In this document: piece after piece, positions 1 through 64,000 of the stretch
How the letters are laid out: each line of letters opens with the position of its first letter
Position numbering within the stretch: the first letter of the stretch is position 1
Source: an uncultured Bacilli bacterium
GTDB taxonomy: Bacteria; Bacillota_I; Bacilli_A; RF39; UBA660
DNA: 64,000 nt
Direction: 5' to 3'
Assembly: GCA_934102335.1 (NCBI GenBank)
Contig: CAKOSP010000005.1
Coordinates: 63 to 64,062 of the forward strand
Made by a program: the position numbers and the translations under genes
Notes under the pieces: model-generated
Database searches by the model: none
What the model saw: only the letters and a program-made list of their open reading frames with translations
Told to the model about the DNA's origin: nothing

Positions 1-145
1 GAGCCGAAATTAATCGGCTTTTAATTTTTAGGTACCATTTAGGTACCAACACACTAATAAATACCAAATTAATAAGGTTGTTGCTAAAACAAAAAGACCA
101 TAAAAGGCCGAAATTAAAAGGAATTAACATATACAAAGGATAAAA

Positions 146-184
146 GGGCGAGCCCCCTGAAGAGAGCGAAAGCTCTCATTTTTG
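146..184 (+). repeat. Hairpin repeat copy 1: cccctgaag motif followed by GAAA-tetraloop stem gagagc/gctctc and a T-run, resembling an intrinsic terminator
   Basis: Direct reading: gggcgagccccctgaagagagcGAAAgctctcatttttg. A related copy sits at 424-482 with compensatory stem changes. Confidence 0.6.
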
Positions 185-423
185 TTTTAAAGCCAGTGTT
201 TATAAGGGCTTGTAATTTTTGAAATAAAATTTTTTGGTCCAATTTTATTTAGCATTTTCCCACATTTTTGCCCATTTTATAAGGAATTAAAAGGAAGTTG
301 TTTGGTACCAAGATAATTTTGTTTAAGACATAAAAATTGTATGTAATTTGTATCTATTATTAAAAAGTTGTAATTACAAATGCCTAGAAATCTTTATGAA
401 TAAAGGAAATTGATTGAAATGTT

Positions 424-482
424 GCTCTCTTCTAACTGAAGAGAGCAGGCTCCCCTGAAGGAGCCGAAAGGCTCCATTTTTA
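424..482 (+). repeat. Hairpin repeat copy 2: a 9-bp perfect hairpin gctctcttc/gaagagagc, then cccctgaag, then a GAAA-tetraloop stem ggagcc/ggctcc and a T-run
   Basis: Direct reading. The string gaagagagc is shared with copy 1. The stem sequences differ between copies but base pairing is preserved. Confidence 0.6.
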
Positions 483-500
483 TTGCAATAAAAAAATTTA

Positions 501-946
501 ATGAGAGAATATAAACAGTTAGGGGCTTATGGTTTAGTTATAAAGAATAATAAAATATTACTTATTAAGAAATTTAGTGGACCCTATGATGGAAAACTAG
601 ATTTACCAGGTGGAACAATAGAGTTTTGTGAAAGACCAGAAGAGGCTTTGAAAAGGGACTCATGGAAGAAGTGGGTATAGAGGTAGTTGATCGTCAATTA
701 TTTGATGCCGACTCTGTTGCTTTTGAATGGCAATTTAAAGAAGCTGTTTTAGTGAAGGTACATCATACTGGTATTTTCTTTAAAGTTTCAAATTACAATA
801 ATGAAATTAAGAGGGAAGTAAAAGTAGATGAAATAAATGATGATTCACTTGGTGCAGAGTTTTATGATATTGATAAATTATCTAAAAAAGAATTATCTGC
901 TATCGCTATAATGGAATTAGAAAAACTAGGGTATATACTTAATTAA
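501..946 (+). pseudogene. NUDIX hydrolase interrupted by a -1 frameshift (a single-base deletion near 658/659)
   Basis: The frame starting at 501 encodes ...PGGTIEFCERPEEALKRD and then hits a stop at 678. The listed ORF 662..946 continues MEEVGIEV.... When joined across the shift the sequence gives G-TIEFC-E-RPEEALK-RE/D-L-MEE-V-GI, which is a perfect Nudix box (GX5EX7REUXEEXGU). Confidence 0.6.
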
Positions 947-1036
947 TACTGTTTTTTACAGGTAAAATAATTGTAAAGAAAAAAATTTAATTCTTTTTAA
1001 ATACTTTTAATAGTGTTATGATATTATTGATGATAT

Positions 1037-1612
1037 ATGGAAAAGGAATATAATTTACAATGTGCTGATTATGCTATAGAAAAAACTATAGAAAGAGCTG
1101 CTGAGGATCCATCATTAAAACAACTGGCATCTGCGACACATTTAACTAATGCTATTCGTGAATACATGTTTAACAATAGTGCTAGGGGTTTTAGTAGTAA
1201 AGATAATGGTCGCGATTATATTAAGCAAATGACTCCAACTGATTTTCAGGAAATAATTATTAAACATGTTTTTAAATCTAAAAATGCTAAAAATAGATTG
1301 GGTTATGCTCAATTATTATCCATTAATAAAGATTTTTCTGAAAGTTTAACAAATGATGAAGTTCAAGAGTTGATTTATAAATCTTTTAGAGAAATGAATG
1401 TTGAAGGCATAGTATATTTATTAAATAAATATCCAAATTTATACAAGTCTTTGATAAGTCAATTTATTGAAGAAAGATATTTTGATGCAAGTTTAGGTGC
1501 TAATAATTTAGATGTTGATATGATTTCACAAGAAGATGCTTACTATTACAAACAAATAGATAACTATTATAATAGTTTAAGAAATAATTTAGGAAGTTCT
1601 GGTCGTCGCTAG
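1037..1612 (+). CDS. Hypothetical protein, 191 aa, with no recognisable motif
   Basis: A complete ORF. It has slightly higher GC than its surroundings and sits immediately upstream of the giant ORF. Confidence 0.55.
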   Translation: MEKEYNLQCADYAIEKTIERAAEDPSLKQLASATHLTNAIREYMFNNSARGFSSKDNGRDYIKQMTPTDFQEIIIKHVFKSKNAKNRLGYAQLLSINKDFSESLTNDEVQELIYKSFREMNVEGIVYLLNKYPNLYKSLISQFIEERYFDASLGANNLDVDMISQEDAYYYKQIDNYYNSLRNNLGSSGRR

Positions 1613-1682
1613 AGCTTTTTTAATTGCTTTTTTAATCAAAATATATTAAACTAATAACTTAATTAATGAGTGGTGATTATGT

Positions 1683-4600
1683 GTGGTTGTTAATTTTCAA
1701 AAATCTGATGACTATGTAAAAATTTTAAAACAATGTTCTAGACATTTTATATCTAAAAAGAAAAAGAAAAAATATTTGGCTAGTTTAGGTATTGGTGAGT
1801 TAATAAATAATTATAGATTATATTATTTTTATTTTGATAATTCTTCATATCTAGCTGAACTTTTGTATAGTTTGTTTCCCCAAGAGGTAATAGATTATTT
1901 TAAAAATACTGTAGTAGAACGTTCTATTCTTTGGGGAAATGGTACTTATTTTTTAAGAGATTGTATGTCTTTGAAAATTAGAAAATTAGCTATCAATAAT
2001 TATTCTTTAGATAATTTAATTGTAATAATGCGTTATTTACAAAATACTAATGAAATTGATTTAATATGTAATCTTCGAAAACGTGAGATAGTTTTTTTAA
2101 TTAAAGAAAACGTTAAAAACAAGTTGTTTTTAGAATGCTTACATAATTATTTACCTCAATTTATTATTGATGAGTTATTAACTTTTTTAAGCGATGAAGA
2201 TTTGTTGATGATATTTAAAGATACAAAAATATATAACGATAATATTGAATATATTTATGATAAATGTCATGAACGAATTATTAATGCATTTAGTAATCAA
2301 ATAAGTCAAGATCCTAGTACAATGGTTGATTTTATAAATTCTAATTGTCCTAGAGAGATAATTTATGATTGTTTAACTAAAGAGGTTTTAAATATAAATG
2401 ATTTGGATAAAATTATTGTGTCACCTTACATTGATAAGAGTACTAAAGAATTAATTTATAAGTTAATTCCAGATAAAATAGATTTAATTGTTTCTAGAAG
2501 ACTAAATAAAAATCCTTATACTTTATGTGATGTTTTTAATAAGACAATGCCAGATGAATTAATACTTAAATTTAGTGCTACTTTTGGTTCTGATGTTATT
2601 TTACAAATGTATACCGACTTTAATCTTAATTCCCAAATAAAGCTTTTGGTATTTGAGCAAAACGACTATATTAAAGAGACTTTATTTACTTTTATTAAAA
2701 ATGATTATAAAGTGGGTAAGCGTATACTTATTTCATTTAGTGACAGTACTGTTGCTGAGAAATTTGCTTTTTTATTACCAGATGACATAGTTAAATTGGT
2801 TTTTAAATACTTTCCCGATTTTGTTAAAGATAAATACTATAAAACAAATAAGGCACTTGTACAGGAAATATTAAAAAATGCTGTTGACAATGATCCTAAT
2901 TATCATATGCATTATTTAGTTAAAAACTATTCTGTAAATATGTATGCTTTTAGTTTATTAAGTGATAATCAGGTTATAGATTTATTAAGTACACAATCAT
3001 TTATAGTGAGTATTTTTATTTGTAATAAAGAAGTAGAAAATCATTGTAAAGAAGTAATTCAAAACAATTTTTATAAAATGAAGGAAAAGAATGTATCAAA
3101 ATTCTTTAAAATTGTCCAAAGTATTTACGAGTTATCTAAGGATTTATTTATATTTACAATTTCGTTATTTGATTATACTATAGATGAGTATCTTTATTTT
3201 TTATCTGATGATGTTCCAGAAAAACTTCAAAAATCATTTTTAGAAATTAAGTATAATTCTTTTAGTAAATTAGTTCAAAAATGTTTGTTATGTTCTGATT
3301 TTGATAAAAAGTCACTTTTAGTAAAAGGGTTGCCAAAAGATATTCTAAAACTAGTTGTTGAAAATATGTCTGATCAAGAAGTAATTGAAATTTTATCTGA
3401 TGATAAATTTGTTAATAGCTTTAATACTGGAGAAGATTTAGCTTCTTTAATATATGCTTATAAATTTGGTAATGAGTCTAACTATGATATTGTTGAAACA
3501 CTTATAAAAAATTATAATGGGTCGAAAATTGAATTTGTAAAAAATTTTGAACTTGTTAATGATTTTTTAAAAAACGTTAATGTTAATCCGTCTAAATTTT
3601 GGCAATATTCATTAAATACCAGTTATAATTATGTTAGTGATATTGTTTTGATATTTAAAACAGATATGGATAATTTTGTTAAAACTTATGATTATTTTAA
3701 TGAACATGTATTTTTAGATGATAATGACGGTTTTATTAGTTTTAGTTTGATGTCAATGATTAAAAATTATAGAAGGTATCCTGAATTATGTAGAAGTATT
3801 GTTCAGAAAAAACAAAACCTTTCAAAACAACAACTTAATGATTTATTATTTTTATTTAATTGTAAAGAATCTTATGAAAATTCATGTAAACCATGTACTA
3901 TTGAAGAGTGTAAAAATGTTAAAAATATGTTAAGAGAAAAACTGGAAAATTTAATTAGTAATTCTGAATCATTAGTTGAAATTAAAGATTTTATTTCTTC
4001 ACTTTTATTTAACTGTGAATTTAGCATTTCTAGTAAATGGTTAAGTACCTATGGATTTTTAAAGGATTTAATTCAACTAGAATTCAATAATCGTTTTAAT
4101 AAAGATATTATTAATGAAATTAAACAAGCGGAATCATTTACTATTTTGTTAGAACAATTGTATAATATTTCAGATATTAATGAAATAAAAGTGATGGCTC
4201 AGCATATTTTAGATAATTTTAATTTACTTGTTAATAAATTTTCTGAGATTAATTATAAAGAAATGATGAGACAATTATATGCAAAAGAGGCTCAAACTAA
4301 TTTGACAAAAATAACTGAGGAAAATAAAGAATTTTATTTAAATAGAGCAAAGACTGAGTTATACGGTGTAAATGTTTATGATTTTAGACAACAACAATAT
4401 GTTTTATATACACATGTTAAAAGTTACAATGAAACTATAGATGATATTGTAAATGGAGTATCTGATGGTAATAAAAATTTTATTTCTTTATCCGCTATTA
4501 CTCATCGTAATCAAAAGTACTATTATAATTTTGATAAATTAAAATTTGGCTATAATGAAATCCCAATCGGTAATTATGTTTGTAGTTCTAGCGAAAATAT

Positions 4601-5621
4601 GGGATCTAACTATCATATGAAAAGAAATAGTTTTGAATTTGATCTAGACCATATTAATCAAAGAGGAATAATGGATACTAGTGATTCGAAAAGTAATTCA
4701 GAAATATTATGTTTTAGAGAAGGATTAAAACCAAACTTTATAATAGTTCCTGCTGATGAAGAAATTAATTATGAAAAAATAAGTATTGCTAAGAAATATA
4801 ATTTAAGTATTATTCTTACACAACCTAAAAATATTACAATAGATAATCCTAAAAATGTAAAAAATAATTATAATTATTTTGATGGACAAAAAACTAAATT
4901 ATTGATATGTCAAAATGAACTTTTAAAATATAAAAAAACTCGTAAGAAAATTGCAATATTTACTGACTCTCATGCCCTTTTTGAACCTACTTTGGCTATT
5001 TTAGAAGATGCTAGAAACTTAAATGTTGATGAAATTTATTCATTGGGTGACAATATTGGCACTGGACCTAATCCTAGTGAAGTTTTAAATTTGTTAAAAA
5101 GATATGATGTTAAATCTTTAAAAGGAAATCATGAAAAATATGTTGTAGATGGGCTTGATGGACTTCGTGAACATCTAGATAAAGTAGGTGGATACCAAGA
5201 AGCATATTTGAATAGTAATTGGACTAAGAATAATTTAACAGAAGATCAATTGAAAGAGATTGCTAATAGTCCTGAATTTTTAGAATTACAATTTGGTGAT
5301 AAGAAGATTTTGTTATGCCATAGTTTAAGAGATTATAACACTAATGAGATAATTTATAATCCAAAAAATTATGATTATGTTTTTCAGGGACATATTCATT
5401 TTAGAAATCAAAGTGATAATACCCTTACTCTTCGTGGGGCTGGTATAGGATCTTTGGATGAAAAAACTGAAGCTTATTATATTATTTTGCATTTAGAGGA
5501 AGATGGTTTGAAAATTGAAGAAAGATACGTTTCATATGATCTTAATAATACATTGAATGACATCAATTGTGTAGATAATAATACTAAGACAAAAATTAGA
5601 TGTTGGATTAAAAAAAGATAA
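1683..5621 (+). CDS. Large (1312 aa) alpha-helical repeat protein with a C-terminal YfcE/MJ0936-type metallophosphoesterase domain
   Basis: GTG start at 1683, 6 nt after a GGTGA RBS. The C-terminal ~225 aa (nt ~4945-5618) carry all five metallophosphoesterase motifs: IFTDSH (DxH), SLGDNIG (GD), KGNHE (GNHE), LLCHS (H) and QGHIH (GHxH). The N-terminal ~1080 aa is made of recurring ~35-40 aa helical units such as DDIVKLVFKYF, KDILKLVVENMSDQEVIEIL and DELLTFLSDEDLLMIF, and contains no catalytic motif. Confidence 0.75.
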   Translation: MVVNFQKSDDYVKILKQCSRHFISKKKKKKYLASLGIGELINNYRLYYFYFDNSSYLAELLYSLFPQEVIDYFKNTVVERSILWGNGTYFLRDCMSLKIRKLAINNYSLDNLIVIMRYLQNTNEIDLICNLRKREIVFLIKENVKNKLFLECLHNYLPQFIIDELLTFLSDEDLLMIFKDTKIYNDNIEYIYDKCHERIINAFSNQISQDPSTMVDFINSNCPREIIYDCLTKEVLNINDLDKIIVSPYIDKSTKELIYKLIPDKIDLIVSRRLNKNPYTLCDVFNKTMPDELILKFSATFGSDVILQMYTDFNLNSQIKLLVFEQNDYIKETLFTFIKNDYKVGKRILISFSDSTVAEKFAFLLPDDIVKLVFKYFPDFVKDKYYKTNKALVQEILKNAVDNDPNYHMHYLVKNYSVNMYAFSLLSDNQVIDLLSTQSFIVSIFICNKEVENHCKEVIQNNFYKMKEKNVSKFFKIVQSIYELSKDLFIFTISLFDYTIDEYLYFLSDDVPEKLQKSFLEIKYNSFSKLVQKCLLCSDFDKKSLLVKGLPKDILKLVVENMSDQEVIEILSDDKFVNSFNTGEDLASLIYAYKFGNESNYDIVETLIKNYNGSKIEFVKNFELVNDFLKNVNVNPSKFWQYSLNTSYNYVSDIVLIFKTDMDNFVKTYDYFNEHVFLDDNDGFISFSLMSMIKNYRRYPELCRSIVQKKQNLSKQQLNDLLFLFNCKESYENSCKPCTIEECKNVKNMLREKLENLISNSESLVEIKDFISSLLFNCEFSISSKWLSTYGFLKDLIQLEFNNRFNKDIINEIKQAESFTILLEQLYNISDINEIKVMAQHILDNFNLLVNKFSEINYKEMMRQLYAKEAQTNLTKITEENKEFYLNRAKTELYGVNVYDFRQQQYVLYTHVKSYNETIDDIVNGVSDGNKNFISLSAITHRNQKYYYNFDKLKFGYNEIPIGNYVCSSSENMGSNYHMKRNSFEFDLDHINQRGIMDTSDSKSNSEILCFREGLKPNFIIVPADEEINYEKISIAKKYNLSIILTQPKNITIDNPKNVKNNYNYFDGQKTKLLICQNELLKYKKTRKKIAIFTDSHALFEPTLAILEDARNLNVDEIYSLGDNIGTGPNPSEVLNLLKRYDVKSLKGNHEKYVVDGLDGLREHLDKVGGYQEAYLNSNWTKNNLTEDQLKEIANSPEFLELQFGDKKILLCHSLRDYNTNEIIYNPKNYDYVFQGHIHFRNQSDNTLTLRGAGIGSLDEKTEAYYIILHLEEDGLKIEERYVSYDLNNTLNDINCVDNNTKTKIRCWIKKR

Positions 5622-5666
5622 TTTACTTGAATTGTTTATTAATGATATAATAATACTTGTGATTAT

Positions 5667-6455
5667 ATGGATACTGGTAATATAATTTTAAATAGACTGA
5701 TAGAATCTACTATAATAATTGTTATAAGTTTTATTTTTTATAAATTAGTAAACTTATTGTTAAAAAAAGCAATAAATAGTGCTAATGAGCATAATTTAAA
5801 AGTTTCTAAAGAAAAAACAACACTTTTTTATCTTTTGTCAAATGGAGTAAAGTATGTGTTTTTGATAGTAATTGCGTTAATAATTTTACAAGTTAATGGT
5901 GTAAATGTTTCGACAATGTTAGCAGGAGTTGGAATTGTTGGAGTAGTTGTAGGCCTTGCTATTCAAGATGCTTTAAAAGATATTATTCGTGGAATTACTT
6001 TATTGGGAGAAGATTATTATAAAGTTGGGGATATAGTTAAAATAGGGGATAATACTGGCGAAGTTGTTTACATGGGCCTAAAAACTACTAGAATTAAAGA
6101 TATGTATACACTAAATATTGTATCTATTGCTAATCGAAACATTGAAAAAGTTGAAATTCTTTCAGGATGTTTAGGGATTGATGTGCCAATGCCATATGAA
6201 GTAACTTTGAAACATGCTGAAAAGGTTATTGAGGAAATAATTCAAGAAATATTAAAAAATAAATATGTTAAAGAGGCAAATTATAGGAATATATCTAAAT
6301 TAGATGATTCGTGTATAAAGTATAAGATTATATTAAAAGTTGATGTCAAAAGAAAATTACAAGTTGATCGTGATGTAAATAGGGTTATTGTAGATATATT
6401 AGCTAAAAATAAAATAGATATTCCTTATAATCAACTTGATATACATACAAAATAA
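5667..6455 (+). CDS. Mechanosensitive ion channel, MscS family
   Basis: TM helices followed by GVGIVGVVVGLAIQDALKDIIRGITLL and a beta-domain VGDIVKIGDNTGEVVYMGLKTTRIKD, which is typical of MscS. Confidence 0.85.
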   Translation: MDTGNIILNRLIESTIIIVISFIFYKLVNLLLKKAINSANEHNLKVSKEKTTLFYLLSNGVKYVFLIVIALIILQVNGVNVSTMLAGVGIVGVVVGLAIQDALKDIIRGITLLGEDYYKVGDIVKIGDNTGEVVYMGLKTTRIKDMYTLNIVSIANRNIEKVEILSGCLGIDVPMPYEVTLKHAEKVIEEIIQEILKNKYVKEANYRNISKLDDSCIKYKIILKVDVKRKLQVDRDVNRVIVDILAKNKIDIPYNQLDIHTK

Positions 6456-6464
6456 AGAGGTATT

Positions 6465-6986
6465 ATGAAAACTATTATATTTAATGATGATAATTTAACG
6501 GATAATGATATAAATAATGTTGTAAAAAGAGCAAAAGTTTTAATTGAAAATAATAAAAAAGAATTTTTAATTGCCAATTCCTATAAAAATTACCATTTAA
6601 TTGGTGGTCATGTTGAAGATAAAGAAACAGATTTTGAATGTATAAAACGTGAAACTTTGGAAGAAACTGGCATTTTATTAACAAATGAAAAGTTTATTCC
6701 TATTATGCAAATTATTTATTATAATAAGAATTATCCTGAAACTGGAATTGATTCTAAATATATTGCTAATTATTATTGGACAATAACTGATAAAAATATT
6801 AGAGCTGATTTAACTAACTTAACTGACGAGGAATTGGATGGTAAATTTAAATGTGTATTTATAAAAAATACGGAAATACTTGATGTTTTAAAAAAATCAA
6901 TGGATAACTGTACTAGAAAAAATGTAGTTAGAGACACTTATTTAGCTGTAGAAGAATACATTAAAACAAAAGAAAAAGACGAGTAA
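6465..6986 (+). CDS. NUDIX hydrolase
   Basis: Nudix box GHVEDKETDFECIKRETLEETGI matches GX5EX7REUXEEXGU. Confidence 0.85.
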   Translation: MKTIIFNDDNLTDNDINNVVKRAKVLIENNKKEFLIANSYKNYHLIGGHVEDKETDFECIKRETLEETGILLTNEKFIPIMQIIYYNKNYPETGIDSKYIANYYWTITDKNIRADLTNLTDEELDGKFKCVFIKNTEILDVLKKSMDNCTRKNVVRDTYLAVEEYIKTKEKDE

Positions 6987-7002
6987 TCGTCTTTTATTTT
7001 TT
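6976..7002. terminator. Bidirectional intrinsic terminator between convergent genes
   Basis: aagacga-gtaa-tcgtctt followed by ttattttt, with an A-run upstream. Confidence 0.7.
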
Positions 7003-8091
7003 AAAGGAATTACTTTGTAAGTTATCAATAGTTGCACTTGTTATACTTCCATCATAATTTTTAAAATTAATTTGTTGGCCATCGTCTAAATAACTTAAAA
7101 CATGTTGGTAGTATAGATTATCTCCATTGTTTGTTTCATTTATATGTTCTTTGAAGTTATTTCCATATTGACTAATTATTTTACTTATAGCTCCAGAGCC
7201 TTTGTTATAAGCCATTATCGTTGCAACTATTTTTTCACTTTCATTTAATGTAGGGTACTTGTTACAAATATTTTTATATTCGTTAGCTAAAATCATACAA
7301 CCAACTTTAATGGCGTATTCAGGATTTACTAACATAGCACCGTTTATTTTAAGAGTTTCTAAAGAATTTGTTTTATAATTGAAAGCATTTATATCATTTT
7401 CATACCATACTGGTTCAATACACATAACACCTTTAGCATAACATTCTGTACTATTATAGGCATTTTCCTGAGTAATTATTGCTAAAACTAAATTACTATC
7501 TAATCCATACATAGGTGCTATTTTATCTACAATATTTTTATAATTTTGTTTAGCAAATCTATTTTTTTCGGAATCTTTTCGAAATTCATAATCTATTGAT
7601 ATAATATTTTCCTGCTGTAAGGGTTTAACGTTTTCACTTAGACAATTTTCAATTTTATTTTCTTCTGGTTCATATATTTGTAAAGTTTCAATTTCAGGTT
7701 TAATCTCATTTTCTTTTTGAGATGTTTTTGCATGTGATGAGATTATGCTAGCTGTTGATAAAATAGTTACTAAACCCATGGCGGCTGTAAATACTTTAAA
7801 ACTATATTTGTTTTTTCTAGTTACTTTTGGAGCTTTATGATATATAAATTTTTCATTTTTTCTTTCTAAATAACTTCTTATTAAATTATTGTCGTTTAGT
7901 ATATAAGCTTTTTCACTTCGACTGTATCCTATGCTTGTAACATTAAATTTATTTATTCTTTTTTCTAACTCTTGTAAATTTATTTCAACAATTTGACCTT
8001 TGATTACTAAAAATGCTTTATATACTTTATTATTTTTTAATTTTATTTTTATATATGGATTACTCATTATATTTTTCCCATTCTGCATCAA
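6994..8091 (-). CDS. Membrane-anchored lytic transglycosylase (SLT-domain) protein
   Basis: N-terminal TM segment. SLT-like core LVLAIITQENAYNS...ECYAKGVMCIEPVWYE. Confidence 0.65.
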   Translation of the reverse strand: MMQNGKNIMSNPYIKIKLKNNKVYKAFLVIKGQIVEINLQELEKRINKFNVTSIGYSRSEKAYILNDNNLIRSYLERKNEKFIYHKAPKVTRKNKYSFKVFTAAMGLVTILSTASIISSHAKTSQKENEIKPEIETLQIYEPEENKIENCLSENVKPLQQENIISIDYEFRKDSEKNRFAKQNYKNIVDKIAPMYGLDSNLVLAIITQENAYNSTECYAKGVMCIEPVWYENDINAFNYKTNSLETLKINGAMLVNPEYAIKVGCMILANEYKNICNKYPTLNESEKIVATIMAYNKGSGAISKIISQYGNNFKEHINETNNGDNLYYQHVLSYLDDGQQINFKNYDGSITSATIDNLQSNSFKK

Positions 8092-8308
8092 TTATATCCC
8101 ATTCTTTATCATTTTCAATGGGTAATAAAGTTATTTTATTTTTATTAATAACGTATTTTGATGCTAGTACTTCATAATTTTTATTTTCGTCTAGTAATCC
8201 ATCCGTATATATCATATAATTTTCGTTATTATACTTAAAAGTGTGTAGTATTTGACAAGTTATTTTGTTGCCTTGATTGTCAGTTAGCTCAAAAGTTTTA
8301 TCTTCCAT
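8060..8308 (-). CDS. DUF1292 (UPF0473 / YrzB-like) small protein
   Basis: ITCQILHTF...NYMIYTDG...LPIENDKEWDIIDAEW is characteristic of DUF1292. Confidence 0.7.
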   Translation of the reverse strand: MEDKTFELTDNQGNKITCQILHTFKYNNENYMIYTDGLLDENKNYEVLASKYVINKNKITLLPIENDKEWDIIDAEWEKYNE

Positions 8309-8326
8309 AGTATCACCCTATTATGA

Positions 8327-9250
8327 TTATAACATATCTCCTTGAAAAATATCTTTTTTTGTCATTTCTTTATCTATATTATTTAACACTATAAATTTTT
8401 TTACTAACCATTGTGGTTCGATTAAATCTTCTTTTATTGGGTCTCCGGTTATTCTTTCAATAACCATGTTTTCGTTTAAATATCTTAATTGTGTACAAAC
8501 TATTTCTATGTATTCTTCCATTGTTAAGACATGAAATGGATGTTCACTATATATTTTAGCTAGTTTAGTATTTTTTACTATATGGAGCATATGAATTTTT
8601 ATTCCTTCAATGTTTAAACTGTTAACATATTTTACCGTATTTATCATATCTTCTTTTGTTTCATTGGGAAGACCGTTAATTATGTGGACAACTACAAATA
8701 TATTTTTTTCATGAAGTCTCTTTACACATTTTTCAAAATCTTCTTTTGTATGTCCTCTGTTGATATATTTTAAAGTATTGTTATTATTACTTTGAAGCCC
8801 TAATTCAACTGTTAAAAAAGTTTTTTTATTTAATTGTTCTAAGTATGTTAAGCATTCTTCATTGATTGAATCTGGTCTTGTTGCTATTGAAATTCCAACA
8901 CAATCGTGTAACTCTATTAAAGGATCACATAATTTTTTCAGATTAGCAACACTTGTATTAGTATTTGTTCCAGCTTGAAGATAAGCAATATATTTAGCAT
9001 CGGGCCATTTTTTATTTAGTATTTTTGTTTCTTCTTTAAATTGATTTATTAAAGATAAATCCTTATTTATAATATTGGCTGCAGAATTATCACTACAATA
9101 AATACAACCACCATTGACTTTATTTGGACAATTAATATTTGCATCTAATGGAATTTTGGCTATTTTGCAACCAAATTTATTTCTAAAAAAATAATTTAAT
9201 GTGTGATATCTTTTATTATCTAATGTATATTTAAACATAATAATCACCAT
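8327..9250 (-). CDS. Radical SAM protein, TIGR01212 (YtqA-like) family
   Basis: CxxxGGCxYC cluster (CPNKVNGGCIYC) and the conserved TIGR01212 core. The true start is probably the M of MFKYTL. Confidence 0.75.
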   Translation of the reverse strand: MVIIMFKYTLDNKRYHTLNYFFRNKFGCKIAKIPLDANINCPNKVNGGCIYCSDNSAANIINKDLSLINQFKEETKILNKKWPDAKYIAYLQAGTNTNTSVANLKKLCDPLIELHDCVGISIATRPDSINEECLTYLEQLNKKTFLTVELGLQSNNNNTLKYINRGHTKEDFEKCVKRLHEKNIFVVVHIINGLPNETKEDMINTVKYVNSLNIEGIKIHMLHIVKNTKLAKIYSEHPFHVLTMEEYIEIVCTQLRYLNENMVIERITGDPIKEDLIEPQWLVKKFIVLNNIDKEMTKKDIFQGDML

Positions 9251-9306
9251 AATAATTGTAGCATATCATTGAAAAAAAGACCAAAATAAGTTATAATTAG
9301 TTTACT

Positions 9307-9382
9307 GCTGGAATAGCTCAGTTGGTAGAGCAACGCCCTCGTAACGCGTAGGTCGTAGGTTCGACTCCTACTTCCAGCACCA
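9307..9382 (+). tRNA. tRNA-Thr (anticodon CGT)
   Basis: Cloverleaf with acceptor gctggaa/ttccagc, T-arm gtagg-ttcgact-cctac, anticodon loop ctCGTaa and a CCA end. There is one C-C mismatch at 31:39. Confidence 0.8.
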
Positions 9383-9395
9383 GATTGATAGAAAA

Positions 9396-9416
9396 CTTGA
9401 ACTTTTCGAGTTTTAT
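9396..9416 (+). terminator. Hairpin cttgaa-ctt-ttcgag plus a T-run immediately 3' of tRNA-Thr(CGT)
   Basis: Direct reading. The same ctcgaa...ttcgag hairpin recurs at 10459, 13060 and 14269. Confidence 0.65.
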
Positions 9417-9454
9417 AATACAAAAAAAGAGTTATATATAACTCGTAAATATAC

Positions 9455-9590
9455 TAAAATGCCATTTTAGTAACACACTACGCTATTGGCAAAGCCAATA
9501 ACGGTGTGAAAAAGGGAATTTTCCTTTTTAAAACCTTTTAAGCATAATTTTAGCAAGGCATAAAGCCATGCAAAATTATGTTTTTATTTT
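9455..9590 (+). repeat. tRNA-Thr-downstream ~130-nt repeat, copy A, a candidate small RNA with an internal hairpin and a terminal intrinsic terminator
   Basis: About 85% identical to 13274-13396. It has a conserved 9-bp stem cataatttt/aaaattatg followed by tttttatttt, and an upstream hairpin cacac..tattgg-caaag-ccaata..gtgtg. Confidence 0.55.
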
Positions 9591-9668
9591 CAAAACTTCG
9601 TAATGAAAATAAAAGAGAAAGCTTATCGCTACTTACAAAATTACTTCGTAATTTCATAATATAATATA

Positions 9669-10283
9669 CTATTTAAAAAAAGTTGGATACACTTTAGGAA
9701 TCTTGACAGTAGATTTGTTGCCATTATCTTTTACACAATTAACTTTATAAATTTTTTTGTTATTGCCTTTAAAATTTTTTTCTAATATTTTAGAAACATA
9801 AACTGGTTTACCATACATAACTGTATCAAAAGTTGTTTTAAGCTCATTGTTTTTATATAATTCAAAAAGTGCTTTTACAGTTTCATCATCTTGGGCTATA
9901 CCAGTTGCCTCTATTTCTGCATCTATTTTATTTTCTGTAAAAATTGCGGATGGTCCAGCTAATAATGTGGTAAAAGATTTAGGAAACATACTACCTCTTA
10001 AATTTGGTGCTATCATCATGTAATATAAATCGTCTTTATCTTCAATCAAAACTGACATAGATGACTTGTTGATTACTCCAAATCTTCTTATAAAATATAC
10101 ACAAAGTAAAATAGTTATTACCCATATTATTAGTGCTAGTATAAATTTTATAGTCCCAGAACCAAGTAAAATTGCTGGTGTAATACCGCCAATAATTCCA
10201 ATCAAGATTGCTGTTAAAAATTCAACACTTCCTCCAACACCATTTTTAATGGCATATTCATCATTATATTTGTGAATCTTCAT
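9669..10283 (-). CDS. Hypothetical membrane protein, 204 aa
   Basis: Two TM helices at the N-terminus and no recognised motif. Confidence 0.55.
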   Translation of the reverse strand: MKIHKYNDEYAIKNGVGGSVEFLTAILIGIIGGITPAILLGSGTIKFILALIIWVITILLCVYFIRRFGVINKSSMSVLIEDKDDLYYMMIAPNLRGSMFPKSFTTLLAGPSAIFTENKIDAEIEATGIAQDDETVKALFELYKNNELKTTFDTVMYGKPVYVSKILEKNFKGNNKKIYKVNCVKDNGNKSTVKIPKVYPTFFK

Positions 10284-10458
10284 ACTTTTTTATCTTCTTT
10301 CTATTATCAATTTTACCATAAATTTGATAAAATTAATCAAATTTATGTGATTTTTTAGAAAAATGTGATATATTTATATCAGTTAGTAGTTATTACTTAA
10401 ATATTTGTGCTTAGCAGTTGATAGATTTTTACCATAAGAACACTAGATTGCGAAGGAA

Positions 10459-10486
10459 CTCGAATTTATAAAAATTCGAGTTTTTA
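10459..10486 (+). promoter_or_regulatory. Orphan intrinsic terminator or attenuator hairpin 56 nt upstream of the kinase gene
   Basis: ctcgaattt-ataa-aaattcgag followed by ttttt, with no plus-strand gene upstream. Confidence 0.45.
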
Positions 10487-10541
10487 TATGTTTAAAATTA
10501 TGATAAAATAAATACGAGAATAATCATACGGAGGTAATTAA

Positions 10542-11216
10542 ATGAAAAGTGGAAAGTTAATTGTTATTGAGGGGGCGTGTGATGGTATTGGTAAAACTAC
10601 ACAATATGAAATGTTAATTGATCGTTTATCTAAAGATGGTGAAAAACTTTGTAAGCATCATTTTCCTTCTTATAATACATATCAGGCAAAACCTGTTGAA
10701 ATGTATTTAAAGGGCGAATATGGTATGCCAAAAGAATTGTCGCCTTATTTTATAAATAGTTTGTATGCTGTTGATAGAGCTATAACTTGGTATTCAGAAT
10801 TAAAACCTTTATATGAAAGAGGTGAGACTATATTACTTGATAGATATACAACTTCTAGTTTAATCTATCAATCAGCTTTAATTGAAGATGTAGAACAAAA
10901 GAAAAAGTTTATAGATTTTGTTATAGATTTTGAGTATAATAAAATCGGTATAAAAAAACCGGATCATGTTGTTTTTTTACTTGCTCCATTTGAATTAGTA
11001 AGCAAGATGCGGAATGCTAGATTGCAAAATGATGGGGTAGAAAATGATATTCATGAAAGTAATTTGGAGTTTATGAAAAAAGTATATAAAAGCGCTTTGT
11101 TTATAGCTGATTATCTTAATTGGGATGTAATTCAGTGTAATGATAATGATGTAATGCGTAGTAAAGAAGAGATACATCAAGAAATATATAATTTAATTCA
11201 AACAAAAAAGAGTTAA
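10542..11216 (+). CDS. Thymidylate kinase / deoxynucleoside kinase family protein
   Basis: P-loop IVIEGACDGIGKTT. DRY motif LLDRYTTSSLIYQ. Confidence 0.7.
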   Translation: MKSGKLIVIEGACDGIGKTTQYEMLIDRLSKDGEKLCKHHFPSYNTYQAKPVEMYLKGEYGMPKELSPYFINSLYAVDRAITWYSELKPLYERGETILLDRYTTSSLIYQSALIEDVEQKKKFIDFVIDFEYNKIGIKKPDHVVFLLAPFELVSKMRNARLQNDGVENDIHESNLEFMKKVYKSALFIADYLNWDVIQCNDNDVMRSKEEIHQEIYNLIQTKKS

Positions 11217-11234
11217 CAAACTCTTTTTATTTTA
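11207..11234. terminator. Bidirectional intrinsic terminator
   Basis: aaagagtt-aaca-aactcttt followed by ttatttta. Confidence 0.7.
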
Positions 11235-11585
11235 TCTTCCTTGTTTAAATGCATCTGATGGATTAACATTAAAGTTTATGACACGACTTAATGGCTCAAT
11301 TTCAAATTTGTCACCGTAAATTTTAATTTGACTGTTTATGAAGTTGTGAACATCATCCCATGTGTCAGTCATAACATCAATTCCTACATTTCTAAGTTGA
11401 GGATATTTTTTTAAAAGATAGCTTTGTACTACTGGGTGATAATATGGCATTTCATTATAAGATGTAATTTGATTGTTACAAACAAAACTTAATATTTCAA
11501 ATACATTTTCTATATCTGTAAAATATCTCCCACTGGTAATTGTGAGTACTGTAGCTAAGTCAAATGTTTTAGAACTGTTATTCAT
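11232..11585 (-). CDS. Hypothetical protein, 117 aa
   Basis: A complete ORF with a good coding look and no motif recognised. Confidence 0.5.
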   Translation of the reverse strand: MNNSSKTFDLATVLTITSGRYFTDIENVFEILSFVCNNQITSYNEMPYYHPVVQSYLLKKYPQLRNVGIDVMTDTWDDVHNFINSQIKIYGDKFEIEPLSRVINFNVNPSDAFKQGR

Positions 11586-11669
11586 AAACCCTCCCTATTA
11601 ATATATTAACAAATTTTTTATTTATGTGCAATAATTAACATTTATTGTTATAATGGACTTAGGTGTAGT

Positions 11670-12935
11670 ATGAGAAAAATATTAACTGATTTTAATAATG
11701 GTGTTTATAAAAAAAATGTTAAATTATTAAAACATATTGATAATGACAACTGTATAATTATTAATAATAAATTAAAAAAACAAGAATGGGTGGGAGTAGG
11801 TTCCGCCTTAACGGAGGCTTCTGCCTATAATTTTTCTTTACTTTCTGATAGTGCCAAAGAAAAATTTTTAACTGATTATTTTTCAGAAGAAGGGTTAGAT
11901 TTTAATTTTGGAAGAATATCTATAGGAAGTAATGATTTTTCACTAAAATCTTTTGATTATAGTTCTTCTTTAGATTTGATCGACTTTAATATTTCTGATG
12001 ATTTTAAATATACTTTGCCTTTTATAAAAAGGGTTTTAAATGTAAAAAAAATTGATTTAATTGCTTCACCGTGGTCACCTCCTAAAATGTATAAAAATAA
12101 TAATTTATTAATTGGAGGAAAACTAAAAAGAAAGTATTATGACAAATATGCTTTGTATTTAAAGTTTTATTTGAATGCCTATAAAAAAGAAGGAGTTAAT
12201 ATAAGATATTTAACGATGCAAAATGAACCTTTTGCAAATCAAAAATGGGAATCATGTGTGTACTCATTAAAACAACAAAAGACTTTTATTTATAAATATT
12301 TAATTTCTAAATTGGATGATACTAAAATTTTATTATGGGATCATAATAAAGAAAATTTGCCTAAAGTTGTAGATAAGCTTTATAAAAATAATCCTTTAAT
12401 AGGAGGCGTTGGTTTTCATTATTATACTGGAAGTTATTTTGATAATATAGAAATAGTTAGAGCTAAATATCCTAATTTATTACTTATTAATACAGAAATG
12501 TGTTGTGGTTTTTCAAGGTTTAATGAGCTTGATTGGTTGAATGATGCTGAAATTTATTTAAAAGAACTAATTGGAGATGCAAATAGTGGAGTAAATGCTT
12601 TTTTAGATTGGAATATATTACTTGACGAAAAAGGTGGCCCCTGTCATTTTTATAATCCAGTTAAAAGTAGTTCAATTTATAAAAATGGAACATATATTAA
12701 AAGTCCAATTTATTATTATTTATACCATTTTTCACATTTTATTAAGCAGGGTAGTTTTATTTTAGATGTGAATAATAATAGTGATTTGTTTGTTACTGCA
12801 GCAAGTACTGGGAAAAATATTGTTGTAATTGTTATGAATACTAAAAATTTTGATAATAAATTTGTAATAAAAATTTCAAATAGAAAAATTAGTGATCAAA
12901 TTCCTAAAAGAAGTATTATAACTTATATAATTTAG
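11670..12935 (+). CDS. Glycoside hydrolase family 30 (glucosylceramidase-like) protein
   Basis: WVGVGSALTEASAY..., ASPWSPPKMYK, LTMQNEPFA, and the catalytic-region motif NTEM are all typical of GH30. Confidence 0.75.
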   Translation: MRKILTDFNNGVYKKNVKLLKHIDNDNCIIINNKLKKQEWVGVGSALTEASAYNFSLLSDSAKEKFLTDYFSEEGLDFNFGRISIGSNDFSLKSFDYSSSLDLIDFNISDDFKYTLPFIKRVLNVKKIDLIASPWSPPKMYKNNNLLIGGKLKRKYYDKYALYLKFYLNAYKKEGVNIRYLTMQNEPFANQKWESCVYSLKQQKTFIYKYLISKLDDTKILLWDHNKENLPKVVDKLYKNNPLIGGVGFHYYTGSYFDNIEIVRAKYPNLLLINTEMCCGFSRFNELDWLNDAEIYLKELIGDANSGVNAFLDWNILLDEKGGPCHFYNPVKSSSIYKNGTYIKSPIYYYLYHFSHFIKQGSFILDVNNNSDLFVTAASTGKNIVVIVMNTKNFDNKFVIKISNRKISDQIPKRSIITYII

Positions 12936-12972
12936 TATACTTTTAAATAGTTTATTGGTATACTTTAATTAA

Positions 12973-13046
12973 GCCGATTTAGTATAGTGGCATTACAGAT
13001 GCATGGTAAGCATCAAAGGGCAGTTCAATTCTGCCAATCGGCACCA
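12973..13046 (+). tRNA. tRNA-Thr (anticodon GGT), with an atypically short D-stem
   Basis: Acceptor gccgatt/aatcggc, anticodon stem gatgc/gcatc, loop atGGTaa, T-arm ggcag-ttcaatt-ctgcc, CCA end, total 74 nt. Confidence 0.7.
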
Positions 13047-13074
13047 GATTTATGGATAACTCGAACTTTTCTAG
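13040..13074 (+). repeat. 35-bp direct repeat copy 1 (ggcaccagatttatggataactcgaacttttctag), covering the tRNA 3' end plus the downstream hairpin
   Basis: Matches 14249-14283 at 33 of 35 positions. Confidence 0.7.
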
Positions 13075-13273
13075 TTAAAGTAATAAATGCTAACAGAAAT
13101 GTTAGTTTTTTGTTGTTTAAAAAGGAAGGCGATTACATAATAATTTTGAATTACATGATATAATAGATAATACATATAGATAACAATAAATTGTTATTTA
13201 TATCCAAAAAATTATGAATATGATAATATCGATTTGGATATTTAAAAAACGAGCTACTGCTCGTCAATAAAAG

Positions 13274-13396
13274 CAAAATTCCATTTTAGTAACATACTAC
13301 ACTATTGACAAAACCAATAACGGTGCGCAAAGGAAAATCCTTTTTAAACATAATTTTAGCAAGGCATAAATCCAAGTAAAATTATGTTTTTATTTT
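13274..13396 (+). repeat. tRNA-Thr-downstream repeat copy B
   Basis: Same element as 9455-9590. The conserved terminal hairpin and T-run overlap the stop codon of the minus-strand lipoprotein gene. Confidence 0.55.
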
Positions 13397-13887
13397 GCCA
13401 ATTCTAAAGAATAATATTTTCCTTTAAATAATGCGGATTTTTCAGTTGCATAGTATTCTTTCTTAGTTCCAAATTCATATCTGCTATTATCTGTATATTC
13501 ACCATTTTGATATTTATAGTATGAATGGTCACTATCGCATATTGCATCTTCAGAACTTATAGTATTTACATCATTATTTATAGTTACATCATAATAAATT
13601 GTCACTAAATGATCATATTCAGAATCTTTTGAATAACGATTATTCTCATATTTAATTGCAATCATTTTTGAATCTTTATCTTTATAAATATAATAATTTT
13701 CTGTTTTGCACCATTCCAAAGGCCAATGATTGTATGACTCAGTATCAATTTGTTCCATACTATCTGATATTATTTTTTCGTTTTTTAAAGCAGTAAAAAT
13801 TTTGGATTTATCTTTTTCATTACTTTCACATCCACATAAACATAATATACATATTAACAAACTAAAAACACATAACACTTTTTTCAT
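13390..13887 (-). CDS. Putative lipoprotein, 165 aa
   Basis: Lipobox signal MKKVLCVFSLLICILCLCGC. Tyr-rich. Confidence 0.6.
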   Translation of the reverse strand: MKKVLCVFSLLICILCLCGCESNEKDKSKIFTALKNEKIISDSMEQIDTESYNHWPLEWCKTENYYIYKDKDSKMIAIKYENNRYSKDSEYDHLVTIYYDVTINNDVNTISSEDAICDSDHSYYKYQNGEYTDNSRYEFGTKKEYYATEKSALFKGKYYSLELAK

Positions 13888-14191
13888 ATTTTAACTCCTA
13901 TTTTATTTCCAAGTTGTTTTAGAATCATTGTCTGGTAAATATGATTCGTTTGGATTTTCTAGATTATATTTAACATTAACCTCATTTCCAACGACAGCTT
14001 CTATACCAGTATTTATTTCAATTAAACTTTTATTTTTGTTTCTTTAATTACTCCTTTACATGTTTCAGTACAATTATTTTTTTGCATAAGCTACTACCTA
14101 CCTTTCTACAATTATTTTATCATAGATTATTTTAATTTTGTTTGGTTTATGTAAAATTATACAAATTTATTAATCAAAAATGTAAAATATG

Positions 14192-14255
14192 TAGTATAAT
14201 GATTACAGAAATTAATCTTATTAAAAATTTCCAAACGTGTCTAACTATGGCACCA
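14192..14255 (+). pseudogene. Possible decayed partial copy of tRNA-Thr(GGT)
   Basis: tagtata..attacaga (5') and ggcacca (3') match the intact tRNA with the same spacing, but the middle has diverged. Confidence 0.3.
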
Positions 14256-14283
14256 GATTTAGGGATAACTCGAACTTTTCGAG
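14249..14283 (+). repeat. 35-bp direct repeat copy 2 (ggcaccagatttagggataactcgaacttttcgag)
   Basis: Matches 13040-13074 at 33 of 35 positions. Confidence 0.7.
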
Positions 14284-14323
14284 ATAATATAAAAACTACT
14301 TTCAATTTAATTTGAAAGTAGTT

Positions 14324-15088
14324 TTATTTTGTTAGTGCTTTTTTTCGCTTATTAGTTGTTAATTCATCATGATATTGCAAATAAACTTGTTGTTTTTCAT
14401 TTTCTGATAAAACTGACCAATTATTATGTCGTGAAGCAAAAGAAATGGCTTTTATGAAAGAATTTTTTGGGATTCCTATATCCGTTTTGTCTCTAGTTGG
14501 TTTTCTTGGCTCTTTTTCAATAACCATTATTGTCATTGAATATTGATTCCAATCTTTTAAATATCTTTCATTTTTATATATTTCTCCCTTATTTTGGTAG
14601 CTTCCTATTTTATAATATTCTTCAATAACATTTAATTTATTTTTTTTGTTATTTAAATCGCCTGATTGCTCTTTAATATAATCATAAGTTTTTCTTAATA
14701 TTTTCAACATGGCTATAGTCTTAAGTGATGAGGTTCTATCTTTATATTCTTCTTCCAATAATGCTAGTCCATTTTTTGCTTGTTCTAAATAATTTTTATT
14801 ATTTCTATTTTTTTCGATAAATTTATAAAGTTCACTTTGTTCCATAACTTTTTTAGATAATAAAAATTCTTCAAATAATAAATTTATTTTATCTAATCTA
14901 TTTATATTTAAATATATTAATTGTTCATTTACAAATGTTGTACCGTATTTTTCTTTTTGTTCTTTTAGCCTTCTTTCAAGTTCTTCTATTGTTTCCTTGC
15001 GCATAAAAGGTGCCAATATAAAACATGCATTTTCATATAAATATTTGTATCTTCTTATTAGTTCTTGTTTTGCTGTTTCAACTGTCAT
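14324..15088 (-). CDS. Hypothetical protein, 254 aa, predicted helical or coiled-coil rich
   Basis: A complete ORF with no recognised motif. It is downstream partner of the HExxH ORF on the same strand. Confidence 0.55.
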   Translation of the reverse strand: MTVETAKQELIRRYKYLYENACFILAPFMRKETIEELERRLKEQKEKYGTTFVNEQLIYLNINRLDKINLLFEEFLLSKKVMEQSELYKFIEKNRNNKNYLEQAKNGLALLEEEYKDRTSSLKTIAMLKILRKTYDYIKEQSGDLNNKKNKLNVIEEYYKIGSYQNKGEIYKNERYLKDWNQYSMTIMVIEKEPRKPTRDKTDIGIPKNSFIKAISFASRHNNWSVLSENEKQQVYLQYHDELTTNKRKKALTK

Positions 15089-15213
15089 TTTAAAACCTCC
15101 CAGTGTTATATTTATTATATTATAGAATATATAAATTGTATAGCAATTTATATGTTTTATAATACCAATGTTCTTGTTTCATGTGTATTTCATAATTTTT
15201 GAGATTTGTAAAT

Positions 15214-16014
15214 TTATTTTATATTTAAGATTCTTTTTCTAGTACTTTCTTTTATTTTTAATCCATAACGAATGCAATCTTCTTCGGATAAATCTGTATC
15301 TTGATAAAACTTTTGATACTTTTTATACATTTGTATTTTTTTGTAAGTTTCTTCTAAGGACCCTTGAGTACTATTTAAATATCCAATTTTGGCGTATTGA
15401 CTTTTTATGTTGTTAAAGGTTTTATAAAAATTTTCTTCTTTCATAAATAAGCATAATTGACATAATAAATCAAGACTTTCAATGTTGGCGTTTCGTTCTA
15501 AAATATATGAATTCTCATCTTTTTTGTATAGAAATAGGGATACTATTCTTTTTCCTTCCTTATAAGGTCGCGGAATAATTGATTGTGTTTTTTGAAATAA
15601 TTCAAAGATATATTTATATCCATTTTTTATCATGTCATTTGGAGAATCTATTAAACATTTACTCATTAAAAATTGATTAGAATGCGCAATTTCATGTCTG
15701 ATTGCAAATAAAGCTAAATATATTTTTAATAAATCCCTATTGGTTTCGTTATACATTTCACTTATACTAATTGTATTTATGTTTAGCCATGTATTCATTT
15801 TTTGAGTAGATAAAATTATTTGCATGTTTTGAGGTTGAAATATTGCAGTGTTTAGACCTTTTTCTTGTACTTTAAAATTTATGTAATCATTATTTATTAG
15901 TTCTTTTAAAAGTTGGTTATAAAAATCTAAATTTATTCCATTTTTTTTAGCATATTCCATTAAGTCTTTTAAAATTTCTAAATAATCTTTATTCATTAAG
16001 TTTCTCCCTTGCAA
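15214..16014 (-). CDS. Hypothetical protein with a putative zincin motif HEIAH
   Basis: LALFAIRHEIAHSNQF, with a Glu ~32 residues downstream, is compatible with a gluzincin. No other similarity was recognised. Confidence 0.5.
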   Translation of the reverse strand: MQGRNLMNKDYLEILKDLMEYAKKNGINLDFYNQLLKELINNDYINFKVQEKGLNTAIFQPQNMQIILSTQKMNTWLNINTISISEMYNETNRDLLKIYLALFAIRHEIAHSNQFLMSKCLIDSPNDMIKNGYKYIFELFQKTQSIIPRPYKEGKRIVSLFLYKKDENSYILERNANIESLDLLCQLCLFMKEENFYKTFNNIKSQYAKIGYLNSTQGSLEETYKKIQMYKKYQKFYQDTDLSEEDCIRYGLKIKESTRKRILNIK

Positions 16015-16121
16015 TTTTTGTTTTATATTATATTGTTTTATAATATGATTGTCAATTTTATTAAATGTAACTTAGTTGTAACTTATAGTGACATATAATC
16101 TATATTGAAAGAGAGGTTTTT

Positions 16122-16793
16122 ATGGAAATTTTAAAAGTTGAAAATTTAACAAAAGTTTATGGTAAAGCTTCTACAAAGGTAGTAGCCCTTGATCATGTTT
16201 CTTTTTCAGTAGAAAAGGGAGAATTTGTAGCAATTGTCGGGGCATCTGGAAGTGGTAAATCAACTCTTTTACATTTAATTGGTGGTGTTGATAGACCTAC
16301 TAGTGGAAAAGTATTTGTTGATGGGCAAGATATATATCAATTAAATGATGATAAACTTGCTATTTTTAGAAGACGTCAAGTTGGTTTAATTTATCAGTTT
16401 TATAATTTAATACCCATTTTAAATGTAGAAGAAAATATAACGTTGCCATTAGCATTAGACAATCGTAGTGTTGATAAAGAAAAATTAGATAATATGATTA
16501 AGACTTTGGGACTTGAAAACAGAAGAAAGCATTTGCCTAACGAACTTTCTGGTGGACAACAACAAAGAACAAGCATTGGTAGAGCTTTGATTACTAATCC
16601 TACTATTATACTTGCTGATGAACCAACTGGTAATTTGGATTCTAAAGCAAGTGAGGAAATTGTTTCTCTTTTGAAAAAAACAAATAAAGAATATAAACAA
16701 ACAATTATTATGATTACTCATAATTTGGAAATAGCTAAATGCGCTGATAGAATTATAAAAATTGAAGATGGAAAAATAGTTGAGGAGGTTTAA
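16122..16793 (+). CDS. ABC transporter ATP-binding protein (BceA / MacB-type)
   Basis: Walker A GASGSGKST, signature LSGGQQQR, Walker B ILADEPT. Confidence 0.9.
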   Translation: MEILKVENLTKVYGKASTKVVALDHVSFSVEKGEFVAIVGASGSGKSTLLHLIGGVDRPTSGKVFVDGQDIYQLNDDKLAIFRRRQVGLIYQFYNLIPILNVEENITLPLALDNRSVDKEKLDNMIKTLGLENRRKHLPNELSGGQQQRTSIGRALITNPTIILADEPTGNLDSKASEEIVSLLKKTNKEYKQTIIMITHNLEIAKCADRIIKIEDGKIVEEV

Positions 16794-16794
16794 T

Positions 16795-19386
16795 ATGAAC
16801 TTGCTTAATAAACTTACTATCAAAAATTTGAAATTAAATAAAAAAAGAACAATCGTTACTATAATTGGTATAATGTTATCAGTGGCTTTAATTACTGCTG
16901 TAACTACTATTTATGTTAGTGGTGTAAAAAGTTTAGTAACGTATGAAAAACTAGTAAAAGGAAATTATCATGCTGAATTTTTAAATGTTCCTTTAGATGA
17001 TGTTGCCAAAATAAAAAATAACTTGGGAGTAGATAAAGTATTTTTAACTCAAGAAGTTGGATATGCTAAAATAAGCGAATCTAAAAATGTTAATAAACCG
17101 TATGCTTATGTACTAGCTTTTGATAAAGATTCTTTGAAAAATTTATCAATATCTTTAATTGATGGAAGGTTACCAGAAAATGCCGATGAGGTAGTTATTT
17201 CAAATCATTTGTTAACTAATGGTAGAGTTAAATTAAATGTTGGTGATGAAATTACTTTAGACATTGGAAAAAGATATATTGATAATGATAAACTTGATCA
17301 AAGTAATCCTTATAATAAATCTGGAGAAATAATTAAAGATACGTATAGCAAGACATATAAAATAGTTGGTATTTCTAAAAGACCTACTTCTAGTATTGAA
17401 CCATATACAGCACCTGGATATACTTTTATAACCTTGTTAAATCAACCTGATAAAAATAATGATGTTAATGTTTTTGCTTTATATAATAAAGCTGGTTCTA
17501 AACAATATAGTAAAGTTACGGCAAATATATTAGAAATTGATGAAAAAGTTTATGATAATTATTTAAATGATAGTTTTAAAACTGAACAAGAATTTGATGA
17601 GATCTTATCTGAAGTTAATAAAGCCAAATATGGGGTTAATTTAAATCAATATTTAATAATGCTTGAAAATAATCCTATAGAAAATAATGGTTTGAATGAA
17701 TTAATTTATGTTGTTTATATTGTATGTATCATAATTGTTGTTACTTCTGTATTTTGTATAAAAAATAGTTTTGATATTTCAATTACAGAAAAAACTAAAC
17801 AGTATGGAATGTTAAGAAGTATTGGCGCTACTAAAAAACAAATTAAGAAAAATGTTTTTTATGAAGCTAGTATTTTAGGTTTAATAGGAATCCCTTTAGG
17901 TTTATTATTAGGATTTATAGCTTCATATATTTTAATTTTAATTACTAATTATTTATTAGCAGATGCATTTACTGAAGGTTTAAAATTAGTCTTATCTTAT
18001 TCTGTGGTATCTTATATTTTTGCTATAATTTTGGGTATAATAACAATATATTTTTCAGCGTTTAAAAGTGCTCATAAAGCTAGTAAAGTTAGTCCTATTG
18101 AATCTATAAGAAATAGTGCTTCTATAACTGTTAAGGCTAAAAAACTAAAAACACCTAAAATAATTAATAAATTATTTGGAGTAGGTGGAGAAATATCTTT
18201 TAAAAATTTAAAACGTAATAAGAAAAAATATAGAGTAACAGTTTTATCAATAATTATTTCTGTGGCTGTGTTTATATCTTTGACCTATTTTATGAATATT
18301 TTTATGGCCTCAATTAATAGGGAAATATCATATAGTAAATATAATTTATCATATAGTATTTCTATTTCTAATAAAGATAATGAATTACTTTCTAAAGTTT
18401 TAGAAACAACTAAGTTAGATAATATTAAAGAATATACTATGCTTAGAAATGTGTCACTTAAAGTAAATGATGCTAAGTTTAATAGTGAGTATATGAATCT
18501 TTTAGGGGATTATGAAAGTGATAGTTTTGTAAATGTTATATCAGTTGGAAATGACCAATACGAAAGATTTATTAAAAATAATAAATTAAATTATAATGAT
18601 TGTAAAGATAAGGGTATTTTAATTGATAATGTAAGATTTCAATTACAAGATGAAAATAAAAAAACAAAAAAATATGATATGCGAGTATTTAGCTATGAAA
18701 AAAATGACGTTATTAATTTAGAAGGAAATAAAACTGTTACTGTAGCAGCAGTTTTAAATACAAGACCTTTTGGTTTAGCTAATAACTATAATACTAAGTA
18801 TTTACTAGTAACTGATGAATATTTTGATTCATTAGTGAAAGATAACTTATTTTATGAATTATTTTATGATTCAAGTAATGCTAAAGAACTTGGTGATGAT
18901 ATAGACAATATTTTAAACGGTGAATCATATAGTGTAAATAATTATGAAGATAATATTCAAGTTATTAAGAAAATGTTATTATTAGTCGGTATATTTTTAT
19001 ATGGATTTATTATAGTTATAACTTTAATTGGGGTTACTAATATATTTAATACTATAACAACTAATATGGAACTTAGAAAACCTGAATTTGCTATGTTAAA
19101 ATCCGTTGGTATGACAAAAAAAGAGTTTAATAAAATGATTAGATTAGAAAGTGCGCTCATGTGTATTAAATCGTTATTTTATGGAATATCTATTGGGTTA
19201 GTAATTTCTTATATTATTTATTATGTATTTGGAGCTTCAGAGGGATTAGAATTTAACGTTCCATTCAATGGAATAATTATTTCTTGCTTATTTGTGTTTA
19301 TTTTAATTTCTATTTTGATGAAGTATTCAATAAGTAAAATAAATAGACAAAATACAATTGAAACTATTAGAAATGAAAATATTTAA
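16795..19386 (+). CDS. ABC transporter permease with two FtsX modules and large extracellular domains (BceB-like)
   Basis: Eight TM segments arranged as 4+4 with two extracytoplasmic domains. ATG at 16795 follows a GAGGAGG RBS. Confidence 0.8.
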   Translation: MNLLNKLTIKNLKLNKKRTIVTIIGIMLSVALITAVTTIYVSGVKSLVTYEKLVKGNYHAEFLNVPLDDVAKIKNNLGVDKVFLTQEVGYAKISESKNVNKPYAYVLAFDKDSLKNLSISLIDGRLPENADEVVISNHLLTNGRVKLNVGDEITLDIGKRYIDNDKLDQSNPYNKSGEIIKDTYSKTYKIVGISKRPTSSIEPYTAPGYTFITLLNQPDKNNDVNVFALYNKAGSKQYSKVTANILEIDEKVYDNYLNDSFKTEQEFDEILSEVNKAKYGVNLNQYLIMLENNPIENNGLNELIYVVYIVCIIIVVTSVFCIKNSFDISITEKTKQYGMLRSIGATKKQIKKNVFYEASILGLIGIPLGLLLGFIASYILILITNYLLADAFTEGLKLVLSYSVVSYIFAIILGIITIYFSAFKSAHKASKVSPIESIRNSASITVKAKKLKTPKIINKLFGVGGEISFKNLKRNKKKYRVTVLSIIISVAVFISLTYFMNIFMASINREISYSKYNLSYSISISNKDNELLSKVLETTKLDNIKEYTMLRNVSLKVNDAKFNSEYMNLLGDYESDSFVNVISVGNDQYERFIKNNKLNYNDCKDKGILIDNVRFQLQDENKKTKKYDMRVFSYEKNDVINLEGNKTVTVAAVLNTRPFGLANNYNTKYLLVTDEYFDSLVKDNLFYELFYDSSNAKELGDDIDNILNGESYSVNNYEDNIQVIKKMLLLVGIFLYGFIIVITLIGVTNIFNTITTNMELRKPEFAMLKSVGMTKKEFNKMIRLESALMCIKSLFYGISIGLVISYIIYYVFGASEGLEFNVPFNGIIISCLFVFILISILMKYSISKINRQNTIETIRNENI

Positions 19387-19437
19387 TAATTAGGGCTTTA
19401 GCCCTTTTATTATGTTATAATTTATGTGGAGAGAAAT

Positions 19438-20094
19438 ATGAAAATACTATTAATCGAGGATAATTTAACTATAATTAAAGCTTTAAAATATAATTTGGAA
19501 TTAAATAATTATGAAGTTGATTATGTGACTAGTTTTTCTGAGGCTTTGACCTATTTAAATAATAATTTGCCAGAATTAATTATTTTGGATGTTTCTTTAC
19601 CTGATGGTGATGGTTTTTCTTTATATGAAAACTATATTAGTAAAAAAAATGTTTCAACAATATTTTTAACTGCTAAAGATGACGAAGATGACATAGTTAA
19701 AGGGCTAGAATTAGGTGCGGATGAATACATTACCAAGCCTTTTAGTATGAAAGAATTGCAAGTTAGAATTAATAGAATTTTAAAAAAGAATAAAAAAGAT
19801 AGTGTAATTAAAATTGGAGATATTATTTATGATTATGAAAAGATGGAAGTATATAAAAATAATCAAAAAATAATTTTATCTTCAATTGAGCTTAAATTAG
19901 TTGATTTGCTTTTTAATAATATTAATAAGGTAGTTAAAAGAAGTACGATTTTAGATAAAATATGGGAGTGGACCGGAAATGATGTTGATGATCACACAAT
20001 TACTGTTTATTTTAAAAGAATTAGAGAAAAATTGGGAACAAATATTATTGTAACAGTTAAGGGAATTGGATATAGAATTGATTATGAAAAATAG
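19438..20094 (+). CDS. OmpR-family response regulator
   Basis: Receiver domain (LDVSLPDGDG, TAKDDEDD) followed by a winged-helix C-terminus. Confidence 0.9.
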   Translation: MKILLIEDNLTIIKALKYNLELNNYEVDYVTSFSEALTYLNNNLPELIILDVSLPDGDGFSLYENYISKKNVSTIFLTAKDDEDDIVKGLELGADEYITKPFSMKELQVRINRILKKNKKDSVIKIGDIIYDYEKMEVYKNNQKIILSSIELKLVDLLFNNINKVVKRSTILDKIWEWTGNDVDDHTITVYFKRIREKLGTNIIVTVKGIGYRIDYEK

Positions 20095-21292
20095 AGTTAA
20101 ATATAAAAACACTTTAAAAATGAGTATGTTAGTTGTTAGTTTATTCATTATTGTTTTTTCTTTTGTTAGTTTGTGGCAATATAAAAAATATGAAAAAAAC
20201 TTTAATGATAAATTGATACTTATTATATCAAATATTAAAGAAACTTATCCAACAATTGATGAAAGTAAACTCATGCAAATTTTAAGTAGTGAAAGTGTCG
20301 ATACATCTTTACTGGATAAGTATAGTTTAGATTTAAATAATATCAGTTTAATGAATTCTAATAATGGACTGTTTTATAAATATCTTTTGTTGAATATATC
20401 TATAATTCTGAGCTTAGTTTTAATAATAATATTGATATTTATAATTTATGAACGGAAAAAGAGTAAAGAAATAAACGAGATAATTAAATGTATTGAGCAA
20501 ATTAACAAAAAAAATTATGCTTTAAATATAGATAAAATAAGTGAAGATGAACTTTCTATATTAAGACAAGAAATATATAAGACAACTATTATGCTAAAAG
20601 AAGATGCTTATAATTCTAAAAAAGATAAATTAGAACTTAAAGATTCTTTATCTAATATTTCTCATCAACTTAAGACCCCACTTACTTCAATACTGATAAT
20701 TTTGGAAAATTTAGAAGACAATCCTAATATGGATAATATAGTACGTCTAGATTTTATTAGAGATATTAAAAGAGAAATAATTAATATAAATTTTTTAGTA
20801 CAGTCACTATTAAAACTTTCTAAACTTGAAACAAATACCGTTCATTTTTTAAATAAAAAAATTTTATTAAAAGATATTGTTTTGGAAAGTGTTAAAAATG
20901 TTAGCTTAATAGCTGAAGTAAAAAATGTAAAATTAATTGTGGATGAAAACGAAACTGCTTATGTTTATTGTGATGAAAAATGGCAGATTGAGGCTTTTTC
21001 TAATATTATTAAAAATTGTATTGAACATTCCTATATAGGTGGAGTAATAAATATTAGAATTGATGAAAATAATTTGTATACACAAGTTTTAATAAAAGAT
21101 AATGGTGATGGTATATCTAAAAAAGATATTAAACATATTTTTGATAGATTTTATAAGGGTGAAAATTCTAGTCATGATAGTATAGGTATAGGTCTTTCTT
21201 TAGCTAAAACTATAATTGAAAAAAGTAATGGTAATATATCTGTTACTTCAGATAAGAATGGTACAGAATTTGTTATAAAGTATTTTAAATAA
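20084..21292 (+). CDS. Sensor histidine kinase
   Basis: Two TM segments, H-box ISHQLKTPL, N, G1 (DNGDGI) and G2 (GIGLSLA) boxes. The start is uncertain because it overlaps the response-regulator stop. Confidence 0.85.
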   Translation: MKNRVKYKNTLKMSMLVVSLFIIVFSFVSLWQYKKYEKNFNDKLILIISNIKETYPTIDESKLMQILSSESVDTSLLDKYSLDLNNISLMNSNNGLFYKYLLLNISIILSLVLIIILIFIIYERKKSKEINEIIKCIEQINKKNYALNIDKISEDELSILRQEIYKTTIMLKEDAYNSKKDKLELKDSLSNISHQLKTPLTSILIILENLEDNPNMDNIVRLDFIRDIKREIININFLVQSLLKLSKLETNTVHFLNKKILLKDIVLESVKNVSLIAEVKNVKLIVDENETAYVYCDEKWQIEAFSNIIKNCIEHSYIGGVINIRIDENNLYTQVLIKDNGDGISKKDIKHIFDRFYKGENSSHDSIGIGLSLAKTIIEKSNGNISVTSDKNGTEFVIKYFK

Positions 21293-21338
21293 TTAAATTT
21301 TATGTTAAAGTTAACATGAAGATAGGAGATTTTAAATA

Positions 21339-22142
21339 ATGAAAACAGTTGTTGTTACTGGTAGTGCCAGGGGTTTTGGTTATGCAATGTTGGAACTTTT
21401 TAGAAAAAGAAATTTTAATGTTGTATTATGTGATATAAATTCAGATGCTTTAAAAGAGGCTTTCGAAAGATTAAATAATGTTAATTCTAAGGCTAAAATA
21501 TTATCTTTTAAAGTTGATGTTACTTCTGAAGAAGACATTCAAAAACTTATAAATGAGACTTTGAAAGAAACTGGTAGTATTGATATTTGGATTAATAATG
21601 CTGGTGTAAATCAGACTAATAATCCAATATGGGATGTTGATACTAGAGTAATAGATAGACTAATTGATATAGATTTAAAAGGTACTATTTTATGTTCAAA
21701 GCTTATTATGCCAGTGATGATTAAGCAGAAAAGTGGTCAGATTTATAATGTTGAAGGGCATGGAAGTAATGATGCGACAATTATGGGACTTTCAATTTAT
21801 GGCACTACCAAAAGAGCGGTTACTTATTTTACTGAAGCGCTTGCTTATGAGGCAAAAGAATGTGGTACGAATGTGTTAATTGGTAAAATAACTCCTGGTA
21901 TAATGATTACAAATTTTATTAGTACTTCTTTGGGCGATGGTGAAAAAATAGATCTTGATGATAAAACTAAAAAAATCTATAATATCTTAGGTGATTATCC
22001 TGAAACTATAGCGGAGTATATGGTTGATAAAATAATTAACAATACTAAAAATAATGTTAAATTTGCTTGGCTTACTAATAAAAGAGCAGCATGGAGATTT
22101 ATGACTTGTGCTTTTAATAAAAGAAATTTTTTTGAAAAATAA
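21339..22142 (+). CDS. SDR-family oxidoreductase
   Basis: TGSARGFG, NNAG and YGTTK motifs. Confidence 0.85.
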   Translation: MKTVVVTGSARGFGYAMLELFRKRNFNVVLCDINSDALKEAFERLNNVNSKAKILSFKVDVTSEEDIQKLINETLKETGSIDIWINNAGVNQTNNPIWDVDTRVIDRLIDIDLKGTILCSKLIMPVMIKQKSGQIYNVEGHGSNDATIMGLSIYGTTKRAVTYFTEALAYEAKECGTNVLIGKITPGIMITNFISTSLGDGEKIDLDDKTKKIYNILGDYPETIAEYMVDKIINNTKNNVKFAWLTNKRAAWRFMTCAFNKRNFFEK

Positions 22143-22143
22143 A

Positions 22144-22164
22144 AAGGGATTAATTCCCTTTTTT
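22144..22164. terminator. Bidirectional terminator aaggga-ttaat-tccctt followed by tttt
   Basis: Direct reading. Confidence 0.6.
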
Positions 22165-22623
22165 AAATATTCTTTTTATACCGCCTTTATTCTCATACTC
22201 ATCTAAAGAGATAATTAAACCTTCATTTTTTAATTGTATAATCTTTAAAATGTCCTTTAGTTTGTGATTTAATAGCTCACGTTCTAAATAAAGAATATTT
22301 AGTAAAGTTATATCGGCATTTTTGGCTAAGAATATTCGGTGATTTAGAATGTTGATTTTATCTTTTAAAACTTTATATATTCTTATTATTTGTTCATGGG
22401 ACATGGCATTAACTAATTTGTAATCTACAATCCATTCTTGGTCTTTAAAATAATTAATTGTTTCTTCTTTTGTAAATCTTATAAATTCATTTGGATTACT
22501 TTCACTAATATTGTTTTTGTTTATGTCTTTTTGTACTTTTAATGGAATTCCAATTTTAGTATTTTGTAATAAAATTAAATCACTTTTTTGAATGTACAAA
22601 CCATTTTCTGTTAATATTTTCAT
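22150..22623 (-). CDS. Hypothetical protein, 157 aa
   Basis: A complete ORF with no motif. Confidence 0.5.
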   Translation of the reverse strand: MKILTENGLYIQKSDLILLQNTKIGIPLKVQKDINKNNISESNPNEFIRFTKEETINYFKDQEWIVDYKLVNAMSHEQIIRIYKVLKDKINILNHRIFLAKNADITLLNILYLERELLNHKLKDILKIIQLKNEGLIISLDEYENKGGIKRIFKKGN

Positions 22624-22733
22624 AATACCTCCTTGTATGTAAATTCCATATTACACCTATTTTAAAAAAATAGCTACAATTATTTAATTGTTAATTAAAT
22701 TTTTATATTGTATAATTGATGTAGGTGATTTAA

Positions 22734-23264
22734 TTGAAAAGAAAACAGTTAGTGGATTTGATTATTGCTATTTTTTTAATACTTACTGGATGTAGTTTGT
22801 TAGTATTTCCTTTAGTAAATTTTTTAAATGTCAAAAATATTTTTTTAGGGGTTTTAATTATTTATGCCATTTTAAACTTTATTAAATTTTTGTTAACATT
22901 TAAATCTAAAGATTATGAAGGTTTGTTAACTTTTTTAGCATCAGTTGTTACAATGATTGTAGCTTTAAAGGTAGATATTTCTTTAAAACCATGGAATTTA
23001 GCCATAACATTATTTGTATGGATTATAATGATGTCTTTGATAAAATTAAAGAAAAGTGACTATTACAATGATCGAAATAGTAAAATGTGGATAATTAAGA
23101 TTGCTAATTTGATTTTATTTATTGTTGCGGGTATTTTGGCCACGATTAATTTATATTATACAGTGGATATTCAAATTCTTGTATTAGGCTTTTTCTTCTT
23201 TATTAATGGGATTTTAGAGCTTGTTGATCCACTTGCTAATTATATTCTCGATGAAAAAAAGTAA
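22734..23264 (+). CDS. Hypothetical multi-pass membrane protein, 176 aa
   Basis: Five or six hydrophobic helices. Confidence 0.55.
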   Translation: MKRKQLVDLIIAIFLILTGCSLLVFPLVNFLNVKNIFLGVLIIYAILNFIKFLLTFKSKDYEGLLTFLASVVTMIVALKVDISLKPWNLAITLFVWIIMMSLIKLKKSDYYNDRNSKMWIIKIANLILFIVAGILATINLYYTVDIQILVLGFFFFINGILELVDPLANYILDEKK

Positions 23265-23304
23265 TATTATTTAAAAATATGCCTATATTTTATTAGGAGG
23301 CATT

Positions 23305-23565
23305 ATGGAAATAATTAAAGTATCGTCTAAGTCTAATCCTAATAAAGTTGCTGGTGCAATAGCGAGTATTTTTAGAGAAAATCATCAGCTAGAAATTCAA
23401 ACAATAGGTGCTGGAGCTTTAAATCAAGCTATTAAGGCTGTGGCTATAGCAAGGGGATTTGTTGCTCCATCTGGCGATGAACTAGTAATTGTGCCGTCAT
23501 TTAATGATCTTTATATAGGTGATGATGCAAAAACTGCGATAAAATTATTAATAATTTCAAAATAA
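23305..23565 (+). CDS. spoVS: Stage V sporulation protein S
   Basis: MEIIKVSSKSNPNKVAGAIA...IQTIGAGALNQAIKAVAIARGFVAPSG is near-identical to the SpoVS consensus. Confidence 0.9.
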   Translation: MEIIKVSSKSNPNKVAGAIASIFRENHQLEIQTIGAGALNQAIKAVAIARGFVAPSGDELVIVPSFNDLYIGDDAKTAIKLLIISK

Positions 23566-23590
23566 AAAAGATTGTAAACAATCTTTTTTT
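23566..23590. terminator. Bidirectional terminator aagattg-taaa-caatctt followed by ttttt
   Basis: Direct reading. Confidence 0.7.
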
Positions 23591-24926
23591 AATATTTAGA
23601 AATAATTACTCTAAATGTTTTATCTCCTCTAGGCAAAGCATCAGTAATACCATAATCAAATAAACCAGAAAAACTTCCTCCTCTGAATGTTCCTCCACGT
23701 TTTATAAATGGAAAAGATTTTGTTGCAAAATATGCTAAGTTATTATTCCAGCTTTTATCTTCTACTGTACTTGATAAAGTTTCTCTTGTTGCGTCGCCAA
23801 TTAGTCCTCTTTTGTAGTCATTCATTGATCCTTCTTTGTAAAGAGTATAATACCTTTTATTAGGAGGGATGGCACCTTTGTATCCTGCTAAGTTATCATT
23901 TACTGGATATTCACTTATTATTCCCATTACACATTCCCATGATCCACCTGCTAAATCATATATACCATAAATTGTACCTGTTGAAGAGGCTCCAGTTCCA
24001 TAGTAATCAACATCATAGGCGTATGGACATTTGTAGGAACTGGCGCCACTTATCCTTCCTGACGAACATCCTGTTGTAACATTATCCCATGTTGTGTCAT
24101 TTCCGGCAGCTGAGTTGATAAAAATTCTTTTATTTAAATCTTTATAATTGGGATTGTTTTGTTTTGAATAATCGGAATATGATAAGTAAGCTATTGCTCC
24201 CCATTCCATATTTGTAATCATTCTTGATTGATTTTCTAATTTGTAGGAATTTGTAATACCAAATGCGTAATCCCACATGTCTTTGGTATTAATATTTACT
24301 AAAGTTTTTTTACCTGGTAGTATTTTTACTATATTTTCTTCTAAAGATGGTTCAAACTTAGCAATCCAAAAACCATTTAATTCTCCTTCATCGGTAGAAA
24401 AAGCTGGATGAGTGTAAAATAATCCATTTTGAATTTCTGTTTTTTTCTCTGTATCTTTGTTAACAAAATTTATTTCGATAGTTTGTTCTTTAACACGTTT
24501 ATTATCAACATTAAATAATTTGTATTCATATCTTGGTACCCAAACAAAAAATCCTAAAACATCTTCTAAATTTATTAAAGAATCATTTTCTAAGTTTTTA
24601 TAATAATCTAATAATTCGTTTTTGGGAACTATAACATTAGCCCAATTAAGTTTTTCATAACTATACCATTCTTTTTCAGTATTAGCTTTTTTCCAACCAT
24701 TTTCGTAATAAACAGGAATCATATTTTGTTCAATTTCAGGATAGGCGCCATTTAATAATTCTTCTTTATAAGTTATTATTTCTTCTTTTTTTTCAATAGG
24801 TTTTTCTTCAATTACTGGTTCATATTTAATACTAAATTTTTGGTTATTTATTTTAAATATAAAATGTAACATTCCAATAATTAAAATTGATAGTGTAATT
24901 ATTAAAATAATGTATCTTTTTTTCAT
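23589..24926 (-). CDS. Membrane-anchored protein with a formylglycine-generating-enzyme (FGE-sulfatase / DUF323)-like domain
   Basis: GIYDLAGGSWECV resembles the GxYDMxGNVWEW motif. RGGTFRGGSF resembles RGGSW. There is an N-terminal TM anchor. Confidence 0.55.
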   Translation of the reverse strand: MKKRYIILIITLSILIIGMLHFIFKINNQKFSIKYEPVIEEKPIEKKEEIITYKEELLNGAYPEIEQNMIPVYYENGWKKANTEKEWYSYEKLNWANVIVPKNELLDYYKNLENDSLINLEDVLGFFVWVPRYEYKLFNVDNKRVKEQTIEINFVNKDTEKKTEIQNGLFYTHPAFSTDEGELNGFWIAKFEPSLEENIVKILPGKKTLVNINTKDMWDYAFGITNSYKLENQSRMITNMEWGAIAYLSYSDYSKQNNPNYKDLNKRIFINSAAGNDTTWDNVTTGCSSGRISGASSYKCPYAYDVDYYGTGASSTGTIYGIYDLAGGSWECVMGIISEYPVNDNLAGYKGAIPPNKRYYTLYKEGSMNDYKRGLIGDATRETLSSTVEDKSWNNNLAYFATKSFPFIKRGGTFRGGSFSGLFDYGITDALPRGDKTFRVIISKY

Positions 24927-25426
24927 AATACTTTGTACGCCACTAAAGCTAAAATAATACCTAGAAGAATTACTCCAATAATTATGAATATTGGTTTAGC
25001 AAAGCCATTTATTTTATATACTTCATTTTGATCTTCATAATATCTGATTCCATTTTTTAATTTCGTTCTTGTATAACTATTTGATTTTCCATGGCCATCT
25101 AAATCAAATGAATTTTCTTGATTAAATGTATTTAAACAAATAGATTTTGCCTGTGTCAGAGGTTCTTCATAGCATAGGCTTATAACTATTTCAACTTGTG
25201 ATAAATACCAGTCTATAAATCTTTTTTCTTCTTCTTTTAAGCCAGCAGTATTTAATCTATAATTATTAATTTTTATGTAGTCAGAAAAAAAAGTGTTTAA
25301 AGTATTTCTTTCTTCATCAGTTGGTTGTTCTTTGGATAGCGTTTGTTGAATTGTCAAAATCTTATTACTTAAATTTTCATTAATTTCTCTGTTCAATATT
25401 TCTTTTATGTCTTTTTCTTGTTCCAT
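24923..25426 (-). CDS. Hypothetical protein with a C-terminal TM anchor, 167 aa
   Basis: Overlaps the downstream FGE-like gene by 4 nt, so the two form an operon. Confidence 0.5.
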   Translation of the reverse strand: MEQEKDIKEILNREINENLSNKILTIQQTLSKEQPTDEERNTLNTFFSDYIKINNYRLNTAGLKEEEKRFIDWYLSQVEIVISLCYEEPLTQAKSICLNTFNQENSFDLDGHGKSNSYTRTKLKNGIRYYEDQNEVYKINGFAKPIFIIIGVILLGIILALVAYKVL

Positions 25427-25519
25427 AAAATCATCCTACTTTATGTTAATAATACCAAATATAGTATTAAATTACAATTGTTTTTATTCTATATTTATTG
25501 TATTATATTGATGTGATTT

Positions 25520-26812
25520 TTGATGAGTAAATTAGATAAACAATTTGTAATAGATCTATCTAAAAAAAAGCATGAACCTTCTTGGATGTTAGATTTTAGA
25601 TTAAGAGCTTTAAATAAATTTGAAGAGTTAGAAAATCCCAATTTTGGTCCACTTTTAAATATAGATTTTGATAAAATTTTGTACTATAAAAATGATTATG
25701 AAAAAAATCTGGATGACTGGGAAAAAGTTAACAAGGATGTTAAACAGACATTTTGTAGTTTAGGTGTAGTTGACGCTGAAAATAAATATTTAGATGGAGT
25801 TACCAATCAATTTGAAAGTGAAGTAATTTATCATAATACAAAAACTGATAAAAATATAATATTTACATCCACTGATGATGCGTTAGCTAAATATCCTGAA
25901 TTGTTCAAAAAATATTTTAATAATTTAGTTAAATACGATGAAAATAAATATACAGCTTTAAATAGTGCGGTTTGGAGTGGGGGATCTTTTATATATATAC
26001 CACCAAATACTAAATTAGATAGACCACTTCAAAGTTATTTTCGTATTGAAACAGAATCTTTGGGACAATTTGAAAGAACAATTATAATTGTTGATGATAA
26101 TTCAGAATTAAACTATATAGAAGGGTGTACTGCTAGAAGTTATGCTAAAAGTTCACTGCATGCTGGAGTAGTAGAGATATACGTTGGTAAAAATGCTAAG
26201 TGTAGATACTCTACAATTCAAAACTGGAGTAATGATGTTTATAATTTAGTAACAAAAAGAGCTATTGTAGATGAAAATGGCGTAATGGAATGGATTGATG
26301 GAAATATAGGAAGTAAAGTTACTATGAAGTATCCATCTTGTATTTTAAATGGCGATAATTCGGTGGGAAATTCAATAAGTATTGCATATGCGAAAGATAT
26401 TCAAGTTTTAGATGCTGGTGCAAAAATGATTCATATAGGTAAGAATACACGAAGTAATATTTTAAGTAAATCTATAAGTTCTAATGGTGGTAAGGCTAAT
26501 TATCGTGGTACAGTTAGAATTTTACCAAATGCTTTAAATAGTTTTGCTAAAGTTAAATGTGACACAATAATTTTGGATGAAAAATCTTCTAGTGATACTT
26601 ATCCTAAAAATATATTGGAAAACGATTCTTCATATATAGAGCATGAAGCAACTGTTTCAAAAGTAAATGCAGAAAAATTATTTTATTTAATGAGTAAAGG
26701 ATTAAATGAAGATCAAGCAAAAGAATTGTTAATTATGGGCTTTATTTCCGATTTTAAAAAAAGTTTACCTATGGAATATGCAGTTGAATTAAATAGATTA
26801 TTGAAGGAATAG
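25520..26812 (+). CDS. SufB/SufD-family Fe-S cluster assembly protein
   Basis: Conserved C-terminal beta-helix region GKANYRGTVRI...IEHEATVSK. Confidence 0.7.
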   Translation: MMSKLDKQFVIDLSKKKHEPSWMLDFRLRALNKFEELENPNFGPLLNIDFDKILYYKNDYEKNLDDWEKVNKDVKQTFCSLGVVDAENKYLDGVTNQFESEVIYHNTKTDKNIIFTSTDDALAKYPELFKKYFNNLVKYDENKYTALNSAVWSGGSFIYIPPNTKLDRPLQSYFRIETESLGQFERTIIIVDDNSELNYIEGCTARSYAKSSLHAGVVEIYVGKNAKCRYSTIQNWSNDVYNLVTKRAIVDENGVMEWIDGNIGSKVTMKYPSCILNGDNSVGNSISIAYAKDIQVLDAGAKMIHIGKNTRSNILSKSISSNGGKANYRGTVRILPNALNSFAKVKCDTIILDEKSSSDTYPKNILENDSSYIEHEATVSKVNAEKLFYLMSKGLNEDQAKELLIMGFISDFKKSLPMEYAVELNRLLKE

Positions 26813-26937
26813 ATAAATTGTTGTTAAGCATTTTATTATTTCTACTTAGAATTTAATTTTTTCTATAAATAAAATTGAAAATTGGTCTTTTGACTAATTT
26901 TTTTTGTTATGTTAGTTTTTTGTTGAAAGGAGGAACA

Positions 26938-27285
26938 ATGAACGCAGTAGTCTTAGTCGGTAGATTAGTTGATAATCCAGAAATAATTACAACTGAATCT
27001 AATAAAAAGTTAACATCAGTTGTACTGGCTGTTCATCGTAATTACAAAAATTCTGATGGAATATATGAAACAGATTTTGTAAGATGTATTCTTTGGAACG
27101 GTGTGGCTGCAACCACATGTGAATATTGTCATGCCGGTGATATTATTGGAGTAAAAGGAAGAATAGAAACTAGAAGTTATGAAACTGGAAATAAAGAAAA
27201 GAAGTATGTTACAGAAGTAATTGCAGATAAGATAACATTTCTATCTTCAACAAAGCCAAAAGAAGAAACAAAAAAAGCAGGGTAG
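26938..27285 (+). CDS. ssb: Single-stranded DNA-binding protein (short, SsbB-like)
   Basis: OB-fold MNAVVLVGRLVDNPE...TDFVRCILWNG...KGRIETRSYE. ATG at 26938 follows an AAGGAGG RBS. Confidence 0.85.
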   Translation: MNAVVLVGRLVDNPEIITTESNKKLTSVVLAVHRNYKNSDGIYETDFVRCILWNGVAATTCEYCHAGDIIGVKGRIETRSYETGNKEKKYVTEVIADKITFLSSTKPKEETKKAG

Positions 27286-27301
27286 GCTGCTTTTTAGTAT
27301 G

Positions 27302-28342
27302 TTAGTATTTATAGGCTATTGCGCAAATTGGGTTAATTCTTTTTCTGGTAAGTTTAATACAGTTATCTACAATATTTTTATAATTATTGTCTATTTGCTC
27401 TTGATTGTAACACATATGTATATATGCTTTTAATATTAGCATTTTGTCATTTTCAGTAAAGGTTTCTATTGGGTTTTCTTCAGTTCGAGGATTTTTTAAT
27501 CTTTTTAAAATTATTTGCTCATCTGGGGTTAATCCAATTGCTTTGTCTTTACATTCAAAATATATTAGAGAATTTAAGTATAAATCTTCTAGAAACACTT
27601 TATTATTTGAAAAGATTTCTTCGAATGACAAACTTAAAGGACTAGGTATATCATTACTTATTTCATCAAAGATATTATAACTAAGCATACTTAGTTTTGT
27701 ATTCTCATCAATCTGAGCTTCTAAAAAAATACCATCTAAATCAGTTAAAACTAATTTATACAAATTTGGTAAAAATAAAGTTTGATTTTCTTCTATAAAA
27801 GTTTCATGTTTTTCGATGTCATTTTCTGATTTTTTTGATAATTCATTGGTAGTTTCTTCAGTGAATTCGATTTCATCTAGGTTATATATGTCATCTGATT
27901 CTTCATAACTTGTGTTTAAAATATTTATTACATTAAAGTAACTTTTGATTAATAGTATTAAAATTCTTTCATCAATAATTTCATTAAAAATTTTTTCGTT
28001 ATTTTTTAAATCATATAAAGCATTAACGTACTCTTTTTTAATGGGTAAGCTTTCATCATTAAATTCTTGATGATAATTATATATTTCATAGAATATATAT
28101 AAAATAAGTCTTCTCTTTTTTGAGAAAATATGAATATTTTGTTTTAAATAATTAGCCATTATTCTTAGCGTCTCTTGTTTTAATATTCTTTCTCTTAATT
28201 GATTCATTTCATTTTCAAATTCTTCTTCTGTTAATTTATCTTCAATGTAGTATTGAACTCTTTCGTCTAAGTTTGCATCTACAATTTCTGATATGTAAAA
28301 AAACAAATTATATAATTCGATATCGTAATTATTTTCTTTCAT
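27302..28342 (-). CDS. Hypothetical acidic protein, 346 aa
   Basis: A complete ORF with no motif. Confidence 0.5.
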   Translation of the reverse strand: MKENNYDIELYNLFFYISEIVDANLDERVQYYIEDKLTEEEFENEMNQLRERILKQETLRIMANYLKQNIHIFSKKRRLILYIFYEIYNYHQEFNDESLPIKKEYVNALYDLKNNEKIFNEIIDERILILLIKSYFNVINILNTSYEESDDIYNLDEIEFTEETTNELSKKSENDIEKHETFIEENQTLFLPNLYKLVLTDLDGIFLEAQIDENTKLSMLSYNIFDEISNDIPSPLSLSFEEIFSNNKVFLEDLYLNSLIYFECKDKAIGLTPDEQIILKRLKNPRTEENPIETFTENDKMLILKAYIHMCYNQEQIDNNYKNIVDNCIKLTRKRINPICAIAYKY

Positions 28343-28440
28343 AGATATTCCTCTTTTTTAGTGTATATTATATATTTAAATTCTTTTAAAATCAATTAAT
28401 TTCTAATGATTACTATCATATATTTAAAAAGAGGTGAACA

Positions 28441-29211
28441 ATGAAATTTTTTAAGAGTATTGGTTTATTATGTTTAGTTTTGTTTTCTTTTTTCTATGTT
28501 GATAAGGTTGCGACACTTGGGCTATATAAAAATCAGTTGTATAAAAAAATAGTTAATGAAAGTGTTAATTATAATGTGTTGCCCGTTAATGCATTAATTG
28601 AAGATGAATTTATAATACCAGGGCTAAATGGTAAGACTGTAAATGATAAAAGAAGTTATCAAGAAATGAAAAGATATAATACTTTTAATGAAATGTTTTT
28701 GCAATTTGATGAAATTAAGCCAGATATTTCTCTTACTAACAATAAAGATAAAATAATTAAAAAAGGTAATATTCAAAAACAAGAAGTAGCTTTTATTATA
28801 CAAGATAATGTACAAGTTAAAAATTATTTTTTGAAAAATAATATTAAAGCTAACATTTTAGTAAATATTGAGGAATTTTCCTCTGATTCTTTTTTAGAAC
28901 AAATTAATAATGATTTTAACAATTATAAAAAATTGGATAATTTATTTAAAAAATATAATTTAAATAATGATTTATGTTTTAGTTTGTCTAAAAAAGATTT
29001 TTGCATGGCACAGAAAAAATATTTAATTGAATATACATATAAGGTTGATAATGATATTTTAACTTTAAAAAATACTGTAGAAAATGGTAATATTTATTAT
29101 ATTAATGGTGATAGTAAGCTAGATAATGTAATTATTTTAATGAATCATATTAAATATAAGGGTTTACAATTTGTTTATTTAAGTGAACTTATAAGTGAGC
29201 AAAGAGATTGA
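28441..29211 (+). CDS. Hypothetical secreted protein, 256 aa
   Basis: N-terminal signal peptide. Confidence 0.5.
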   Translation: MKFFKSIGLLCLVLFSFFYVDKVATLGLYKNQLYKKIVNESVNYNVLPVNALIEDEFIIPGLNGKTVNDKRSYQEMKRYNTFNEMFLQFDEIKPDISLTNNKDKIIKKGNIQKQEVAFIIQDNVQVKNYFLKNNIKANILVNIEEFSSDSFLEQINNDFNNYKKLDNLFKKYNLNNDLCFSLSKKDFCMAQKKYLIEYTYKVDNDILTLKNTVENGNIYYINGDSKLDNVIILMNHIKYKGLQFVYLSELISEQRD

Positions 29212-29280
29212 TTTATTTTTAATTTTTTGATATTATTATGTCACCAGAAAACTTTTTTATTAAAATTAGAGGGTGATATT

Positions 29281-30915
29281 ATGTGTAAAATAAAAATTTT
29301 TGGTCTGGGCGGATTAGACGAAAATGGTAAGAATTGTTATGTAGTGGAAGTAGATAACGATATTTTTGTATTAGATTGCGGTATTAAATTTGCTTCTGGA
29401 AATTTATTGGGAATTGATTATATTGTACCTGATTTTGATTATCTTGTAAAAAATCAAAAACGTATTAAAGGTGTTTTTATAACTCATGCTCATGATGAAA
29501 ATATGGGAAGTGTAAAGGATTTAATTGAGTTAATACCACATATAAATGTTTACGCTACTAAGTTTACTAAATTTATGCTTTTAGAAAATGGTGTTCCTAG
29601 TAAGAATATTATTGAAATTAAGGCTCATAAAAAAATTAACTTTGGAGCTACTTCAGTTTTTCCAATGTCTGTATCCCATAGTGTGCCAGATTCAGTAATG
29701 TATTGTATTAATACAAAGGATGGGGCAATATGTTATACTGGTGATTTTTTAATAGATCCTACTATGTCAAATGGTTATGATTCCGATTTAGGAAAAATAG
29801 CATATGTAGGAAAGCAAGGAGTTCTCGCTTTAATGTGTGAATCTGCTTTTTCAGAAAATCAAGGTCATACATCTCCAAAACATCATTTATATGGCCATTT
29901 TAAATCAATTATTAAACATCATGATGGTAGAATTTTATTTTCTGTGTTAACAAACCATTTATTTACAATAGAGGAAATATTTAAAGCCGCAGAAAATACT
30001 CATAGAAAAGTTGTAGTTATGGGTAAAAAATTGCAAAATGTAGTAAATTTTTCGAAAGAAAATGGATATTTAAATTTTAGTGATGATTTACTTGGAGACT
30101 TATCAAACATTCATGATTCAAATTCAATATTATTAATTGCTGATGATAGGGCAAATCCTTATGCTAATTTAAATAAAATTTTAAAAGGATATGATAAATT
30201 TGTTAATTTAAAACATGATGATACAATTGCTTTTGCAGAACCAAGATATGATAGTACTGAAAAATTATTGGTTAAATTAGAAAATGACTTTGCAATGTTT
30301 GGTTGTGATATTGTTGATATTCCTAAGGATAAAATGGTGTTACACCATGCTTCTAGTGAAGATTTAATGTTAATGATTAAATTGTTGAATCCTACATATT
30401 ATATGCCTGTACGTGGTGAATATCGTTATATGGTTGGTAATGCCAATTTAGCTAGTAAATTAGGTATGAAACCGGAAAATATCTTGCTTAAACAAAATGG
30501 TGATGTTGTAACTATTCAAGACAAAAAATTATTAGATAATTTTGAACATATGAAAGTTAATTCTATTTTAATTGATGGTAATAGTAATGATGATATTGGT
30601 GAACTTGTTATAAAAGACAGAGAAATGCTTTCAGAAAATGGAATTGTTCTAATAAGTGCGACTATTTCTAAAAAAGATAAACATATTATAGTTGGCCCTG
30701 AGATTACGACAAGAGGATTTATTTATGTTAAAGATTCATATGATTTAATTGAGGAAATGAAAAAAATTAGTTTGGAAGTTATAACTCATAATATTAATGC
30801 CCATTATGTTGATTATAATCAAATTAAGTTAGATATTAGAGAAAAATTAAGTGACTTTTTATATGAACAAACTGAATGCAAGCCGATGATTATTGCGGTG
30901 GTTCAAGAAGTTTAA
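29281..30915 (+). CDS. rnj: Ribonuclease J (metallo-beta-lactamase / beta-CASP)
   Basis: FITHAHDENMG motif, beta-CASP region and C-terminal domain. ATG at 29281 follows a GAGGGTGA RBS. Confidence 0.8.
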   Translation: MCKIKIFGLGGLDENGKNCYVVEVDNDIFVLDCGIKFASGNLLGIDYIVPDFDYLVKNQKRIKGVFITHAHDENMGSVKDLIELIPHINVYATKFTKFMLLENGVPSKNIIEIKAHKKINFGATSVFPMSVSHSVPDSVMYCINTKDGAICYTGDFLIDPTMSNGYDSDLGKIAYVGKQGVLALMCESAFSENQGHTSPKHHLYGHFKSIIKHHDGRILFSVLTNHLFTIEEIFKAAENTHRKVVVMGKKLQNVVNFSKENGYLNFSDDLLGDLSNIHDSNSILLIADDRANPYANLNKILKGYDKFVNLKHDDTIAFAEPRYDSTEKLLVKLENDFAMFGCDIVDIPKDKMVLHHASSEDLMLMIKLLNPTYYMPVRGEYRYMVGNANLASKLGMKPENILLKQNGDVVTIQDKKLLDNFEHMKVNSILIDGNSNDDIGELVIKDREMLSENGIVLISATISKKDKHIIVGPEITTRGFIYVKDSYDLIEEMKKISLEVITHNINAHYVDYNQIKLDIREKLSDFLYEQTECKPMIIAVVQEV

Positions 30916-30946
30916 GAGTATTTTTAATAAAATACTCTTTTTTTAT
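30914..30946 (+). terminator. Intrinsic terminator aagagta...tactctt followed by ttttttt
   Basis: Direct reading. Confidence 0.7.
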
Positions 30947-31006
30947 TTAAAAAATGTTTGACTTTTACATAATATTTATATATAATTAATTCGTACCGAA
31001 AAAAAT

Positions 31007-31082
31007 GCCCGTTTAGCTCAGTCGGTAGAGCGCACGGCTGTTAACCGTTAGGTCGTAGGTTCGAGTCCTACAACGGGCGCCA
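31007..31082 (+). tRNA. tRNA-Asn (anticodon GTT)
   Basis: Acceptor gcccgtt/aacgggc, anticodon loop ctGTTaa, T-arm gtagg-ttcgagt-cctac, CCA end. Confidence 0.9.
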
Positions 31083-31184
31083 TAAGAAATTAACATACTT
31101 TATGTATGTTTTTTTGTGTCAATAAATAGTAATAAAAATTGATATTTTATTTAAATATAGTTATAATTGATTTAGGGTGATAAT

Positions 31185-32105
31185 ATGCCAGAAGAAAAAG
31201 TTAGTATTTTACAAAGGTATGGAGAAGATTTAACAAGTAAGGAATATATTACTGATCCGGCAATAGGCAGAGATAAGGAAATTAAAGAGTGTATATTAAC
31301 TCTTTTAACACCAGAGAAAAGTGCTTTATTAGTTGGTAAACCTGGTATTGGTAAAACTGCTATAGTTGAGGGAATTTCTTATCGAATTCAAAAAAATGAG
31401 GTACCTGATGCAATTAAAAATCATAAAATTATAAAAGTTAATATTACAAGTTTAATAGGTTCAACAAATAGTGAGGGTCAAACTGAAAGTAGAATTGATT
31501 TGTTAGTTCATGAATTGGCTGCACTTCCAAATACAATTGTTTTTATTGATGAAACTCATTTGTTGATAAATAAAGATGGTGGTATGGACTTTGCTAATAT
31601 GTTAAAAGCAGGATTAGATCGTGGAACTATAAAAATGATTGGCGCTACTACTACTGAAGAGTATGAACATTATATTTTAAGAGATAGAGCTTTTTTGAGA
31701 AGATTTCAAAAAATTGATGTTGAAGAAGCGGATAAAGAAACAACAGTTAAGATACTGATGGGAACTTTACCTAAACTTGAGAAAAAAGTTGGTGTTAAAG
31801 TTGCTTACGCACCGTATGTTATTCAAAAAATTATGACATTTATTGTAGAAATGACTGACGAATATAAAAGAGTATATGAAGTGTCTAGTAGGTATCCTGA
31901 TATATGTTTAGCAATTGTTTCTAATGCTTTAACTTATGCTGCCTATGATAATTCATCGGTTGTTACCTTAAAATATTTTTATAAAGCAATTTGTAATACT
32001 AAAAGTATTTATGATGATGCAAAACAACAAGAAATTGAGCGCTTTAAAGTAGAATTTAAAGATATGATTTTAACGGAAGGAATTGATTTAAATGACAAAA
32101 ATTAA
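31185..32105 (+). CDS. Stand-alone ClpA/ClpB D1-like AAA+ ATPase (no N-domain, M-domain or D2)
   Basis: LQRYGEDLT...IGRDKEI...[18 protein letters not shown]...VPDAIK...IVFIDETH...GATT...[10 protein letters not shown] aligns to ClpB residues ~160-400. Confidence 0.7.
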
Positions 32106-33141
32106 AATAGTTCAGGTTGGTTGTGGAAAAATGAGTAAGTATACGATGAAGTATGCTTTTGACAAAAATTATGAAATTGTTGGCGCAGTAGATATTAATA
32201 AAGATATCATTGGTCAAGACATAGGCCAAATTATGGATTCGGAAGAAAAAGGTGTAGTAATAGAACCTCTTAAGAATTTAGATAATTTACTTAAAGATGT
32301 AAAACCTGATATTTGTATTGTTACTACAATGAGTTTATTAAATGATATTAAAGATGTTGTTAGAACAATTGTAAGTAATAAGGTAAATGTTATTACAACC
32401 TGTGAAGAAGCTTTTTTTGCTAGTAATAGTAATCCTAGTGTTTTTAATGAACTTGATGTTTTAGCAAGAGCAAATGGTGTTACTATAACTGGTTGCGGTT
32501 ATCAAGATATTTTCTGGGGTAACATGGTAAGTGTTATAGCCTCTTCAACACATAATATTAAAAAAATAAAAGGTTCTAGTTCATATAATGTTGAGGATTA
32601 TGGAATCGCTCTTGCCAAAGCACATGGTGCAGGACTTTCTATTTCTCAATTTGAAAAAGATGTTGCTAGTGCTGATGATATTTCTTTAGAACAAAGACAA
32701 AAACTTATAAATGAAGGTGAGTTTTTACCAAGTTATATGTGGAATACTGTTGGTTGGTTAGCAGATAAATTAAATCTTCATATAACAGATATTAATCAAA
32801 AATGTGTCCCAAAGATAGCTGAAGAAGATATTTATTCTGAAACTTTAAAGATGAATATTAAAAAAGGTGACGCGACTGGTATGAGTGCAGTTGTAACAGC
32901 TCATACAAAAGAAAATATTGTTATAGAAGCTGAATGTATTGGTAAAGTATATACAAAAGATGAATGTGATAAAAATATATGGACTGTATATGGGGAGCCA
33001 GATACTACTGTTGTGGTTGAAAGACCTAGTACTGTAGAGTTGACTTGTGCTGATGTTATTAATAGATTAGAAAATGTTATAGCATCTAAACCTGGATTTG
33101 TTTCTACAAGTAAATTACCTGAACCTAAATATGTAGCTTAG
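32092..33141 (+). CDS. NAD(P)-dependent oxidoreductase, DapB-like / 2,4-diaminopentanoate-dehydrogenase-like
   Basis: N-terminal Rossmann fold [11 protein letters not shown]. Overlaps the upstream gene by 14 nt. Confidence 0.55.
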
Positions 33142-33172
33142 TGCTACATATTTAATTTATTATGGAGGAAAA

Positions 33173-34210
33173 ATGATAAAAAGATTACGGTTAAAAGCTG
33201 TTTTAAATATAATTTTATCTGTGATTGTCATTTTATTGTGTTTTGTACCACTTATATATAAAGGATATACATTTAATGATTTATTTGGTAATTATTGTGT
33301 TGTAAATGAATTTGATGATGTAAAAAAATGTATAGATCGAAAAGATTACTTTGTTAAGATTAAAACTGATAGTGTCATTGATCCTAAGTATGTATTTAGT
33401 TTAAATAGTAGTGGGGATGATGTTGCTGCTTTATTAGATGTAGGGTTAAGAATTAGTGATAATGAAGAAGATGGCTATGTATCTTTAATAGGTATTTTGC
33501 CTTTAAAAAGTGCGGCTGAATTTTTAGAAAAGCATAATAATAGTCAAACTGTTGAATTTGTGACCCATTTAGGTTCATTTACTAATGAAGATTATAAACA
33601 AGGATTTGATTACATCAAAAATAGTTATATAGATTATTATACTTCTGAGGAATATGCTAAAAATTATGGAATAATTTTTTCGGAAGAACAAGCTCAGGCA
33701 TTTATTTTAGACATTAACTTTGATTCTTATACTTATTCTAATTCATTATGGTATATGTATTTATATGTATTTATTTTGCTTTTACCAATTTTAATCTTTA
33801 TGATCAATTTAATAATCAATCTTTTTAAATTGATTTTCCCTTTTAGATCAAAGAGATTTAATGGATTAAATAAAAAAGAAATTTTAGCAATTTTGAGTAA
33901 TAATGCTGATGACAGTTTGTTATTTTTTAATAAGAATGTGACAATTGGGAAAAAGTATTTTTATATAACAACTAAAAACTTAGAAATAATGGGTAAAACA
34001 AAAGATATTGTATGGGTATATTCTAAAAAAAGTAAAAGGAAGTATTATTTGGTGATAAACTTAAATAATAAAAATAGCTTTGAAGTATGTCTTTTAAAGA
34101 AAGATATTATTAATATTATTGATAATCTTAAAGAAAATCAAAAAATTATAACAACTTTTAGCTTAGATAATTATAAAAAATATAAGAAAAATCCTAAAGG
34201 AATGGTGTAG
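33173..34210 (+). CDS. Hypothetical membrane protein, 345 aa
   Basis: An N-terminal TM helix and an internal TM helix, no motif. Confidence 0.5.
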   Translation: MIKRLRLKAVLNIILSVIVILLCFVPLIYKGYTFNDLFGNYCVVNEFDDVKKCIDRKDYFVKIKTDSVIDPKYVFSLNSSGDDVAALLDVGLRISDNEEDGYVSLIGILPLKSAAEFLEKHNNSQTVEFVTHLGSFTNEDYKQGFDYIKNSYIDYYTSEEYAKNYGIIFSEEQAQAFILDINFDSYTYSNSLWYMYLYVFILLLPILIFMINLIINLFKLIFPFRSKRFNGLNKKEILAILSNNADDSLLFFNKNVTIGKKYFYITTKNLEIMGKTKDIVWVYSKKSKRKYYLVINLNNKNSFEVCLLKKDIINIIDNLKENQKIITTFSLDNYKKYKKNPKGMV

Positions 34211-34211
34211 T

Positions 34212-34838
34212 ATGGAAAAGAAAAGAAAATTTTTTAAAACTTTATTAGTTATAGTTTTATCGTTAATTTTTATTTATTTAACAGTATGCGTTATTTTTAA
34301 TAAACAAATTTATATTGATACTATATTTTATAATTTAATAGTGGTTAATTTAAGAAGTTTAAATTTAACTAATTTTTTTAAAGTAATTACTTATATGGGA
34401 AGTAGTTATATGTATATAGTACTTTTAGTATTGGGTTTGATATTTATAAAAAATAAAGATATTCCTCTTTTGATGATAGGCAATGTAGTTGCATCAGCAC
34501 TTTTAATGTCATTTTTAAAGAATATAATAAAAAGACCTAGACCTGATTATAAATTAATTGCTGAAAATGGTTTTAGTTTTCCATCTGGTCATTCTTTAAA
34601 TGCAGTGGTATTTTATGGACTTTTGATATACTTAATTCATAGTAATGTTAAAAGTAAGAAAATTAGAATTAGTTTAGAAATCATATTTACTTTGATAATA
34701 CTTCTTATAGGTTTAAGTAGAATTTATTTAGGAGTTCATTATGCTAGTGATGTATTAGCAGGATTTGCTTTTGGATTTATATGGCTTTACTTTTTTATAA
34801 ATGTGGTTTACAAGAAGGTGTTAAGTGATGAAAAGTAG
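34212..34838 (+). CDS. PAP2-family phosphatase (undecaprenyl-diphosphatase-like)
   Basis: KRPRP, PSGHS and SRIYLGVHYASDV motifs. Confidence 0.8.
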   Translation: MEKKRKFFKTLLVIVLSLIFIYLTVCVIFNKQIYIDTIFYNLIVVNLRSLNLTNFFKVITYMGSSYMYIVLLVLGLIFIKNKDIPLLMIGNVVASALLMSFLKNIIKRPRPDYKLIAENGFSFPSGHSLNAVVFYGLLIYLIHSNVKSKKIRISLEIIFTLIILLIGLSRIYLGVHYASDVLAGFAFGFIWLYFFINVVYKKVLSDEK

Positions 34839-35190
34839 TAAGTCACCACTTTACAAAAGTTTTGGCTATGCTTTTACAGGTATTTTGTCAGCTTTAAAAT
34901 CAGAAAGAAATTTGGTAATTCATTTTGTTATAATGAGTTTAGTAATAACTTTTGGATTTATGTTTGAAATAAGTGTTTTAGAGTGGATTATTTGTATGAT
35001 TATGTTTGCACTGGTTATATCTGCTGAGTTATTTAATACAGCGTTTGAAATGTTAGTGGATATGACTGAACCCAATGTAAATAAAAAAGCAAAATTTTGT
35101 AAAGATGTTGCAGCTGGAGCAGTGTTATTTAATGCTACTATAGCTTTTATAGTGGGATTGATGATTTTTATACCTTATATTTTTAATTAA
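34825..35190 (+). CDS. dgkA: Diacylglycerol/undecaprenol kinase (DgkA family)
   Basis: ERN...NTAFEMLVD motifs and three TM helices. Confidence 0.75.
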   Translation: MMKSSKSPLYKSFGYAFTGILSALKSERNLVIHFVIMSLVITFGFMFEISVLEWIICMIMFALVISAELFNTAFEMLVDMTEPNVNKKAKFCKDVAAGAVLFNATIAFIVGLMIFIPYIFN

Positions 35191-35231
35191 TATTTACATA
35201 CTAAGTTATGTTTTTACGTAAAATTTAAGAG

Positions 35232-35255
35232 AGTCTATTAATTAGACTTTTTTAT
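35232..35255 (+). terminator. Intrinsic terminator agtcta-ttaa-tagact followed by tttttt
   Basis: Direct reading. Confidence 0.65.
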
Positions 35256-35305
35256 TTACAATAAAGCTTTGTTGATGTATAATCTTTTTGTTAGGAGGCT
35301 AACAA

Positions 35306-35740
35306 ATGAATTTGAAGATTATAAAATCCATTAAAGATTTAGATATATTAATTGGAAGAAATATTATAAAAGATAAAAAAGACAAATTACTTCCTCCATA
35401 TCAAATGGCTATTGTTGGTTATTTAGTAAAACATCAAAATGATAGTGTTTATCAAAAAGATTTGGAGAAAAAATTTGGATTTAGAAGGTCGACTTTATCT
35501 GGAATTCTTGATACAATGGAAAAACATGATTTGATTAAAAGAGAAGATTGTTTAATAGATCATCGTAGTAAAAAGATAGTTTTAGGTGACCGAACTAAGA
35601 TTGCCTATGAAAATGCATTGAATAATCTTGGGGATTTATCTAATAAATTAGTTAGTGGTATTAGTGAAAACGAATTGAATATATTTAATTCTGTAATGGA
35701 AAATATGATTAAAAATATGAAGGAGAATTTAAATGATTAA
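35306..35740 (+). CDS. MarR-family transcriptional regulator
   Basis: Winged helix-turn-helix QKDLEKKFGFRRSTLSGILDTMEKHDLIKRE. Confidence 0.8.
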   Translation: MNLKIIKSIKDLDILIGRNIIKDKKDKLLPPYQMAIVGYLVKHQNDSVYQKDLEKKFGFRRSTLSGILDTMEKHDLIKREDCLIDHRSKKIVLGDRTKIAYENALNNLGDLSNKLVSGISENELNIFNSVMENMIKNMKENLND

Positions 35741-37493
35741 ATTATTAAAGAAATTTACAAAAAAAGATTTATTTTTAATACTATTTTGTGTTGCACTTGT
35801 AGTATTTCAAGTATGGTTGGATTTGCGTTTGCCAGAATATATGAGTCAAATAACTAAGTTAATTCAAACTGAAGATAGTTTGATGAAAGATATTTTAATA
35901 TCTGGTGGTCATATGGTATTATGTGCTTTTGGTTCTTTGGCTTCAGCAGTTTGTGTGGGTTATTTATCTTCTTTGTTATCCGCTAATTTTTCTAAAAATA
36001 TAAGAAGAAGTATATTTGAAAAAGTAGAAAGTTTTGGTATAGCTGAAATAAAGCAGTTTTCAACTAGTAGTTTAATTACAAGAACAACAAATGATGTCAC
36101 TCAAGTAGAAATGTTTATAAGTATTGGTTTACAACTTTTAATTAAAGCTCCAATTATGGCGGTTTGGGCAGTTTTAAAAATCATAGGTAAAAGTACGGAG
36201 TGGAGTTTACTTACAGGAGCTGGAGTTGTTATTCTTTTAATAACAATAATATTAATTATGATTGTGGTTGTTCCAAGATTTGCTATTGTTCAGAAATTAA
36301 CTGATCAAGTTAATGGGGTTACAAGAGAAAATCTTACAGGTATTCGTGTAATAAGGGCTTTTAATGCTGATGAATTCCAACAAAATAGATTTAATAATGT
36401 AAATAATAAATTAACTAAAACACAATTATTTAATCAAAGAGTGTTTGCTATTATGCAACCAATAATGAATTTTGTAATGCACTTTTTAACACTTGGTATT
36501 TATTTTATTGGAGCAATATTAATTGATAAAGCTGGTATGGTAGATAAAGTAAATTTATTTAGTAATATGGTGGTTTTCACTAGTTATGGAATGCAAGTTA
36601 TAATGTCATTTTTAATGCTTGCTATGACATTTATGATGTGGCCTCGTGCTAAAGTTTCTGCAAATCGTATAACGGAAGTTTTAGATAGTGATATTTCTAT
36701 AAAAGATGGAACTTTTGATGGTAATACTTCATTAAAAGGAACTGTTGAATTTAAAAATGTTAGTTTTAAATATCCTGATGCAGATGAATATTTATTGAAA
36801 GATATATCTTTTAAAGTAAATAAAGGTGAAACAATTGCTTTTATAGGATCAACAGGATCAGGAAAGTCAACTTTAATTAATTTAGTTCCTAGACTTTATG
36901 ACGCTACTGATGGTGAGGTATTAGTAGATGGGGTAAATGTTAAGGAGTATGAATTGAGTAAGCTTAATAATAAAATTGGATATATTCCTCAAAAGGCAGT
37001 AATGTTTACTGGCTCAGTTAATGATAATGTCGCTTATGGACAAAGAGGTAGAGAAAAACCTAGCCAAAAAGAAATTGAAGAAGCTATAAGAGTTGCTCAA
37101 GCAGAAGATTTTGTTACTAAAATGGATAAAAAGTATGAATCTCATATTGCTAGGGGAGGAACCAATGTATCTGGTGGTCAAAAACAAAGATTGGCTATAG
37201 CTAGGGCAATAGCAAGAGATCCAGAAATATATATTTTTGATGATTCTTTTTCAGCTTTGGATTATCAAACTGACGCCACTTTAAGAAAAGAATTAAAAAA
37301 ACATACTAAAAATGCTACTTGCATGATTGTAGCTCAAAGAATTGGCACTATTATTAATGCTGATAAAATTATGGTTTTAGATAATGGAAAATGTGTGGGA
37401 ATAGGTACACATAAAGAATTATTAAAAAATTGTGATATTTATAAGGAGATTGCTTTATCACAATTAAGTGAGGAGGAACTTTTAAATGCCTAG
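35733..37493 (+). CDS. ABC exporter, fused permease and ATPase, half-transporter 1
   Basis: Six TM helices plus Walker A GSTGSGKST, LSGGQKQR and Walker B IFDDSFSALD. Confidence 0.9.
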   Translation: MIKLLKKFTKKDLFLILFCVALVVFQVWLDLRLPEYMSQITKLIQTEDSLMKDILISGGHMVLCAFGSLASAVCVGYLSSLLSANFSKNIRRSIFEKVESFGIAEIKQFSTSSLITRTTNDVTQVEMFISIGLQLLIKAPIMAVWAVLKIIGKSTEWSLLTGAGVVILLITIILIMIVVVPRFAIVQKLTDQVNGVTRENLTGIRVIRAFNADEFQQNRFNNVNNKLTKTQLFNQRVFAIMQPIMNFVMHFLTLGIYFIGAILIDKAGMVDKVNLFSNMVVFTSYGMQVIMSFLMLAMTFMMWPRAKVSANRITEVLDSDISIKDGTFDGNTSLKGTVEFKNVSFKYPDADEYLLKDISFKVNKGETIAFIGSTGSGKSTLINLVPRLYDATDGEVLVDGVNVKEYELSKLNNKIGYIPQKAVMFTGSVNDNVAYGQRGREKPSQKEIEEAIRVAQAEDFVTKMDKKYESHIARGGTNVSGGQKQRLAIARAIARDPEIYIFDDSFSALDYQTDATLRKELKKHTKNATCMIVAQRIGTIINADKIMVLDNGKCVGIGTHKELLKNCDIYKEIALSQLSEEELLNA

Positions 37494-39582
37494 ACATGGT
37501 GGCCCTATGGGTGGCTTTGAAAAATCTAAAGATTTTAAAGGAACAATTTTAAGATTATTTAAAAGCTTAAATAAATGGCGTGCAGTTTTAATTGTCGCTA
37601 TGGTTTTGGCTTTCTCAAGTGCTATATTATCTACCATTGCTCCTAATAAGTTATCTAGTTTAACTGACGTTATTACTGATGGTATTAAACCAAATACTGA
37701 AAAGTTAAAAGATGTAAGTCAAACAATTTATTCAAATGCTATAAAGAATTTTGTACTTAAAAATACAAAATATTATATTGATCAAACAAATGCTGTTGAT
37801 GATTTTAATTTATTAAGTTTGGAAGATAAAAAGAATTATTTAGAAGACGTAGAAATTGATGGAAATATAGTTTCTGTTGATGATCAAGTAAAGTTTTTTG
37901 AAATAATAAGTGAACTTAATGAAGATATGGTTACACAGGATATGCTTTCTAAGTTGGATGAGTTACCTGATACAATATATAATATTGTTAAACCAACTAT
38001 GGATTTAACTAAAGTTAAAAATTTTGCTATTTTACTTTCTGTTATATACATAACTAGTGCCCTTTTTGGTTACGTTCAATCATTTTTAATGTCCACGGTT
38101 TCAAATAATTACGCTAAAAAACTTAGAAATGATATAAGTGTTAAAATTAATAAATTACCTTTAAATTATTTTGATAAACATGAAACTGGCGATGTGTTAT
38201 CAAGAGTTACTAATGATGTTGATTCAGTGGCCCAAAATATGAATAATAGTTTATCATCTTTAATTTCAAGTGTAACTTTATTTATAGGTTCTATTATAAT
38301 GATGTTTGTTACAAATAGTCTTATGGCTTTGACTGCAATTTTAGCAAGTTTATTTGGTTTTGGCTTTTCATTTGCTTTGTTAAAAAAATCTCAAAAATAT
38401 TTTAAAGAAAGACAAGAATTATTAGGTAATTTAAATGGACATATTGAAGAAATTTATTCTGGACATAATGTAGTAAAAACTTATAATGGTGAACAATCAG
38501 CTTTAGAAGAATTCGATAATATAAATAAAAAACTATATAATTCCAATCAAAAAAGTCAGTTCTTATCTGGTATAATGCAACCATTAATGGCTTTTATTGG
38601 TAATTTTGGTTATGTTGCTGTATGTGTTGTGGGAGCTTTACTTGTTATGAATGGTAAGACTTCTTTTGGTACAATAGTGGCTTTTATGATATATGTTAGA
38701 TTATTTACTAATCCGCTTTCAATGATTGCTCAATCATTATCTAGTTTACAAATTATTGCGGCTTCAGCTGAAAGAGTATTTGAATTTTTAGATGAAAAAG
38801 AAATGTGTGATGAATCACATTTATCTGACTCTTTAAGTTTAAATCAAGCTAAAGGTAATATTGAATTTAAACATGTTAAATTTGGTTATGATGATACAAG
38901 AGTTATAATTAAAAATTTTAGTGCTAATGTTAAATCTGGCCAAAAAATTGCTATAGTTGGTCCTACTGGTGCAGGAAAGACAACAATGGTTAATTTATTA
39001 ATGAAATTTTATGATATTAAAGATGGAGATATTTTAATTGATGGTAAATCTATTAAAAATCTTACTAGAGAAAATATTCATAAATTATTTGTTATGGTTT
39101 TACAAGATACTTGGTTATTTGATGGCACTATAAAGGAAAATATTAAATTCAATAATGAGAATGTTAGTGATGAGAAAATTTGGGAGGTTTGTGACACTGT
39201 TGGTATTAGTCATTTTATTAAAACTTTACCAAATGGATTAGATGCTAAGTTAAATGAAAATGATACAATTAGTCAAGGTCAAAAACAGCTTATAACTATT
39301 GCTCGAGGAATGATTGAAAATGCTCCTTTCTTAATTTTGGATGAGGCTACATCAAATGTTGATACAAGAACAGAAGAATTAGTTCAAAAGGCTATGGATA
39401 AATTAACAGTTGGTAAAACTTCTTTTATAATTGCTCACAGATTATCAACAATTAAAAATGCTGATTTAATTTTAGTAATGAACGAAGGAAATATAATTGA
39501 ACAAGGAACACATGAACAACTTTTAGAAAAAAATGGCTTTTATGCTAAACTTTATAACTCTCAATTTGAACAATTAATATAA
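37486..39582 (+). CDS. ABC exporter, fused permease and ATPase, half-transporter 2, with an ~110-aa extracytoplasmic insertion
   Basis: GPTGAGKTT, signature ISQGQKQL, Walker B LILDEATS. Confidence 0.9.
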   Translation: MPRHGGPMGGFEKSKDFKGTILRLFKSLNKWRAVLIVAMVLAFSSAILSTIAPNKLSSLTDVITDGIKPNTEKLKDVSQTIYSNAIKNFVLKNTKYYIDQTNAVDDFNLLSLEDKKNYLEDVEIDGNIVSVDDQVKFFEIISELNEDMVTQDMLSKLDELPDTIYNIVKPTMDLTKVKNFAILLSVIYITSALFGYVQSFLMSTVSNNYAKKLRNDISVKINKLPLNYFDKHETGDVLSRVTNDVDSVAQNMNNSLSSLISSVTLFIGSIIMMFVTNSLMALTAILASLFGFGFSFALLKKSQKYFKERQELLGNLNGHIEEIYSGHNVVKTYNGEQSALEEFDNINKKLYNSNQKSQFLSGIMQPLMAFIGNFGYVAVCVVGALLVMNGKTSFGTIVAFMIYVRLFTNPLSMIAQSLSSLQIIAASAERVFEFLDEKEMCDESHLSDSLSLNQAKGNIEFKHVKFGYDDTRVIIKNFSANVKSGQKIAIVGPTGAGKTTMVNLLMKFYDIKDGDILIDGKSIKNLTRENIHKLFVMVLQDTWLFDGTIKENIKFNNENVSDEKIWEVCDTVGISHFIKTLPNGLDAKLNENDTISQGQKQLITIARGMIENAPFLILDEATSNVDTRTEELVQKAMDKLTVGKTSFIIAHRLSTIKNADLILVMNEGNIIEQGTHEQLLEKNGFYAKLYNSQFEQLI

Positions 39583-39605
39583 TTTTGTAAATATTATGAT
39601 ATAAT

Positions 39606-41390
39606 GTGATAGTAGGGATGGTAATTATGGCATTATTTGATTTACGTTATTTACGATATTTAGGGTTAAAAAAAAGACCAAGTGCCCCTTGGAAAAAGTA
39701 TTATAATAGAAAAGATATGCGTATTCATGCTCCCAAAACATCTTTATATAGATTTTTTGTTAATAGAGTTGAAAAGGGAAAATATCAAAATAATGTTGCT
39801 ATAAATTACTTAGGTAAAAAAAGAACTTATAAAGAGTTTATTGCTCAAATAGATGAATGTGCTTGTGCATTTAAAGCTCAAGGAATTAGAAAGGGTGATG
39901 TTGTATCTATTCTTTCGGCTAATATTCCTGAGGCTTTAATTTCTTTTTATGCCTTAAATAAAATTGGGGCTGTAGCTAATATGTTACATCCCATGTTATC
40001 AGAAAATGAAATTAAGCAGGCTTTAAATGAATATTGTACAGTAGTAGTCGTAGCTATGGATATATGTTATAAGCAATTGAAAAATATAATTAATGATACT
40101 AGTGTTTATAAAACAATTATTGTGTCTGCTAAGGATTCAATGGGTATGATTACAAAAATATTTTATAAACTTACTCAAGATTATAAAATTAAAAAACCTC
40201 ATTTTGATAGTAAATATATTTATTGGCATGATTTTATTAAATCTGGAAGATATAAAAATCAAAATATAGAAGAACCGGGAAACAAGGATACTCCAGCAGT
40301 TATTTTACAAAGTGGAGGCTCAACTGGTACGCCTAAAGGAATAGTATTATCTAATGGTAATTTTAATGCAGCAACTTTATCGGCTTTTGCGGCTTATCCT
40401 GATTTATGCAAAGATGATGTGATTTTGGGTATTATGCCAATTTTTCATGGATTTGGTTTAGAAGTAAGTATAAATGATGCCTTTTGTTGTGGTGCTGAAG
40501 TAGTTTTAATTCCGACCTTTAAAGCTAGTACTTTTGATAGACTTTTAGTTAAATATAAACCAAGTGTTTTAGTGGGTGTTCCAACTTTATTTGAAGCATT
40601 AACTAGAAATGAAAGAATGGATGAGGTAGATCTTTCTAATTTAAAATATGTTATATCTGGTGGAGATACTCTAAACAAAGCAAGGGTAGAAAACATTAAT
40701 GATTTTTTACATTCACATGGGGCTAGAACTAATATGATACAAGGTTATGGTATGACCGAGGCAGTAGCAGCAATATCTGTTGATTTAAAACATGCCAGTA
40801 GACCAGGAACTATAGGAATACCATGGCCAAGTATTTATGTTAAGATATGTAAGCCTCATACAGAAATTGAAGTGCCTTATGGTACAGATGGAGAAATCTG
40901 TATTTGTGGTGATGTTGTTATGCTTGGTTATTATAATAATGAAAAAGAAACAAATGCAGCTTTAAGATTACATAAAGATGGTAATATTTGGTTACATTCT
41001 GGTGACATTGGATGTATGGACGAAGATGGATTTATACAGTATAAACAAAGATTAAAAAGAATGATTGTTTCTTCTGGTTATAATGTTTATCCTTCACAAA
41101 TTGAAGAAGTGTTGGAAACTCATCCAGGAGTTTTAGATGTTTCAGTAATTGGTGTTCCCCATCCTTATAAAATTGAAGTGCCTAAAGCATATATAGTTTT
41201 GAAAAAAGGTTATGTTGATAACACAAAATTTAGAGAAGAACTCAAAAGTATTTGTAAAAAGAATTTAGCTCATTACGCTATTCCTAAAGAAATAGAAGTA
41301 AGAGCTAGTTTACCTAAAACTATTGTGGGAAAAGTTGATTTTAGAAAGTTACAAGAGGAAAATATAAAAAGTAGAAACAAAGAGGTATAA
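39606..41390 (+). CDS. AMP-dependent synthetase / acyl-CoA ligase
   Basis: AMP-binding motif LQSGGSTGTPKG, GYGMTE, and a C-terminal GKVDFRKL. Confidence 0.8.
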   Translation: MIVGMVIMALFDLRYLRYLGLKKRPSAPWKKYYNRKDMRIHAPKTSLYRFFVNRVEKGKYQNNVAINYLGKKRTYKEFIAQIDECACAFKAQGIRKGDVVSILSANIPEALISFYALNKIGAVANMLHPMLSENEIKQALNEYCTVVVVAMDICYKQLKNIINDTSVYKTIIVSAKDSMGMITKIFYKLTQDYKIKKPHFDSKYIYWHDFIKSGRYKNQNIEEPGNKDTPAVILQSGGSTGTPKGIVLSNGNFNAATLSAFAAYPDLCKDDVILGIMPIFHGFGLEVSINDAFCCGAEVVLIPTFKASTFDRLLVKYKPSVLVGVPTLFEALTRNERMDEVDLSNLKYVISGGDTLNKARVENINDFLHSHGARTNMIQGYGMTEAVAAISVDLKHASRPGTIGIPWPSIYVKICKPHTEIEVPYGTDGEICICGDVVMLGYYNNEKETNAALRLHKDGNIWLHSGDIGCMDEDGFIQYKQRLKRMIVSSGYNVYPSQIEEVLETHPGVLDVSVIGVPHPYKIEVPKAYIVLKKGYVDNTKFREELKSICKKNLAHYAIPKEIEVRASLPKTIVGKVDFRKLQEENIKSRNKEV

Positions 41391-41391
41391 G

Positions 41392-42252
41392 ATGAAAAGG
41401 AAAGATGGTATTAGAGTAAAGAATCTTCATGGTATGGAGCAAATCTTAATTGATTTAAAACCTTTAAGATGTGATAGTGATGTTTATATTGATAAGGATT
41501 TAGATGTTACTAATCTAGTTAAGTATGTTGAAAGAATTAAAAAGACAGATAAAGATATTACTTATTTTCATGTATTTGTAGCAGTGATAGCTAAGCTTTT
41601 ATATAATAGAAACAAACTTAATAGATTTGTAGCAAATAGACATGTTTATGAACATAATGATATCGTTATATCATTTGTGGCTAAGGTTGCTTTTGAGGAT
41701 AAATCTGAAGAAATAATGGTTTTGATTCCTATTGAAAAAGATGATAATTTAAAAACTATTTCAATAAAAATTAAAGATAAGATTGATGGAGTAAGAAAGA
41801 GAAACGATAAGAAAAAAGGAGCTAATAATGCTATTGATGTAATTGGAAAATTACCAAATATAATAAGAGTTCCTTTAATGGGAATATTTAAATGGTTAGA
41901 TGATAAAGGAATGTTGCCTTCTAGTTTAACTAATGATAATTTATATTATAGTAGTGCTTTAGTTACAAATTTAGGTTCAATAGGATGTGGGGCTATTTAT
42001 CACAATATAACTAATTTTGGTACTTGTTCATCCATTACGGCTATTGGAGAAATTAAAGATAAAGAAATTATTAACAAAGATGGTAAAAAAGAGATTAGAA
42101 AATTATGTGATTTTGGTATAAACTTTGATGAAAGAGTTGCTGATGGTTTTTATTTAATTAAATCAATTAAATTATTACAATATATTTTTGATAATCCTAA
42201 ATTATTAGAGGAAGATATGAGTAAAATTATTGATATGTCAAAAGAGAAGTAG
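41392..42252 (+). CDS. Putative acyltransferase with a 2-oxoacid dehydrogenase E2 / CAT-like catalytic motif
   Basis: DERVADGFY matches the DHRxxDG-type catalytic motif. It starts 1 nt after the ligase stop. Confidence 0.45.
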
Positions 42253-42262
42253 GAGAATTTTT

Positions 42263-42703
42263 ATGGATAAAAAAACTGAAATGAGAATGAAAAAGGTTAA
42301 GGAAGACACAAAGGGATTTTTAAAAGAATTTAAAGAATTTATTTCTCGTGGAAATGTTATGGATTTGGCTGTAGGTGTAATTATAGGTTCTGCTTTTGGA
42401 AAAATTGTTTCTTCACTTGTTGATAATATTTTAATGCCTCTTATAGGTATGATTATAGGTGGAATTAATTTTTCTACTTTGTCAATAACAGTAGGAACGG
42501 CACAAATACAGTATGGATTATTTTTACAAAATATAATTGATTTCTTAATTGTGGCTTTTTGTATTTTCTTAATTGTTAAATCACTCAATAAATTAAGTAA
42601 CATAAAGAAAAAAGAGCAGGAAAAACCTGCTGTTAAAGAAAAATCTGAAGAAGTTAAATTATTAGAAGAGATAAGAGATTTGTTAAAAAATAAAAAAAAT
42701 TAA
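42263..42703 (+). CDS. mscL: Large-conductance mechanosensitive channel
   Basis: [33 protein letters not shown] is the MscL signature. ATG at 42263 follows an AGGAG RBS. Confidence 0.9.
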
Positions 42704-43152
42704 TTTAAAACATAAATAGCAATATTTAAGTATGTTGCAAATAAAACCCAAATAAGGTAAGGAATATTTAAATAGCCAATTGCCTTATTTTTTTTATAAA
42801 ATTTATATACCATGATGGTTACTAAAATATCTAGTAAAATTATCCAAATACTTGATAATAGTCTTAGTTTAAATGTGAAAAACAATATAGGCCATATTAA
42901 ATTTACTACTAATTGTCCATAATATAATTTATCTAAATTTTCATTTATTTCATTATTATTTTTAAGTATATAATATGATATTCCCATGTTTAAATATAAT
43001 ATTGACCAAACAATTGGAAAAAGAAAACTTGGTGGAGATAATGGAGGCTTAGTTATAATATTATAATCCATGCCATTTTTGGTTATAAGGCCAATACCTG
43101 CTCCTAAAACTATTGGAGTGAAAATGTAAAAATATTTTAAACTCTTTTTCAT
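42700..43152 (-). CDS. TspO/MBR family protein
   Basis: [26 protein letters not shown] and five TM helices. Confidence 0.75.
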
Positions 43153-43209
43153 ATTACTAGTTTATGTAGTATAGATATTTTTATTCATAAAAAAAGATGA
43201 TAAGATCAT

Positions 43210-43461
43210 CTATAAAAAACTTAAATATTTTAATATAACTAGAATTATTATGCCTGGTAGACCAAGAATACCTACTACAAAAGAAGTAAATAGATTAATA
43301 GGTATATATAATATTTGTGTATAATTTATTATGTAAAGTACTATAAATCCTCCTAAAGCGTTTAATGCTAAACCGATTATTTTCTTTAGATTTAGATTTA
43401 ATATAAACTTTAAAATGATAATAAAAGCTAAGGCAATAATTATTATTTTTGCGTATTCCAT
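43210..43461 (-). CDS. bofA: BofA-family (pro-sigmaK processing inhibitor) small membrane protein
   Basis: GLALNALGGFIVLYIIN...IPINLFTSFVVGILGLPGIIILVILK matches BofA. Confidence 0.65.
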   Translation of the reverse strand: MEYAKIIIIALAFIIILKFILNLNLKKIIGLALNALGGFIVLYIINYTQILYIPINLFTSFVVGILGLPGIIILVILKYLSFL

Positions 43462-43497
43462 TTTTTCACCTCTCTATTATAAGAATATCATATTTTT

Positions 43498-44052
43498 TTA
43501 ATTTAATGAATTATATATTTCTTGATTATTTTTATATAGTATACCAAGCTTTATATTATAAGAGTCTTCTTTTATGAAAATGGTGGTTTTGGCAATAACA
43601 CAATTATTTAATTCTAATCTAAAATTTGATAAATCTGTTAAGATTTCATATTGTTTTGTTAATTCAAGGTTTTCAAAAGAACCATTTTTAATTGTTAAGT
43701 TGGCATCATATACACAGGTGTTTTTTTGATCACTATATTTTCTATTCAATTCTAAGTTATAATCAGTAATGTTATAATTTATTATTTTATCATTAAAACT
43801 TTGTTTTAAAAGTTTTAAGTCTTTTTTATTTTCATATAAATTTGTTATATTGTTGAAATTAAGTAAAAAAATGATTAATATTAGAAAAATAATGCTTATT
43901 ATTAATAACCATTTGGGTTTTAGGCTAATATTATAATCTTTATTAATTGGTAAGTTTTCAGTTTTTCTTTTACCTGTATCATAAAAACCTCCAGCTTTAA
44001 GAGCTCTTTTAATATTTCTTTTAGTTTTACCATAATAATTCATAATCATCAC
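43498..44052 (-). CDS. Hypothetical membrane-anchored protein, 184 aa
   Basis: N-terminal TM helix, no motif. Confidence 0.5.
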   Translation of the reverse strand: MMIMNYYGKTKRNIKRALKAGGFYDTGKRKTENLPINKDYNISLKPKWLLIISIIFLILIIFLLNFNNITNLYENKKDLKLLKQSFNDKIINYNITDYNLELNRKYSDQKNTCVYDANLTIKNGSFENLELTKQYEILTDLSNFRLELNNCVIAKTTIFIKEDSYNIKLGILYKNNQEIYNSLN

Positions 44053-44117
44053 AATTTAATTATAACAAAAAATTGTATAAAAAAACTAATCTATTATTAG
44101 ATTAGTTATTTTTTTAA

Positions 44118-44194
44118 TGGGGCGAAATAAGGGAGTCGAACCCTTGCATAACAGAGCCACAATCTGCCGTGTTAACCACTTCACCAATTCCGCC
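44118..44194 (-). tRNA. tRNA-His (anticodon GTG) with G-1
   Basis: The reverse complement folds as acceptor gcggaat/atttcgc preceded by an extra G, anticodon loop ttGTGgc, T-arm aaggg-ttcgact-ccctt, discriminator C and a CCA end. Confidence 0.85.
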
Positions 44195-44308
44195 ATATGC
44201 ATTACTAGAATATCAAAAAAAATTGTAAATTGCAAGTTTTCTTGCATATATAATTGTAAAAAAAACAAAGAATTGTTATAATTATACAAGAATAGGGTTG
44301 ATATACAT

Positions 44309-46627
44309 ATGGGAATTAGTAAATGTGAATTAGTTAAATTAAATGATTATTGGAATGCACTTAATTATTTATCTGTTGGAGAATTATATTTGATGGATAA
44401 TCCTTTGTTGAAAAGGCCATTAAAATTAAGTGATATAAAACCAGTTGTTGTAGGACATTTTGGTACTGTACCAGGTCAAAATTTAATTTATACTCATTTA
44501 AATAGGGTAATTAAAAAGTATAATTTAAATATGATTTATATATCTGGACCTGGTCATGGTGGTAATGGTCCAGTTGCCAATTCTTATTTGGAGGGAAGTT
44601 ATACTAAAATTTATCCTAATATAACTCAAGATGAAGCTGGAATGCAAAAGCTTATGAAGAGATTTAGTTTTCCTGGTGGTATTTCAAGTCATGATGCTCC
44701 TGAAAATCCTGGATCAATTCATGAAGGCGGAGAATTAGGCTATAGTATAGCTCATGCTTATGGAGCTATACTTGATAATCCAACATTAATAGCTGCTACT
44801 GTTGTAGGTGATGGTGAAGCTGAAACAGGTCCTTTGGCTACTTCTTGGCAATTAAATAAGTTTATAAATCCTAAAACTGATGGAGTTATACTTCCGATAT
44901 TGCATTTAAATCATTGGAAAATAAATAATCCAACAATACTTTCTAGAATATCAGAGGATGAATTATACGATTATTTTGTGGGAATGGGTTGGAAACCTTA
45001 TTTAGTTAAAGGTAGTAATCCAATGAAGCTTCATAAGAAAATGGCTAAAGTTATGGATGAAGTTATTCAAAATATATTGGAAATAAAAAGAAGAGCTAAT
45101 AAGTGTCTTGAAAGACCTTGGTGGCCAATGATTATTTTGGATACACCAAAAGGTTTAACTGGTCCTAAAGAAATAGTGGGAACTTATAAGTCACATCAAA
45201 TTCCTTTTCAAGTTAATGATGAAGAAACTTTAAAACGTTTAGAAAAGTGGTTAAGAAGTTATCATCCAGAAAATTTATTTAATGATGATGGAACTTTAAG
45301 AAGTGATTTAAAAGCATTAGTGCCTGATATAGATCATGTTATGGGATTAAATCCTGTAACAAATGGTGGAACAATATTAAAAGAATTAAATTTACCTGAT
45401 TTTCAAAATTATGGTGTTGAAGTTAAAAAACATGGTTGTGTAGAAGCCCAAGATATGATTGAATTAGGTGAATATTTAAGAGATGTATTTACTTTAAATA
45501 AGTGCAATAAAAATTTTAGAATGTTTGGTCCTGATGAAGCAGTATCAAATAGATTAACTAAAGTATTTGAAAGTGAAGGCAAAACTTGGGATTTACCCAT
45601 AAATAAAAAAGATGAAATGTTAAATATTGAAGGTAGAGTAATGGACTCAATGCTTTCAGAACATGTATGTGAAGGTGCTTTAGAGGGATATTTGTTAACT
45701 GGAAGGCATGGAATAATGCATTCTTATGAAGCATTTATAAGAATAGTTGATTCGATGACTAGTCAACATGCGAAGTGGATTAAAGTCTCAAAAGAACTGG
45801 GTTGGAGAAAACCAATCAGTTCTTTAAATTATATTTTAACTAGTCATGTATGGCAACAAGATCATAATGGATATACTCATCAAGATCCTGGATTTTTAAA
45901 CCATCTTGTTACTAAAAAAGCAGATATTGTAAGAATGTATTTACCAATTGATGCGAACACATTAATATCTTGTGTTGATCATTGTTTACAAACTAAGAAT
46001 TATATTAATGTTGTTGTAGCTTCTAAACATCCGAGATATCAATGGTTAAATAAAGAGGAAGCAAAAGATCATTGTATTAATGGAATTGGAACGTTTACAT
46101 GGGCTAGTTCAAACAATGGTAATAATCCAGAAATTATTTTAGGATGTTGTGGTGATACTCCGACCTTAGAGGTAATTGCTGCTGCCCAAATTCTTAAGGA
46201 ACGTGCTCCTAAAATTAGATTTAGAGTGGTAAATGTAATAGATTTATTTAGATTGCAATCTAATGATAAACATCCACATGGTTTAACAGATGAAAAATTT
46301 GATAAGTTATTTTCTAAAGATAAACCAGTGCTTTTCGTTTTCCATGGTTATCCTTCATTAATCCATGAACTTGTTTATAATAGAAATAATAGTAATTTCC
46401 ATGTTAGAGGTTATAATGAAGAAGGAACAATAACAACTCCTTTTGATATGCGTGTTCAAAATCATATTGATAGATATCATATTGTAATGGATGTTTTAAA
46501 ATATACAAGAAGAAATGTTCCTGAATTGCAAGATTATTGTGAAAAAATGTTGGAAAAACATTATAAATATATTAGAGAAAATGGAATTGACATTCCAGAA
46601 GTTAGAAACTTTAAATGGAAAGAGTAA
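44309..46627 (+). CDS. xfp: Xylulose-5-phosphate / fructose-6-phosphate phosphoketolase
   Basis: Conserved N-terminus (NALNYLSVGELYLMDNPLL) and TPP-binding EGGELGY...GDGEAETGP motifs. 772 aa. Confidence 0.9.
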   Translation: MGISKCELVKLNDYWNALNYLSVGELYLMDNPLLKRPLKLSDIKPVVVGHFGTVPGQNLIYTHLNRVIKKYNLNMIYISGPGHGGNGPVANSYLEGSYTKIYPNITQDEAGMQKLMKRFSFPGGISSHDAPENPGSIHEGGELGYSIAHAYGAILDNPTLIAATVVGDGEAETGPLATSWQLNKFINPKTDGVILPILHLNHWKINNPTILSRISEDELYDYFVGMGWKPYLVKGSNPMKLHKKMAKVMDEVIQNILEIKRRANKCLERPWWPMIILDTPKGLTGPKEIVGTYKSHQIPFQVNDEETLKRLEKWLRSYHPENLFNDDGTLRSDLKALVPDIDHVMGLNPVTNGGTILKELNLPDFQNYGVEVKKHGCVEAQDMIELGEYLRDVFTLNKCNKNFRMFGPDEAVSNRLTKVFESEGKTWDLPINKKDEMLNIEGRVMDSMLSEHVCEGALEGYLLTGRHGIMHSYEAFIRIVDSMTSQHAKWIKVSKELGWRKPISSLNYILTSHVWQQDHNGYTHQDPGFLNHLVTKKADIVRMYLPIDANTLISCVDHCLQTKNYINVVVASKHPRYQWLNKEEAKDHCINGIGTFTWASSNNGNNPEIILGCCGDTPTLEVIAAAQILKERAPKIRFRVVNVIDLFRLQSNDKHPHGLTDEKFDKLFSKDKPVLFVFHGYPSLIHELVYNRNNSNFHVRGYNEEGTITTPFDMRVQNHIDRYHIVMDVLKYTRRNVPELQDYCEKMLEKHYKYIRENGIDIPEVRNFKWKE

Positions 46628-46635
46628 ATTAATTG

Positions 46636-46662
46636 CCTGTTTTGAAAAAAACAGGTTTTTTT
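46636..46662 (+). terminator. Intrinsic terminator cctgttttg-aaaaaaacagg followed by ttttttt
   Basis: Direct reading. Confidence 0.75.
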
Positions 46663-46700
46663 ATGCTTTGTAATATGGTATCATATTAATGATAGGATAA

Positions 46701-48251
46701 GTGATTATGTTGAAGAAAATAAAAAATAAGAAAGTAATAATAACCTCAATAATAGTGGCAATATTAGTAGTGGCAACTTTGGGAGCAACTTATGCTTATT
46801 TTCAAGCAAGTATTGGAACGGGATCAAGTACAAGTACAAAAGTAACGGCATCCACTTTGGATTCTCTAACTTTTGCAACAGGTAATGCTATAACCTTGGA
46901 AGCTAATCAAACCAATTTTGCAAGTGGAAAGACAAATATAACAGGTACAACTTCAGCTAAGGCAACACTTACATCTAATGATGCTAGTAATACCTCAACT
47001 GAACATTATAATTTGTTTTTGAATATCTCAGATAATAACTTTAAATATAGTGTAAGTGAAAGTACACCAGAATTACTTCTTACAATAAAAGATGGAGATA
47101 ATAATGAAGTAACTAGTATAACAGGACTGGAACATAAAACCGTAACTGATGGAAAAGGAAATCAAATATCAGGATTTGATGTAACAACAAAAACAGGATT
47201 AATAACAATATTAAATAATAGAGAGATAACGGCATCACCAACAAAAGAAGAAACATGGAATGTAACTGTAACATTTGTAAATTATGCAAAAGATCAAACT
47301 GGTAATGAAAATAAAAGTTTTGAAGCCCAAATATTAATTACAAAAGATGATTTTAATTCCTATTCACCAAATATAATAAATTCATTAAGTGTAACAAGAA
47401 GTAGTGGAAATCTAACAGTAAAACTAAACTTAAATGAAGGAACAGATGAAATAGATAAATATTATTTTGCAATAAAAGAAAAAGATAGCTTGGCTATGAC
47501 AACTAATAAAAAAAGTAAAGTCATGATGTTAAGTAATAAAACACTTGCAGAAAACTCATTAACATATGTAGAAAGTAGCACAAACACTCATACCTTTAGT
47601 AATATAAGTGATAGTGGAGAATATGAAATATATGCTTATGCGGTAGATAAAAAGAAATTAAAAACTAATACATATAATTATAGTTTAACATCAAGTAGTT
47701 ATACTTTACCTGTGATAAATAGTGTAACTACAACAGCCTCTGATAGTAGTATAAAAATAGATGTAAGTGCCACAAAGGGAAGTAATGCAATATCAAAATA
47801 TTATTATTCAATAGATAGTGGAAACACATATGTAGAAAGTACCTCAAATAGTTATACATTTACAGGATTAAAAAGTGGAATAAACTACCGAATAATAGTT
47901 AAAGTAATTGATAGTAATAACAAATATTCGAATATATATGTTGTTAATGAAAAGATTGATACTTCGACTTCTTCGCTTATAATTTTTACATTTGAGGAAA
48001 ACAACAGTTCCTGTGCTGGAACTTATAAGGCAGAAAAAGACATGACTTGGGCTGAATGGGTAAAAAGTGATTATAATACAAATAAGTGTTTTGTAGTATT
48101 TAATTCAGAGATATATACATATATGGGTTCTTCATATGGTTATGTTGGAATTAAATATAAAAATACTAGTTCAGGAATAAAAAGTAGTTATACAATCAAA
48201 GACAATTATGTGTATGTTTTAGATGGTAGTCGAGCCTTTGATGTGGATTAA
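46701..48251 (+). CDS. Secreted/surface protein with a SipW-cognate-type signal peptide and two Fn3-like repeats
   Basis: N-terminus KKVIITSIIVAILVVATLGATYAYFQAS matches the SipW-cognate signal class, as in TasA and camelysin. Fn3-like units YYFAIKEKDS...EYEIYAYAVD and YYYSIDSGNTY...YTFTGLKSGINYRIIVKVID. Confidence 0.55.
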   Translation: MIMLKKIKNKKVIITSIIVAILVVATLGATYAYFQASIGTGSSTSTKVTASTLDSLTFATGNAITLEANQTNFASGKTNITGTTSAKATLTSNDASNTSTEHYNLFLNISDNNFKYSVSESTPELLLTIKDGDNNEVTSITGLEHKTVTDGKGNQISGFDVTTKTGLITILNNREITASPTKEETWNVTVTFVNYAKDQTGNENKSFEAQILITKDDFNSYSPNIINSLSVTRSSGNLTVKLNLNEGTDEIDKYYFAIKEKDSLAMTTNKKSKVMMLSNKTLAENSLTYVESSTNTHTFSNISDSGEYEIYAYAVDKKKLKTNTYNYSLTSSSYTLPVINSVTTTASDSSIKIDVSATKGSNAISKYYYSIDSGNTYVESTSNSYTFTGLKSGINYRIIVKVIDSNNKYSNIYVVNEKIDTSTSSLIIFTFEENNSSCAGTYKAEKDMTWAEWVKSDYNTNKCFVVFNSEIYTYMGSSYGYVGIKYKNTSSGIKSSYTIKDNYVYVLDGSRAFDVD

Positions 48252-48254
48252 TTA

Positions 48255-48277
48255 GGAAAGTTTAAACTTTCCTTTTT
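48255..48277 (+). terminator. Intrinsic terminator ggaaagttt/aaactttcc followed by ttttt
   Basis: Perfect 9-bp palindrome. Confidence 0.75.
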
Positions 48278-48295
48278 AAGTGGTATAATTATTTT

Positions 48296-49327
48296 ATGAA
48301 TAAAGATTATGTTAAAAACTTATTTGAAGAAATAATTAAGGAAGCTAGCATTGGTAGTGTTAATGCTTTATTTCATTTTGGTATAATATTTGAAACACAA
48401 ATTGATAATGTTAAAGTTACTGAATCAGATAAAAATGATATGTTAATTCCAGTTTTACAGATTCAAAATTATGATTTGTTTTTAAATTATTTATCTTTAT
48501 ACTTGGAGTATGCTAAGGAATTTTATTGTAATGATAAATATTTAACTGATTCGGATCAAACTGATAGAGATAAAGACAAGCTTTTACTTACTGTACTTTG
48601 GAGTAATGCAACTATTGATGATTTTTCAAGTCCAATAAACTATTTAAGAAAAAGAATTGATTTTTTTAATATGCCTATGAAAAATTTAGTTAAATATATT
48701 CCATTTTTGAATTGTGATTTAATTGTTGAATTTAAAAAAAGTAGTGTACTTTCGGAAACTCCTTATGAAATGGATTGTAAATTTACTGATTATGAAAATG
48801 AATATTATTTGCCGTCAGTGTTTTTGGGAATAAGTGATAGTAAAGCTTATTTATATGCTATTCAAAATAAATATAAAAATGAGTCTTTGTTTTCTAAGAA
48901 AATTAATAGAGCTTTGTATAAAGTTAATGATGGCTTTGATGTAAATTATGAAAGTAGATTTGAAGAATCTTTAAAAGATATTACGCCAAGTTTTGTTATG
49001 AGTTCTAATATTTTAATGGGTTTGTTAAAGGATAATAATATTTTAGAGTTAATTACTTCAAGCGTGCTTTTGGTAAGATATGATAACAAAGTAATGAGTA
49101 CACATTATGATGAAGAAAAAACAAATTTAGTACAAAATAATATGACGCAAAAATTAATTAGAACTATTTTAAGAACTGTTCATCATCATACGGGTGCAGA
49201 TGTTATTTTCTATCCAACTGATGTCGATTTTGATTTACATGTAAAAATTACTTTGGAAGATACTTGCAATAATGAACTTTTAAGACAGACTTATAATTTA
49301 AATAAAATGAATAATAAGTCTTTGTGA
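48296..49327 (+). CDS. Hypothetical protein, 343 aa
   Basis: A complete ORF with no motif. Confidence 0.5.
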   Translation: MNKDYVKNLFEEIIKEASIGSVNALFHFGIIFETQIDNVKVTESDKNDMLIPVLQIQNYDLFLNYLSLYLEYAKEFYCNDKYLTDSDQTDRDKDKLLLTVLWSNATIDDFSSPINYLRKRIDFFNMPMKNLVKYIPFLNCDLIVEFKKSSVLSETPYEMDCKFTDYENEYYLPSVFLGISDSKAYLYAIQNKYKNESLFSKKINRALYKVNDGFDVNYESRFEESLKDITPSFVMSSNILMGLLKDNNILELITSSVLLVRYDNKVMSTHYDEEKTNLVQNNMTQKLIRTILRTVHHHTGADVIFYPTDVDFDLHVKITLEDTCNNELLRQTYNLNKMNNKSL

Positions 49328-49420
49328 AAATTATGTTAAATGTTTATAACTTTTATTGACAACGAATAGTGTAAGTGATAAATTATAATTAGCAATCGAA
49401 TAATTGGACTGCTAGAAAGA

Positions 49421-51310
49421 GTGATAACTTTGAAAAAGAAAGAATTTAAAACTGAATCCAAAAAAATGATGGATTTAATGATTAATTCAATTTACACTAA
49501 TAAGGAAATATTTTTAAGAGAAATTATATCAAATGCTTCAGATGCTATTGATAAATTACACTATAAATCTTTAACAGATAAAAGCATAAAAATTGATAAG
49601 AAAAAATTAGAAATATTTATCAGTATTGATAGGGATAATAGAAAATTAACTATATCAGATAATGGTATAGGTATGACTAAAGAAGAATTAGAAAGTAATC
49701 TTGGAACTATTGCTAAAAGTGGATCACAAGATTTTAAATTAAATAATGGACATAAAAAAGATATTGATATTATAGGTCAATTTGGTGTTGGATTTTATTC
49801 TTCATTTATGGTTGCTTCTAAAGTTGAAGTGGTATCTAAAGCCTATGGTACCAATGATGCTTATATGTGGGTAAGTGAAGGTATTGATGGTTATCAAATA
49901 CTTGATGCTTCAAAAGATAATTATGGAACTGATATAATATTAACCATTAAAGATGGTGAAGATTATGATAAGTTCTTAGATAGTTATGAAATTAAGAGTT
50001 TAGTTAAAAAATATAGTGATTATATTACTTATCCAATTAAGATGGAAATGACCCATGAGCATTTGAAAGAAAAAAAGAATGAGAAAGATAAAGATGAATA
50101 TGAAACTGTAACTGAAGTAGAAACACTTAATTCTTTAGTTCCAATTTGGAAGAGAAATAAAAATAAGATTACAGATGAAGAATATAATACTTTCTATTCT
50201 GATAAATTTTTTGATTATGAGCCACCTCTTGCAAAAATACACACTTCGGCTGAAGGTTTAGTAAGTTATAATTCTTTAATTTATATTCCTTCACATGCTC
50301 CATATGATTTTTATACAAAAGAGTATGAAAAAGGTCTTCAACTTTATAGTAATGGAGTACTTATAATGGAAAAATGTGCTGATTTACTTCCTGATTATTT
50401 TAGTTTTGTGAAAGGTGTTGTTGATTCTCCAGATTTAACTCTTAATATTTCTAGAGAAACTTTACAACAAAATAGAATTTTGAAAACTATTGAAAATTCT
50501 ATAGAAGGTAAAATAAAAAAGGAATTAGAGGATTTAAGGGATAATAAAAGAGAAGAATATGAAAAGTTCTTTAAAGCTTTTGGTATTCAAATTAAATATG
50601 GTGTTTATAACAACTATGGCATGGATAAAGATAAATTAAAAGACTTAATGTTATTTACTTCATCTGTAGATAAAAAAATGGTTACTTTAAAAGAATATAA
50701 AGATCGTATTAAAGATGGTCAAAAAGCTATTTATTTTGCTTGTGGTGAGACTGTGGATAAAATTGATAAGATGCCAAAAGTTGAAGCCTTAAAAGATAAA
50801 TTTGAAGTATTGTATTGCACCGAATATGTTGATGAATTTGCACTTAAAATTTTAGGTAAATATGATGATTTAGATATTGTTAACATTGCTAGTGATGAAG
50901 TGGATATTGATACCGAAGAAGAAAAAGAAAATCTAAAAAAAGATAATGAAGCTGCTAAAGATATGTTTAGTCTTATGAAAGAAGCTATTCCAGAGGTTAA
51001 AGAAATAAGATTTACTAATAAACTTAAAAATCATCCAGTAGCTTTAGCTAGTGAAGGTGCAATAACTATTGAAATGGAAAAAGCATTGAATGCTATTCCT
51101 AATAATGATAATATTAAAGCCACTAAGGTTTTGGAAATAAATGAATCACATGATATTGCTAAAAAAATTAAGAATTTATATGAAAATGATAAAGATGCTT
51201 TAAAAAATTATGCTAAAGTCTTATATGCTTTTGCTAGATTGATAGAAGGTTTAAGTATTGATGATCCAACTGAAATTAGTAATTTAATTTGTGAATATTT
51301 AAGTAAATAA
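49421..51310 (+). CDS. htpG: Chaperone HtpG (Hsp90)
   Basis: NKEIFLREIISNASDA, GQFGVGFYS and IKYGV. GTG at 49421, or alternatively TTG at 49430. Confidence 0.9.
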   Translation: MITLKKKEFKTESKKMMDLMINSIYTNKEIFLREIISNASDAIDKLHYKSLTDKSIKIDKKKLEIFISIDRDNRKLTISDNGIGMTKEELESNLGTIAKSGSQDFKLNNGHKKDIDIIGQFGVGFYSSFMVASKVEVVSKAYGTNDAYMWVSEGIDGYQILDASKDNYGTDIILTIKDGEDYDKFLDSYEIKSLVKKYSDYITYPIKMEMTHEHLKEKKNEKDKDEYETVTEVETLNSLVPIWKRNKNKITDEEYNTFYSDKFFDYEPPLAKIHTSAEGLVSYNSLIYIPSHAPYDFYTKEYEKGLQLYSNGVLIMEKCADLLPDYFSFVKGVVDSPDLTLNISRETLQQNRILKTIENSIEGKIKKELEDLRDNKREEYEKFFKAFGIQIKYGVYNNYGMDKDKLKDLMLFTSSVDKKMVTLKEYKDRIKDGQKAIYFACGETVDKIDKMPKVEALKDKFEVLYCTEYVDEFALKILGKYDDLDIVNIASDEVDIDTEEEKENLKKDNEAAKDMFSLMKEAIPEVKEIRFTNKLKNHPVALASEGAITIEMEKALNAIPNNDNIKATKVLEINESHDIAKKIKNLYENDKDALKNYAKVLYAFARLIEGLSIDDPTEISNLICEYLSK

Positions 51311-51319
51311 AATTTAAAG

Positions 51320-51347
51320 TTAGTTACATTTTGTAACTAATTTTTTT
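51320..51347 (+). terminator. Intrinsic terminator ttagttac-atttt-gtaactaa followed by ttttttt
   Basis: Direct reading. Confidence 0.75.
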
Positions 51348-51393
51348 ATTGTGTGATATAATTAGTCTTATATATAATTAATAGGTGATATAA

Positions 51394-52272
51394 GTGGAAA
51401 GATTTAATGTTGCAAAAAAAGTAGGCGTAGTAGGCATTTTATGCAATGCTTTTTTATTTTTACTTAAAATAGTTTTTGCGGTTTTAAGTAAAAGTCAGTC
51501 TATGCTTGCAGATGCTTTTAATAGTGCTGGTGATGTTTTTTCATCGTTAATGACTTGGATAGGAAATAAAATTTCTAGTGTACCAAATGATGAAGATCAT
51601 AATTTTGGTCACGGAAAAGCTGAATATTTATTTTCGATGTTTATAAGTATATCGATGTTGTTGATAGCCTGTAAATTATTAGTTGATTCGTTTAAGTCAA
51701 TTATATTTAGGAATCAATTAAACTTTTCTTGGTGGTTAATAATTGTTTGTATAATAACTATTATAGTTAAATTATGCTTATTTTTTTATACTTATAAAAT
51801 CTATAAAAAGAGTCAAAATTTATTAGTTAAGGCTAATATGGAAGATCATAGAAATGACTGTGTTATAACATTTTTTACAACAATTTCTATTATTTTAACT
51901 AAATTTGGTATTTATTGGTTTGATGGTTTGGTAGGTATTTTTATATCTATTTGGATATTTATAGTGGGTTTAAAACTTTTTATTGATTGTTATAATGTTT
52001 TAATGGATAGTTCAATAGATGAAGAAACTAAAAATTTAATATTATCATTAATAAAAAATTATCCGGAAATAAAAAGAATAGGGGCTTTTTACTCAATACC
52101 TATTGGGTGTAAATATGTGGTTGTTTTGACTATATTTATTGATGGCAAAATGTCTACGGTTAAAAGTCATAAAATCTCAGATAAAGTGGAAAAGGATATA
52201 TTATCTAAAGTTTTAAGTGTAGAACGTGTTATTGTTCATGTTGAACCTTTTTTTAAGAAGAGCAAGAATTGA
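51394..52272 (+). CDS. Cation diffusion facilitator family transporter
   Basis: ADAFNSAGDV, HNFGHGKAEY, six TM helices and a C-terminal domain. Confidence 0.85.
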   Translation: MERFNVAKKVGVVGILCNAFLFLLKIVFAVLSKSQSMLADAFNSAGDVFSSLMTWIGNKISSVPNDEDHNFGHGKAEYLFSMFISISMLLIACKLLVDSFKSIIFRNQLNFSWWLIIVCIITIIVKLCLFFYTYKIYKKSQNLLVKANMEDHRNDCVITFFTTISIILTKFGIYWFDGLVGIFISIWIFIVGLKLFIDCYNVLMDSSIDEETKNLILSLIKNYPEIKRIGAFYSIPIGCKYVVVLTIFIDGKMSTVKSHKISDKVEKDILSKVLSVERVIVHVEPFFKKSKN

Positions 52273-52311
52273 TAAGTTTATTTAATGTGTTATAATATCT
52301 TTGGTGATTTT

Positions 52312-53037
52312 ATGAATAAATATGCCTTAATTACTGGTGGCACTAGAGGTCTTGGAAAAGAATGTGTAAAATTATTTGCTAAAAATGGATATAATGTTAT
52401 TTTTTGTTATAAAAAAGAAAATGATTTGGCAAACTTGCTAGTTAAAGATATTGAAAACAATTTTAAAGTAAAATGTTATGCATTTAAGTGCGATGTGGCT
52501 TTGGAAGAAGATGTAGAAAAATTTTATAATGCGGTTTTAAATATTACTGATAATATTGATGTATTAGTAAATAATGCTGGGATTTCTTCTGATAAACCTA
52601 TTTATGAAAAAAGTGTTTCTGAATTTAAAAATGTAATTAATACTAATTTAGTTGGTACTTATACTATAGTTAAATATTTTAAATGCTTAATGAAAAAGGG
52701 GGCAATTGTTAATATTGCAAGTAATGATGGGTTAAATACTTGTTATAAAGATGAAATGGATTATGCTGCAAGTAAAGCGGGGGTTATTTCACTTACTAAA
52801 ACGATGGCCAAAGAATTTGCTCCTAGTATTAGGGTTAATGCCGTAGCACCAGGTTGGATGGATACGGATATGAGTAAAAAAGATATGATTGATCAGGATA
52901 TTGAGTTGGAAAAAGAATTAATTTTATTAAAAAGATTTGCTGAGCCAATTGAAGTTGCTAATGTTGTATATTTTTTATGTAGCGATTTAGCAAGTTATGT
53001 TAATGGTACGGTAATAACTGTGGATGGAGGATACTAA
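52312..53037 (+). CDS. SDR oxidoreductase, 3-oxoacyl-ACP reductase-like
   Basis: ITGGTRGLG, NNAG and YAASKAG motifs. Confidence 0.8.
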   Translation: MNKYALITGGTRGLGKECVKLFAKNGYNVIFCYKKENDLANLLVKDIENNFKVKCYAFKCDVALEEDVEKFYNAVLNITDNIDVLVNNAGISSDKPIYEKSVSEFKNVINTNLVGTYTIVKYFKCLMKKGAIVNIASNDGLNTCYKDEMDYAASKAGVISLTKTMAKEFAPSIRVNAVAPGWMDTDMSKKDMIDQDIELEKELILLKRFAEPIEVANVVYFLCSDLASYVNGTVITVDGGY

Positions 53038-53038
53038 A

Positions 53039-54283
53039 ATGAGTTTAAATATTAATAAAAAATATTTTGAAATGGCTAATGAAGCCGAAAAAAAGTTAGA
53101 TGTCGTTTTTAAAAATGTTGATAATACTTGCATGAGAAATAGTTTGAAAGTTTTAAATGCTTTTATTAAAAATGGAGTTAGTGAATATCACTTTAATAGT
53201 ACAACTGGATACGGCTATAACGATATAGGAAGAGATGTTATTGAAAATATTTATTCTGATATATTTAAATCTGAAGATGCTTTAGTAAGAAGTCAGTTTA
53301 TTTCGGGCACTCATGCTCTTTCAACATGCCTTTTTGGACTTTTAAGACCTGGTGATACTATGATTAGTATTACAGGAAAACCATATGATACACTAGATCA
53401 AGTAATAGGTATTGTTGATAATCCTAGTTCTTTGGCTTCATTTAATGTTAAATATGAACAAATAGATTTAATTGATAATGAGTTTGACTACGATAAAATT
53501 AAAGAAAGATTAGCCAAAAAAGATGTTAAATTAGTAGAAATTCAAAGAAGTATTGGCTACTCTACTAGAAAGAGTATTACAATTGAAAAGTTGGAAAAAG
53601 TGATAAATACAATTAGAAAAGTTAATGATGAAGTAATTATTATGATTGATAATTGTTATTGCGAATTTGTTGATAAAAAAGAACCAATTGAAGTTGGAGC
53701 AGATGTTGTAGTAGGTTCATTGATAAAAAATTTAGGTGGTGGAATTGCACCGAATGGTGCTTATATAGTTGGAAAACAAAAATATATTAATCTTTGTGCT
53801 GAAAGACTTACGGTGGCAGGTGAGGGTAAAGAAGTTGGCCCTACACTAGGTATTAATAAAATGCTTTTACAAGGTTTATTTTTGGCTCCAAAAGTTGTAG
53901 CATCTAGTTTAAAAACTGCTATTTTGGCTTCTTATTTATTAGAACAGTTAGGTTATGAAACTAGCCCAAGATATGATGAAGCACGTGCTGATATAGTTCA
54001 AACAATTACTTTCTTTAATGATAAAGATTTAATTAAATATGTCCAAGGAATTCAAGCTGCCAGCCCTGTTGACTCTAATAGTGTTCCTATTCCTGATGAT
54101 ATGCCAGGATATTTGGATAAAGTAATTATGGCTGCTGGGGCATTTACTCAAGGTTCTTCAATTGAACTTTCTTGTGATGGTCCTTTGAGAGCCCCATATA
54201 TTGCATATCAACAAGGTGGATTAACTTACGAATATGGAAAACTTGGTGTGTTAAATGCAATTAGTAATTTAGAAAATGATTGA
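53039..54283 (+). CDS. Methionine gamma-lyase family PLP protein (YnbB / aluminium-resistance-protein type)
   Basis: Characteristic N-terminus NSTTGYGYNDIGRD...ALVRSQFISGTHA. The start is probably MSLNINKK, after a GGAGGA RBS. Confidence 0.7.
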   Translation: MSLNINKKYFEMANEAEKKLDVVFKNVDNTCMRNSLKVLNAFIKNGVSEYHFNSTTGYGYNDIGRDVIENIYSDIFKSEDALVRSQFISGTHALSTCLFGLLRPGDTMISITGKPYDTLDQVIGIVDNPSSLASFNVKYEQIDLIDNEFDYDKIKERLAKKDVKLVEIQRSIGYSTRKSITIEKLEKVINTIRKVNDEVIIMIDNCYCEFVDKKEPIEVGADVVVGSLIKNLGGGIAPNGAYIVGKQKYINLCAERLTVAGEGKEVGPTLGINKMLLQGLFLAPKVVASSLKTAILASYLLEQLGYETSPRYDEARADIVQTITFFNDKDLIKYVQGIQAASPVDSNSVPIPDDMPGYLDKVIMAAGAFTQGSSIELSCDGPLRAPYIAYQQGGLTYEYGKLGVLNAISNLEND

Positions 54284-54327
54284 TATTGCAAATAATTTTG
54301 TTGTATAATTTTATTGAGGTGAATATT

Positions 54328-54819
54328 ATGGATAATAATCTTAATGGAACGGTAGCTCTTTTATTTGGTGGTGTTACTGCAATGGCAATTACTATAGTTT
54401 TATTCATTGCTGTTATTGCACTTGCTTTTTATGTTATATATGTAATTGGGTTATGGAAATTATTTAAAAAAGCTGGTGAAGAAGGTTGGAAAGCAATAAT
54501 TCCTTTTTATAATACTTATACTTTGATTACAATAGTAGGTTTAAACTGGTGGTGGTTTTTAATTGATGTTCTTCCAGCATTAATGGTATTAATTCCTGGG
54601 TTTGCAGCATTTTCTAGCTTAGCTTGGATAGCTCAAATGTTAGTTAAAATTTGTATTGCTAGTAATTTGTCTTTAAAAATGAATCAATCCACGGGAATTA
54701 CAGTTTTATTAGTAATATTTCCAGGAATTATGTATCCAGTTTTAGGACTTGGTTCTTCAACTTGGGATAGTTCAATTAAGACTCCACAAAATGGTGTTTT
54801 TGGTGGAGACCCATTATAA
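54328..54819 (+). CDS. Hypothetical membrane protein
   Basis: Four TM helices. ATG at 54328 follows a GAGGTGA RBS. Confidence 0.55.
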   Translation: MDNNLNGTVALLFGGVTAMAITIVLFIAVIALAFYVIYVIGLWKLFKKAGEEGWKAIIPFYNTYTLITIVGLNWWWFLIDVLPALMVLIPGFAAFSSLAWIAQMLVKICIASNLSLKMNQSTGITVLLVIFPGIMYPVLGLGSSTWDSSIKTPQNGVFGGDPL

Positions 54820-54820
54820 A

Positions 54821-54846
54821 AAAAGACTTTTAAAGTCTTTTTTTAT
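54821..54846 (+). terminator. Intrinsic terminator aaagacttt-t-aaagtcttt followed by ttttt
   Basis: Direct reading. Confidence 0.75.
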
Positions 54847-54887
54847 TTGGTATAATTTATTTGTAATCACTAATAAGGAGTATAGTT

Positions 54888-55256
54888 ATGCGTAGTTCTA
54901 AACAAAGAAGTTTGATATTGTCTATAGTTAATTCAAGTAATAGACATTTAACTGCTGAACAAATTTATGAACAATGTCAAAAAAGTATACCAAATATAAG
55001 CTTAGGTACTGTTTATCGTGATATTAATCAATTAGTTTTAAATGGAGAAATTAATAAAATTGATTATAAAGATGGTAAATATAGGTATGATAGTTTGCTT
55101 ATTAAACACCATTATTTTAAGTGCTTAAAATGTGGAAAAGTGGAAGATGTTTATCAAGATTTTGAGCTTCCTGCAGATATTATTTTGGGTAGTAAAGTTT
55201 TGGATTATGATATATATTTTAGGGGATTATGTAATGAATGTAATAAGGAGGAATAA
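54888..55256 (+). CDS. Fur-family regulator (PerR-like)
   Basis: Winged helix-turn-helix plus CxxC...CxxC (CLKCGK ... CNEC). Confidence 0.8.
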   Translation: MRSSKQRSLILSIVNSSNRHLTAEQIYEQCQKSIPNISLGTVYRDINQLVLNGEINKIDYKDGKYRYDSLLIKHHYFKCLKCGKVEDVYQDFELPADIILGSKVLDYDIYFRGLCNECNKEE

Positions 55257-55259
55257 AAT

Positions 55260-55799
55260 ATGGAATTAAAAGGAAGTAAAACAGAAAAAAACTTAATGGC
55301 AGCTTTTGCTGGGGAATCTCAAGCAAGAAATAAATATACTTATTATGCAAGTAAAGCTAAAAAAGATGGATATGAACAAATAGCTGCTATTTTTGAGGAA
55401 ACAGCTAATAATGAAAAAGAGCATGCTAAAATGTGGTTTAAACAACTTCATGGCGGTAGTATTCCTGATACATTAACAAATTTAAAAGATGCAGCTAATG
55501 GAGAAAACTATGAATGGACAGATATGTATCAAGAATTTGCTGAAACAGCTTTAGAAGAAGGGTTTGAAGAAATAGCTCGTTTATTTAAAGGTGTTGCAGA
55601 AATTGAAAAGCATCACGAAGAAAGATATTTAAAATTAGTTGAAAATATCGAAAATAATTTGGTATTTGAACGTGGTGAAGAGAAAGTTTGGATTTGTCGA
55701 AATTGTGGACATGTTTATGTAGGGGAAAAAGCTTTAGATGTATGTCCTATCTGTAATCATCCACAAAGTTATATGGAATTAAAAAGTGAAAACTACTAA
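55260..55799 (+). CDS. rbr: Rubrerythrin
   Basis: Ferritin-like diiron EHAKMW / EIEKHHEE motifs and a C-terminal rubredoxin CRNCGH...CPIC. Confidence 0.9.
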
Positions 55800-55805
55800 T
55801 ATAAA

Positions 55806-55834
55806 AACGATGTAAATTAATACATCGTTTTATT
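55806..55834. terminator. Bidirectional terminator acgatgta-aattaa-tacatcgt
   Basis: Direct reading. Confidence 0.7.
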
Positions 55835-57013
55835 GTGGTCTATTGTTACCCAATCTAGTTCTTTTGTTTTAATAGCTTTTATAAAACATATTAAATATGA
55901 AAGTAAGAATATAGGGTTAAAAAATAAAGTTTTTAATATATTTTTACCAGACATATTTAATTTTTCCATGTCATGAACAATAACTATATAAGTGATAATA
56001 AATAAAATTAAATATAAAAATAATAAGCATAAAACAAAATAAATTAAATATCTTATGAATAGTGTATCTTTTAAAATCAAATGAATAATGAAGCCAATTA
56101 TAGAGGTTAATAAATGAATTGTTATACCTCCCAAAATTAAAAGGTAAGGTATAATACCAAATTTTCTTTCATAATCATTTTTAATGTTTTTTAATTTTCC
56201 TTTTCTACAATCTAAAAATCCTTTTACCCATCTGGTTCTTTGGATTATGGAAAGCTTCATTGTTGTTGGTTGTTCATCATAAAATTCAGCATTTTTGTTG
56301 TAATAAGTACTTATATTATTTTCACTGCAGTAGATAGATAACTCGTAGTCTTCTGTTAGAGAATGAAAAGGAAAGCCTTTCCATTTTTTTATTAAAGAAC
56401 TATCTATATAATAACCGGTTCCCATGATTATATTGCTATGGTTAGTCTTGTTTTTTAATTCATTAAATAAAGAATTTATCATAGTAAAAGTTAAACCGGA
56501 ACATGTTGCGTATACATTGTCATTATTTTTTATATTTCGATATCCAGAAGCGATTAAATATCCTTTTTCATAAGTTTTTAACATTTCTTTGATAAAATTT
56601 TCTTTTACGACGTTATCTGCATCAAATATAAAATATAAATCATATTTTTTCTTTTGCTCTAGTAAGTATTTAAAGCATTCATCAAGGGCATAGCCTTTTC
56701 TTTTTCTTTCAGGTGTTATATTTTTTCTTATATATGTATTAGCACCATATTTGTTAGCAATTTTAACGGTTTTATCTGTTGCTTTTTCCACAATTATATA
56801 AATATCTTTGGTATCCATTTGAACTTGTAAGCTTTTTAATAATTCTTCAATTACACTTGATTCATTTCTGGCAGGAATAACAACTCCAAATTTTAAGTCT
56901 TTTTTCTTTTTTAATTTCCATTTTTTATTGTTAAGGTTTTTAATAAAACTTATTATAATTACTAAGCATCCACTTAATATTAAACATGTAGATAAAATAT
57001 ATAATATGCGCAT
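55817..57013 (-). CDS. Processive family-2 glycosyltransferase
   Basis: VVIPARNES, FDADN, TEDYELS and QRTRW (QxxRW) motifs, with C-terminal TM helices. Confidence 0.8.
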   Translation of the reverse strand: MRILYILSTCLILSGCLVIIISFIKNLNNKKWKLKKKKDLKFGVVIPARNESSVIEELLKSLQVQMDTKDIYIIVEKATDKTVKIANKYGANTYIRKNITPERKRKGYALDECFKYLLEQKKKYDLYFIFDADNVVKENFIKEMLKTYEKGYLIASGYRNIKNNDNVYATCSGLTFTMINSLFNELKNKTNHSNIIMGTGYYIDSSLIKKWKGFPFHSLTEDYELSIYCSENNISTYYNKNAEFYDEQPTTMKLSIIQRTRWVKGFLDCRKGKLKNIKNDYERKFGIIPYLLILGGITIHLLTSIIGFIIHLILKDTLFIRYLIYFVLCLLFLYLILFIITYIVIVHDMEKLNMSGKNILKTLFFNPIFLLSYLICFIKAIKTKELDWVTIDHNKTMY

Positions 57014-57022
57014 ATATCCTCC

Positions 57023-57724
57023 TTATTTATCTGTTGGTACCATATTGTCATAATATTTATGTAAAAAATCATCAGTATAGTATTGATCGTAAAATTCTTC
57101 AATTTTAGTTCTAGGCGGAATGTTTTTACGTCTTTGTGATTGCCTTAATAAAGCTGTCCATGATATTAACATGTCAAATATTACTAAGGTAACTAAAATA
57201 TTAGTAAATAATTTACCATATCTTACAGGTATTTTTTCAATAAAGTTTGATATTGAAGGATAAACATACCTTACAAAAATAATTCCTAATAAGCCCCAAA
57301 ATAGCATATAGGGGATTGTAGTACGACCATTTATATTTAAAAATTTAGTACTATAATCCCAAGAAATAGTTCCTAATAATTTTTCTTGTAATAGTGATAA
57401 TCCGTATTCTGTTGCTCCTCCTAGTAAGGACGCATATAAAAACGTTTTCCATTCTGGTCTTTTTTTTGTAACTAAAACTAAAGCCATAATAACGGCTCCA
57501 ACACCATATATGATATTTAAAGAACCATATATTACGCCTCTATGAATTATCCACATTGGTTTTTCACCAATTAACCACATTCTTATATATCCATAAGAAC
57601 TTTCATATATTGCTCCAAAAAAACTACCAATTAGGAAAATAAAAAATAATTTTTCAAATGATAATCCCTCAGCAAATTTTGATTTAAATTCAAATTCTTG
57701 TTTCATATAACTAACCACATTCAC
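57023..57724 (-). CDS. Membrane protein resembling DUF1113 (putative ABC-transporter type IV family)
   Basis: IHRGVIYGSLNIIYGVG and EYGLSLLQEKLLGTISWDYS...NINGR resemble the DUF1113 family. Confidence 0.45.
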   Translation of the reverse strand: MNVVSYMKQEFEFKSKFAEGLSFEKLFFIFLIGSFFGAIYESSYGYIRMWLIGEKPMWIIHRGVIYGSLNIIYGVGAVIMALVLVTKKRPEWKTFLYASLLGGATEYGLSLLQEKLLGTISWDYSTKFLNINGRTTIPYMLFWGLLGIIFVRYVYPSISNFIEKIPVRYGKLFTNILVTLVIFDMLISWTALLRQSQRRKNIPPRTKIEEFYDQYYTDDFLHKYYDNMVPTDK

Positions 57725-57792
57725 AAGTATTATAACATTTATCTTTTAAGTTGTAAAACTTCGTGGTATTATATGAAATATAAGGAGAATGT

Positions 57793-60072
57793 ATGAACTA
57801 TAACGATTATGATTTAATAATTACTAATCAAGCTACTAAGATAAATATTTTAAAAAATTATAGTTTGAATCAACAATTTTTAAAAGCTAAGATTGTTACA
57901 TTAACGGAATTTAAAAATGAATTTTATGGCTCTGTAAAAAGAAGTGCTTATAAAAAAATAATTGAGTATTTGAATATTTCAATTAGTATAATTGATACGA
58001 TTATAAAAAATGCTTATTTTGATAAGGAACTTTGGAAGTATTTGAAAACTAATGATTTAGTTGATTACAATCCAAGGTTTATGATTAAAATTAAAAAGAT
58101 CTTGATAATAGATGTTTTTTTGGACAAACATATTTTAGATGATTTAAATAAATATGAAATTACTTTTTATAATGACTTTAAAGATAATGTTAATGACAAA
58201 ATATATGAGTTTGATTTTTTAGACGATGAAATAAGTTTTGTTGCTTGTAGGATACTTGATTTATTGAAAGCGAATATTTCTGTAAACAATATAAAACTTG
58301 TAAATGTAAATGATGATATTATTACAAGCGTCAAAAGAATTTTTGAACTTTATGGTTTGAATATAGCCTCTAAAGATAAAAATTCAATTTTTAATACAAG
58401 AAGCGTTCAAAAATTTGTTAATAATTTTTTAGATGTAGATATTAATTTAAATCTTAATAATATTCATAATATTGAAATTAAAAATAAAGTTATTGAAGTT
58501 ATTAATGATTTTGAATTATCTAATGAAAGTGAACTTGATTTACAAGTTTTAAAATATGCTTTAAAAAAATGCTATTTTAAAAATATTAATTATAAAAAAG
58601 AAATTCAACTTATTGAAATTGAAGATATAATAAATAATGATGATTATTATTTTGTTTTAGGAGTAAATGAAGGAGTTTTACCTAAAGTAGTAAAAGACGA
58701 TGATTATTTAGATGATTTACAAAAACTAAAACTTGGTATTAATACTTCTTTACAGATTAATAAATATAATAGTGATTTAGTTTATAATAAACTTATTTAT
58801 ACTAAAAATCTAGTTGCTTCTTATCATTTAAAATCTTATTTTAATGAGTATATGCCTAGTCATATTATTGGACTTGCTAATTTAAAAGTGATTAAAAATC
58901 CTGAAATTTTAAATACTTATTCTTTTTCTAAAAATGTATTAGATTATGGAATTATGATGGATAAATTATTAAAATATAATGATAGAGATAAAAATCTTAA
59001 CTCTTATTATTCAACTTATAAAACGTTAGATTATAATGGTTATAATAATGATTTTACTGGACTTAATTCCGATAAATTAAAGGATTATTTGCATAATAAA
59101 TTGTTGCTTTCTTATTCTAGTTTGGATAATTATTTTCATTGTGGTTTTAAATATTATATTAAAAATATTTTGAAACTTGAACCTTATGAAGAAACGTTTG
59201 CAATTATGATTGGTAATTTATTTCATTTGTGTTTATCAAAAATGTATGATGAAACTTTTGATTTTGAAAGTGAATATACAAATTTTTTGAGTTTTAAAAA
59301 TTTATCTAATGAAGATAAATATTTTTCCACTAAATTAAAAAAAGATTTAAAGTTTGTTATCGATGTTATAAAAGAACAGGAAAGCCATAGTAAACTTTGC
59401 CAAACGATGACTGAGAAAAAGATATTCGTAGATTTATCTAACGATGTTAAAGTGACATTCATGGGTGTTATTGATAAAATTAAATATAAAGATGATGAAT
59501 ATGGCAGGACCTTGGCTATTATTGATTATAAAACTGGCAATTTAGAAACTTGCTTAGATAATATTAATTATGGGTTTCATTTACAATTACCTGTTTATAT
59601 TTATTTGTCAAAAAAAGAGTTTAAAAGTGTAAATATTGTAGGTTTTTATTTACAAAGAATTTTGAATCAACCTTCAGTAGATGAAGATCAAAGTGATTAT
59701 GTAAAAAAATTAAAACTTGATGGATTTACAATTAATGAAGAACAAATGGTTTCTTTGTTTGATGATACTTATTTGAATAGTCAAGTTATAAAGTCACTTA
59801 GAATGTCCTCGAATGGATGGTATAAAAGTGCTAAAGTATTAAGTGAAAATGATATTAACCATATTTCTTTACTTACAGATAAATTAATTAATGATGCATC
59901 TTTGAATATTTTAAATTCTAAATTTGATATAAATCCTAAAAGGATTGATAATGATTTAATCGGGTGTCAGTATTGTAAGTTTAGTGATATATGTTATATG
60001 AAAGAAGAGAATGTAGTAAACTTAAAAAATACAAAATTAGAAGATATTTTAGGTGGTGATAATAATGCCTAA
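57793..60072 (+). CDS. addB: AddB/RexB-type helicase-nuclease subunit (short form, 759 aa)
   Basis: C-terminal PD-(D/E)xK nuclease GVIDKI...AIIDYKTG and an Fe-S Cys cluster CQYCKF..C. Translationally coupled to addA. Confidence 0.7.
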   Translation: MNYNDYDLIITNQATKINILKNYSLNQQFLKAKIVTLTEFKNEFYGSVKRSAYKKIIEYLNISISIIDTIIKNAYFDKELWKYLKTNDLVDYNPRFMIKIKKILIIDVFLDKHILDDLNKYEITFYNDFKDNVNDKIYEFDFLDDEISFVACRILDLLKANISVNNIKLVNVNDDIITSVKRIFELYGLNIASKDKNSIFNTRSVQKFVNNFLDVDINLNLNNIHNIEIKNKVIEVINDFELSNESELDLQVLKYALKKCYFKNINYKKEIQLIEIEDIINNDDYYFVLGVNEGVLPKVVKDDDYLDDLQKLKLGINTSLQINKYNSDLVYNKLIYTKNLVASYHLKSYFNEYMPSHIIGLANLKVIKNPEILNTYSFSKNVLDYGIMMDKLLKYNDRDKNLNSYYSTYKTLDYNGYNNDFTGLNSDKLKDYLHNKLLLSYSSLDNYFHCGFKYYIKNILKLEPYEETFAIMIGNLFHLCLSKMYDETFDFESEYTNFLSFKNLSNEDKYFSTKLKKDLKFVIDVIKEQESHSKLCQTMTEKKIFVDLSNDVKVTFMGVIDKIKYKDDEYGRTLAIIDYKTGNLETCLDNINYGFHLQLPVYIYLSKKEFKSVNIVGFYLQRILNQPSVDEDQSDYVKKLKLDGFTINEEQMVSLFDDTYLNSQVIKSLRMSSNGWYKSAKVLSENDINHISLLTDKLINDASLNILNSKFDINPKRIDNDLIGCQYCKFSDICYMKEENVVNLKNTKLEDILGGDNNA

Positions 60073-63000
60073 TTGGACAAAAGAACAAAAACAAGCAATT
60101 GATTTAGAAGGCTCTAATATATTAGTTAGTGCTGGTGCAGGATCTGGTAAGACTGCAGTTTTATCTGAAAGAGTTTTAAGAAAAGTTAAAGATGGTGTTT
60201 CAGTTGATGATATTTTAGTTTTAACTTTTACTAATGCTGCTGCCAAAGAAATGAAAGAGAGAATTAGAAATAATATTCAAAAAGCTGGAATTGCTGAACA
60301 ATTAGAAAAAATTGATTCTGCTTATATAACTACTTTTGACTCTTTTGCCTTGTCTGTAGTAAAAAAATATCATTACTTGATTGATGTTTCTAGTGATATA
60401 GCAATAACTGATGCTTCGGTATTAACTTTAAAAAAGAAAAAAATTTTAGATAATGTTTTTGAAGATTTCTTTTTTCAAAACGATGAAAATTTTTTGAGGC
60501 TTATAGATTCATATTCTTTAAAAGATACAAATGAAATAAAAAATTTTATTATGGAGGCTCAAAGTAAGTTAGATCTTTTATATAAGCGTGATAATTACTT
60601 AAATAATTATGATTCTTTATTTTTTAGTGAAAGTTATGTGGATAACCTATATCAACAATTTTTAACTTTGTTAAAAAATAAGCTTGAGAATATCAAAAAT
60701 TATTTAGAAGAGTTAACCTTTTTAGATGCTGGTGATTATTATAATTCTTTAATCTTTGTTTTTAATCCGGTATTTATGGCTAACAATTATACGGAAATAA
60801 AAAATAATATTGGCTTTGATTTCCCTAGAATACCTAAAAATAGTAGCGATGAGGTAAAATTAGTTAGAGATAAAATTAAAAATGAGTTAGAAGCAATAAA
60901 AAAACTATGTAGATATGAAAGTGATCAAAACATAAAAAGTAGCATTTTAAAAACTAGGGATAATGTTTTAGCTATAATTATGGTTATAAAAGAATTTAAT
61001 ACTCGTCTAGATAAAATAAAAAAAGCTGAAAACTTATACGAGTTTACTGATATAGCAAAATTAGCTATTAAAATTGTTGAAGAACATGAATTAGCACGTA
61101 ATTATTATAAAAATAAATTTAATGAAATCTTAATTGATGAATATCAAGATACTTCTGATTTGCAAGATTTATTTATAAAGCAAATCGAAAACAATAACGT
61201 TTATATGGTTGGAGATATTAAACAATCAATTTATAGATTTAGAAATGCTAATCCAAAGTTATTTATAGAAAAATATGAATGTTATTCTAAAAATAATGGA
61301 GGTCAAAAAATTGATTTAAATAAAAACTTTAGATCAAGAGAAGAAGTTATAAACAATATTAATTTAATTTTTGACTTTATAATGGATCAAAATTTAGGTG
61401 GAGCTGATTATAGAAATACTTCTAGATTAGTATTTGGTAATAATGTTTATAATGATGAGGGTAAGATAAGTGATAATTCTAATTTAGAAATATTAAATTA
61501 TGAGTATGATAAAAGCCTCGGATTTTACCAAAATGAAGTAGAGATATTTGCAGTGGCTCAAGATATTAAAAATAAAATTGATAATAAATATAAGGTTTAT
61601 GATAGAAAACTAAATACTACTAGAGCTTGTAATTATAGTGATTTTGCTATAATAATGGATCGTTCAACAGACTTTGATTTATTTAAAAAAATATTTGAAT
61701 ATTTAAATTTACCATTAACTATTTTAAAAGAGGAGTCTATTTCTTCATCTGTTGATATAAAGATAATAAAAAATATTGTTAAAATGCTTATTAAAATTGC
61801 CAATAAAAAATTTGATATAGACTTTTGGTATACATATTTTTCAATCGCTAGAAGTTATTTATTTAATATAGAAGATGAGAAAATATTTGATGATTATGTA
61901 AATAAAAATTATCAGGATAGTCCTATATATAAAACGTGCTTGTTAGTAACAAAAGATGCGTATAACGATTCAATTTATAGTATATTAAATAATATAATTA
62001 AGCATTTTAAATTTTATGAAAAAATGATTCGAGTTGGTGATGTAAATTCACATATTGCTTTACTTGATTATTTACTTGATTTAACGAAATCTTTACAGGA
62101 TAATTATGGTATAGAAGAGTATTACGAGTATTTAGACAATATAACTGGTGGAAATATTGACATTAAGTTTAATGTTCAAACTGCTTCATTAGAGGGTATT
62201 AAAATAATGACTATTCATAAATCTAAAGGTTTGGAATATCCAATATGTTATTTCTGTGGTCTTTATAAACCATTTAATATTAGAGAATTAAACAATAAAT
62301 TTATATATGACAATAAATATGGTTTTATAATTCCTTGTTTAAATGATGGGCTTAAATCGACAATTTTAAAAGATTTATTAAAAGAGAATTATATTAAAGA
62401 AGAAATTTCAGAAAAGATTAGACTTTTTTATGTTGCTTTAACTAGAGCAAGAGAAAAAATGATTTTTGTTGCTGATTTAAAAGAAAAACAAACTTTAAAT
62501 AGTGATTTGGTTATTAAAGATGATTATAGACTAGCTACAAGATCATTTTTAGATTTTTTATCTTTAATTTATAAAAGTTTAAAACCATATTTAATTAATA
62601 TTGATGTAAATAAACTGGCGTTAACAAAAGATTACAATTTATCTTTACAAAAATTTACAAACGACTTTGAAGATGGTAATTTTATAGAAACGTTGGATTT
62701 TAAAATGCCATTAGATATTTTAGATCAAACTAGGTTTTCTAAGTCGATGAATAAATTAAAAACTTTAGAAGATAAAAAAAAATTACAACAAGGTTTAGAT
62801 ATACATAGTATTATGGAAAATATGAATTTGTTAAATCCAAATTATGATATAGTACCTTCAAATTATTTAGAATATGTTAAAGCCTTTATTGAATCATCAG
62901 TTTTAAAAGGAGTAATTAATTATTATCAAGAATATGAATTTATCTATGAAACTGATAATAATATTTATCATGGTATTATTGATTTATTATTAGAATATGA

Positions 63001-63166
63001 AGATCATTTTTTAATAGTAGATTATAAACTAAAAAACACAATGGATGATGCTTATAAGGATCAATTAAAGGGATATAAAAATTATTTAAAAACTATTACG
63101 TGCAAAGACATAGATGTTGTTTTGTATTCATTTTTAGATAAAGAATTTACGAAGGTGAGTTTATAA
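60065..63166 (+). CDS. addA: AddA/RexA ATP-dependent helicase-nuclease
   Basis: UvrD Walker A SAGAGSGKT, DEYQDT, helicase motifs and a C-terminal nuclease GIIDLL...VDYK. ATG at 60065 follows an AGGTGGTGA RBS. Confidence 0.9.
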   Translation: MPNWTKEQKQAIDLEGSNILVSAGAGSGKTAVLSERVLRKVKDGVSVDDILVLTFTNAAAKEMKERIRNNIQKAGIAEQLEKIDSAYITTFDSFALSVVKKYHYLIDVSSDIAITDASVLTLKKKKILDNVFEDFFFQNDENFLRLIDSYSLKDTNEIKNFIMEAQSKLDLLYKRDNYLNNYDSLFFSESYVDNLYQQFLTLLKNKLENIKNYLEELTFLDAGDYYNSLIFVFNPVFMANNYTEIKNNIGFDFPRIPKNSSDEVKLVRDKIKNELEAIKKLCRYESDQNIKSSILKTRDNVLAIIMVIKEFNTRLDKIKKAENLYEFTDIAKLAIKIVEEHELARNYYKNKFNEILIDEYQDTSDLQDLFIKQIENNNVYMVGDIKQSIYRFRNANPKLFIEKYECYSKNNGGQKIDLNKNFRSREEVINNINLIFDFIMDQNLGGADYRNTSRLVFGNNVYNDEGKISDNSNLEILNYEYDKSLGFYQNEVEIFAVAQDIKNKIDNKYKVYDRKLNTTRACNYSDFAIIMDRSTDFDLFKKIFEYLNLPLTILKEESISSSVDIKIIKNIVKMLIKIANKKFDIDFWYTYFSIARSYLFNIEDEKIFDDYVNKNYQDSPIYKTCLLVTKDAYNDSIYSILNNIIKHFKFYEKMIRVGDVNSHIALLDYLLDLTKSLQDNYGIEEYYEYLDNITGGNIDIKFNVQTASLEGIKIMTIHKSKGLEYPICYFCGLYKPFNIRELNNKFIYDNKYGFIIPCLNDGLKSTILKDLLKENYIKEEISEKIRLFYVALTRAREKMIFVADLKEKQTLNSDLVIKDDYRLATRSFLDFLSLIYKSLKPYLINIDVNKLALTKDYNLSLQKFTNDFEDGNFIETLDFKMPLDILDQTRFSKSMNKLKTLEDKKKLQQGLDIHSIMENMNLLNPNYDIVPSNYLEYVKAFIESSVLKGVINYYQEYEFIYETDNNIYHGIIDLLLEYEDHFLIVDYKLKNTMDDAYKDQLKGYKNYLKTITCKDIDVVLYSFLDKEFTKVSL

Positions 63167-63167
63167 T

Positions 63168-63392
63168 ATGTTAAAGAAAATTAATAAATTTATTTATTTA
63201 GACGATGTTGAGATTAATATATTAAAAAAATATAATATTAGTTATGAAAATGTTCAAAGTTATGATGAGATTTTGCTTTTAATCGATAGATGTGTTAATG
63301 AATTAGCTGATGATGATGAAGAGTTGGATGATTTAGATTATGTAGCAAATTTAATTGCTGAGAGAAAATATTATACACAAATAAAAAAATAG
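63168..63392 (+). CDS. Hypothetical small acidic protein, 74 aa
   Basis: A complete ORF coupled to the addA stop. Confidence 0.45.
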   Translation: MLKKINKFIYLDDVEINILKKYNISYENVQSYDEILLLIDRCVNELADDDEELDDLDYVANLIAERKYYTQIKK

Positions 63393-63422
63393 TGCTATAA
63401 TATAACCTAATTTGGAGGGTTT

Positions 63423-64000
63423 ATGGAAATTCCGGATGATCTAATTAGTCAGTTAAGAAATTTTGAAAATAATTTTGAAGGAAATTTTAAGTGCCATACT
63501 TTACTTTTAGAAAATGGACCTAAATTTTTTGAGCTGTTTAAAAAATATCCTGATGTAGTTTTAGAAAGTAGATTGTTCGAAGCTGATGTTGCTAAAAGAA
63601 TATTTAGTAAAGAACAACTTAATAATATAAATTTGTACTTGGGAAATAATTTGCCAATGGCATTAAAAGAGTTATCAGTTTTAAAAAACAAAAGGATTAG
63701 TACTTCTAAATTAGAATATTTGTGCAAAATAGGAACTTTATATTTAAATTTTCAAAATTCTAAAATGGAAAAAAATTTAGTATCACTTTATAAAAAAGTT
63801 TTAACTATAGATGAATCACAGAGAACTTATGAGGTTTATAATTTTATAATTAAATGTACGGCTAAAATTGTTTCTCAAGCTTTAAATATTGATTGTCCTA
63901 TGTTTTATATTTCAAGATATAGATACAATACAAATGAACTTATGGACTGTACTAAGGGAAACTTTAATACCAAATTAAAAGTTGCTACTATAAATAAAGA
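63423..64000 (+). CDS. Hypothetical protein, 5' partial, which continues past the window end
   Basis: An open frame from ATG 63423 to the end of the window with no stop. The listed antisense ORF 63449..63727 is spurious. Confidence 0.5.
   Translation, partial: MEIPDDLISQLRNFENNFEGNFKCHTLLLENGPKFFELFKKYPDVVLESRLFEADVAKRIFSKEQLNNINLYLGNNLPMALKELSVLKNKRISTSKLEYLCKIGTLYLNFQNSKMEKNLVSLYKKVLTIDESQRTYEVYNFIIKCTAKIVSQALNIDCPMFYISRYRYNTNELMDCTKGNFNTKLKVATINK

Follow-up and report, generated by a model that had tools for sequence, protein, structure and literature searches.

A four-part protein with a probable ADP-ribosyltransferase-like domain and a SapH-like metallophosphoesterase in uncultured gut Bacilli

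The window analyzed here is a stretch of 64,000 nucleotides from an uncultured Bacilli bacterium. It carries an open reading frame (ORF) of 191 aa followed by one of 1312 aa, both located where the original prediction had placed them. This prediction had also described a frameshifted NUDIX gene upstream, an intact one downstream and repeated upstream hairpins, all of which are present among the features of the locus:

1-20, 162-177 and 460-475: three terminator-like hairpins upstream of the 191-aa ORF
501..946: split NUDIX gene, upstream of the 191-aa ORF
1037..1612, + strand: 191-aa ORF, a genuine gene and clade-specific neighbour
1670..1685, + strand: Shine-Dalgarno sequence GGTGAT (1670-1675) and GTG start codon (1683-1685) of the large gene, read from the sequence
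1683..5621, + strand: large ORF, 1312 aa, GTG start
1683..3422, + strand: N-terminal region (aa 1-580) with divergent tandem helical repeats, from hhalign self-alignment
3423..4367, + strand: conserved all-helical domain (aa 581-895) outside the repeats, from AlphaFold2, phmmer and hhalign
4368..4868, + strand: probable ADP-ribosyltransferase-like alpha/beta domain (aa 896-1062), from the AlphaFold2 model, Foldseek and conservation
4869..4946, + strand: basic, low-confidence linker (aa 1063-1088; pLDDT <50 at model residues 475-484; pI 9.7)
4947..5618, + strand: SapH/Spr1479-like metallophosphoesterase domain (aa 1089-1312), from five motifs and a helical cap
5667..6455, + strand: MscS-type channel gene, downstream of the large gene
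6465..6986, + strand: intact NUDIX gene, downstream of the MscS-type gene
6974-6995: bidirectional hairpin

Both ORFs are genuine genes under purifying selection. The Shine-Dalgarno sequence of the large gene lies 7 nt upstream of its start codon, and comparison with an 83%-identical relative in locus L001 gives a dN/dS of 0.17 that is uniform among the domains (0.13-0.18); the corresponding value for the 191-aa ORF is 0.09. The large gene product is a soluble, acidic protein (pI 5.7) of four parts that comprise repeats, a helical domain, a predicted ADP-ribosyltransferase (ART) fold and a SapH-like metallophosphoesterase (MPE), with the AlphaFold2 model of aa 590-1312 reaching a pLDDT of 89.3 and a pTM of 0.89. 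As had been read from the sequence earlier, it has no transmembrane segment (maximum KD19 1.32) and no NTPase or nuclease domain detectable with Pfam. It also has no signal peptide.

Self-BLAST of the 1312-aa protein finds no repeats, while profile self-alignment places divergent ones within aa ~7-576, with register shifts that are multiples of ~66 aa, possibly 33. The hhalign self-matches of this N-terminal region have probabilities of 88-94% and E values of 1e-7 to 3e-6, as compared to 0.006-0.8 for reversed and shuffled controls, and its first half matches its second at E 7e-6 (0.12 for the reversed and 0.83 for the shuffled control). Repeat units frequently start with [LMC]P-x-[DE]-[LI]-[IL] and contain LSD-E-x-L-like motifs. 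The region has no Pfam family match, and none of the described helical-repeat families HEAT, ARM, TPR, PPR, LRV, MgtE_N and F-box is matched significantly, the best scores being sub-threshold (MgtE_N, E 0.007; F-box, E 0.92). The following segment, aa 581-895, is modeled as helices throughout and is present in 63 family representatives by phmmer, yet it aligns with the repeats only at an hhalign E of 0.59 and is thus helical but separate from them. Consequently, the array of 35-40-aa tandem helical units that had been proposed to span ~1080 aa reduces to an N-terminal repeat region with a ~66-aa register, followed by a non-repeat helical domain and an alpha/beta domain. Among family members aa 1-580 are variable and fast-diverging, with phmmer matches to P0002 and P0132 only. 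Nevertheless, the dN/dS of 0.18 for the repeat region indicates purifying and not diversifying selection. The median pI of the N-terminal region is 5.8, and values for the individual domains of the protein and its scaffold range from 5.1 to 6.5.

The C-terminal part carries all five MPE motifs that had been noted earlier (D1095-x-H1097, G1122-D1123, G1148-N-H-E1151, H1213 and G1236-H-x-H1239), and aa 1089-1273 match Metallophos_2 (E 1.1e-11) and Metallophos (E 2.3e-09) above the Pfam gathering thresholds. The ligands of the binuclear metal center are D1095/H1097, D1123, N1149/H1150, H1213 and H1237/H1239. Alignment shows these to be invariant or nearly so in 62-102 family members, and even a subgroup that has GN[SA]E as motif III keeps them, so the concern that they might have been lost does not apply. 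On this conservation the domain appears to be catalytically intact. Its five motifs and beta-alpha-beta-alpha-beta sandwich fold are those of the calcineurin-like superfamily, and motifs III and IV are separated by a helical cap. The YfcE/MJ0936 label given to it was imprecise, as neither a match to the YfcE equivalog model nor closest structural similarity to that subfamily was obtained. The domain is instead like SapH/Spr1479 (PDB 3qfm), which in Streptococcus pneumoniae hydrolyses Ap4A asymmetrically and acts as a phosphodiesterase, and which has the uncharacterised relatives 1nnw and 3rqz. With SapH/Spr1479 it shares the fold, cap included, all five motifs and detectable sequence homology. 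However, SapH is a free-standing 270-aa enzyme, whereas the MPE of the window forms the C-terminus of a 1312-aa protein and is fused to the ART-like domain. ADPRibase-Mn (prototype PDB 2nxf), a single-domain eukaryotic enzyme, is a distant member of the same superfamily.

The original prediction had passed over aa 896-1062, the most conserved stretch of the family. AlphaFold2 models aa 870-1065 with a pLDDT of 88.7 and a pTM of 0.87, and the predicted structure of aa 896-1062 has the split beta-sheet core of ARTs and resembles almost solely ART folds (CteC, DarT, Tpt1, PARPs and toxins), with CteC obtained independently as the top Foldseek rank. These fold scores are in the grey zone, and aligned identity to CteC is 8-13%. 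No sequence library identifies this domain. Searches of Pfam, NCBIfam and PADLOC with 33 diverse members, directed at described ART families (DUF4433/DarT, PTS_2-RNA, ADPrib_exo_Tox, PARP and others), yielded nothing at E <= 10, and profile searching of the PDB returned no ART. In 102 sequences of ~40% shared identity, H911, E1007 and R1012 never vary, while Y906, S914, E917, G925, Y947, S968-S969, N972, N976, Q993, G995, S1000, N1005 and Q1047 are near-invariant. We compared these positions, via predicted secondary structure, with the reference layout in which H-Y-[EDQ] or R-[ST]-E occupy strand 1, strand 2/3 and strand 5. H911 is on the first core strand (907-912), FISLS on strand 933-940 puts S935-x-S937 on the second strand ahead of Y947, and E1007 opens a later strand (1007-1011), provisionally the fifth. 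Following the His, the motif reads H-x-x-S as compared to the usual H-x-[ST]. Taken together, we regard aa 896-1062 as a probable second catalytic domain with an ART-like fold.

An alternative explanation is that catalysis is confined to the MPE, which like SapH would serve as an Ap4A, nucleotide or ADP-ribose pyrophosphatase. The helical parts would regulate or localise it, and the ART-like domain would bind a ligand or play a structural part without being catalytic, or its fold resemblance would be convergent. This explanation would fit the grey-zone fold scores, the recognition of the MPE alone at the sequence level and the weak likeness to a DRTGG regulatory domain (E 0.02) that the middle domain shows in its C-terminal beta-alpha-beta. 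We nonetheless consider it rather unlikely, as the invariant His, Glu and Arg together with a dozen near-invariant polar residues in ~100 diverse sequences form a pattern that is typical of an active site and not of a passive module. Additionally, conservation of the middle domain at least equals that of the MPE.

CteC of Chromobacterium violaceum (PDB 8ux2/8htf) is a mono-ADP-ribosyltransferase of ubiquitin Thr66 and an R-S-E enzyme (R65, S97, E220; PMC10810742). At the position of the CteC Arg the window protein carries an invariant His, and it lacks a secretion signal, whereas CteC, a type III effector, is secreted. The divergent ARTs DarT, the ssDNA ADP-ribosyltransferase of DarTG, and Tpt1/KptA, an RNA 2'-phosphotransferase, have a first-strand His, with a catalytic Glu in DarT. 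We take their local style to be like that of the window domain, with h-Y-x-H-h-x-S ... G at strand 1/helix 1 and [NQ]-[SA]-E-h-L-h at the Glu strand. On the other hand, no alignment of the Tpt1 R-H-R-R tetrad to the window domain was obtained, and the family has no DarG, macro or NADAR partner among 201 flanking genes in 66 loci.

In another alternative the protein heals nucleic-acid ends. The ART-like domain would act on RNA or DNA as Tpt1/KptA or DarT do (2'-phosphate removal, 5'-phosphate capping or base modification), and the MPE would process 2',3'-cyclic or terminal phosphates, as the PnkP phosphatase domain does, or ADP-ribose 1'',2''-cyclic phosphate. RNA-repair sets in which KptA/Tpt1 ARTs operate beside calcineurin-like phosphoesterases have been described (PMC9503650). 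We judge this role unlikely for the window protein, whose domains and scaffold are acidic, which has no PTS_2-RNA or DUF4433 match in Pfam, and whose relatives have no kinase domain, RNA ligase or Hen1 among the same 201 flanking genes.

The 191-aa ORF had been proposed to encode a partner or modulator of a repeat-scaffolded YfcE-type phosphodiesterase, the two forming a sensor-effector module for second-messenger turnover tied to the NUDIX genes. The pair is indeed kept in the clade of the window (loci L001-L003) and in L006, a relative with 43% identity, and the 70-nt gap between the genes contains only a weak terminator-like hairpin. However, none of the 80 other family loci encodes the small protein, its gene has an in-frame stop in the close relative L001, and the MPE is not YfcE-type. 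The homologs of the small protein have 55-98% identity, and those outside the pair lie in loci ordered yfhO - paralog - small - GDPD that lack the large gene, with four of five more distant lineages linked to yfhO and GDPD. Its profile has a weak EF-hand-like similarity to centrin/calmodulin (E 0.006-0.3) and no relation to the repeats of the large protein (Prob 2.8%). The upstream NUDIX gene is decaying. The large, MscS-type and NUDIX genes are probably co-transcribed since no terminator-like site precedes the hairpin at 6974-6995, but this order is kept only in the clade of the window, and NUDIX occurs in just 2 of 102 downstream neighbourhoods elsewhere. The proposed module is thus very improbable, and by its distribution the 191-aa protein is a clade-specific local neighbour and not a family-wide partner. 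The suggested nucleotide-derived chemistry does remain plausible through a link to NAD+/ADP-ribose, whereas its tie to NUDIX enzymes does not hold beyond the clade.

Clustered at 50% identity, the family comprises 118 or more groups, with proteins of about 1100-1500 aa, and its hosts are metagenome-assembled genomes of uncultured low-GC gut Bacilli. A genome scan identified 169 stretches that encode a relative. We kept 80 loci with one copy per genome locus, of which ~70 carry the large protein and the remainder a free-standing ~290-aa MPE gene; such free-standing relatives (32-53% identity) are common in similar genomes. Family genes are vertically conserved, and their commonest neighbours are the housekeeping genes obg, yqeG, yqeH and mutL.

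This distribution bears on the suggestion of a phage-defence role and, more broadly, on a conflict system in which an anti-phage effector, toxin or NADase uses variable repeats to sense an invader or to target a protein of the host or of a competitor, in the manner of CteC-type effectors. Conflict systems often contain ARTs (PMC8120803), the nearest structural match is a secreted effector, and the N-terminus diverges quickly while the catalytic domains are conserved. We consider such a system quite improbable given that the repeats are under purifying selection, that the protein has neither signal peptide nor transmembrane segment, that its gene lacks an adjacent immunity or antitoxin gene, and that the family is vertically conserved in housekeeping neighbourhoods. 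PADLOC gave no match to any defence-system protein model, searches of phages and plasmids gave no hits, and in a Pfam census of the 201 genes that flank 66 loci neither SIR2 or other defence genes nor the reversal enzymes macro, ARH and NADAR turned up. Co-occurrence with defence islands is therefore not observed, nor do these data favor second-messenger turnover.

Our best guess, to which we assign a probability of roughly 42%, is that the protein couples, in cis, NAD+-dependent ADP-ribosyl transfer with a second step that cleaves the ADP-ribose pyrophosphate. The repeats and helical scaffold would pick a cellular target, more likely a protein in view of the acidity of the scaffold. The ART-like domain would then spend NAD+ to put ADP-ribose on this target, or would make an ADP-ribose product, and the fused phosphoesterase would next cut the ADP-ribose pyrophosphate or phosphodiester. 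Such cleavage may free AMP while a phosphoribosyl group stays behind, or may dispose of a by-product. The 191-aa upstream protein would be no part of this machine. The closest precedent in logic is SdeA of the Legionella SidE family, in which a mono-ART (mART) and a phosphodiesterase (PDE) reside in one large multi-domain polypeptide and the PDE cuts ADP-ribose to leave phosphoribose (PMC8120803). SdeA differs in having an R-S-ExE mART and in being a secreted effector with a DUB domain, and homology of the window protein to it was not detected. Its PDE is not known to be a calcineurin-type metallophosphoesterase.

As originally suspected, the fusion of a helical N-terminal scaffold to a C-terminal MPE is undescribed, and it belongs to a large, unannotated family that is widespread in uncultured gut bacteria. 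The two-step logic of transfer followed by cleavage is known from SidE enzymes and from RNA-repair sets of ARTs and phosphoesterases; in this family it would be carried out with a phosphoesterase of a different fold.

The two open reading frames that the original prediction had placed near the start of the window are both borne out and have the following positions:

1037..1612, + strand: small gene, encoding a 191-aa protein
1683..5621, + strand: large gene, encoding a 1312-aa protein, with a GTG start and the Shine-Dalgarno sequence GGTGAT 7 nt upstream of the start

Purifying selection acts on both genes, as comparison with an 87%-identical relative gives a dN/dS of 0.17 for the large gene, even over its domains (0.13-0.18), and of 0.09 for the small gene. 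The large protein is acidic (pI 5.7), has no transmembrane segment and contains a sole domain recognized by Pfam, Metallophos_2/Metallophos at aa 1089-1273, while a Pfam search of the 191-aa protein gave no match. The G+C content of the window is ~25%, and a promoter scan was uninformative (61 sites vs 60.5 expected).

Several features of the flanking DNA were also observed. The 500-nt gene-free start of the window carries three short GC hairpins with T-runs on the + strand (1-20, 162-177 and 460-475), two of which share a 33-nt repeat, CCCCTGAAG..GAAAG..CATTTTT (154-186 and 452-484). These hairpins resemble stacked intrinsic terminators, and terminator-like sites in window positions 1-7200 number 8 vs 0.9 expected. 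The upstream NUDIX gene (501-946, + strand) is frameshifted into ORFs of 59 and 94 aa, and in a 99%-identical relative (locus L002, 2329-2674) it is without ~90 bp, leaving a 114-aa ORF; the gene appears to decay independently in close relatives. Further downstream, a perfect 9-bp-stem hairpin with T-runs on both strands (6974-6995) separates the convergent genes for a second NUDIX protein (6465..6986) and an SLT transglycosylase (6994..8091, minus strand), and looks like a bidirectional terminator.

The C-terminal metallophosphoesterase (MPE) domain has an intact metal site. All five motifs that had been reported are located in the large protein, namely D1095-x-H1097, G-D1123, G-N1149-H1150-E, H1213 and G-H1237-x-H1239. 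In contrast to the motifs, assignment of the domain to the YfcE/MJ0936 type does not hold, as the domain reaches only 15.8 bits with the NCBIfam YfcE model, whose cut-off is 117. The top PDB sequence match is instead SapH (Spr1479) of Streptococcus pneumoniae (3qfm, E 1.3e-10), in an alignment that spans the helical cap separating motif III from motif IV, and in structural comparison 1nnw (22.2) and 3rqz (21.7) outscore YfcE (15.9) and MJ0936 (15.0). The domain is SapH-like rather than YfcE-type. A large subgroup of the family (P0175, P0181, P0191 and other proteins of ~1290 aa) replaces GNHE with GN[SA]E and has an insert of ~60 aa downstream of motif IV, within which a KQFLYTNS motif is conserved; all metal ligands are kept.

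Upstream of this domain the original prediction had described ~1080 aa of one helical array, and this description does not stand, since the region is composed of repeats, a helical domain and an alpha/beta domain. Self-BLAST of the large protein found no repeats and fixed-lag autocorrelation gave weak peaks only, at 62-67 aa. Profile self-alignment gave off-diagonal matches (Prob 88-94%, E 1e-7 to 3e-6) that are confined to aa ~7-576, with register shifts of 67, ~138, ~167-197, 266, 330 and 394 aa. The first and second halves of this region match each other with an E of 7e-6, as compared with control values of 0.12 for a reversed sequence, 0.83 for a shuffled sequence and 0.59 against aa 600-895. 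From these results we conclude that aa 1-580 form a divergent repeat array with a register of ~66 aa, possibly 33 aa. A 63-sequence alignment was used to model aa 590-1312 with AlphaFold2 (pLDDT 89.3, pTM 0.89), and the model divides the remainder of the protein as follows:

to ~aa 895: all-helical domain
aa 898-1046: alpha/beta domain
between the alpha/beta domain and the phosphoesterase: basic linker, disordered
after the linker: phosphoesterase

Searches of the N-terminal region, helical domain and middle (alpha/beta) domain against Pfam, NCBIfam, PADLOC and PHROGs returned nothing significant, and profile searches of the PDB returned MPE structures only, plus a weak DRTGG-like stretch. That stretch is the last beta-alpha-beta of the middle domain (window 4716-4823, aa ~1012-1047), where the likeness is to the CBS-pyrophosphatase 3l2b (E 0.02); DRTGG and HPr-kinase N-terminal entries are also present in the Foldseek list.

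Conservation across the family is highest in the middle domain, where H911, E1007 and R1012 are invariant among 102 sequences and Y906, S914, E917, G925, Y947, S968-S969, N972, N976, Q993, G995, S1000, N1005 and Q1047 are near-invariant. Its predicted structure most resembles CteC, followed by DarT and Tpt1 proteins:

Structural matches of the middle domain, with scores
CteC (136 aa aligned): 7.3
E. coli DarT1: 5.3
M. tuberculosis DarT: 5.0
Thermus DarT: 4.8
Thermosipho DarTG: 4.6
Tpt1: 4.5 and 3.8

Lower-ranked matches include SopF, OspC3, pierisin, C3, Scabin, Arr, CARDS toxin, several PARPs and tankyrases, and the list also contains pertussis, cholera-like, diphtheria-like and exotoxin A toxins as well as RhsP2. 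Foldseek likewise places CteC at the top, weakly (E 0.047, prob 0.77, TM ~0.4). The individual scores are moderate. The list is overwhelmingly enriched for one fold, that of the ADP-ribosyltransferases (ARTs), and the predicted fold of the middle domain is ART-like. ARTs carry H/R, [ST]/Y and E residues at set core-strand positions (PMC10810742; PMC8120803). The first core strand of the predicted secondary structure (907-912, VLYTHV) contains H911, the strand after it (933-940) contains F-I-S-L-S, with Y946-Y948 following, and a later strand (1007-1011, EILCF) begins with E1007; these residues would occupy the places of the three ART positions. A rival explanation is that the protein acts solely as an MPE and that the ART-like module is non-catalytic, a reading to be weighed against the invariance of both H911 and E1007. 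The middle domain is a catalytic-looking domain that the original prediction had overlooked, and one that is detected by none of the sequence libraries searched (Pfam, NCBIfam, PADLOC and PDB profiles).

Homologues were searched with the C-terminal 423 aa and, exhaustively, with aa 1-1085. The exhaustive search yielded 118 clusters at 50% identity, mostly of 1100-1500 aa, nearly all of which align over aa ~600-1065. Domain mapping of representatives found the ART-like domain in 116, the MPE in 101 and the helical domain in 63, with a variable N-terminus. Scanning one genome from each species gave 169 matching stretches in which a relative is encoded. Among the 80 loci kept, ~70 encode the large protein and the remainder are free-standing ~290-aa MPE genes, with one copy per locus and a highest identity to the window of 41-42%. 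Record titles for nearly all 80 loci refer to MAGs of uncultured Bacilli, Bacillota or "Tenericutes/Mollicutes" from the gut, with a few other bin labels; they include CAG:302, 460, 524, 710, 884 and 1000, genomes of the GTDB order RF39. The family is abundant, with five 90%-identity clusters that were looked up holding 229-1,852 sequences each under the public names "metallophosphoesterase", "putative phosphoesterase", "uncharacterized protein MJ0912", "unknown" and "hypothetical protein". A literature search for RF39 together with metallophosphoesterase found nothing.

The original prediction had also treated the two genes as a module. In favor of a pair, a homologue of the 191-aa protein in locus L006 precedes a 1169-aa homologue of the large protein (43% identical over aa 448-1312). 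With an HMM, the small protein was detected solely in L001-L003 (the window's clade), L006 and L004/L005, and in 0 of the 80 genome loci; it stands beside the large gene in the window's clade and L006 only. In four other lineages (L004 7486-11263, L087, L088 and L091) the small gene lies between yfhO and a glycerophosphodiester phosphodiesterase (GDPD) gene, a conserved arrangement that may point to a role in the cell envelope or with teichoic acids, and in one lineage (L091-L095) a distant 181-aa paralog is directly upstream of it. A conserved two-gene module is consequently rejected; the small gene is real but does not accompany the large one across the family. In the 87%-identical relative (L001, 410-982), codon 132 of this gene is an in-frame stop (LLNK*PNLY), past which codons are still conserved (dN/dS 0.04 before the stop, 0.28 after). 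Derivation of the small protein from an N-terminal repeat was rejected (hhalign Prob 2.8%). Additionally, over aa 63-121 of the small protein its family profile weakly matches EF-hand C-lobes of centrin/calmodulin (E 0.006-0.3), for example at LTNDEVQELIYKSF. This likeness is marginal, and a canonical Ca2+-binding loop is not evident.

Neighborhoods of the large gene vary between sub-clades, the commonest neighbors being obg (position -1), a YqeG-type HAD phosphatase, the YqeH GTPase and mutL. The proposed defence role, and with it a conflict system as a rival reading, finds no PADLOC match; the 201 flanking genes include NUDIX twice but neither macro, ARH, NADAR or SIR2 nor any further defence gene, and the middle domain is absent from the phage and plasmid collections searched. 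A defence-island or mobile-element context is therefore rejected, and the context of the large gene is stand-alone and of housekeeping type. What stands of the original interpretation is an undescribed family with a flavor of nucleotide chemistry, without the gene pair, the defence role or the YfcE type.

As a working model, the scaffold would select a target, the ART-like domain would use NAD+, and the SapH-like domain would then cleave the ADP-ribose pyrophosphate or a related diester. Nucleic-acid end healing is a rival reading; the target is more likely a protein because the surface composition of the scaffold is acidic. SdeA provides a precedent for a mono-ART combined with a phosphodiesterase (PDE) (PMC8120803), association of KptA-type ARTs with calcineurin-like phosphoesterases has a precedent in gene neighborhoods only (PMC9503650), and ADP-ribose hydrolysis by an enzyme of the MPE superfamily also has a precedent (PMC3407115). 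We speculate, at a probability of roughly 15%, that in commensal gut Bacilli the family acts as a native chromosomal "ADP-ribosylate, then cleave" enzyme, in which a new H-type ART domain modifies a cellular protein and the fused SapH-like MPE leaves a phosphoribosyl mark or linkage. The chemistry would resemble that of SidE, would have arisen anew on a different PDE fold, and would serve housekeeping regulation rather than virulence.

Both the ART-like family and the ART-MPE architecture that it is combined with are probably new. Should the middle domain prove to be an active ART, it would constitute a new ART family invisible to sequence libraries, in a new architecture conserved in many uncultured low-GC Bacilli of the human and animal gut, organisms whose biology has barely been explored. 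H911/E1007 and D1095/H1097 offer a concrete mutational handle on both domains and, if the proposal is true, the SidE logic of "transfer, then trim" would reach beyond pathogens.
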